This document shows positions 1 through 39,583 of a stretch of 39,583 nucleotides of DNA, piece after piece (within the stretch, counting starts at the first letter, position 1; each line of letters starts with the position of its first letter). The notes beneath the pieces are model-generated. The model saw only the letters and a program-made list of their open reading frames with translations, had not been told where the DNA came from and did not search any database. The DNA lies in sequence record SRR22947725_2655; one strand, written 5' to 3'. The position numbers and the translations under genes were made by a program.

Positions 1-1
1 T

Positions 2-1411
2 TTTTATACTTCAACAGTTTATGAAAAAGGCGCTGAAGTTATTCGCATGATCCATTCGATATTGGGAGAAGAGGGGTTTCAAAGAGGGATGAAATTATAT
101 TTTGAAAGGCATGATGGGGACGCAGTAACTATAGATGATTTTGTAGCGAGCATGGCGAATGCAAATGATAAAAATTTTGAAAGTTTCATGCTTTGGTATT
201 CACAAGCTGGGACCCCTGAAGTGATTGTCGAAGATGACTATGATGAAAATAATCAAACTTATAGCGCCACCTTTACGCAAAAAAATCAAAAAACCCCCTA
301 CATGATTCCAAATCAGTTTGGGTTAATTGATAAAGACGGAGAGGAGATTGAATCTGGCCTTATCATTTTTGATGAACTTGTTAAAACAATTTCATTTAAC
401 AATATAAAGAGCAAGCCAATTCCTTCATGGTTTCGTGGTTTTTCAGCGCCAATTAAATTTACTTTAGATCTTTCAATACAAAACAAAATATATCTTGCTT
501 CATCTGATACTGATCCATTTAATCGTTGGGATAGTGCTCAAAACTTATGGCTGGAGTACATACTTAATCCAGATAAAGTTATTGAGAAGGATTTATTTCA
601 AATGATTAAAAATCTTATTAATAATGAATCTGACTATTCACTTCTATCTGAAATGATTAGTCTGCCATCAGAGCAAATTATCCATCAAAATGTTGGAAAA
701 ATTAATGTCCAGCAAGTCCATAACCAGCGTAGTCAATCGATTCTTTCTATTGCAAGCACTCTTAAAGACGAGCTATTAGAGTTGTATGATCAATTAAACG
801 CTCCTAAAGCTTTTGATTTGTCGACACAATCGATAGGCGAAAGGGCACTCAAAAATAAATGCTTGAGTTATTTATCAAAACTGGGTGAGTATGATATTGC
901 TTATCAACAATTCATTAAAGCAGAATGTATGACTGATCAGTTTGGGTCATTTCAGTGCCTTCTGGACTCTGAAAACCCATATAGAGTTGATGTCATTACT
1001 CAGTTTTATAAGCAGCATCAGTCAGATGTTCAGGTGATGGATAAATGGTTTAGTGCACAGTGTATTTCATCGGTCTCATCAGTAGAGAATGTTAGAAACT
1101 TAATGCAGCATGAATTATTCTCTATGAAAAATCCAAATAGAATACGCTCAGTGATTGGCTCTTTCAGCCAAAACAGTATCCAATTTCATTGCCAAGAGGG
1201 TTATCAGCTTTTAACTGAGGTTATAATTGAGCTTGATCAACTAAACCCTCAAATTGCTGCAAGGTTTGCTGGAATTTATAATCATTGGAGAAGGTTTACA
1301 GCTCAATACTCTAAGCTTCAAGAGAGCCAACTCAATTCAATTATCCAGAGTGATAATCTTTCAAAGGATGTTTATGAGATTATTCATTCTGCGTTAAAAG
1401 GTAAAGCTTAA
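2..1411 (+). CDS. pepN: Aminopeptidase N, 5'-truncated by the window edge
   Basis: The frame is open from position 2 (FYTSTVYEKGAEVIRM, a PepN motif). The C-terminal region carries the DKWF and NPNRIRS motifs. Confidence 0.95.
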   Translation, partial: FYTSTVYEKGAEVIRMIHSILGEEGFQRGMKLYFERHDGDAVTIDDFVASMANANDKNFESFMLWYSQAGTPEVIVEDDYDENNQTYSATFTQKNQKTPYMIPNQFGLIDKDGEEIESGLIIFDELVKTISFNNIKSKPIPSWFRGFSAPIKFTLDLSIQNKIYLASSDTDPFNRWDSAQNLWLEYILNPDKVIEKDLFQMIKNLINNESDYSLLSEMISLPSEQIIHQNVGKINVQQVHNQRSQSILSIASTLKDELLELYDQLNAPKAFDLSTQSIGERALKNKCLSYLSKLGEYDIAYQQFIKAECMTDQFGSFQCLLDSENPYRVDVITQFYKQHQSDVQVMDKWFSAQCISSVSSVENVRNLMQHELFSMKNPNRIRSVIGSFSQNSIQFHCQEGYQLLTEVIIELDQLNPQIAARFAGIYNHWRRFTAQYSKLQESQLNSIIQSDNLSKDVYEIIHSALKGKA

Positions 1412-1884
1412 TGTCCTATTTAAAAGCTAAGCATTTGAGCGAATTAATGCTTTCAAATCAATTTACTATTGCTCTAGCAGAGTCATGTACAGGTGGCTCT
1501 TTATCGAGCTCTTTAACCTCAATTGCTGGCGCATCATCATATTTTAATTGTGGCTTTATAACTTATAGTAATGAGTCAAAGGTCAGCATGCTTGGGGTTG
1601 ATCCAAAAACAATTGAGTTATTTGGCGCTGTAAGTGAAAAAGTTGCCTTTGAAATGGCTTTTGGAGCAGGTGATAAATCTAATAGTAATCTATCCATTGC
1701 CGTTACAGGAATTGCTGGTCCATCTGGAGGCACTGCTGAAAAACCGGTAGGCATGGTCTGCTTTGGTTTTTTTATTAATGGAAGCGTTGAAACGACCACT
1801 CAATTTTTCTCTGGTGCCCGTTCAGAGATTGTCTCGCAAAGTATTGCCTTTGCATTAGAAGAGTTATCATCAAAAATCGAATGA
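1411..1884 (+). CDS. pncC: CinA C-terminal-domain protein (NMN deamidase, PncC family)
   Basis: AESCTGG, TYSN and TGIAGP motifs in a stand-alone 157 aa domain. Confidence 0.85.
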   Translation: MSYLKAKHLSELMLSNQFTIALAESCTGGSLSSSLTSIAGASSYFNCGFITYSNESKVSMLGVDPKTIELFGAVSEKVAFEMAFGAGDKSNSNLSIAVTGIAGPSGGTAEKPVGMVCFGFFINGSVETTTQFFSGARSEIVSQSIAFALEELSSKIE

Positions 1885-2858
1885 ATGCTTCAAAAGTCTC
1901 CATCGCCCCTATGATGGATTGGACCGATAAGCATTGTCGGTACTTTTATCGTCTAATCAGTAAAAATGTTCAGCTCTATACTGAAATGATAACAACAAAA
2001 GCAATCCTCAATGGAGATAAAAGTCGACTTTTAGACTTTGATGCTAGTGAAAATCCTCTCGTTCTTCAGCTTGGGGGAAGTGACCCAAAAGAGATGGCCA
2101 CGTCCTCCATGATTGCTCAAGACTGGGGTTATAACGAAGTGAATATAAACGTTGGATGCCCATCAGACAGAGTGCAATCTGGAAGTTTTGGAGCTTGTCT
2201 CATGAAAGAGCCTAATCTTGTCGCCCAGTGCGTTGAAAGTATGACTGATAAGTGTGAAATTCCTGTGACAGTAAAACATAGAATAGGGATTGATGATATG
2301 GAGAGTTACGATGAGCTTTCTGACTTTGTGTTTCAAATAAGCACTAAGGGGTGCCAGCACTTTATAGTGCATGCACGTAAAGCCTGGCTTAAAGGATTAA
2401 GCCCAAAAGAAAATCGAACGATTCCTCCACTTAATTATGGATGGGTTTATCAACTAAAGAAAGACTTCCCTTCTTTACAAATAACTATTAATGGTGGTAT
2501 TGAAAGTTGTGAGGATATAACAAAGCACCTTAGGCTTGTTGATGGCGTCATGATGGGGCGCTCAATCTATCATAATCCATATTTGCTTAAAGAGATAGAT
2601 CAAAGAATATTTGATGAAAAAAACAATTTGATAGATCGAGAGCAAGTTTTGAAAAAATATATGACCTACATTAAAAAACAAAATAAAACTGGCACCCCAA
2701 TTCGCTCTATGACTCGCCATATACTGGGCTTATATCATGGTGAAGCCAATGCTAAGTTATTCAGAAGATTATTAAGTGGACAAATTGTTGGTCTAGAACA
2801 GTTGAATGATTGGCTTGATTTTAAAAAAAATAGTTCAACTGAGATTAAAAGCTTTTAA
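1881..2858 (+). CDS. dusA: tRNA dihydrouridine(20/20a) synthase
   Basis: APMMDWTD, NINVGCPSDRV and HARKAWLKGLSPKENR motifs are typical of DusA. Confidence 0.93.
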   Translation: MNASKVSIAPMMDWTDKHCRYFYRLISKNVQLYTEMITTKAILNGDKSRLLDFDASENPLVLQLGGSDPKEMATSSMIAQDWGYNEVNINVGCPSDRVQSGSFGACLMKEPNLVAQCVESMTDKCEIPVTVKHRIGIDDMESYDELSDFVFQISTKGCQHFIVHARKAWLKGLSPKENRTIPPLNYGWVYQLKKDFPSLQITINGGIESCEDITKHLRLVDGVMMGRSIYHNPYLLKEIDQRIFDEKNNLIDREQVLKKYMTYIKKQNKTGTPIRSMTRHILGLYHGEANAKLFRRLLSGQIVGLEQLNDWLDFKKNSSTEIKSF

Positions 2859-2863
2859 TAGTT

Positions 2864-2872
2864 TGGTAAAAT
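2864..2872 (+). promoter_or_regulatory. Candidate extended -10 promoter (TG-G-TAAAAT) for ftsA-lpxC
   Basis: TGnTAAAAT lies 26 nt upstream of the ftsA ATG. The AT-rich context lowers its specificity. Confidence 0.45.
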
Positions 2873-2898
2873 TTTATAAACTCTTTGACTAATTTAAA

Positions 2899-4116
2899 AT
2901 GGCAGGTAATCACTTTGTAGCAAGTATCGATATTGGCACAGAAAAGATTGCTTTGCTAGTTGCTGAAAAAGATGATGATGACCACCTAAGAATAATTGGT
3001 CATAACGTTTGCTCATCTAAAGGAGTCAGAAGAGGCTCTATTTTTTCAATTGATTCTCTATCAAGACAAATTACAAAATTAATTCAACAAACTCAAGAAA
3101 GTTTTGGAGTGGATTTGGCTTTGTTCCGCGTCAATATATCTGACACTCATTTAACCTGCATTGATGGAAAGGGAAAAGTTCCTGTCAATGAATTTGTCAG
3201 CTCAGAAGATTTGGAATCAGTTCTTGAGTCTGCGATGGCCATTTCAACACCCACTAATAAGGAAAAACTTCATATCATAAAAAAGAAGTTTACGATTAAT
3301 GAGTCAGTTGTTGTAGATAATCCAATGGACATGGAGGCGCAAGTTTTAGAGTCTAAAGTTCATATTGTTACTGTATCAAGTTCAAGTGTTAGGAATGTTG
3401 AAAACTGTCTAAAACAGAGTAATCTTGAGGTTGATAAAATTGTACTCAATTCAATCGCTAAATCTCAAGCAGTTCTGACTCAAGAAGAGAAAAATGGCGG
3501 CATATGCCTCCTTGATATCGGTGCGGGCGTAACAAGCTACTCAGTATTCCAAGAAGAGGGAATAGTGCATAGTGGAATTATTAAAATGGGCGGTGATGAG
3601 GTAACTCAAGAAATTGCCTATGCTTTTGATACCTCTTTAGAGGAAGCTAAAAGACTTAAAGAAAGTTATGGCTCTGCAAAATCAATATCTCAAAGTGAAG
3701 ATCAATTTATTGATTTCACCCAAGGGTCGAAAAAACAACATCAGCTCTCGAGTCTTGATTTGTCTGAAGTTATTGAAGAGGCTTATCTAGAGATTTTTCA
3801 AGCACTGAAGAATGAACTTAAGCACCACGATCTAGATACTATCATCAAGTCAGGCTTTGTTCTTTGTGGGGGTGGCTCTGAAATTAAATCAATAGATGAA
3901 CTTGTTAGAGGTTATTTCTCTAAAAGAGTTAAAATAGGAAAAATTCAAAGATCCAGAATATCAGGTTTAGAATCTTTACTTACAGACTATAAATACACTG
4001 GAAGTATTGGTCTTCTTTTGCACGAAGGAGATTTAAGTAAGGCTAAATTTATCGTTTCTAATGGAGATAATGGAGTGATGGGTAAATTAAAGAAAGCGAT
4101 TGTAGGTAATTTCTAA
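2899..4116 (+). CDS. ftsA: Cell division protein FtsA (divergent)
   Basis: Actin-fold motifs DIGTEKI, LLDIGAGVT and VLCGGGS, a 1C insert, and a C-terminal amphipathic helix (MGKLKKAIVGNF). Confidence 0.92.
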   Translation: MAGNHFVASIDIGTEKIALLVAEKDDDDHLRIIGHNVCSSKGVRRGSIFSIDSLSRQITKLIQQTQESFGVDLALFRVNISDTHLTCIDGKGKVPVNEFVSSEDLESVLESAMAISTPTNKEKLHIIKKKFTINESVVVDNPMDMEAQVLESKVHIVTVSSSSVRNVENCLKQSNLEVDKIVLNSIAKSQAVLTQEEKNGGICLLDIGAGVTSYSVFQEEGIVHSGIIKMGGDEVTQEIAYAFDTSLEEAKRLKESYGSAKSISQSEDQFIDFTQGSKKQHQLSSLDLSEVIEEAYLEIFQALKNELKHHDLDTIIKSGFVLCGGGSEIKSIDELVRGYFSKRVKIGKIQRSRISGLESLLTDYKYTGSIGLLLHEGDLSKAKFIVSNGDNGVMGKLKKAIVGNF

Positions 4117-4119
4117 TTA

Positions 4120-5031
4120 ATGATTAAACAAAGAACAATTAAAAAAATAGTTAGAGCTCGTGGTGTTGGTATCCATAGTGGAAAGGTAGTCAATTTAACA
4201 TTGATTCCAGCTGCAGAAGATCATGGCGTTGTCTTTAAAAGATTAGATGCTGGAGGCAAGCAGGTTCATGCGCATAGTGCTTTTGTTAACGAGGTAGTTT
4301 TATCAACCGGCCTTGAAAATCAAGGCGTCAAAGTATCTACAATTGAACATTTAATGTCAGCTCTTTCGGCACTTGGCGTCGATAACTTGTTGGTCGAGCT
4401 TGATTCATTCGAAGTTCCGATTATGGACGGTTCATCTGCGCCATTTGTTTTTTTAGTTCAGTCTGCAGGAATTGAAGAGCAGGAAGCTCCAAAAAGATTT
4501 ATTGTTATTAAAGATAATGTAAGAGTTGAGAATGGTGAATCATGGGCACAAGTTTCGCCTCACAATGGTTTTAAGGTGACATTAGAAATTGATTTTGATC
4601 ACAAAAAGATAAAAGAGAGTGGGCAAAAGTTAACGATTGATTTTTCAGAGCAGTCTTACTTAAAGGAAATATCTAGAGCAAGAACATTCGGTTATGAAAG
4701 AGATGTTGAAATGCTTCAAAAACAAAATCTTGCATTAGGAGCAAGTAAAGATAATGCAATTGCTCTTTCAGATGACGACATTCTCAATGAAGATGGTATG
4801 CGTTATCATAACGAATTTGTGAAACATAAAATTTTAGATATTGTGGGAGATCTTTTCCTTTTAGGGGGTAATGTAATAGGCCACTACGAAGGCTATAGAA
4901 CAGGTCATATGCTCAATGATCAATTACTTTCAGCCATTCTTTCCCAGCCAGATGCTTTTAGTATTGAAACTTTTGAAGAAGCAGACTCTCCAATACAATT
5001 TTATTCTGAAGATTGGCAAAACGACCTTTAA
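4120..5031 (+). CDS. lpxC: UDP-3-O-acyl-N-acetylglucosamine deacetylase
   Basis: MIKQRT N-terminus, plus [17 protein letters not shown] and [10 protein letters not shown] motifs. Confidence 0.97.
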
Positions 5032-5118
5032 TAAAACAATTTATTTATACTCTCTTTACCCTTATTCTAAAAGCAAATCTGCTAGCAACATAGTCTTTTA
5101 TGAGTTAAATTCTTTGGG

Positions 5119-5124
5119 TATAAT
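5119..5124 (+). promoter_or_regulatory. Candidate -10 box (TATAAT) for ilvIHC
   Basis: A perfect TATAAT lies 29 nt upstream of the ilvI ATG. Confidence 0.5.
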
Positions 5125-5153
5125 CGAAAACTTTTAAATCACTGTTATTAGCG

Positions 5154-6887
5154 ATGGAATTAAATGGCGCTGAAATACTTATAGACTGTCTTCAAAAAGA
5201 GGGTGTTGAGCATGTTTTTGGATACCCTGGGGGAGCTGTCCTTCATATCTATGATGCATTAGAAGCACAGGATAAAATTACCCATGTTCTTGTACGTCAT
5301 GAGCAGGGTGCTGCCCATGGAGCAGATGGCTATGCAAGAACTAATGGTAAGCCAGGTGTGGTTTTGGTGACTTCAGGCCCTGGAATCACTAATGCTGTTA
5401 CAGGAATTGCAACTGCGCATATGGACTCGATACCTATGGTTGTTATTTCTGGTCAAGTTCCCTCTCCACTAATTGGTATGGATGCTTTTCAAGAAGTTGA
5501 TGCTACTGGCATTACACGCTCATGCGTAAAACATAATTTTTTAGTTAGAGATATTAGTGAAATTGCCACTACTGTTAAAAAAGCTTTTCATATTGCGACG
5601 ACTGGCAGACCTGGACCAGTCGTTATAGATATTCCTAAAGACATTACGATTGCAAAAATGGAGCAGGAAGAATATCCAGAATCAATTGAAATCCGCTCTT
5701 ATAAGCCAACCACAAAACCGAGTAGTCGTCAAATTAGAAAGGCGGCTGAACTCATTACAAAGTCAAAAAAACCTATTCTTTATGCTGGTGGTGGTTGTGT
5801 TATCGGTAACGCTTCAGAGGAGCTTCGTGAATTTACACGTATGCTTGGATTCCCCATTACTCAGACTCTTATGGGTTTGGGAGCTTATCCGATGACTGAT
5901 AAGCAATCACTTGGAATGCTTGGAATGCATGGGACCTATGAAGCTAACATGGCGATGCATGGATCTGACTGTGTTGTTGCAATTGGTGCTCGATTTGATG
6001 ATAGGATTACAGGAAATTTAGAGAAATTTTGTCCAACTGCAAAATTCATTCATATTGATATTGATCCTTCACAAATTTCAAAAAATGTTGTTGCTGATAT
6101 TCCAATTGTTGGACAAACAAAACAAGTTCTTCAAGCGTTAACTGATGAATTAAAAGATAAGCAGCTTGATGATTTTTCAAAATGGTGGTCTCAAATTGAA
6201 GACTGGAGAAAAGTTGATTCTCTGGCTTATGCTAAATCTCCGGGAGTTATTAAGCCTCAGTCAGTTATCGAGGCGCTATATGAGGTCACAAAAGGAAAGG
6301 CTATAGTGACTTCAGATGTTGGACAACACCAAATGTGGGCCGCACAATATTATCCTTTTGATGAGCCAAGACAGTGGATTAACTCTGGTGGCCTAGGAAC
6401 CATGGGTTTTGGATTGCCAGCAGCAATGGGAGCAAAGCTTGCTATGCCAGAAAAAGATGTTGCCTGTGTGACGGGTGAAGGAAGCATACAAATGATGCTT
6501 CAAGAGCTCTCAACGATGCTTCAATACGCAACCCCAGTTAAGATTGTTAATCTTAATAATGGATATTTAGGAATGGTTAGACAATGGCAAGAGTTTTTTT
6601 ATGAAAAGCGTTATGCAATGTCCTATATGGATGCATTGCCAGACTTTGTTAAGCTTGCTGAAAGTTATGGACATATTGGAATTAAAGTTTCAAAAGAAGA
6701 GGATTTAAAGCCCGCCTTAATTGAAGCTTTTAATCAAAAAGATCGAACTGTTTTTCTTGATATTATTACTGATCCTTCAGAAAATGTATTCCCAATGATT
6801 CCTGCTGGTGGCGCACACTGTGATATGTTGTTAGCAGGTAGGGATGAAATGGTATCTAAAGATGAAACAGATTTTAATGCGGTGTAG
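5154..6887 (+). CDS. ilvI: Acetolactate synthase large subunit
   Basis: FGYPGGAVL, RHEQGA and SGGLGTMGFG motifs, and the TPP-binding GEGS...NN motif. Confidence 0.96.
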   Translation: MELNGAEILIDCLQKEGVEHVFGYPGGAVLHIYDALEAQDKITHVLVRHEQGAAHGADGYARTNGKPGVVLVTSGPGITNAVTGIATAHMDSIPMVVISGQVPSPLIGMDAFQEVDATGITRSCVKHNFLVRDISEIATTVKKAFHIATTGRPGPVVIDIPKDITIAKMEQEEYPESIEIRSYKPTTKPSSRQIRKAAELITKSKKPILYAGGGCVIGNASEELREFTRMLGFPITQTLMGLGAYPMTDKQSLGMLGMHGTYEANMAMHGSDCVVAIGARFDDRITGNLEKFCPTAKFIHIDIDPSQISKNVVADIPIVGQTKQVLQALTDELKDKQLDDFSKWWSQIEDWRKVDSLAYAKSPGVIKPQSVIEALYEVTKGKAIVTSDVGQHQMWAAQYYPFDEPRQWINSGGLGTMGFGLPAAMGAKLAMPEKDVACVTGEGSIQMMLQELSTMLQYATPVKIVNLNNGYLGMVRQWQEFFYEKRYAMSYMDALPDFVKLAESYGHIGIKVSKEEDLKPALIEAFNQKDRTVFLDIITDPSENVFPMIPAGGAHCDMLLAGRDEMVSKDETDFNAV

Positions 6888-6890
6888 TTT

Positions 6891-7376
6891 ATGAGACATA
6901 TTATTTCAGTTATATTAGAAGATGAAGCTGGTGCTCTGTCAAGAGTTGCAGGTCTTTTTACCCAACGTGGTTTTAATATTGAGTCACTTACCGTAGCTCA
7001 AACGAATGATCCAACGCTCTCAAGAATGACAATTGTATCCTCAGGAAGTGAGCGTGTACTAGAGCAGATTGTAAAGCAACTTAATAAACTCATTGAAGTA
7101 GTTAAAGTGAGTGATTTGACGAGTCAGGATCATGTTGAGAGGGAGTTAATGCTTGCAAAAATATCATCAACTTCTAAAGAGGGTGTTGACTTAAAGGAGC
7201 TGGTGGAAATCTTTGGCTGTAAAGTGGTTGATGTAAAAGATAAGATATACACCATAGAAGTATCAGGAAAGACAAAAAAAATTAATGCATTTTTGGATGC
7301 AATAGAGCCATCAAATATTATTGAAATCTCAAGGACCGGAGTTACTGGGATTTCAAGAGGAAAAAAACTAATCTAA
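6891..7376 (+). CDS. ilvH: Acetolactate synthase small regulatory subunit
   Basis: ACT domain (GALSRVAGLFTQRGFNIESL), located between ilvI and ilvC. Confidence 0.96.
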   Translation: MRHIISVILEDEAGALSRVAGLFTQRGFNIESLTVAQTNDPTLSRMTIVSSGSERVLEQIVKQLNKLIEVVKVSDLTSQDHVERELMLAKISSTSKEGVDLKELVEIFGCKVVDVKDKIYTIEVSGKTKKINAFLDAIEPSNIIEISRTGVTGISRGKKLI

Positions 7377-8396
<1,020 letters not shown>

Positions 8397-8430
8397 AACT
8401 AAGTAATTATGTCATCTTTTTTAAAAAGTC

Positions 8431-9189
8431 ATGACTGAAAAAATACCAACCAAAAGAGGAATTTACCTACTGCCAAGCGTTTTAACAACGTTTGGTATGT
8501 TTGCTGGATTCTATTCAATTATCTCATCAATCAATGGTGAATTCACCATAGCTGCTATTTCAATAATGATTGCTATGATGTGGGATACACTTGATGGTCG
8601 TGTAGCTCGACTTACAAATACTCAAAGTGCATTTGGTGCTGAATATGACTCACTTGCAGATTTGGTGTCATTTGGTTTAGCCCCAGCTCTTTTGGTTTAT
8701 GAGTGGTCGCTAAATGAACTAGGAAGGTTTGGTTGGCTCGCTGCCTTTGTGTATTTAGCTTGTGCAGCTTTAAGACTTGCTAGATTTAATACTCAAGTTG
8801 GTATAGCTGATAAAAGGTTTTTTCAAGGACTGCCTTCACCTGCTGCTGCTGGCGTAATTGCTAGCATGATATGGCTTAAGATTTGGACATTTGCATCTTT
8901 TGATTCTGAGGTCATTTCTTTAGGGTATTACCTTGGTGCAGGTATTACAATCTTGTGTGGTATTTTGATGGTTAGTAACGTTCGATACTATAGTTTTAAA
9001 GAACTTGATTCTAAAAAAGCCTCATTCAGATTCCTTTTATTGATTGTTTTGAGTCTCATCATTTTGATGTATAAACCAAACATTATATTATTCACTGGGT
9101 TTTTTCTCTATTTGCTCTCTGGTCCTTTTATCACTATTACTGGACTCAATAAAAGGCGAATCGAGAAAAAACAAAGTAAAGGATCTTAA
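8431..9189 (+). CDS. pssA: CDP-diacylglycerol--serine O-phosphatidyltransferase
   Basis: CDP-alcohol phosphotransferase motif DTLDGRVAR...GAEYDSLAD, plus RLARFN and FQGLPSP. Confidence 0.93.
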   Translation: MTEKIPTKRGIYLLPSVLTTFGMFAGFYSIISSINGEFTIAAISIMIAMMWDTLDGRVARLTNTQSAFGAEYDSLADLVSFGLAPALLVYEWSLNELGRFGWLAAFVYLACAALRLARFNTQVGIADKRFFQGLPSPAAAGVIASMIWLKIWTFASFDSEVISLGYYLGAGITILCGILMVSNVRYYSFKELDSKKASFRFLLLIVLSLIILMYKPNIILFTGFFLYLLSGPFITITGLNKRRIEKKQSKGS

Positions 9190-9196
9190 GTTCCTC

Positions 9197-9202
9197 TATA
9201 AT
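9197..9202 (+). promoter_or_regulatory. Candidate -10 box (TATAAT) for the leuA leader
   Basis: TATAAT ends 8 nt before the leader ATG at 9211. Confidence 0.5.
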
Positions 9203-9210
9203 CTACTCGT

Positions 9211-9285
9211 ATGAATAAAGTATTTAATTTATTAACTTCACTTTCACTGAGCAAGCTCTTTGCTTTGTTACGATTATTGCCGTAA
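9211..9285 (+). CDS. Leucine-rich leader peptide of leuA (MNKVFNLLTSLSLSKLFALLRLLP)
   Basis: A 24-codon ORF with 9 Leu codons, directly upstream of leuA. Its stop codon lies in the loop of a 9-bp hairpin. Confidence 0.75.
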   Translation: MNKVFNLLTSLSLSKLFALLRLLP

Positions 9286-9317
9286 GGCAATAATAATCAT
9301 AATAGACGAAGGTCTAT
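9273..9317 (+). promoter_or_regulatory. Two hairpins in the leuA leader
   Basis: ATTATTGCC-GTAA-GGCAATAAT at 9273-9294 (GNRA loop) and ATAGAC-GAAG-GTCTAT at 9302-9317. Neither is followed by a U-tract. Confidence 0.6.
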
Positions 9318-9362
9318 CACTACAACTTAAGATAAAATTCGGAAAAATAAAAGGAGCAAGCA

Positions 9363-10895
9363 ATGTCCGAAAAACTAATTATATTTGATACAACTTTAAG
9401 AGATGGAGAGCAATCACCTGGTGCATCAATGACCAAGGATGAAAAAGTTCGTATTGCCAAAAGTTTAGAAAAGATGAAGGTAGATGTTATTGAAGCTGGT
9501 TTTGCAATCGCCTCACAAGGCGATTTTGAAGCTGTTCAGGCGGTTGCTAAAGCGGTAAAAGATTCAACTATATGTTCACTAGCAAGAGCTCTCGATAAAG
9601 ATATTGATCGTGCAGGCGAATCTATTAAAAATGCAAACTCGTCTCGAATTCATACCTTTATAGCGACATCAGATATTCATATGAAAATGAAGCTCGGGAT
9701 GGCGCCTGATGAGGTTGTAAGCCAAGCAGTTCGTTCAGTAAAAAGAGCTACTAAGTTTACTGATAATATTGAGTTTAGTCCTGAAGATGCTGGTCGTTCA
9801 GATACGGATTTTCTTTGTAGAATTATAGAGGCTGCAATTAATGCAGGCGCTACTACTATTAATATTCCTGATACCGTTGGGTACAGTATTCCTTTCCAGT
9901 TTGGTAATACTATGAAAGAGCTGATAGAGCGAATTCCAAACTCTGATAAAGCTATCTTTTCGGCACACTGTCATAATGACTTAGGGCTCGCAGTTTCAAA
10001 TTCTCTGTCGGCTGTATTAAATGGTGCGAGACAAATAGAGTGCACGATTAATGGGCTAGGTGAAAGAGCAGGAAACACTTCCTTAGAAGAGGTTGTAATG
10101 GCTGTTCGAACAAGGCAGGATGTTTTTGGTTGCGATACTAATATCGATGCTACTGGGATTCTTGCTGCTTCTAGACTAGTTTCATCAATTACAGGTTTTG
10201 TGGTTCAGCCCAATAAAGCGATTGTCGGAGCGAATGCGTTTGCTCATGAAGCAGGCATTCATCAAGATGGCGTTCTAAAGCACAGAGAGACTTATGAAAT
10301 CATGAAGGCTGAAGATGTTGGATGGAATAATAACTCTCTAGTTTTGGGGAAGCATTCAGGGCGAAATGCCTTTAAATCAAGATTAAGCGAGTTAGGCGTT
10401 GAGTTTGAATCTGATGCAGCTCTCAATGATGCGTTTTCTAGATTTAAAACTTTGGCTGACAAGAAGCATGATATTTTCGATGAGGATCTTCAGGCACTTG
10501 TTTCAGAGGCTCAAACAGAGTCAACAGAAATTATTCGTTTAGTTTCACTAAAAGTTTCCGCTGAATCTGGAAAAGTAAATACTGCAAATGTAACACTTTC
10601 AATAAACGGTGATGAGCATAGTGCTTCAGCTTCAACCTCGGGAGCTGTTGACGCAACTTTTAATGCTGTCCTGTCCTTGGTTGATATAGATCCAAAACTT
10701 CAGCTGTATTCTGTTTCAAATGTGACTCAAGGAACAGATTCACTTGGAGAGGTTAATGTTCGTTTAGAACATGAAGGAAAAGTCTTTAATGGTCAAGGTG
10801 TTGATACCGATATTATTACCTCTTCAGCAAAGGCTTATGTTCATGCACTGAATAAAGTGATGGCAAATGTAGAGCGTGCACATCCACAAATATAA
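9363..10895 (+). CDS. leuA: 2-isopropylmalate synthase
   Basis: [24 protein letters not shown] and HEAGIHQDG motifs, a C-terminal regulatory domain, and an AAGGAG Shine-Dalgarno (SD) site. Confidence 0.98.
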
Positions 10896-10897
10896 AG

Positions 10898-11305
10898 ATG
10901 CAGTCAAGAAATGATTATCTCGAAGCGCTTGGAATTCCAGACTTTTTGTACTCTAAAGTCGATTCTACTTCTAGTATTTCATCTCCACTAAGCGTCATGG
11001 TATTAGAGTTAAGTTCAAAGGACTCTTTTTGCGAAGCCGGTAAAACTCGAGATTTGCTGGTTAAAATGTTGGCTTCGATTGGCCTCGATTTGAATAGTGT
11101 TCATCTGGCTTCGATTGAAAAAAGTAATCTTGACAGTTTTATTGCCGATAATCCTGCTCAGGTTGTCTTGGTTATGGATTCAACATTTAAGTCAGATAAG
11201 TCATCTTTTTTTTCGACATACCATCCAAGAGATGTTATTAAAGACTCACATCTTAAGCGTGAAACTTGGGAAATTTTAAAAAAGGTAAAACAATGTCTCA
11301 AGTAG
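10898..11305 (+). CDS. Degenerate uracil-DNA-glycosylase-like protein, possibly DNA polymerase III psi-like
   Basis: N-terminal [10 protein letters not shown]. The segments [11 protein letters not shown] and TYHP...KRETWE resemble family-4 UDG, but the catalytic motif is missing. Confidence 0.5.
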
Positions 11306-11985
11306 ATTACTCACTTAAATCTTACAAAAGACCAAAGCTTGAAACGCCAAATGGTGAAAAAAAACTTTTGCTGCATTCATGTTGTGCTCCTTGTGCTGGT
11401 GAAATCATGGAAGCGCTTGCGGCTTCTGATATAGATACGACGATTTATTTTTATAATCCGAATATCCATCCTAAGGATGAGTATGAGCTCAGAAAAGATG
11501 AAAATATTCGCTTTGCAGAAAAACTAGGTATGCCAATTATTGATGCAGATTATGATAGGGATGAGTGGTTTGAAAGAACCAAAGGTCAAGAAAATGAACC
11601 TGAGAGAGGAGAGAGGTGTTCTACTTGTTTTGATATGAGATTTCAAAAAACAGCTAAATTTGCATCTGAAAATGATTTTGATATTATTTCATCCACACTC
11701 GGTATTTCTCGATGGAAGGATATGAATCAAATCAATGAGTCCGGTGCAAAATCTTCAGCGCCTCATAAAATTCCATACTGGGATTTCAATTGGCGTAAAC
11801 AAGGCGGCTCTTCCAGAATGCTTGAATTATCCAAAAAAGAAAACTTTTATCAGCAAGAGTACTGTGGGTGCGTCTATTCTTTAAGGGATACAAATAACTG
11901 GCGCATTGCCAAAGGGCGCAATAAGATTGAGCGAGGAGTTAAGTTCTATCAAGAGGCTAAGCTTAAGCTTTCACAAATCGATTAG
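11293..11985 (+). CDS. queH: Epoxyqueuosine reductase QueH (DUF208)
   Basis: [22 protein letters not shown] and QEYCGC motifs. The ATG at 11293 is the more likely start. Confidence 0.92.
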
Positions 11986-12884
11986 TTCTCGATCAAATAT
12001 AATAATAATGATTTTTGAACGTGAAGGCGGTTTTCAGCTTCACTCCAAACAACGCTTTGATTCCCATCTATAACCTCAGAGCTAACCTCTTTTTCGCGAT
12101 AGGCTGGTAGACAGTGCATAAAGATGGCATCCTTTTTAGCTTGATTCATCATATTTTGGTCTACTTGAAAGCCCGTAAAGGCTAATTCTCGTTGCTTTTT
12201 CTCAGATTCTTGGCCCATACTAGTCCAAACATCGGTAACGATTATGTCGGCATTTTCACAAGCCATTAGTGGGTCACTGTAAAAGTTAATGTTCTTTTTG
12301 TAATTGTCAATGAACAATTCAGATGGCTCATATTCCTTGGGCGTTGAAATTGATAATTCAAAGTCAAAGATTCCAGCCGCCTGCATATAGGTTTGACAGA
12401 CATTGCAACCATCTCCAATCCAGGCAATCTTTTTATTTTTGATTGAACCATTCATTTCTTGATAAGTCATTAAGTCAGCAAGTATTTGACAAGGATGCGA
12501 TTCATCTGACAGAGCATTAATGACGGGTTTACTAGAATGCTTAGAAAACTCAATAATATCTTCATGTGAAGACAGTCTGAGCATAACTGCATCAACCATC
12601 GAACTAATAACGATTGCACTATCAGTAATGGGCTCTCCTCTTCCTAGTTGAATATCTTTTTCAGATAAGAAAAGTGACTGGCCACCAAGCTGAGTCATTC
12701 CTGCCTCAAAAGAGACTCTAGTTCTTGTTGAGGATTTATCAAAAATCATAGCTAATGTTTTATTTTTTAGAGTGTTATTGATTTGACCAGATTTATGCTC
12801 TTTTTTAAGCGATATTGCTTGGTCAATAATTCCCTGTAACTCTTTTAAGCTGAGATCGTCAAAGTTAATGAAATGTTTAATCAT
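11982..12884 (-). CDS. argF: Ornithine carbamoyltransferase
   Basis: [24 protein letters not shown] and HCLP motifs. Confidence 0.96.
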
Positions 12885-12893
12885 AATTATTTC

Positions 12894-14057
12894 CTAGGTG
12901 CTAATTAGCTTGATGAGTTTGCTAATTAACATATCAATTTCTTCTTTCGTAATTATCAAAGGTGGCAACATTCTTATAGTAGTTCCAGTCACATTAATAA
13001 GAAGGTTGTCTTTCAAAGCTTTTTTGACTAGTTGACTGCAATCAATAATATTGCTATCAAGACCAATTCCAATCATTAGTCCTTTGATACGAAGTTCTTT
13101 AACAGCAATATTATTTTTTATTTTGTTGTCAAATTCTGACCTAAAGTATTCGCTCATTTTATTGACGTTTTCAAGTACATTTGTGTTTTGAAATACATCA
13201 AGAACGCCAAGTGCTGCTGAGGTCACTAATGGATTTCCACCAAAAGTAGAGCCGTGGGTTCCTGGAGTGAGCATTTTTGAGGCTACTCCTTTTGCTAAAC
13301 ACGCACCAATGGGAACTCCATTGCCAAGGCCTTTGGCCAGACATAGGATGTCTGGAGTAATTTGGTTGTGCTCATGAGCAAAAAGTTTGCCAGTTCTCCC
13401 CATGCAAGATTGAACGCCATCAAGAATTAACAACCATCCATTTTTATTGCATGCCTCTTGAACTTTATTTAAGTAATCATTTTTTGGAATGATAATTCCA
13501 GCCTCTCCCTGAATTGGCTCAACCATTACAGCAACTACATTAGCATTACTTTGATAATCACTAATGGCTTCAATGTCATCATAATTAACATGAATAAATT
13601 CACTCATTAATGGCGCAAATCCAGCCTGAACTTTACTTTGTCCGGTTGCGGAAAGAGTCGCCATTGTTCGTCCATGAAAACCTTGATTAGCGGTTAGAAT
13701 GACTGGTTTTTCTATATCTTTACTTCTGGCAAAAAGCCTTACAATTTTTATTGCTGCTTCATTGGCTTCAGCGCCAGAGTTTGAAAAGAAAACTTTGTCC
13801 ATCTTGGCAAGAGTGCAGAGCTCCTTAGCAAGCTTTTCTTGATTTCCAATTCTATAAACATTCGAAGTATGCAGAAGTTGCTGCGATTGATCGATAAGGT
13901 TTTTTGTTATAACTGGGTGACAATGACCCAGGTTCACAACTCCAATACCTGAAAGAGCATCAAGATATTGATTTCCTTTTGTATCAGTTAACCAGCATCC
14001 TTCTCCTTTAACAAAGGTCACCTCGAGAGGAGAATAGTTAGACATTAAGTTGGACAT
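12894..14057 (-). CDS. argD: Acetylornithine aminotransferase
   Basis: NSGAEANEAA, FHGRT, LAKGLG and HGSTFGGNP motifs. Lies 9 bp upstream of argF. Confidence 0.92.
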   Translation of the reverse strand: MSNLMSNYSPLEVTFVKGEGCWLTDTKGNQYLDALSGIGVVNLGHCHPVITKNLIDQSQQLLHTSNVYRIGNQEKLAKELCTLAKMDKVFFSNSGAEANEAAIKIVRLFARSKDIEKPVILTANQGFHGRTMATLSATGQSKVQAGFAPLMSEFIHVNYDDIEAISDYQSNANVVAVMVEPIQGEAGIIIPKNDYLNKVQEACNKNGWLLILDGVQSCMGRTGKLFAHEHNQITPDILCLAKGLGNGVPIGACLAKGVASKMLTPGTHGSTFGGNPLVTSAALGVLDVFQNTNVLENVNKMSEYFRSEFDNKIKNNIAVKELRIKGLMIGIGLDSNIIDCSQLVKKALKDNLLINVTGTTIRMLPPLIITKEEIDMLISKLIKLIST

Positions 14058-14079
14058 AAATATATATTATTAGTTAAAC

Positions 14080-14101
14080 AAAAAAAGCCCCATAATGGGG
14101 C
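14080..14101 (-). terminator. Intrinsic terminator (attenuator) in the argD leader
   Basis: The minus strand reads GCCCCA-TTA-TGGGGC-TTTTTTT and ends 22 nt before the argD ATG. No full-length minus-strand gene lies upstream. Confidence 0.85.
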
Positions 14102-14126
14102 TTTTGAAACTAGGTCTTTTTTTGAT

Positions 14127-14216
14127 TTAAGACAAATTAGCCACCATTAATAAACAATACTGAAGACAAGATCTTCGAGAATTGAGTCGTCTGGTTTTGC
14201 AAGATATTGTTGGCAT
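14127..14216 (-). CDS. Putative arginine leader peptide (MPTISCKTRRLNSRRSCLQYCLLMVANLS)
   Basis: A 29-codon ORF with two Arg pairs (AGA CGA and CGA AGA), lying between a TATAAT box and the terminator. Confidence 0.7.
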   Translation of the reverse strand: MPTISCKTRRLNSRRSCLQYCLLMVANLS

Positions 14217-14243
14217 TCGAGTTTTATAAATCCTAAAAAAAAT

Positions 14244-14249
14244 ATTATA
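14244..14249 (-). promoter_or_regulatory. Candidate -10 box (TATAAT) for the arg leader and argDF
   Basis: TATAAT on the minus strand, 27 nt upstream of the leader ATG. Confidence 0.5.
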
Positions 14250-14382
14250 ACCTAAATGTAGTAGGGATATTTTCTTTAATTGTTTAAATATAAAAGATAA
14301 AAAAGTTAAATAAGAGATGCATTTTATGACACAATATAAATGCAATAAAAACAATTTTATTTCATTAATCTAAGGAGTAAAA

Positions 14383-14676
14383 ATGCAATTAAACCTTTCT
14401 GGTCACCATCTCGATATTACATCTGCCATCCGGCAACACACAAGCGATAAGCTTTCCAAAATTAAACATCACTTTGACAATGTAATGAACGTCAATATGA
14501 TTTTAGAAGTTCAAAAAGATATTCAGACTGCTGAAGCGACCATTCATGTCAGTGGTGCAGACTTATTTGCAAAAGCACAAAGTAATGACATGTATGTTTC
14601 TATAGATCAGCTAATCAATAAATTAGATTCTCAAATAATTAAACATAAAGAAAAACTACATAACCACAGAGCTTAG
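14383..14676 (+). CDS. hpf: Ribosome hibernation promoting factor (short HPF/RaiA family)
   Basis: MQLNLSGHHLDIT...DMYVSIDQLINKLDSQIIKHKEK, 97 aa, with an AAGGAG SD. Confidence 0.93.
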   Translation: MQLNLSGHHLDITSAIRQHTSDKLSKIKHHFDNVMNVNMILEVQKDIQTAEATIHVSGADLFAKAQSNDMYVSIDQLINKLDSQIIKHKEKLHNHRA

Positions 14677-14695
14677 CTCATATAAATTATAATAT

Positions 14696-14745
14696 GTTGT
14701 AATAGCTGCATACCAATTCTTGATTGTTATGCAGCTCAAAACAAC
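14696..14745 (+). promoter_or_regulatory. Stem-loop between hpf and mgtE
   Basis: AGCTGCATA (14704-12) pairs with TATGCAGCT (14728-36). Inner CAAT/ATTG and outer GTTGT/ACAAC also pair. Confidence 0.6.
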
Positions 14746-14756
14746 TGGTAATAGAT

Positions 14757-16112
14757 ATGGCTGAGATTGAACTGACGAGTTTCGAAGTAAGTCTCCAAAA
14801 TTTGATGATTGCGCTTGAAGCATCTGACTATGATGAGGCCAAACAACAAATTAAAGATCTCCATCCCGGAGAAATTGCACTCTTACTAGAAGCAATACAG
14901 CCCAAAGATCGTTCGGTCCTGTGGCCAAGCATTGAAATTTCAATTCAAGGGGAAATTTTAAAAGAGGTTAGTGAGGATGTTCAGTCTCAACTTATTAGTG
15001 AGATGACCGTTGATTCACTTGTCAAAGCTACTGAAAAATTAGATACTGATGACTTGGCTGACATTGTTCCTAATATGCCTGAGTCTGCTGTTCATAGTCT
15101 TTTATTGACACTTGATTTTAAGCATCGTGAGCGTCTTAACAAGATTCTGAGTTATCCAGAAGATTCAGCCGGTGGTTTAATGAATACTGACTTTATAACT
15201 GTCAGACCAGATGTATCAATCAGGGCAGTAATCAGATACTTAAGATTGCTCAAAGAAATGCCTATTGATACGGATCAAGTTTTTGTAGTTGATCGAAATT
15301 TTAATTATCTTGGATCTTTATTAATAACCTCCTTGTTAACTGAAGAGCCTGAGCGAATGGTTGAGACATTAATCAACAATGATTTTTCCAAGCCAGTTAG
15401 TGCTGATACTGATGAAACAGAGGTTGCTCTCTTGTTTGAACAAAGGAATCTGATCTCTGCTCCAGTAATTGATGAAAGCAATCAGCTGGTTGGAAGGATA
15501 ACGATTGATGATGTTGTTGATGTCATCCGTGATCAGGCAGAGCATTCAGTCATGTCAATGGTGGGTTTGGATGAAGATGAGGATGTATTTGCACCAATCA
15601 TTCAAAGTTCAAAAAGAAGAAGCGTTTGGCTTGGAGTTAACTTAGTCACTGCTTTTATAGCTGTTTATTTTATTGGTCTTTTTGAAGCCACATTGCAACA
15701 GAAAATTGCTCTTGCAATTTTAATGCCGGTTGTTGCTAGTATGGGTGGTATTGCTGGAACTCAAACCTTAATCATAGTGACTCGAGGCATTGCAACCGGA
15801 AGGGTCACTACTGCAAATATTAAGACTTTAATTAATAAAGAGGTTGCTGTTAGTGGATTAAATGGGATTATTTGGTCTATAGTAATTGGCTTGATTACTT
15901 ATTATTGGTTTGCTGATTTACTTTTAAGTCTGATCATTGCGCTAGCAATCATTACGAATTTAGTTGTTGCTGCTTTTTCAGGGGCTTTTTTACCGCTACT
16001 TCTCTCAAAACTAAAAATTGATCCTGCACTAGCTGGAGGCGTTATTTTAACAACCATTACTGATGTTATTGGTTTTGTGGCTTTTTTAGGTCTCGCTGCT
16101 CTATTTATCTAA
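14757..16112 (+). CDS. mgtE: Magnesium transporter MgtE
   Basis: N-terminal domain, a CBS pair (SAGGLM, GRITIDDVVD), and the GGIAGTQ and TTITDVIG membrane motifs. The ATG at 14757 is preferred over the TTG at 14724. Confidence 0.95.
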   Translation: MAEIELTSFEVSLQNLMIALEASDYDEAKQQIKDLHPGEIALLLEAIQPKDRSVLWPSIEISIQGEILKEVSEDVQSQLISEMTVDSLVKATEKLDTDDLADIVPNMPESAVHSLLLTLDFKHRERLNKILSYPEDSAGGLMNTDFITVRPDVSIRAVIRYLRLLKEMPIDTDQVFVVDRNFNYLGSLLITSLLTEEPERMVETLINNDFSKPVSADTDETEVALLFEQRNLISAPVIDESNQLVGRITIDDVVDVIRDQAEHSVMSMVGLDEDEDVFAPIIQSSKRRSVWLGVNLVTAFIAVYFIGLFEATLQQKIALAILMPVVASMGGIAGTQTLIIVTRGIATGRVTTANIKTLINKEVAVSGLNGIIWSIVIGLITYYWFADLLLSLIIALAIITNLVVAAFSGAFLPLLLSKLKIDPALAGGVILTTITDVIGFVAFLGLAALFI

Positions 16113-16129
16113 AAAGTTACCAATACTAA

Positions 16130-16435
16130 ATGAAGCTAATTTATACCCACGAAAATCGAATTATGGCGCTTAATATAAGAAATGTACTTATCAATCACGG
16201 ATTTGATGTCACCCTTAATAATGAATTTGCTTCAAGCGCATCCGGAGGCCTAGCTCCGTTTGATACCTGGCCTGAAGTTTGGTTATTGAAAGATGATGAT
16301 TATGATAATGCTAAAAAAATCATTGAATCCATATCTTATGATACAAAACAAGCCGCCTGGGTGTGCAAGAAATGTCAGGAGGAGAATGATGAATCATTTG
16401 ATTACTGTTGGAAGTGCCATGAAGAAAATGAATAA
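16130..16435 (+). CDS. DUF2007-type protein with C-terminal zinc finger
   Basis: WPEVWL segment followed by WVCKKC...NDESFDYCWKC. Confidence 0.75.
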   Translation: MKLIYTHENRIMALNIRNVLINHGFDVTLNNEFASSASGGLAPFDTWPEVWLLKDDDYDNAKKIIESISYDTKQAAWVCKKCQEENDESFDYCWKCHEENE

Positions 16436-16459
16436 TTTAATTTAAATGTATTTAATGTA

Positions 16460-17080
16460 ATGGAATTAACAGTTTGGTTAGGTTTATTAGCTTCGGCACT
16501 TTTCATTAGTATTTCTCCAGGTCCTGGGGCCATATTTTCAATTAGCCAAGGTACACAAAGCGGCTTTAAGAGAGCATTAATTGCTGTAGTTGGTTTGCAG
16601 CTTGGTTTGATGAGCCAGATTGTTTTTTTGCTATTTGGCTTAGGAATTCTAATTGATCAGTTTCCTTCAGTTTTCATTGTGATAAAAATCATTGGTATGG
16701 CTTATTTGATCATTCTAGGACTTATGCAATGGCTTAAAAAAATCGAACAAATAGCAACTACAGAAAATCAATTAAAGGGCACATTTAGTCCTTTGAAAGC
16801 ACTTTTACAAGGTTTCTTTGTTAACCTAACGAATATAAAAGGAACAGTTTTTTTTCTTGCTTTAATCCCTTTATTTATTGATCTTACAGCACTTAAGTTA
16901 TCTACGTGTTTGATATTTATCTCAACGCTAATTGTAATAGATTTGCTAGTAATGACTGGCTATGTAACCCTTGCTGAGCTATCTAAAACTTTACTATCAG
17001 ATCCAAAAAAAATATTATGGCAAAATAGACTTACTGGTACCACATTAATTCTTGTTGGATTAGTGATGGGTACTTCCTGA
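16460..17080 (+). CDS. LysE/RhtB family exporter
   Basis: SPGPG motif and GFFVNLTNIKG. Hydrophobic, 206 aa. Confidence 0.88.
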   Translation: MELTVWLGLLASALFISISPGPGAIFSISQGTQSGFKRALIAVVGLQLGLMSQIVFLLFGLGILIDQFPSVFIVIKIIGMAYLIILGLMQWLKKIEQIATTENQLKGTFSPLKALLQGFFVNLTNIKGTVFFLALIPLFIDLTALKLSTCLIFISTLIVIDLLVMTGYVTLAELSKTLLSDPKKILWQNRLTGTTLILVGLVMGTS

Positions 17081-17093
17081 TTAATATATTGAT

Positions 17094-17504
17094 ATGAGCA
17101 TCTTTCATCTAGCATATACAGTAAGTGATCTTGATTCTGCAAGGCAGTTCTATGGGGAGCTTTTAGGATGTAAGGAGGGAAGAAGTTCAGACACTTGGGT
17201 TGACTTTAATTTCTTTGGGCACCAGCTTTCATTACATGTTGGCGAGTCAAGTTATAGAATTAATACAAACTCAAAGGTGGATGATGTTTCTGTTCCAATG
17301 CCTCATTTTGGATGTGTATTGGAGTGGAATAGTTTTCATGACTTGTCGACTAGGCTTCAATCCAAAGGGTTGACATTTATTATTAGTCCTTCAGTTCGAT
17401 TTAAAGGCTTAGCTGGAGAACAAGTGACTATGTTTTTCGAAGATTTTTCTGGCAATGCACTTGAATTTAAAGCTTACAAAAATCCTTCTGAGGTATTTTC
17501 TTAA
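17094..17504 (+). CDS. VOC/glyoxalase family protein
   Basis: FHLA, FYGELLGC, FFGHQLSLH, PHFG and DFSGNALEFK motifs. Confidence 0.88.
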   Translation: MSIFHLAYTVSDLDSARQFYGELLGCKEGRSSDTWVDFNFFGHQLSLHVGESSYRINTNSKVDDVSVPMPHFGCVLEWNSFHDLSTRLQSKGLTFIISPSVRFKGLAGEQVTMFFEDFSGNALEFKAYKNPSEVFS

Positions 17505-17523
17505 ATAATGATGAAAATGAATA

Positions 17524-18153
17524 ATGTTTGATATTTTGAGTCAAGAGGTAATTATTGCTTTTATTGCTGCTTCAATAGTATTAAGCTTTGTGCCTGGTCC
17601 AGATAATATCTTTGTAATGACTCAGTCAGCATTAAGGGGACGGAGGGTAGGTTTTTTTACAACTCTTGGGCTATGTACTGGGCTAGTGGGGCATACTCTC
17701 TTGGTAGCTGTTGGAGTAAGCGTTATTTTCCAAACTAGTACTATTGCGTTTAATGGGTTAAAAATATTGGGTGCATGCTACCTTGTTTATTTAGGTTGGC
17801 TGTCTCTTAAAAATGAGGAGCTAGTCCTTGGTGAAGGCAAAGAAAAAAGTACCAATCAATCCTATTATATTACAGGCATAATCATGAATCTGACCAATCC
17901 AAAGGTTGCTCTTTTCTTTCTGGTTTTTTTGCCGCAATTTGTTAATGTTAGTATGGGCAGTGTTACTATTCAAATCCTAACACTTGGTCTTTTATTTATT
18001 TTGAGTGCGCTATGTGTTTTCTCATCGATTGCATTTCTTGGAAGTTTTCTTGAGAGATTTCTTAAAAAATCAAAATCAGTTGGAAACAACATAAATAAGC
18101 TAGCCGCATTCGTTTATTTTGCTTTAGCAATTAACTTATTTTTTGTATCTTAA
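17524..18153 (+). CDS. LysE/RhtB family exporter
   Basis: PGPDN and MNLTNPKVALFF motifs. Confidence 0.9.
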   Translation: MFDILSQEVIIAFIAASIVLSFVPGPDNIFVMTQSALRGRRVGFFTTLGLCTGLVGHTLLVAVGVSVIFQTSTIAFNGLKILGACYLVYLGWLSLKNEELVLGEGKEKSTNQSYYITGIIMNLTNPKVALFFLVFLPQFVNVSMGSVTIQILTLGLLFILSALCVFSSIAFLGSFLERFLKKSKSVGNNINKLAAFVYFALAINLFFVS

Positions 18154-18169
18154 TAATTATGAAATTAAT

Positions 18170-18589
18170 ATGAATATTGAATCCAAAATTTGTGACTATA
18201 AGAGCAATGAAAAAGATATCTGCAAAATAAGGTTTGAGGTCTTTGTTGATGAGCAGAATGTGCCAGAAGAGCTTGAAATTGATGGATTAGATGATGAAGC
18301 AAAGCATGTACTTGCTTATTCTGATGATGAGCCAATTGGAACTGGAAGGATATTAATTGATGGACACATCGGAAGGGTTGCTGTTCTAAAAAAGTATCGC
18401 GGACTTGGAATTGGTAAGTCCGTCATGCAAGAGCTTATTAAATGGGCTCAAAAAAACAATCTTGAAAAGCTTTGGTTATCATCTCAATGGCATGCGCATA
18501 GTTTTTATCTAGATCTTGGCTTTGTATGTGAGGGAGAGATATACGAAGAAGCAGGTATTGACCATATCAAAATGTTTAGAGTTCTCTAG
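18170..18589 (+). CDS. GNAT N-acetyltransferase (ElaA/YjcF-like)
   Basis: RFEVFVDEQ, IGRVAV...RGLGIG and EAGIDH motifs. ATG at 18170. Confidence 0.88.
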   Translation: MNIESKICDYKSNEKDICKIRFEVFVDEQNVPEELEIDGLDDEAKHVLAYSDDEPIGTGRILIDGHIGRVAVLKKYRGLGIGKSVMQELIKWAQKNNLEKLWLSSQWHAHSFYLDLGFVCEGEIYEEAGIDHIKMFRVL

Positions 18590-18626
18590 AGGGTTTGAGA
18601 TCAGACTTGTTTGGTAAAAAATTGAC

Positions 18627-19289
18627 TTACGCTGTCTTTGCTTGCTTAAACTTTTTTTCTAGTTTCATTGCTAACATTGCTGATGGTATTGAAACAATCA
18701 AAAAGAACACTCCAACTAAGGTCATTGGTTCTAGATAGGTGTAATGACTATTACTATACTGATCGGCAGCTCTAAATAATTCAACTACTGTAATTGCTGC
18801 TAATAATGGTGTTTCCTTAAACATGGTAATGAGATAGTTTGCAAGAGGTGGAATCATTGGTGGTATGGCCTGAGGCAGAATAACATTTTTCCAGGTTTGA
18901 AGTGGATTATAGTTAAGTGACTTTGCTGCCTCCCACTGGCCTTTAGGAACATTGTCAATACCAGCTCTAAAGACTTCTGAAGTATATGTACTAAAATGAA
19001 TGCCTAATACAATTACACCACATGTGAAGGCTTCTAAGAATATTCCAAAATCTGGTAGAACATAAAATACAACATAAAGCTGAACTAAAATTGGCGTTCT
19101 TCTAACAAACTCAGTAATCCAGTAGATTGAAATACGTGTAAGCTTACTTTTTGACATTTTGACAATTGCTATTCCTAGTCCCAATACATAAGCAAGAAGT
19201 GAAGCAACAATAGTAGCTTGAATAGTTACTAATAAGCCATCTGCTAGTTGCGGCAGAACAGCGAATGCATGATCCCAATTCCACTCCAT
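18627..19289 (-). CDS. ehuD: Ectoine/hydroxyectoine-type ABC permease EhuD
   Basis: W-x-W N-terminus, RRTPILVQL, and QWEAA...MFKETPLL. Confidence 0.8.
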   Translation of the reverse strand: MEWNWDHAFAVLPQLADGLLVTIQATIVASLLAYVLGLGIAIVKMSKSKLTRISIYWITEFVRRTPILVQLYVVFYVLPDFGIFLEAFTCGVIVLGIHFSTYTSEVFRAGIDNVPKGQWEAAKSLNYNPLQTWKNVILPQAIPPMIPPLANYLITMFKETPLLAAITVVELFRAADQYSNSHYTYLEPMTLVGVFFLIVSIPSAMLAMKLEKKFKQAKTA

Positions 19290-19291
19290 GA

Positions 19292-19960
19292 TTATTTATC
19301 TCCTGCGGTCATAATATTTCTACCTTTAGAAAACTTTTTAGCAATCAGATCTACTATCTGAACCAAAACCGTAGCAATAATAAAATAAATAACAAGTATG
19401 AGTAAAAATGGCTCTAATGTTAATGCAGTCTGAACCCTGATTATTTGAGCCATAAATGTAAGATCTGAAATAGTAATCAGTGAGGCAACCGCTGTTAATT
19501 TTAAAAGCTCAATAAGTAAATTTCCAAATGTAGGAATCATGATTGGGATTGCTTGTGGAATAATAACGTATCTATATTTTTTTAAGCTTGAATAGTTTAA
19601 GGCTTTGCATGCTTCATGCTGCTCCTTACTAACTGCAAGTATTGCTCCTCTAACTACCTCTGAACCATATGCGCCGACGTTAAGGCCACAAGCTACTACA
19701 CCAGCAGTCAAGGCATCAAAATATATGCCCCACATTGGTAATACGAAATATATAAAAAACATTTGAACGAGAGCAGAGCTGCCTCGGAAAAATTCTAAAT
19801 AAATGATTGCAATTACTCTAACTGCAGCAAATGAAGAAATCCTTGCAAGTCCAACAATAAAAGAAACAATTAGAGCTAATATAGCTCCTAACACAGTTAA
19901 CTGGACTGTTGTAATCGTTCCTTTAATAAGAATTGGGTAGAACTCTAAGACTTCATTCAT
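19292..19960 (-). CDS. ehuC: Ectoine/hydroxyectoine-type ABC permease EhuC
   Basis: EFFRGSSALVQ, GAYGSEVVRGAI and NLLIELLK motifs. Confidence 0.8.
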   Translation of the reverse strand: MNEVLEFYPILIKGTITTVQLTVLGAILALIVSFIVGLARISSFAAVRVIAIIYLEFFRGSSALVQMFFIYFVLPMWGIYFDALTAGVVACGLNVGAYGSEVVRGAILAVSKEQHEACKALNYSSLKKYRYVIIPQAIPIMIPTFGNLLIELLKLTAVASLITISDLTFMAQIIRVQTALTLEPFLLILVIYFIIATVLVQIVDLIAKKFSKGRNIMTAGDK

Positions 19961-19971
19961 AAAAAAATTTT

Positions 19972-20005
19972 AAAAAAAACCTGCCCTGTAAATATTACAG
20001 GGCAG
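19972..20005 (-). terminator. Intrinsic terminator between ehuB and ehuC
   Basis: An 11-bp stem (CTGCCCTGTAA/TTACAGGGCAG) followed by G and T8 on the minus strand. Confidence 0.85.
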
Positions 20006-20064
20006 ATTAGGTTGTAAAGTAAATTCTAATTAGACCTACCCCGAGTATCTTACAGGGAAGATTA
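19980..20064. repeat. Degenerate 30-bp direct repeat of the terminator hairpin
   Basis: 19980-20009 and 20035-20064 match at 23 of 30 positions, ungapped. Confidence 0.7.
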
Positions 20065-20079
20065 AATTATAAAAACAAT

Positions 20080-20922
20080 TTACATTCCATCAGGACATTG
20101 TGTCAAGTAGGATTTACTAGCAGTTGCTTCTGCAGAGAAACCATAAGGCTCAATTATAGCTGCAAATTCACCAGTAGCTTTCAACATAGCCAAAGCCATA
20201 TTGTATTCAGATCTAAACTCTAAATCATCCTTGTTAAATGCTGCACCAGCACAACCCATTGGAACACCAGTAACTGGCATTATTAATTCAAGGTTTGGAT
20301 CATTAGTCTTGTTAAGAAGATCTGCTGTACCTAACCCAGATAGAGCAAATACATCAACTCTACCTTGTTGAAGCATTTTTATACCGCTTGGAGGTGCATC
20401 AAAATAAATAATTTGATCAGCACTTACACCACGCTCTAAAGCATATTTCTCTTCAGCACAACCAGCACAAGTAGTCATTTTTAATGCAGGATTAGCTGCA
20501 ATGTCTTCATAAGTTAGTAGGTTGTTTGGATTTCCAGCTGGAACCGCAAACGCCTCTGCACCACAAAGGTCAGGCTCAGAATAAATAATAGACTCACATC
20601 TACCAGGCTTAATATAAAGACCAGAAGTTGCCATATCAACTCTTCTTGCTTGAAGCGCTGGAATCATAGCACCGTACATAATAACTTCAGCTTTAAGTTC
20701 TGGAACACCCAGGACTGCAAGCACAGCGCGTGCAACATCTGGTGCAGCTCCAGTCACATATCCATCAGATTTGATATCACTATAGGGAGGTTCATTGGCA
20801 ACAGCAACTGTTGCGTAACCTTGTTTCTTAAGTTTTTTTAATGTATCAGATTCTGCAGATGAAGTCTGCGTGAAACCTAGTACAAGAAAAAAACAGGTAA
20901 ATAACGTAATAATTTTTTTCAC
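20080..20922 (-). CDS. ehuB: Ectoine/hydroxyectoine-type ABC substrate-binding protein EhuB
   Basis: GTG start at 20922 after an AAGGAG SD, and a signal peptide. ANEPPY, MIPALQARRVD, LYIKPGRC and GNP motifs. Confidence 0.82.
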   Translation of the reverse strand: MKKIITLFTCFFLVLGFTQTSSAESDTLKKLKKQGYATVAVANEPPYSDIKSDGYVTGAAPDVARAVLAVLGVPELKAEVIMYGAMIPALQARRVDMATSGLYIKPGRCESIIYSEPDLCGAEAFAVPAGNPNNLLTYEDIAANPALKMTTCAGCAEEKYALERGVSADQIIYFDAPPSGIKMLQQGRVDVFALSGLGTADLLNKTNDPNLELIMPVTGVPMGCAGAAFNKDDLEFRSEYNMALAMLKATGEFAAIIEPYGFSAEATASKSYLTQCPDGM

Positions 20923-20999
20923 TACTTTCTCCTTTTTTATTAATTGGGAAATAAAGTTTAACATTAACATAAAGATTAGAATTATTTTAATAAGACATT

Positions 21000-21020
21000 T
21001 TTTGCATAATTTACGCAAAA
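21000..21020. promoter_or_regulatory. Imperfect palindrome, candidate operator between the divergent ehuB and Lrp genes
   Basis: TTTTGC-A-TAA-T-TTA-C-GCAAAA, with 9 of 10 positions symmetric. Confidence 0.4.
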
Positions 21021-21060
21021 TTTAAGATTATTTAAATAAATTATGTGATAATTGAGGTAT

Positions 21061-21525
21061 ATGAAAAATTTAGACAGTTTTGATCGAAAAATTCTAAAAA
21101 TTGTTCAGAGTAACAATAGAGTTACCTCTGAGAAATTAGCAAAAGATGTGGGGCTTTCATCCTCAGCATGCCAAAGAAGATTAAATTCAATGCGTAAGCA
21201 TGGAGTCATCAAAAAAGATGTTTCAGTTCTTGATAGAAATAAACTAAATAGAAAAATAACTATAGTAGTTCAGATTTTGAGTGATTTTGAAAGCACAGAG
21301 CATGATAATAAGTTTAAAAAAGCAATGCAAAAAGCTCCAGAAGTGATGCAGTGTTATTATGTAACGGGAGATTATGATTACGTTTTGACTGCTACCTTTG
21401 AGGAAATGGGTGACTATGAGGAGTTTACAAAAAAGTATTTCTTGGAAGACCCCAATATAAAGCGATTTAACTCAATGGTTGTTATGAACCAAGTGAAAGA
21501 AAATTCGACTATTCCAATTAATTAA
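21061..21525 (+). CDS. Lrp/AsnC family transcriptional regulator
   Basis: LDSFDRKIL...VGLSSSACQRR helix-turn-helix and PEVMQCYYVTGDYDY. ATG at 21061 after GAGG. Confidence 0.93.
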   Translation: MKNLDSFDRKILKIVQSNNRVTSEKLAKDVGLSSSACQRRLNSMRKHGVIKKDVSVLDRNKLNRKITIVVQILSDFESTEHDNKFKKAMQKAPEVMQCYYVTGDYDYVLTATFEEMGDYEEFTKKYFLEDPNIKRFNSMVVMNQVKENSTIPIN

Positions 21526-22294
21526 CGTTGTTAATGAATTTCTTTAAAAATTCTTTAGTTCGCTTCTCTTTAGGATCTGAAAACATATTTTCAGGGGCGC
21601 CAGACTCTACAATCTGACCACCATCAAAAAACAATACCCTGTCAGCAAACTCCCTAGCAAAATTCATTTCATGAGTTACAGTTAACATTGTTGTGTCAGA
21701 ATCGGATGCCAATTTGCGCAGAACGGTTAATACTTCATCAACAAGTTCTGGATCTAGGGCCGATGTAACTTCATCAAACAACATAATTTTTGGATCCATA
21801 GCAAGCGCTCTTGCAATTGCTACTCGCTGTTGTTGTCCACCTGATAATTGGTGAGGATAATGATTAATCTTGTCACCCAGACCGACCAAGTTAAATAGTT
21901 CTTCTGCTTTTTCTTTTGCCTCAGCTTCAGATTTCTTTTTTATTAAAGTTTGCGGCTGCTTCACATTTTCTATTGCAGTTAAATGAGGAAACAGATTGAA
22001 TTGTTGGAAGACCATACCTATATGATCTCGCATCTTATGTAAATGATTTTCAGAAGCAGGAATAATTTTTCCATCACTTTTTTCATGCCACAAATATTCA
22101 TCATTAACTGAAACAAAACCATCATCGATAGTTTCTAGCGTCATTAGAATTCTTAAAATTGTTGTTTTTCCTGAACCACTAGGCCCAATTAAGGCTAATT
22201 TTTCTCCATCTTTAACTTCCATATTTAAATTGTTTAAAACTTGTAAATCACCAAAAGACTTTGAAACATTTTCAAACTTTATAATATTTTCCAT
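21518..22294 (-). CDS. ehuA: Ectoine/hydroxyectoine-type ABC ATPase EhuA
   Basis: Walker A GPSGSGKTTILRILMTLE, plus LSGGQQQR and LFDEVTSALDPE. Confidence 0.85.
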   Translation of the reverse strand: MENIIKFENVSKSFGDLQVLNNLNMEVKDGEKLALIGPSGSGKTTILRILMTLETIDDGFVSVNDEYLWHEKSDGKIIPASENHLHKMRDHIGMVFQQFNLFPHLTAIENVKQPQTLIKKKSEAEAKEKAEELFNLVGLGDKINHYPHQLSGGQQQRVAIARALAMDPKIMLFDEVTSALDPELVDEVLTVLRKLASDSDTTMLTVTHEMNFAREFADRVLFFDGGQIVESGAPENMFSDPKEKRTKEFLKKFINNVN

Positions 22295-22324
22295 AGAATG
22301 TATTTAATTAATATTTGAGTTAAG

Positions 22325-24613
22325 TTATTTAAGATTTTCTGGACTTTTAAATATGTTGACATCCATAATTTCTTCTTTGTTTGCTTTTTTTAATTCAACC
22401 AAAGTTGTATGACATGTAGGACCTTGACCTAAAGATGAAGTTCCTATGTCCTTAGTCAGCACATTGGGATTTCCATGTCTCTCAATGTTTAAATCATAAT
22501 CTGGATCAAACCATGCACCAGTTGATAAAACAACAACTCCAGGCATCACAGTGTCAGAAATATTTGCTCCAGCCAAAACTTTGCCACGAGCATTATATAA
22601 CAGAACAATATCACCATTTTCAATATCTCTGTTTAATGCATCATTAGAGTTAATCAAAACAGGCTCCCTTCCATTTATTTTGCTATTTTGGCTATCCAAG
22701 CCATTATCAAGCTGACTGTGAAGCCTATGTTTTGGTTGACTTGAAATGAGGTGTAATGAGTAGTTTTTAATGTTTCCTAGCCATTCATAGGGTTCAAACC
22801 AGTGGGGATGAGATAAACAATCTTTTAACTGAAAACTTTCAATAGTCTTAGATGATATTTCAATCTTGCCTGATGGCGTCTTTAATGGAAATTTATTTGG
22901 ATCTTTTCTAAAATCAGACAGCATAATATTTTCAAGTTTTGGAGCAGGCAGCTCATAGAAGCCTTTTTCCCAAAATTCTTCAAAACTCGGTAAAGTTAAA
23001 TTTTTTTCTTTAATAGCCTCTGAACTTTTATCCCATATATATTGTATCCAGTCCATTTCACTTTTATTTTCAGTAAATGAATCTAAAAAGCCAAGTTTTT
23101 TCGCTAGTCCAGAGAATATTTCATAATCAGTTTTTGAATCTTTAAAGCTTTGCATGGCGCACTTATTGGCAACAATTGTTGGGTCCCTTGGATTGAGCAT
23201 TAAATCATTGCGCTCTAGGGCGGTATTAGCTGGAAAAATAATATCAGCATGGCGAGCTTGCGGGTTCCACCAAATTTCATTAACAATAATAGTATTAGGC
23301 TTTTGCCAAGCCTTGACAAGTCTATTAAGATCCTGATGATGATGAAAAGGATTTCCACCTGCCCAATAAATTAATTTTATGTCAGGATATCTTAATTTCT
23401 GACCATCATAATCAAACTCTTCTCCTGGGCTTTCTAGCATGTCAGTTATTCTTGCAACTGGAATAAAATCTTTTACCTTGTTTGTTCCTTGAGGTAAGCT
23501 TTTCCATGGCATCCTTTGAAATGAATCGCCTGTACTATTTACGCTTGAATATCCAAACCCAAAGCCACCACTTGCAGTTCCTATTTGCCCTAACATAGCT
23601 GCAAGAGTAATTCCCATCCACAATGGCTGTTCTCCTCTTGAAGCTCTTTGAAGGCTCCAAGATATAGAAATCATTGTTTTTTTTGTAATTATTAGGTCGG
23701 CTAATTCATAGATTGTTTTAATTGGAATACTAGTAATACTTGAAGCCCACTCAGGACTGCATTCTTGGCTATCTTTTTTACCTAATACGTAATCTGCAAA
23801 ACTATCAAACCCTACAGTGTAATCCCTAATAAAGTCCTTATTGTAAGAGTCATTTTTGATCAAAATGAAAGCAAGAGATAACATTAAAGCGGTATCTGTA
23901 TTGGGTCTAATTTGAACTTGCTTAGCATTTAAAAAATCAGGAGAGTCAGCTATCAGAGGGCTAATATTTACAAATTCAACCCCATTATCAAAGCACTTTT
24001 TTATACCTAACTCAGTGGTGTGTTTTCCAACTCCACCAGCTGAAACTTTAGAATTTTTTAAGGGCATTCCGCCAAACATTAATACTAACTCACAGTCTGA
24101 AGATAAAGCATTCCAAGTAGTGTGATCCTCTAATGTTGAATAAAGATCCGCACCAATTATATGGGGTAGAAGAGTTTGGGCTGCGGCATAAGAGTAGCTT
24201 TGAAAAGAAGAACTAAAGCCTCCAAATAAATTAAAGAAGCGATTAACTTGACTTTTTGCGTGATGAAATCTGCCAGCACTTGCCCATCCATAAGAGCCAG
24301 CAAAAATAGCTGAATTGCCATACGTATTTTTTGTTTGTAAAAGTTCCTCAGAAGCGAGTTCAAATGCTTTATCCCAGCTTATAGGGATAAAGTCATCTTT
24401 ACCTCTTTTGCCATCACTTTTGCCTTTATTTTCCAACCATCCTTTTCTTACAAACGGTTGAGTAATTCTTAGACTGTCATTAGCAGCATCAGCTAAGCCC
24501 AAACCGAATTTAGTGGGGGAGGAGTCTAGATTCCAATTCGCTAACTTTATTTTTTTATTAGCATCTCTTGAAAAACTATATGTTCCCCAGTGTGTGCTCA
24601 CATAATTTGACAT
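22325..24613 (-). CDS. Cytoplasmic molybdopterin S/N-oxide reductase (BisC/DorA/TorA family)
   Basis: THWG, GSYGWASAGRFH, SYSYAAAQ (Ser ligand), WAGGNPFHHHQD and RLHSQL motifs. No Tat signal or Fe-S motif. Confidence 0.88.
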   Translation of the reverse strand: MSNYVSTHWGTYSFSRDANKKIKLANWNLDSSPTKFGLGLADAANDSLRITQPFVRKGWLENKGKSDGKRGKDDFIPISWDKAFELASEELLQTKNTYGNSAIFAGSYGWASAGRFHHAKSQVNRFFNLFGGFSSSFQSYSYAAAQTLLPHIIGADLYSTLEDHTTWNALSSDCELVLMFGGMPLKNSKVSAGGVGKHTTELGIKKCFDNGVEFVNISPLIADSPDFLNAKQVQIRPNTDTALMLSLAFILIKNDSYNKDFIRDYTVGFDSFADYVLGKKDSQECSPEWASSITSIPIKTIYELADLIITKKTMISISWSLQRASRGEQPLWMGITLAAMLGQIGTASGGFGFGYSSVNSTGDSFQRMPWKSLPQGTNKVKDFIPVARITDMLESPGEEFDYDGQKLRYPDIKLIYWAGGNPFHHHQDLNRLVKAWQKPNTIIVNEIWWNPQARHADIIFPANTALERNDLMLNPRDPTIVANKCAMQSFKDSKTDYEIFSGLAKKLGFLDSFTENKSEMDWIQYIWDKSSEAIKEKNLTLPSFEEFWEKGFYELPAPKLENIMLSDFRKDPNKFPLKTPSGKIEISSKTIESFQLKDCLSHPHWFEPYEWLGNIKNYSLHLISSQPKHRLHSQLDNGLDSQNSKINGREPVLINSNDALNRDIENGDIVLLYNARGKVLAGANISDTVMPGVVVLSTGAWFDPDYDLNIERHGNPNVLTKDIGTSSLGQGPTCHTTLVELKKANKEEIMDVNIFKSPENLK

Positions 24614-24758
24614 TGAAAAATCAAATTCATTAAATTAATCTGATTTTAACACCATGTCTCTGAAAGCTAGTTTAATAATAATAGTCTAAAAACTGAAAAT
24701 CAAAGTAGTCACATTGTTAATAATGACTTTAAACTTCAAAAAAAGATCTAATTTAAAG

Positions 24759-25067
24759 TCATTTTTTGCAAGCCCAATTACAAAGTTCAGTGAGTACTGG
24801 AATTCCCGATTTTCCAAACGCAGTCAAGGAGTACTCAACTTTAGGCGGAATAACTTCATAAACTTTTCGTTTTATAAGATTATCTTTTGCCATTTCTTTG
24901 AGTTGTTTAGAGAGCATTTGTTGAGTAATATCTCCAACAGCTCTCTGAAGTTCTCCAAATCGCATTTTTTTTTGAGATAATTGCCAGAGAATACAAAGCT
25001 TCCACTTCCCTCCAATAAGTTTTATAGCGGCAGTTGTAGGGGCTTCATTTATGTTAATTTTTCTCAT
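24759..25067 (-). CDS. HxlR/DUF24 family winged-helix regulator
   Basis: IGGKWK, RFGEL, ITQQMLSKQLKE and PPKVEYSLT motifs. Confidence 0.93.
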   Translation of the reverse strand: MRKININEAPTTAAIKLIGGKWKLCILWQLSQKKMRFGELQRAVGDITQQMLSKQLKEMAKDNLIKRKVYEVIPPKVEYSLTAFGKSGIPVLTELCNWACKK

Positions 25068-25175
25068 AACAGTATGATTTTAGTTAGTAGTATTAGTTTA
25101 GTTTGTACTTGTAAAATTGTAATATACCACTAAAATACATTCCTTTCAAATTAATCTATTAAGAGGTATAAATAA

Positions 25176-26189
25176 ATGAAGTCGTTAATGATTACAAAGT
25201 ACGGTGATATAGATTCGAGTTTAGAGAAACAAGAAGTACCAAAACCAATAATTGAAGCAAATCAAATCTTAATCAAAACATACTCATCAAGTTTCAATCC
25301 ATATGATTACAAAGTTGTCAAAGGTGATTTTAAAGCCATGGGAAAAATCTCTTTCCCTATAGGAATTGGAAGGGATGTAAGTGGCATTGTTGAAGAGGTT
25401 GGCAAGAGCGTAAAAAAGTTTAAGGTTGGCGACAAAGTCTATTCAAGACCTAATGAGAGCTCTCTTGGTACTATGGCTGAATATGTTGTATCCAATATTG
25501 AGGATACTGCACTAATGCCATCAAATCTAAACTTTGATGAGTCTGCAAGCATTCCTGTTGTGGGTCTTACAACATACCAGGCATTTGTCGATATAGCAAA
25601 ACTCTCAAAGGGCGAAAGTATATTGATTCATGCTGGATCTGGCGGTGTTGGAACTTTTGCTATTCAGCTCGCAAAACATCTTGGAGCGAAAGTGACCACA
25701 ACCACAAGCACTAAAAATATTTCATTTGTTAAAAGCTTAGGTGCTGATAAAGTTATCGATTACACTTCGCAAAACTATCTTGATGAAGGTGCTGTATTTG
25801 ATGTGGTCTATGACACTCTAGGTAGTAATTATACTCTAGACTCATTTAAAGTCCTTAAGAATGGTGGTAGAGTAGTATCTATTGCAGGAACTGTTGATAG
25901 TATTACTGCTGAGCAATTTGGCTTAAACAGGTTTATTCGAATGATCTTATCTTTTCAAGCAAGGAAAGTTACTAAAACTGCGGCAAAGATGAATGCTATG
26001 TATAGATTTTTATTTATGTCTCCTAATGGCGATCAGCTTGAGGAGCTGGCAAAGTTATATGAATCTGGCTCAATCAAGCCTTTGATAGATAAAGTTTATA
26101 ATTTTGATGAAGGCGTACAGGCTCTCGAGTACTTAGCCAAAGGGCGCGCAAAAGGCAAAGTTATTGTGAAAATAAGAGAAGATATTTAA
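25176..26189 (+). CDS. NADP-dependent oxidoreductase (MDR/quinone reductase-like)
   Basis: NPYDYK, IHAGSGGVGTFAIQLAK and GRAKGKVI motifs. Divergent from the HxlR gene. Confidence 0.9.
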   Translation: MKSLMITKYGDIDSSLEKQEVPKPIIEANQILIKTYSSSFNPYDYKVVKGDFKAMGKISFPIGIGRDVSGIVEEVGKSVKKFKVGDKVYSRPNESSLGTMAEYVVSNIEDTALMPSNLNFDESASIPVVGLTTYQAFVDIAKLSKGESILIHAGSGGVGTFAIQLAKHLGAKVTTTTSTKNISFVKSLGADKVIDYTSQNYLDEGAVFDVVYDTLGSNYTLDSFKVLKNGGRVVSIAGTVDSITAEQFGLNRFIRMILSFQARKVTKTAAKMNAMYRFLFMSPNGDQLEELAKLYESGSIKPLIDKVYNFDEGVQALEYLAKGRAKGKVIVKIREDI

Positions 26190-26191
26190 AC

Positions 26192-27307
26192 CTAATTGAA
26201 GGGGATTGAGGTCACTTTTGCTGACCTTGTTCCCCAAGGTGTTTCAACTTTCACCTCCGTGTCAATCTCATTATGACTATTGTTAATTGTTGCCATCGCC
26301 ATATTTATTTTTAATCGTGGTGAATAGGCTGCACTTGAAACTTTACCGCAAATTTGATTGTCACTCTTTACCTTCCATGGGCTGGCACAACCTCCAACAA
26401 ATGGTTCACCATTGACAATGAGTCCAACAAGTTTTTTGGTTGGTCCTTCAGAGCGTATCTTGTGAAGAGCTTCTCTGCTCAAGTATTCAGCCTCTTTGTC
26501 CAGTTGACAGAAATTCCCCAATGGGAGTTCTAATGGGTTGCTATTGATATCCATGTCATTTCCCCATGAAAACAGTCCTGACTCAACCCTTTCGATATTG
26601 TTAGGTGTTCCTGGCTTAATGTCATATTTCTTTCCAGCAGCAGCAACGATGTCCCATAACTTATCACCTTGTGATCCGTCTCGAAGATAGAGCTCAAAGC
26701 CTCCTTGTTTGCTCCAGCCTGACTTTTGAACAATAAGAGGGATTCCCTCAAGTTCACACTCTCTAAAAAAGAAGTACTTAACATCTTTAACCCAGTCACC
26801 AAATAAATCAATCATTAAAGGTAAATGGTTAGGGCCCTGAATTGCTAGGGGAGAGACATCTGGCTCACAAATTTTAACGTCCCATCCAAGTCCACAGGCA
26901 AGCCCTCGAGTCCAAAGGAGTAAGTCACTATCTGCAATCGATAACCAAAAATGACTCTCGCCTAATCTCAAAATGATAGGATCATTAATGATTCCTCCAT
27001 CTTCATCAGTAATTAGCGCGTATTTTCCTTGCCCAATCTGTAATTTTGAAAGGTCTCTTGAGGTAATATATTCGACAAATTTAAAGGCATCAGTTCCAGT
27101 AATTTCTACTTGACGTTCTGCTGCCACATCCCACATAGTGACGTTATTCATCAAATTCCAGTAATCTGCCTCAGCGCCTTCATATGAGGTAGGCATAATC
27201 ATGTGATTGTATATGGTAAAAGTTTTAGCACCTGCTCTTAAAGTAGCCTCATAATAAGGCGATTTTCTTAAGCGATCTGATAGTGTAAAGTTGACATGTC
27301 CTTCCAT
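26192..27307 (-). CDS. DmdA-like GcvT-family THF-dependent demethylase (possible DMSP demethylase)
   Basis: YNHM, WDVAAERQVEI, WLSIADSD, SGWSKQGG and PNNIERVES resemble DmdA. No gcvH or gcvP nearby. Confidence 0.75.
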   Translation of the reverse strand: MEGHVNFTLSDRLRKSPYYEATLRAGAKTFTIYNHMIMPTSYEGAEADYWNLMNNVTMWDVAAERQVEITGTDAFKFVEYITSRDLSKLQIGQGKYALITDEDGGIINDPIILRLGESHFWLSIADSDLLLWTRGLACGLGWDVKICEPDVSPLAIQGPNHLPLMIDLFGDWVKDVKYFFFRECELEGIPLIVQKSGWSKQGGFELYLRDGSQGDKLWDIVAAAGKKYDIKPGTPNNIERVESGLFSWGNDMDINSNPLELPLGNFCQLDKEAEYLSREALHKIRSEGPTKKLVGLIVNGEPFVGGCASPWKVKSDNQICGKVSSAAYSPRLKINMAMATINNSHNEIDTEVKVETPWGTRSAKVTSIPFN

Positions 27308-27394
27308 TGGTGCTCCAAGTTTACGAGTTAATTTTATACTAGCTAATACTTCGGAAAAATCTGTATTTTATACCTATTTTTTTAAAATTTTCAA

Positions 27395-28768
27395 CTATAA
27401 ATCATCTGCTGAAATATTACAAGATTCAAGCCATTTTTTAAATTTCTCTTGTATATCAATTAGCGCAGTATGATCTTTTGCTTCAAAGCGTAAAACTAAA
27501 CAAGGTGTTGTATTTGATGGTCTAACGAGCCCCCAGCAATCCTCATAATCCACCCTAACACCATCGATGGTATTAATATTTGCACCTGGAAAATCTATAT
27601 GACTTGATAAAGAATCCATTGCTTCAAGCTGTTGACCATGTTTGTCAAAGTTAATATTAATTTCTGGAGTACTTAAGTTAACTGGGAACTCATCAAATAA
27701 TTCAGAGCATGACTTATTACTTTTAGAGACAATTTCCAAGAGTCTTGCTGCAGTATACAATGCATCATCAAATCCATACCAACGTTCCTTAAAGAAAATA
27801 TGGCCTGACATTTCTCCTGCAAGTGCAGCATTAGTCTCTTTTAATTTTTTCTTAATAAAGCTATGGCCAGTTCTAGACATGATAGGCTCTCCACCATTAT
27901 CTGAAATTACTTTAGGCAAAAGTGAAGTACATTTAACATCAAAGATAATTTTTGCTCCTTTGTTACGTGTAAGAACGTCTTTAGCATAGAGCATCATTTG
28001 CTGATCAGCCCAGATAATTTTACCTTTATTATCGATCAGTCCTAGCCTATCACCATCTCCATCAAAGGCAAGGCCAAGATCAGATTTAGTCTCAATAACC
28101 TCTTGAATTAAATCTTCTAAATTTTTTGGCTTTGAGGGATCGGGGTGATGATTTGGAAATCTTCCATCAACCAAACAAAAAAGTTTTGAAAGTTTTACTC
28201 CTAGGGCTTCAAATAATTGAGGTGCTATATTACCAGCAACACCATTCCCGCAATCAATGACAATATTAAGTTCTTTTTCAAGATTAATGTCTGACTTGAT
28301 TGCGTTTATATAGTCTTGATCGATATTGATAGAGGTTGAAGTGCCTGATCCAGTTTTAAAATCATTTTCTAAAATTCTTGTATAAAGTGACTGTATCTTT
28401 TCAGCTGATAGAGTCTCTCCAGCAATCATAATTTTTAATCCGTTGTATTCTGCTGGATTGTGCGATCCAGTAATCATTACACCCGATGTAGCAGCTTTCG
28501 TGTGAGTCGCAAAATAGACAACTGGAGAGGGGACCATTCCAATATAAACAACGTGACATCCACTTTCAATGAGTCCAGAAATAAGAGCTTCAGAAAGTTT
28601 GGGGCCCGTTAATCTACCATCCCTTCCAACGACAACCCCCCTTTCACCTTTCTCAATTGACTCACTTCCAACAGCTCTTCCAATTAATTTAACAATTTCA
28701 GGTGTTAATTCAGTTTCTACAATGCCTCTAATGTCGTATGCTTTAAAAATTGAACTAGGAATATTCAT
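27395..28768 (-). CDS. algC: Phosphomannomutase/phosphoglucomutase
   Basis: FKAYDIRG, TGSHNP, FDGDGDR and GEMSGH motifs. ATG at 28768. Confidence 0.93.
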   Translation of the reverse strand: MNIPSSIFKAYDIRGIVETELTPEIVKLIGRAVGSESIEKGERGVVVGRDGRLTGPKLSEALISGLIESGCHVVYIGMVPSPVVYFATHTKAATSGVMITGSHNPAEYNGLKIMIAGETLSAEKIQSLYTRILENDFKTGSGTSTSINIDQDYINAIKSDINLEKELNIVIDCGNGVAGNIAPQLFEALGVKLSKLFCLVDGRFPNHHPDPSKPKNLEDLIQEVIETKSDLGLAFDGDGDRLGLIDNKGKIIWADQQMMLYAKDVLTRNKGAKIIFDVKCTSLLPKVISDNGGEPIMSRTGHSFIKKKLKETNAALAGEMSGHIFFKERWYGFDDALYTAARLLEIVSKSNKSCSELFDEFPVNLSTPEININFDKHGQQLEAMDSLSSHIDFPGANINTIDGVRVDYEDCWGLVRPSNTTPCLVLRFEAKDHTALIDIQEKFKKWLESCNISADDL

Positions 28769-28916
28769 GAAAGATGATAATAAATACAAGAAGGGCGTAT
28801 TTTATCAAACATTTAATATCTCTTCTGAAAGTTCAAAAATATAACATTACCAGTTATGTTTAATTGCTTTTTTAAGGGATAATAGAACTCCTAAATTTTA
28901 CAAAAAAAAATAGTTT

Positions 28917-31568
28917 ATGTCAGAAAAGGATATTGATCCGCAAGAAACCATTGAATGGTTAGAGGCCTTTAGATCTGTTGCTCGATTTGAGGGTCAAGAT
29001 AGAGCAAAGTACATCCTTCAAAAATTAATGGATATGGCCCATGAAGATGGGATGGATCTTCCAGATGGAGTCAATACAGCCTACTTAAACTCAATCCCAG
29101 TCGAAAAAGAAAGTGAATTAGTTGTTAAGCATGAGATCGAACATAGAATCAAATCCATCATTCGATGGAATGCAATGATTATGGTTGTTAAGGCTAACCA
29201 GGTTTCATCAGAACTTGGAGGGCATATTGCCTCTTTTGCCTCTAGCGCAACTCTTTATGAGGTCGGCTTTAATCATTTTTATCGAGGAAATGATTTAGAT
29301 CAGGGTGCGGACCTAATTTTTTTCCAAGGTCATATTGCGCCAGGTATATATTCAAGAGCTTTTCTTGAGGGAAGAATTTCTGAGAAACAGATGTTAAATT
29401 TTAGGCAAGAGGCTAATAAAGAGGGTTTATCTTCTTACCCGCATCCATGGCTCATGCCAGATTTTTGGGAATTTCCAACTGTCTCAATGGGGTTGGGGCC
29501 TATTATGGCCATATATCAAGCTCGCTTTATGAAGTATCTTCAGCACAGAGATATTATACAAACAGACAAAAGAACGGTCTGGGCATATATTGGTGATGGA
29601 GAAACAGATGAGCCAGAGTCACTTGGTGCAATTTCATTGGCTGGAAGAGAGAAGCTCGATAACCTTATATTTGTTATCAACTGCAACCTACAAAGACTTG
29701 ATGGTCCAGTGAGAGGAAACGGTAAGATTATTCAAGAGCTTGAAGGGATGTTCCGAGGCGCAGGCTGGAATGTTATTAAAGTGATCTGGGGCAGGGGATG
29801 GGATAAGCTACTTGCAAATGATACTTCTGGTCTTCTAAAACAAAGAATGGAAGAAGTTGTTGATGGAGAATACCAAGCCTATAAGGCAAAAGATGGAGCT
29901 TATGTTCGTAAACATTTTTTTGGGAAGTATCCAGAAACACTTAAACTGGTAGAACACATGTCAGATGATGAGATTTTTGGACTTACTCGAGGAGGTCATG
30001 ATCCAAATAAGGTTTATCAGGCTTATAAAGCTGCCAAAGAACACATTGGCCAGCCTACTGTAATTTTGGCAAAGACAGTTAAAGGCTATGGTATGGGCGA
30101 AGCTGGTGAAGGAAAAAATACCACTCATAGTCAAAAGAAATTAGGTGTAGATGCACTGGTCCGAGTTGCTGAGCGTTTTGATATACCTGTCACTCAGAAA
30201 GATGCTGAAGAGCTCAACTTTTATAAGCCTGCTGAAGATAGTGAGGAGTTAACGTACTTAAGATCAAGAAGAGAAGCATTGGGCGGTTATTTACCAACAA
30301 GAAGCTTTGAACTTGAGTCTTTCAAGATCCCTGATTTAATTACATTTAAGCCCCTTTTAAAATCTACTGAAGGAAAAGAGATGTCAAGCACTATGGCATT
30401 TGTTCGTTTTTTATCTCTTCTCATTAGGGATAAGGAGATTGGTCCAAGGGTTGTTCCTATTGTTCCTGATGAGGCAAGAACATTTGGGATGGAGGGGTTA
30501 TTTAGACAAATGGGCATCTACTCATCATCAGGCCAACTTTATGAGCCTGAAGATTCCGATAAAGTGATGTGGTACAAGGAAGATATCAAAGGCCAAGTAT
30601 TGCAAGAGGGGATTAATGAAGCTGGAGCAATTTCTGATTGGATTGCTGCTGCTACAGCCTATGCATCTCACAACGTAACAATGATTCCGTTCTATATTTA
30701 TTACTCTAAGTTTGGCTTTCAAAGAGTGGGTGATCTCGCTTGGGCTGCTGGAGATATGCAGTCAAAGGGTTTCTTGATGGGTGGAACAGCCGGCAGAACA
30801 ACACTGGCTGGTGAGGGTCTTCAACATCAAGATGGAGATTCTTTGATCGTTGCCAATACAATACCTAACTGTGTTTCATATGATCCAACCTATGCATATG
30901 AACTTGCTGTCATTCTTAGGGATGGAATGCACCGCATGTATGAAAAGATGGAAAACATTTTCTATTATGTTACTTTGATGAATGAGAACTACCCGCATCC
31001 AGAGATTCCTAAAGGGGTCGAAGAGGGAATTATTAAAGGAATTTACCCATTAAAAACTGTTGGTAATTCTGAAATTGAGGTTGAGCTATTAGGTAGTGGT
31101 GCGATTCTTAGAGAAGTTGAAAAAGCTGCTGATATTCTTGAAAAAGATTGGGGTGTTATGTCTCATGTTTGGAGTGTAACAAGTTTTAATGAGGTCACAA
31201 GAGAGGCTCAACGTGTAGACAGAGATAACCTTTATAACACCAGTAAAACGAATCAAGTTCCTTACATCACGAAGTGCTTCAGTAAGTCAAAAGGTCCAAT
31301 AATTGCTGCTACTGATTACATGCGAAACTATGCAGAACAAATTAGAAAATATATCCCCTCGCGTTATGAGGTCTTAGGTACAGATGGATTTGGAAGATCT
31401 GATTCAAGAAAAGAGCTTAGATATTTCTTCGAGGTCAACGCTAATTATATTGTTTTTGTTACGCTTAAGGCACTTGTAGATGATGGATTACTAGAGCCCA
31501 AGACAATAAAAACAGCAATCAAGAAGCTCAATATTGATAAAGATAAGTCAAATCCAATGCATTCTTAA
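28917..31568 (+). CDS. aceE: Pyruvate dehydrogenase E1, homodimeric type
   Basis: DIDPQETIEW, TVSMGLGP, GDGETDEPE and GEGLQHQDG motifs. Confidence 0.98.
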   Translation: MSEKDIDPQETIEWLEAFRSVARFEGQDRAKYILQKLMDMAHEDGMDLPDGVNTAYLNSIPVEKESELVVKHEIEHRIKSIIRWNAMIMVVKANQVSSELGGHIASFASSATLYEVGFNHFYRGNDLDQGADLIFFQGHIAPGIYSRAFLEGRISEKQMLNFRQEANKEGLSSYPHPWLMPDFWEFPTVSMGLGPIMAIYQARFMKYLQHRDIIQTDKRTVWAYIGDGETDEPESLGAISLAGREKLDNLIFVINCNLQRLDGPVRGNGKIIQELEGMFRGAGWNVIKVIWGRGWDKLLANDTSGLLKQRMEEVVDGEYQAYKAKDGAYVRKHFFGKYPETLKLVEHMSDDEIFGLTRGGHDPNKVYQAYKAAKEHIGQPTVILAKTVKGYGMGEAGEGKNTTHSQKKLGVDALVRVAERFDIPVTQKDAEELNFYKPAEDSEELTYLRSRREALGGYLPTRSFELESFKIPDLITFKPLLKSTEGKEMSSTMAFVRFLSLLIRDKEIGPRVVPIVPDEARTFGMEGLFRQMGIYSSSGQLYEPEDSDKVMWYKEDIKGQVLQEGINEAGAISDWIAAATAYASHNVTMIPFYIYYSKFGFQRVGDLAWAAGDMQSKGFLMGGTAGRTTLAGEGLQHQDGDSLIVANTIPNCVSYDPTYAYELAVILRDGMHRMYEKMENIFYYVTLMNENYPHPEIPKGVEEGIIKGIYPLKTVGNSEIEVELLGSGAILREVEKAADILEKDWGVMSHVWSVTSFNEVTREAQRVDRDNLYNTSKTNQVPYITKCFSKSKGPIIAATDYMRNYAEQIRKYIPSRYEVLGTDGFGRSDSRKELRYFFEVNANYIVFVTLKALVDDGLLEPKTIKTAIKKLNIDKDKSNPMHS

Positions 31569-31574
31569 GAGTTA

Positions 31575-31919
31575 ATGAATACAGAACAGTGCCTTAAAAT
31601 AATTCGATCAGAATCAGAAATAAGCTTTTCTGATTTTATTGAATTAATAGATAGTGAATATTGGTTCTCAAATATTGCATTTGAGAATGGCAATATCTTA
31701 AATTCAATCAACGAAAACCAAGGCTCTGCTAAAGTATTTTGTTTTGGTCGTATGCATTCACTCTCTAAACAGGAAACGCTTAAATGCTTTGGAGAGCACT
31801 ATAAATCAGTATTAGAGTCTCCTGAGGATACAAAATCCCATTTAAATATTAGAAGTTTTATTGAAAACAGTTGGAAGGGATTGTTAATTGATTACGACGC
31901 ATTAACGATCAAAAATTAA
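31575..31919 (+). CDS. HopJ-family small protein
   Basis: ENQGSAKVF, FGEHY and HLNIRSF motifs. Confidence 0.8.
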   Translation: MNTEQCLKIIRSESEISFSDFIELIDSEYWFSNIAFENGNILNSINENQGSAKVFCFGRMHSLSKQETLKCFGEHYKSVLESPEDTKSHLNIRSFIENSWKGLLIDYDALTIKN

Positions 31920-31924
31920 TCAAC

Positions 31925-33103
31925 ATGGATCAGGCAATCTCATTAGAACAAAGCAAAGCCTATGATAACGGCGTTTATGCAACTTTTCTTGGTGCTTTTC
32001 TTGTGCTTTTTCAAATTGGAATATATTTTGTATACATTCCTTGGAATGCCGAAAGACTTCAAATTACAGAAGCTGAGATTGGAATGGGATTATTTGCTTT
32101 TGGAATTTTAAATTTAATTGGTAACCAAATCTCAGGGCGCCTCATTGTTCCAAAAATAGGCACTAAAAACTCAATTGTTATTGGTCTTTTGGGGATTGCC
32201 TATTGCCCTCTACTTCTGATACTTTCTCCAAACTATTATTGGTTTTTAATTTCGTTTATGCCCTTTGGTTTTTTTGTTGGGCTATTTAGTCCATCATCTC
32301 AATCTCAGATCTCAATGATTGAAAGCAAGACATCCAGGATTCTAACGCCACTTTATCATGCAGCTTTTAGTTTTGGCTCCCTAATGGGCGCTTTTAGTGC
32401 ATTTTTTACTATTAGGTATATAGATAACCCAATATTAATATTTTCAGTAACAGGCACCTTGTTAGTAATTGGGGCAATTTTGATATACAAATTTGGACTT
32501 AATAAATCATTTGAAACTCTTGAGAAAACACCAAAATTTAAATTACCTAAAAAAGCAATATTGATTTTTGGCATTTTAATGATGCTTAATTACGCCACAA
32601 TGGGGATTATTTTGGATTGGTCTGCCCTCTGGCTAACAAAGGATTTATTGATTCCTTTATACCTTGGGGGTGCAGTAATTTTTGCATTTAATATTGGCGA
32701 GATAAGTGCCAGGTTAATTGCTTCAAAAATGATTAAGAAGGGTAATGAAAAGATTGTTGGTGGGTACCTTAGTATTGCTGCAGGTGTGATATTATTTTTT
32801 TCAATATTGACTTCTAATTTCTATATTATCGTTTTTGGAATGCTGCTCTTTGGTTTTGGAACAGCTAATTTTATAGCCATTATATTTCGATTGGCAATTC
32901 GTATCACAGATGAGCCGATTGGTCTAACTGTTGCTAATTTGATAACCCTTGGCTTTGCTGGTTTTATTTTTGGACCTGCTTTGGTTGGTTATTTGGCAGA
33001 ATTCTTAAGCCTTACGTTCAATATGTATTTATTAAGTGTTGTTTGGGGTCTTAATGGAGCAGCCCTTTTAGTAATGATGAGGCGTGTTAATTCTGGTAAT
33101 TAG
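31925..33103 (+). CDS. MFS transporter
   Basis: About 12 hydrophobic segments, with HAAFSFG, DWSALWL and GPALVG motifs. Confidence 0.85.
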   Translation: MDQAISLEQSKAYDNGVYATFLGAFLVLFQIGIYFVYIPWNAERLQITEAEIGMGLFAFGILNLIGNQISGRLIVPKIGTKNSIVIGLLGIAYCPLLLILSPNYYWFLISFMPFGFFVGLFSPSSQSQISMIESKTSRILTPLYHAAFSFGSLMGAFSAFFTIRYIDNPILIFSVTGTLLVIGAILIYKFGLNKSFETLEKTPKFKLPKKAILIFGILMMLNYATMGIILDWSALWLTKDLLIPLYLGGAVIFAFNIGEISARLIASKMIKKGNEKIVGGYLSIAAGVILFFSILTSNFYIIVFGMLLFGFGTANFIAIIFRLAIRITDEPIGLTVANLITLGFAGFIFGPALVGYLAEFLSLTFNMYLLSVVWGLNGAALLVMMRRVNSGN

Positions 33104-33309
33104 TAGTGGGGCGGCTTATCATCATTGATTTGACTGTCATTAGAGGCTGAGTCAGAGTTACTCAACAACTTTTCATTGGTTTCTTTAAGTTTGGAGTTGA
33201 GTTGCTCAATCTTCTCACCTTGACGAAATACTACCATATTTAGATCATCAATCATATTCTGGAGATAGGCAATCTTTTCTTCAAGTGATACTAGTTTTTC
33301 ATCTGACAT
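33100..33309 (-). CDS. slyX: SlyX family protein
   Basis: LEEKIAY...LN and C-terminal PPHY. ATG at 33309 after a GGAGG SD. Confidence 0.9.
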   Translation of the reverse strand: MSDEKLVSLEEKIAYLQNMIDDLNMVVFRQGEKIEQLNSKLKETNEKLLSNSDSASNDSQINDDKPPHY

Positions 33310-33324
33310 AATTCTATCCTCCAT

Positions 33325-33346
33325 AAAAAAGCCACCTTGCGGTGGC
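33325..33346 (-). terminator. Intrinsic terminator after pnp
   Basis: GCCACC-GCAA-GGTGGC-TTTTTT on the minus strand. Confidence 0.9.
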
Positions 33347-33354
33347 TTTTATTT

Positions 33355-35445
33355 TTACTTCTCTATTAGAACTTTTCTCGAAAGTTTGATTCGTCCTCGG
33401 TCTATCCCAAGAACCTTAACTTCAATTTCTTCACCTTCTTTAAGATAGTCTTCAACTTTCTCAACTCTCTCATGAGCAATTTCAGAAACATGTAAGAGGC
33501 CATCTTGATTAGGCATGATTGTAATAAAAGCTCCAAACTCAACTATTTTGGCAACCTTGCCCATGTAAACTTTATTTACTTCAGGAACAGCAGTTACGTC
33601 CTTGACCATTTGAACTGCTTTTTCAAAGCTTTCAGAGTCATTAGCAAAAACATTAACATTTCCATCATCGTCAACATCTACACTAGCTCCAGATTGAGCA
33701 ACAATTCCTCTAATAGTCTCACCACCTTTTCCAATAACATCTCTGATCTTATCAGTCGGTATTTTGATAACTTTAGTTTTAGGGGCATTCTTGGAAGCCG
33801 AATTAGGCTCTGAAATAACCTCATTCATTTGACCCAGAATATTTAGTCTTGCATCTTTGGCTTGCTTAAGTGCAATAGACATAATGTCTTCAGTGATACC
33901 GTCTATCTTAATATCCATTTGAAGGGCATTAATACCTTTTGTGGTTCCTGCAACCTTAAAGTCCATGTCACCCAGGTGATCCTCGTCACCTAAGATGTCT
34001 GTTAGAACTGTAAAGCGTTCATCATCTTTTACTAAGCCCATTGCAATACCTGCAACTGGTGCCTTTAGTGGGACACCTGCATCCATCAGAGATAGTGACG
34101 AACCACAGACACTTGCCATAGAGCTAGATCCATTTGACTCTGTAATTTCAGAAACAACTCTGATAGTGTATGGAAATTCCTCTAAATTTGGAAGACACGC
34201 TGAGATGCCTCTGCGCGCAAGCCTTCCGTGACCAACTTCACGTCTCTTTACGCCCATAACTCTGCCCGTCTCACCAACACAGTAAGGAGGGAAGTTGTAA
34301 TGAAGCATGAAATGATCTTCAATTCGGTCATTCGATTCCAGTTTTTCAATTAACTGCGCGTCTCTCTTAGACCCAAGAGTAGTAACAACTAAAGCCTGAG
34401 TTTCACCTCTTGTGAAAAGAGCAGAGCCGTGCGTATTTTCAAGAACCCCAGTTTCGATTGCAAGCTCTCTAACAGTTGAGTTATCTCTGCCATCAATTCT
34501 TGGTTCACCAGCTAAAATTCTCTCTCTAACAGTTGATTTTTCAATTTTTTTAATATAATTTTTAACTTCATCTTGGCTTATTGAGTCATCTTCACTCACA
34601 AACTCTTCTAATGCAGCATCTTTAACTTCACCCATTTTTTCATAACGCTCCATCTTATCAACAGTTTGATAAGCTTCAGCAATTTGACTTTCAAATTTAG
34701 ATTTGATTGCTGTCAATAGGGTCTCATTGTCTGCTGGAGCAACCCATTCTCGAGGAGCAATACCAACTTCTTTGGCAAATTCAGCAACGTTATCAATTAC
34801 TACTTGAAATTGCTCATGAGCATACATGACACCTCCAAGCATAACTTCTTCTGAGAGTTCACTTGCTTCTGACTCAACCATTAATACTGCATCCTTAGTT
34901 CCTGCCACAACCATATCTAACTCAGATGTTTCTAATTCTGAATAGGTTGGATTAACAATATAGCTTCCATCTTTAAAGCCAACTCGCGCTGCACCAATTG
35001 GGCCTTTAAAAGGAACACCAGAAATTGCCAGTGCAGCTGAAGTTCCAAGCATAGCTAGAACATCCGGATCAACATTTTTGTTAGCAGAGATCACTTGGAT
35101 CATTACCTGTACTTCATTCATATAGCCATTTGGAAATAGTGGACGAATAGGGCGATCAATTAGTCTAGAAGTTAGTGTTTCTTTTTCGCTAGGCCTTCCC
35201 TCTCTCTTAAGGAAACCTCCTGGAATTTTTCCAGCAGCATATGTTTTTTCAATGTAGTCTACCGATAAAGGGAAGAATGATTGACCTGGCTTTGCTTCTT
35301 TTGCACCAACAACACTGACTAGTACTTGTGTGTCATCCATGCTTGCTAAGACAGCACCATGAGCCTGTCTTGCAACCCTGCCAGTTTCGAAAGTAATTTG
35401 ACTATTGCCAAACGTAAAACTTTTTTGAACTATATTCATGTCCAT
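33355..35445 (-). CDS. pnp: Polyribonucleotide nucleotidyltransferase
   Basis: [24 protein letters not shown] and GDMDFKVAG motifs, plus KH and S1 domains. Confidence 0.98.
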
Positions 35446-35470
35446 TGTGTTACTCCAATAAAATAAAAAA

Positions 35471-35556
35471 TGTTTTATGGTTTAACGCAATAAGCTTTAT
35501 ATAAAACATACCTTGCAGGTATGCTTGAGATAAAACTTACCTAAATCCATAAAACA
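35471..35556 (-). promoter_or_regulatory. Long stem-loop in the pnp 5' UTR (probable RNase III substrate)
   Basis: Nested helices TGTTTTATGG/CCATAAAACA, TAAGTTTTAT/ATAAAGCTTA and CATACCT/AGGTATG. A GATAAT -10 box lies at 35567-35562. Confidence 0.8.
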
Positions 35557-35645
35557 GTTGAATTATCCCCTAATTTTTTTCCTCAGATAAACTAATTTAT
35601 TAGTTGTTAGAATGCTTAATATGGCTATAAATTAGCATATTTTGC

Positions 35646-36764
35646 TTAAATTTTAGGGTGTGTTTCTTCTAAAAGTGATAACGAAGAAAATTGAATGGCA
35701 AGAGGCTTATTTTTATCGTTAACTTTAATCTTTCTAGTGTTACAAAAATCAATGATCGAATCATCAAGAATATCGTTTATTCTTAATGTATTTCCATTGA
35801 TAAATACAACTAACTCTTTATCAATAAATTGATATGCAATTCGACTTAAAGGATGGAGGCTGTAAGTTACAGACTCTTTAATCACTACAGGGTCTTCAAA
35901 TGCAACTATCTCGTTTAATTTTTCTTCATCTAAGGGGTCTAGTTTTGTCACAAAACACCCAAAAAACGTATCAGGTAAATCACTATTTTGTAATAATTTG
36001 TGTGATTTTTCAATAGCTGAATAGGGTATTTCAGCCGAGCTGTTAGAATCTAACCATAATGGATCTTCATAATAGGAATTGTTGTATTTGTCTATCGTTA
36101 GCTCAAGGGATTCTAACATTTCGTTAGCTGAGTAAGATCTATAACCAATTGAGAGAGTTATGCATTCACTGTCGATACTTTCTCCGTGGTGAGCTATTCC
36201 AGGCGGTATATAAACTATATCTCCAGGCTCTGCCACCCAAGTCTTTTCTATTTCAAAGTTTTCCATGATTCGAAGCGGACTATTTGGAACATAATTGTTG
36301 GGATTACAGTCTATCGAACTTATTTGCCATTTTCTTTTTCCATGTCCTTGAAGTAAAAAAACGTCATAATGATCATAATGAGGGCCGACACTTCCTCCTA
36401 AAGAGGCAAACGAAATCATTATGTCATCAAATCGCCATCTCGGAATAAAGTTGAATTCATCTATCAGTTCATAGATTTCTTGCACATGCTTGTCTACGCC
36501 TTGAACCAATAATGTCCATTCATTATGGGGAGTATTTTTAAAAGAGTTATCATTGAATGGGCCATTCTCTAGAGTCCATATATTTTTTAAAATGGAGCCC
36601 TTAATAATCCTAGACTCAAATTCCTCTTCACACGATAAACCAGCAAGCTCATTAGGGGATAAAGGTGAAATGAAGTTAGGAATTGCATTCTTGATAAGTA
36701 TTGGTTTTTTTTGCCAGTACTCTTTCAAGAATTCTTCTTTTGAAATGCCGCCAAAATGAATCAT
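35646..36764 (-). CDS. JmjC/cupin-4 2OG oxygenase (RoxA/YcfD-like ribosomal protein uL16 hydroxylase)
   Basis: YWQKKP, WRFDDIMIS, VGPHYDHYDVFLLQG and YIPPGIAH motifs. Confidence 0.88.
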   Translation of the reverse strand: MIHFGGISKEEFLKEYWQKKPILIKNAIPNFISPLSPNELAGLSCEEEFESRIIKGSILKNIWTLENGPFNDNSFKNTPHNEWTLLVQGVDKHVQEIYELIDEFNFIPRWRFDDIMISFASLGGSVGPHYDHYDVFLLQGHGKRKWQISSIDCNPNNYVPNSPLRIMENFEIEKTWVAEPGDIVYIPPGIAHHGESIDSECITLSIGYRSYSANEMLESLELTIDKYNNSYYEDPLWLDSNSSAEIPYSAIEKSHKLLQNSDLPDTFFGCFVTKLDPLDEEKLNEIVAFEDPVVIKESVTYSLHPLSRIAYQFIDKELVVFINGNTLRINDILDDSIIDFCNTRKIKVNDKNKPLAIQFSSLSLLEETHPKI

Positions 36765-36870
36765 TTTATTTCTAATATTTTTTTATTTAATTATCTATTA
36801 ACATATAGTCTTATTTAGAATATTATTCTAATCTTTTAAAGATAATTTTTATTTCAATTTTTTTACTGGC

Positions 36871-37668
36871 ATGGCGGTTCAAGAAGAAATTAATTTGGCC
36901 ACAATTATTGACTTGCAAAAGCACCCCATTAATGAAGATCATTACAGGGAAAAATGTAAAGCTGAGTTAGATAAAAGCGGCGTGCTTGTTCTAGATAATT
37001 TTCTGTATGAGAGCTCTATTAAAAGCATCCTTTCTGAAGCGAAAAAACAAGAGAACTTAGCTTATTATTGTGTCAATGAGCATAATGTCTACCTTGATCC
37101 ATTTGACAAAAATCTAAGTAAAACCCATCCTCGAAATAAAACAGTAACCAGCTCAAAGGGCTGTATAACAGATGATCAAGTTCCTAAAAAATCATCTCTA
37201 AGAGCTCTATATAACTCGCTAAAATTCAAGGATTTCCTATGTGATGTACTTGATGAAACAGTTTTATATAAGTACGATGATAATTTATCTTCAATCAATA
37301 TTCACTTTGCCAAAGAAGGGCAAGAACTTGGGTGGCATTTTGACAACTCTTCATTTGCGATTACTCTTTTAATACAAAAGCCAAAAGCTGGAGGTCAATT
37401 TGAATATATCAGACAATTTAGAAATTCAAATAATAAAGACAACAATTATGATGGTGTCTTAAATTTACTAAACGGTAATTATATTCCTGAAAAATTATCA
37501 ATGGAAAACGGCACTCTTGTTTTATTTAGAGGAAAGGATGCGATTCACCGAGTTACCCCTACAATTGGAGATACAACTCGAATATTGTCAGTTTTAGCTT
37601 ACAACTCAAGACCTGATGTCAGTCTTTCAGAGTCAGCAAGAATGACTTTTTTTGGAAAGCTTTATTGA
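36871..37668 (+). CDS. BesD/HalD-fold Fe(II)/2OG oxygenase with an HxD triad (predicted hydroxylase)
   Basis: LGWHFDNSSF, GGQFEY and LFRG...HRVTP...R motifs. Confidence 0.75.
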   Translation: MAVQEEINLATIIDLQKHPINEDHYREKCKAELDKSGVLVLDNFLYESSIKSILSEAKKQENLAYYCVNEHNVYLDPFDKNLSKTHPRNKTVTSSKGCITDDQVPKKSSLRALYNSLKFKDFLCDVLDETVLYKYDDNLSSINIHFAKEGQELGWHFDNSSFAITLLIQKPKAGGQFEYIRQFRNSNNKDNNYDGVLNLLNGNYIPEKLSMENGTLVLFRGKDAIHRVTPTIGDTTRILSVLAYNSRPDVSLSESARMTFFGKLY

Positions 37669-37671
37669 TTT

Positions 37672-38307
37672 ATGAAAAAAAATACTCAAGGATTAAAACT
37701 TTACGACTCTCTTGATCTCTCAGAAAGTGAAAATAAAAAAAAGTTATTAGATATTTATCAAAAATGGGCTGCGTTATATGACAAAGACAATGATGACGAA
37801 TTAGGAACAGTATCTCAGCCGAACTCTGTTCAAACTTTTCAAAGATATGTTAAAGATAAATCCAAATACATAATTGATGTTGGTTGTGGCACAGGTTTGG
37901 TTGGCCTTCAACTTAAAAAACTTGGATATAAAAACTTTGATGGTGTAGATATTTCACAGGAAATGATTGATATTGCAATTGATAGAGGCTATGAATCTTT
38001 ATTTCTTGGAAACCTTAATGAAACCCTTCCTATCAAGAGTAATCAATATGAAGCGGCAATATGTGTTGGAGTTTTTACTCATGGCCATGTTGGCCCAAGT
38101 CGGCTTGAGGAGCTTACAAGAATTGTCAAACCTGGTGGAATATTATGTTTTACAGTGAATGAGGATGTTTATGAATCCTATGGTTTTGATGAAGCAATTA
38201 AGTCGCAAGAATTAGCTGGGGTATGGAAGGTATTAGAGCTTAGTAAGAAGGACTATATGATGAAAAAAAATGTTAAAGGTCTCTACTGTATTGCTGAAGT
38301 AATCTAA
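37672..38307 (+). CDS. Class I SAM-dependent methyltransferase
   Basis: IDVGCGTGLVG, GVDISQEM, CVGVFTHGH and KPGG motifs. Confidence 0.9.
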   Translation: MKKNTQGLKLYDSLDLSESENKKKLLDIYQKWAALYDKDNDDELGTVSQPNSVQTFQRYVKDKSKYIIDVGCGTGLVGLQLKKLGYKNFDGVDISQEMIDIAIDRGYESLFLGNLNETLPIKSNQYEAAICVGVFTHGHVGPSRLEELTRIVKPGGILCFTVNEDVYESYGFDEAIKSQELAGVWKVLELSKKDYMMKKNVKGLYCIAEVI

Positions 38308-38356
38308 ATGATGCTAATTAATTCATTAAAATGAATTTTTTTTAAACTTAATCAAC

Positions 38357-38668
38357 ATGAAGAAGACATTTCATTTAGTTCACCCTAAAATAAAACCTGC
38401 TAGGCTTATTGAGGCGGTCAGGCGTGACGTAAAAAAATATATTAAAAGAGAGAAGAGAAAGTTATTACCTGAAGGTGTTGATTATTGGGATTTTGATTGC
38501 AAGTATGGTCCCACAGAGGCTAAAGCTGAAATTATTTTAACTTCAGAGATTAGTAAATGTATTACTGAGGCAGAGGCTGAAAATTTAGAATCATTTTATT
38601 TAGAGATTCTTGCCAAACCTGGCCACAAAAAAACCTACAAAACTTCTGAGACGCCAATCAAAGACTAA
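38357..38668 (+). CDS. Conserved small protein (DUF6172-like)
   Basis: MKKTF...KYIKREKRK..LPEGVDYWDFDC...FYLEILAKPG. Confidence 0.7.
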   Translation: MKKTFHLVHPKIKPARLIEAVRRDVKKYIKREKRKLLPEGVDYWDFDCKYGPTEAKAEIILTSEISKCITEAEAENLESFYLEILAKPGHKKTYKTSETPIKD

Positions 38669-38677
38669 AAGAATTTT

Positions 38678-39583
<906 letters not shown>

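What the first reader, a model, noticed from the sequence alone, without database searches (positions are those of the whole stretch)
2899..5031. ftsA joined to lpxC with no ftsZ, and FtsA has lost its FtsZ-binding arginine: possible FtsZ-independent division
Seen: the ftsA stop (4116) is 3 bp from the lpxC ATG (4120), and dusA rather than ftsQ lies upstream. Established: the gammaproteobacterial order is ftsQ-ftsA-ftsZ-lpxC, so ftsZ is cleanly absent from its slot. By eye, E. coli LAEVIEPRYTELL aligns with LSEVIEEAYLEIF. The conserved subdomain-2B Arg (E. coli R300, needed to bind the FtsZ C-terminal peptide) is therefore Ala295 (codon at 3781). VTSDIAYAF becomes VTQEIAYAF, so the D242-equivalent is Glu238 (codon at 3610) in the same region. 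The ATP-binding motifs and membrane-targeting helix are retained. From memory and unverified, the related clam symbiont Ca. Vesicomyosocius okutanii was reported to lack ftsZ. Inference: ftsZ may be lost rather than moved, and this FtsA may act without it in an apparently free-living, LPS-making bacterium.
Basis: partly seen in the sequence, partly recalled or inferred. Interest (0 to 1): 0.85.

Follow-up and report, generated by a model that had tools for sequence, protein, structure and literature searches.

The report
FtsA kept in an FtsZ-less bacterium
This marine bacterium belongs to a clade that lost the near-universal division protein FtsZ, a loss already published, yet it keeps a well-conserved FtsA that has lost the residues which normally hold FtsZ.

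Summary
ftsA (2899-4116) ends 3 bp before lpxC (4120), dusA lies upstream, and E. coli R300 and D242 align with A295 and E238.

ftsZ was not found in the nearest closed genome, in 0 of 42 genomes of the genus, or in 116 of 121 genomes of the family. The window's own assembly is not held.

The junction does not mark the loss. The five FtsZ-positive genomes of the family also have ftsA-lpxC, and they carry ftsZ as mraZ-rsmH-ftsZ-ftsL-ftsI. FtsZ-less genomes read mraZ-rsmH-ftsL-ftsI. An LpxC tree favours a single loss.

- ZapA and a DedD-like SPOR protein disappear together with FtsZ.
- The Arg is present in 36 of 37 FtsA from FtsZ-positive genomes and in 0 of 30 from FtsZ-less ones. Because the loss happened once, this is one evolutionary event. 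It is also part of a wider remodelling of FtsA.
- FtsA is not decaying: dN/dS is about 0.05, the ATP motifs and tail helix are kept, and the model has an FtsA fold.
- FtsA, FtsQ and FtsW are retained together and are missing together in four highly reduced symbiont genomes.

FtsZ-less division in free-living SUP05 was published in 2019. The FtsA findings appear to be new.

The parts
1881..2858 (+). dusA (tRNA dihydrouridine synthase), the upstream neighbour in place of ftsQ
   Evidence: PF01207, 283.2 bits. dusA lies directly upstream of ftsA in 31 of 35 fetched family loci, including 3 of 5 FtsZ-positive ones.
2899..4116 (+). ftsA, 405 aa, intact
   Evidence: TIGR01174 314.1 bits against a cut-off of 175.85. 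Pfam FtsA and SHS2_FTSA. AF2 model pLDDT 88.9. Best PDB match is E. coli FtsA 7q6d, TM 0.86/0.90, rmsd 1.9. dN/dS 0.047-0.057 against close relatives.
3148..3372 (+). Subdomain 1C (SHS2 insert), residues 84-158. It carries several clade-specific replacements of otherwise invariant glycines.
   Evidence: PF02491 matches residues 84-158. G79N, G82D and G147A are fixed in 90-97% of the 30 FtsZ-less FtsA and occur in 0-3% of 37 FtsA from FtsZ-positive genomes.
3610..3612 (+). Codon GAA = Glu238, equivalent to E. coli D242 in the FtsZ-tail pocket of subdomain 2B
   Evidence: Alignment to 7q6d. The site is D in 36 of 37 FtsA from FtsZ-positive genomes and D in 9 of 30 FtsZ-less ones, the rest being E, N, A, C, R, Q or S.
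3781..3783 (+). Codon GCT = Ala295, equivalent to E. coli R300
   Evidence: Alignment to 7q6d. The site is R in 36 of 37 FtsA from FtsZ-positive genomes. In the 30 FtsZ-less ones it is A 7, S 20, P 1, V 1, T 1 and never R. In 39 further loci of the genus it is A 23, S 10, T 6.
4072..4113 (+). C-terminal basic/hydrophobic tail, the putative membrane-targeting amphipathic helix, after a disordered linker
   Evidence: The alignment of C-termini shows a conserved tail. The model has a helix at residues 395-401 after a low-confidence linker at 381-394. Membrane binding itself is inferred.
4114..4122 (+). ftsA stop, 3-base spacer and lpxC start. This junction is ancestral to the family.
   Evidence: Sequence. 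ftsA is directly followed by lpxC in 35 of 35 fetched family loci, including 5 of 5 FtsZ-positive genomes. Contigs from RNA libraries of 3 studies bridge it (records 5, 21, 29).
4120..5031 (+). lpxC (UDP-3-O-acyl-GlcNAc deacetylase), 303 aa
   Evidence: PF03331, 342.8 bits. It is about 80% identical across genera of the family, whereas FtsA is 34-40% identical.

Best explanation
The window comes from a Pseudothioglobus-like member of the SUP05/Arctic96BD-19 family. Its whole FtsZ-less clade lost ftsZ once, together with zapA and a DedD-like SPOR gene. Before that loss ftsZ had already left the ftsA-lpxC neighbourhood for the mraZ operon, so the ftsA-lpxC junction is older than the loss.

FtsA was kept. 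It is still an ATP-binding, membrane-tethered, actin-like protein under strong purifying selection. After its ligand disappeared, the residues that hold the FtsZ C-terminal peptide (R300, D242 and E303 equivalents) drifted, and other surfaces, notably around subdomain 1C, were re-fixed to new residues.

[quoted passage not shown] MreB is also present and may position it.

Shown here: the gene content, the residue changes, the selection, the fold, and the co-retention and co-loss patterns. Inferred: that FtsA no longer binds any FtsZ-like partner, and that it works in division.
For: FtsZ absence.
- PF00091 gave 0 hits in the nearest genome G001 (one contig, 1.7 Mb, 99% complete).
- PF00091 hit 5 of 121 family genomes (5 of 73 high-quality ones) and 0 of 42 in the genus. 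The control rang in 13 of 14 model genomes.
- An FtsZ protein of relative G017 found nothing at E<=1 in 4 of 4 closed genomes of the genus.

Place and number of losses.
- FtsZ-positive genomes read mraZ-rsmH-ftsZ-ftsL-ftsI. FtsZ-less ones read mraZ-rsmH-ftsL-ftsI.
- On an LpxC tree the 30 FtsZ-less rows form one clade (support 91/93; 89% of 200 bootstrap trees), with the FtsZ-positive genera basal.

Co-loss with FtsZ.
- ZapA is in 5 of 121 genomes, exactly the FtsZ-positive five.
- SPOR is in 6 of 121: those five plus one hit on a small contig of an 89%-complete genome.

FtsA is kept and constrained.
- TIGR01174 is over its cut-off in 109 of 121 genomes.
- ftsA dN/dS is 0.047-0.057 at dS<0.8. 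For comparison, dusA is 0.050-0.092 and lpxC 0.011-0.041.
- D11, G13, G201, G208, G324 and G325 are invariant and D206 nearly so.
- The AF2 model has pLDDT 88.9 and an FtsA fold.
- RNA-library contigs from 4 studies cover ftsA.

Pocket residues.
- The R300 equivalent is R in 36/37 versus 0/30, the D242 equivalent is D in 36/37 versus 9/30, and the E303 equivalent is acidic in 36/37 versus 17/30.
- FtsZ-positive relatives keep a normal IPAY[LMI]R tail on FtsZ.
- A published model and genetic screen place the FtsZ tail at E. coli FtsA residues 234-245 and 294-304 (PMC10769210, passages).

Link to the late divisome.
- G001 has FtsQ, FtsL, FtsB, FtsW, an FtsI-like PBP, FtsK, MreB and MreC.
- The four closed 1.0-Mb genomes without FtsA also lack FtsQ and the FtsW-class SEDS protein.
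Against: - The window's own assembly is not held. Absence of ftsZ in this exact genome is inferred from relatives whose FtsA is 95-98% identical.
- The residue correlation rests on one loss event, so 0/30 versus 36/37 is not 67 independent observations.
- Loss of constraint is not specific to the pocket. Of 59 sites conserved in FtsZ-positive FtsA, retention in FtsZ-less FtsA is 0.45 in the pocket segments (n=6) against 0.65 elsewhere (n=53). Entropy in the pocket is not significantly higher (Mann-Whitney p=0.16, n=5 versus 48).
- One FtsZ-positive gammaproteobacterium (G149) has C and H at the two sites while ftsA and ftsZ are adjacent. The Arg is therefore not strictly required wherever FtsZ exists.
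- No experiment or localisation shows what FtsA does here.
- RNA-library contigs can contain DNA and do not prove transcription.
- MinC, a known FtsZ antagonist, persists in many FtsZ-less genomes of the family. This leaves room for an unrecognised target.
Confidence: 0.7

Rival explanations
1. FtsA is retained for a job other than cell division, such as a general membrane-bound actin-like ATPase involved in shape or envelope growth. Division would be run by MreB and the elongasome, as in Chlamydia.
For: MreB (484 bits) and MreC are present in G001. The 2019 paper proposes an MreB/S-layer-based division for SUP05 and does not mention FtsA (0 occurrences of 'ftsA'). FtsA has been heavily remodelled: about 14 of 59 conserved sites are lost.
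Against: FtsA is retained together with FtsQ and FtsW and is missing together with them in the four most reduced genomes, which still keep a RodA-class SEDS protein. This ties FtsA to the septal set rather than the elongation set.
Confidence: 0.15
2. FtsA still tethers a filament-forming partner. This would be either a cryptic, extremely diverged FtsZ-like protein or an unrelated substitute that binds the remodelled 2B or 1C surface.
For: A bona fide MinC persists in 68 of 121 genomes although FtsZ is in 5, MinD in 1 of 121 and MinE in 1 of 5 tested. The G053 copy scores 112 bits against a TIGR01222 cut-off of 95. Nine FtsA sites were re-fixed to new residues in the FtsZ-less clade, which suggests new constraints.
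Against: No PF00091 candidate scored in 116 genomes. The window's genus mostly lacks MinC (4 of 42), and G001 has none, so such a partner would not be general.
Confidence: 0.1
3. ftsZ is present elsewhere in the window's own genome, moved rather than lost.
For: The own assembly could not be searched. In FtsZ-positive relatives ftsZ does lie far from ftsA.
Against: 0 of 42 genomes of the genus have it, including four closed ones at 99% completeness. The FtsA of this window carries the same derived states as the FtsA of all FtsZ-less relatives.
Confidence: 0.02
4. ftsA is a decaying relic left over after FtsZ loss.
For: FtsA evolves about twice as fast as in FtsZ-positive relatives at equal LpxC divergence. 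At LpxC identity 0.65-0.75, FtsA identity is 0.29 against 0.45. ftsA is broken in G066 and absent in four reduced symbionts.
Against: dN/dS is about 0.05 within the genus. Full-length frames occur in about a hundred genomes. The ATP motifs are invariant. The model is a confident FtsA fold.
Confidence: 0.02

Closest known systems
Canonical gammaproteobacterial FtsA (E. coli 7q6d; Vibrio maritimus 7q6f/7q6i)
   Same: Same family and fold: TIGR01174 over its cut-off and TM 0.86-0.91. It has the 1C (SHS2) subdomain, the nucleotide motifs and a C-terminal tail helix.
   Different: There is no FtsZ in the lineage. The R300 and D242 equivalents are replaced, the gene is not next to ftsQ or ftsZ, identity to E. 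coli FtsA is only 26-28%, and several invariant glycines around 1C are replaced.
FtsZ-less division reported for 'Ca. Thioglobus autotrophicus' EF1 and SUP05 genomes (Shah et al. 2019, PMC6509183; passages read)
   Same: Same family of bacteria and the same absence of FtsZ. MreB is present.
   Different: That paper does not mention FtsA (0 occurrences). It does not report the residue changes, the ZapA/SPOR co-loss, the mraZ-operon position of ftsZ in basal relatives, or a single-loss phylogeny. Its proteome supplement could not be opened here.
Chlamydia-type FtsZ-less division organised by MreB/RodZ (PMC10591338, passages read)
   Same: No FtsZ. FtsQ, FtsL, FtsB, FtsK, FtsW and FtsI-type late proteins and MreB are retained.
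   Different: As far as I recall, Chlamydiae have no FtsA (not tested here), whereas here FtsA is kept under purifying selection. These bacteria are free-living.
Clam symbiont 'Ca. Vesicomyosocius okutanii' (Kuwahara 2007, as summarised in PMC1974822; passage read)
   Same: Same family, and ftsZ is missing.
   Different: It also lacks ftsA, ftsL, ftsN and ftsX. This matches the four closed 1.0-Mb genomes here that lack FtsA, FtsQ and FtsW. The window's lineage keeps them.

Membership tests
FtsA (TIGR01174; Pfam FtsA + SHS2_FTSA) | Sequence scores above the curated family cut-off | tested here: met
   314.1 bits against a cut-off of 175.85. PF14450 96.3 bits and PF02491 55.6 bits.
FtsA (TIGR01174; Pfam FtsA + SHS2_FTSA) | Actin-like fold with subdomain 1C in place of 1B | tested here: met
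   AF2 model pLDDT 88.9, pTM 0.86. Top Foldseek hits are FtsA structures (7q6d TM 0.86/0.90). PilM and MreB score lower, TM 0.52-0.63.
FtsA (TIGR01174; Pfam FtsA + SHS2_FTSA) | Nucleotide-binding motifs | tested here: met
   D11, G13, G201, G208, G324 and G325 are invariant and D206 nearly invariant across 34 sequences. They are retained at 0.97-1.00 in FtsZ-less FtsA. Nucleotide binding itself was not assayed.
FtsA (TIGR01174; Pfam FtsA + SHS2_FTSA) | C-terminal membrane-targeting amphipathic helix | tested here: inconclusive
   A conserved basic/hydrophobic tail is present, with a predicted helix at 395-401 of low confidence.
FtsA (TIGR01174; Pfam FtsA + SHS2_FTSA) | Residues of the 2B pocket that hold the FtsZ C-terminal peptide (E. 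coli R300 and D242; segments 234-245 and 294-304) | tested here: not met
   R300 is A295 and D242 is E238. R occurs in 0 of 30 FtsZ-less FtsA and 36 of 37 FtsA from FtsZ-positive genomes. The pocket segments are taken from PMC10769210. The role of R300 itself is recalled from Pichoff & Lutkenhaus 2007, which I could not read.
FtsA (TIGR01174; Pfam FtsA + SHS2_FTSA) | An FtsZ partner encoded in the genome, usually in the order ftsQ-ftsA-ftsZ | tested here: not met
   The window has dusA-ftsA-lpxC. No FtsZ was found in G001 or in 0 of 42 genomes of the genus. The own assembly is not held.
FtsZ-less bacterial division (PVC/Chlamydia type, MreB-organised) | No FtsZ, while peptidoglycan synthesis and late divisome genes are retained | tested here: met
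   G001 has FtsQ, FtsL, FtsB, FtsW-MurG, a class B PBP after ftsL, and FtsK.
FtsZ-less bacterial division (PVC/Chlamydia type, MreB-organised) | MreB present and required for division | tested here: inconclusive
   MreB (484.3 bits) and MreC are present in G001. Whether division requires MreB cannot be tested with these tools.
FtsZ-less bacterial division (PVC/Chlamydia type, MreB-organised) | FtsA absent | tested here: not met
   FtsA is over its cut-off in 109 of 121 family genomes. That Chlamydiae lack FtsA is recalled, not tested.

The most novel reading that the evidence does not exclude
In this abundant, free-living marine clade FtsA is the primary cytoskeletal organiser of cytokinesis. 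It would form an actin-type, membrane-bound filament system that positions and activates FtsQLB-FtsWI without any tubulin-type ring. FtsA would then have taken over the organising role that FtsZ plays in nearly all other bacteria.
Probability: 0.3. Interest if true: 0.85.

Novelty: new variant of a known kind. Interest (0 to 1): 0.55.

Why it matters
FtsA is usually described as the membrane tether and regulator of FtsZ. Here evolution has removed FtsZ, ZapA and a DedD-like protein from a cultivable, free-living and ecologically dominant clade, and has kept FtsA, FtsQLB, FtsWI and FtsK.

This makes the FtsZ-independent activities of FtsA directly testable, in particular the recruitment and activation of the septal synthase. 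The FtsZ-positive sister genera have the same gene neighbourhood and can serve as matched controls.

The work also corrects a tempting inference. The ftsA-lpxC junction is ancestral and does not mark the site of the deletion.

Tried and rejected
- The window's own genome could not be searched because it is not held.
- An order-level scan added nothing, because the order holds only this family.
- Paper searches for 'FtsA' with 'R300E', 'R300' or 'Arg300' found nothing usable. Szwedziak 2012 is not held. The role of R300 therefore rests on recall plus the passage in PMC10769210.
- I looked for an independent FtsA-without-FtsZ lineage among low-scoring FtsA of other gammaproteobacteria. G127, G140, G159 and G149 all have FtsZ, and G143 lacks both proteins. 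No replicate was found.
- I tested whether loss of constraint is concentrated in the FtsZ-pocket segments. It is not significantly so.
- Self-association of FtsA residues 1-380 as two copies (complex prediction) returned 'no answer'. This is not evidence either way.
- FtsX (TIGR00439) gave only weak hits in 416- to 845-aa open frames in 4 of 5 genomes, none over the cut-off. ZipA_C was found in 0 of 121 genomes. Both are missing from the FtsZ-positive members as well, so neither is informative about the loss.
- Earlier-findings look-ups returned nothing.
Full report
**What is in the window.**
ORF 2899-4116 encodes a 405-aa FtsA. It hits Pfam FtsA and SHS2_FTSA and scores 314.1 bits against TIGR01174, whose cut-off is 175.85. 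Its TAA stop ends at 4116, and the lpxC ATG is at 4120.

Upstream lie pepN, cinA and dusA. Downstream lie lpxC, ilvB, ilvN and ilvC. The rest of the 39.6 kb holds ordinary housekeeping genes and nothing FtsZ-like.

A phmmer alignment to E. coli FtsA (chain 7q6d) places D242 opposite E238 (codon at 3610) and R300 opposite A295 (codon at 3781). E303 is retained as E298.

**Whose genome it is.**
The closest named FtsA loci carry record titles of Candidatus Pseudothioglobus or Thioglobus, 'SUP05 cluster' and 'PS1 clade' bacteria. The best, L008, is 98% identical. The window's own assembly is not held. The nearest held genome, G001, is a single 1.7-Mb contig at 99% completeness. It has the same gene order, and its FtsA is 95% identical.

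**Is ftsZ really gone?**
- PF00091 finds nothing in G001.
- Across 121 genomes of the family it finds FtsZ in only 5 (5 of the 73 high-quality ones) and in 0 of 42 genomes of the window's genus. The same search rings in 13 of 14 control genomes.
- The taxonomic order contains only this family.
- A bona fide FtsZ of relative G017 (TIGR00065 334 bits against a cut-off of 295), used as a query, finds nothing at E<=1 in four closed genomes of the genus.

Absence in the window's exact genome is inferred from these relatives.

**The junction does not mark the deletion.**
In 29 of 29 sampled gammaproteobacteria outside the family, ftsZ directly follows ftsA (one further locus, from an unpublished genome, was left out). 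In 6 of 8 wider loci the order is ftsA-ftsZ-lpxC.

Within the family, ftsA is directly followed by lpxC in 35 of 35 fetched loci. This includes all 5 FtsZ-positive genomes, and dusA lies directly upstream in 31 of 35. In the FtsZ-positive genomes ftsZ lies hundreds of kilobases away, as mraZ-rsmH-ftsZ-ftsL-ftsI. FtsZ-less genomes (G001, G053, G032) read mraZ-rsmH-ftsL-ftsI with no remnant.

So ftsZ first moved to the mraZ operon and was later excised from there. That site lies outside this window. In G001 ftsQ still follows murC-murB-ddl, which ends that cluster.

**One loss.**
An LpxC maximum-likelihood tree rooted on six outgroups puts all 30 FtsZ-less rows in one clade (support 91/93; 89% of 200 bootstrap trees). 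The four FtsZ-positive genera form a basal grade. This is a single 303-column marker with some long branches, so it needs confirmation with more markers.

**What went with FtsZ, and what stayed.**
- ZapA is found in exactly the five FtsZ-positive genomes (5 of 121).
- A small SPOR-domain protein is found in those five plus one hit on a tiny contig of an incomplete genome (6 of 121). It lies next to an ORF that looks CvpA-like by eye, with a 430-aa ORF on its other side in G010. That this recalls E. coli folC-dedD-cvpA, and hence the label DedD-like, is my recall.
- ZipA_C (0 of 121) and a true FtsX (0 of 5 over the cut-off) are missing from the FtsZ-positive members as well.
- G001 keeps FtsQ, FtsL, FtsB, FtsW next to MurG (TIGR02614 344.5 bits), RodA, an FtsI-like class B PBP, FtsK, MreB and MreC.
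- An FtsQ query finds a match in 110 of 121 genomes.

**FtsA after the loss.**
TIGR01174 is over its cut-off in 109 of 121 genomes. The 12 below it are:
- four closed 1.0-Mb genomes with no FtsA;
- two genomes of genus g10 with very diverged FtsA (167 and 132 bits);
- six incomplete assemblies.

One further genome, G066, has a broken ftsA.

The five FtsZ-positive genomes have the highest FtsA scores in the family, 356-411 bits against at most 321. At equal LpxC divergence, FtsA is more diverged between FtsZ-less genomes. At LpxC identity 0.65-0.75, FtsA identity is 0.29 between FtsZ-less genomes and 0.45 between FtsZ-positive ones.

The gene is nevertheless under strong purifying selection within the genus. 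dN/dS is 0.047-0.057 at dS<0.8, compared with 0.050-0.092 for dusA and 0.011-0.041 for lpxC. The nucleotide-binding residues are invariant or nearly so. The AlphaFold model is confident (pLDDT 88.9) and superposes on E. coli FtsA with TM 0.86/0.90. Contigs from RNA libraries of four studies cover ftsA, and three of them bridge into lpxC. This is compatible with transcription but does not prove it.

**The FtsZ-contact residues** (unless stated).

| Site (E. coli numbering) | FtsA from FtsZ-positive genomes (32 outgroup + 5 family) | FtsZ-less FtsA (n=30) |
|---|---|---|
| R300 equivalent | R in 31/32 and 5/5 | never R: S 20, A 7, P, V, T |
| D242 equivalent | D in 36/37 | D in 9/30 |
| E303 equivalent | acidic in 36/37 | acidic in 17/30 |

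In 39 further loci of the genus the R300 equivalent is A, S or T. The FtsZ-positive relatives carry a normal FtsZ tail, IPAY[LMI]R. A published AlphaFold model, said there to agree with the 2007 genetic screen, places the FtsZ tail at E. coli FtsA residues 234-245 and 294-304. Both sites fall inside these segments (PMC10769210, passages).

**Limits of that result.**
- With a single loss, the correlation is one evolutionary contrast.
- The change is not confined to the pocket. About 14 of 59 sites conserved in FtsZ-positive FtsA are lost across the protein.
- Pocket sites are not significantly more variable than the others (p=0.16).
- One FtsZ-positive outgroup (G149), chosen because its FtsA scores low, has C and H at the two sites.
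- Nine sites were re-fixed to new residues in the FtsZ-less clade, for example G79N, G82D and G147A around subdomain 1C, and A231G. This points to a functional shift rather than plain relaxation.

**What FtsA most likely does.**
The four closed 1.0-Mb genomes that lack FtsA also lack FtsQ and the FtsW-class SEDS protein, yet keep a RodA-class one (classes assigned from G001 and G032 context). This agrees with the published gene list for the clam symbiont V. okutanii (PMC1974822, passage).

FtsA thus travels with the septal synthase module. I infer that it serves as the membrane-bound scaffold or activator of a ring-less divisome. This step is inferred and was not shown here.

**What is already known.**
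- FtsZ absence in the clam symbionts has been in print since 2007 (PMC4164004 table; PMC6952346 and PMC1974822 passages).
[quoted passage not shown] 2019 on a SUP05 isolate (PMC6509183, passages). That paper never mentions FtsA.
- Full-text searches pairing FtsA with Thioglobus, SUP05, Ruthia, Pseudothioglobus or Bathymodiolus found one paper holding both FtsA and such a name, an incidental mention.
- Pairing FtsZ with Thioglobaceae found nothing.

Subscription journals and supplements were not searchable. 'Not in print' therefore holds only for that library.

**Verdict.**
The headline claim, FtsZ-independent division, is real but published. New here are an FtsA retained under selection with its FtsZ-contact residues gone, the co-loss of ZapA and a DedD-like protein, the earlier move of ftsZ, and the FtsA-FtsQ-FtsW co-retention.

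Noticed in passing
L146:2125-2871 (G053); family-wide: Orphan MinC. A bona fide MinC (TIGR01222 112 bits against a cut-off of 95, with MinC_N and MinC_C domains) occurs in 68 of 121 family genomes. MinD is in 1 of 121, MinE in 1 of 5 tested and FtsZ in 5 of 121. In G053 it sits between a tolA-like gene and glyS. Its three known partners are all missing. The window's genus has it in 4 of 42 genomes, and G001 has none.
   Followed up: partly
L080-L084, L103, L104 (FtsZ-positive relatives G005, G010, G015, G017, G028): Unusual position of ftsZ between rsmH and ftsL (mraZ-rsmH-ftsZ-ftsL-ftsI), far from ftsA, in all four FtsZ-positive genera of the family. In FtsZ-less genomes rsmH abuts ftsL.
   Followed up: yes
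G040, G046, G051, G061 (closed 1.0-Mb genomes); L063 (G066): FtsA, FtsQ and the FtsW-class SEDS protein are missing together in four highly reduced genomes. G051 keeps an FtsW remnant with 7 stops. G061's only SEDS hit has an in-frame TAG. G066 has broken ftsA and dusA genes in the conserved dusA-ftsA-lpxC locus.
   Followed up: partly
L154 (G149, another gammaproteobacterial family): An FtsZ-positive genome with adjacent ftsA-ftsZ whose FtsA has Cys at the R300 site (with Arg at positions -1 and -2) and His at the D242 site. It is a natural exception and could be used to test how strict the Arg requirement is.
   Followed up: no
L072, L073 (G026, G011; genus g10): The earliest-branching FtsZ-less genus has by far the most diverged FtsA: 24-27% identical to the window's, and 132-167 bits, below the family cut-off. 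The gene still sits in dusA-ftsA-lpxC.
   Followed up: no
G094:C93:125-313: This is the only SPOR-domain hit in an FtsZ-less genome. It lies on a very small contig of an 89%-complete assembly with 2% contamination, so it may be foreign DNA.
   Followed up: no
window 10898-11305 (+) and 31575-31919 (+): A 135-aa ORF between leuA and queH has no Pfam match. A 114-aa ORF matches the HopJ family (114 bits) between the pyruvate dehydrogenase E1 gene and an MFS transporter gene.
   Followed up: no
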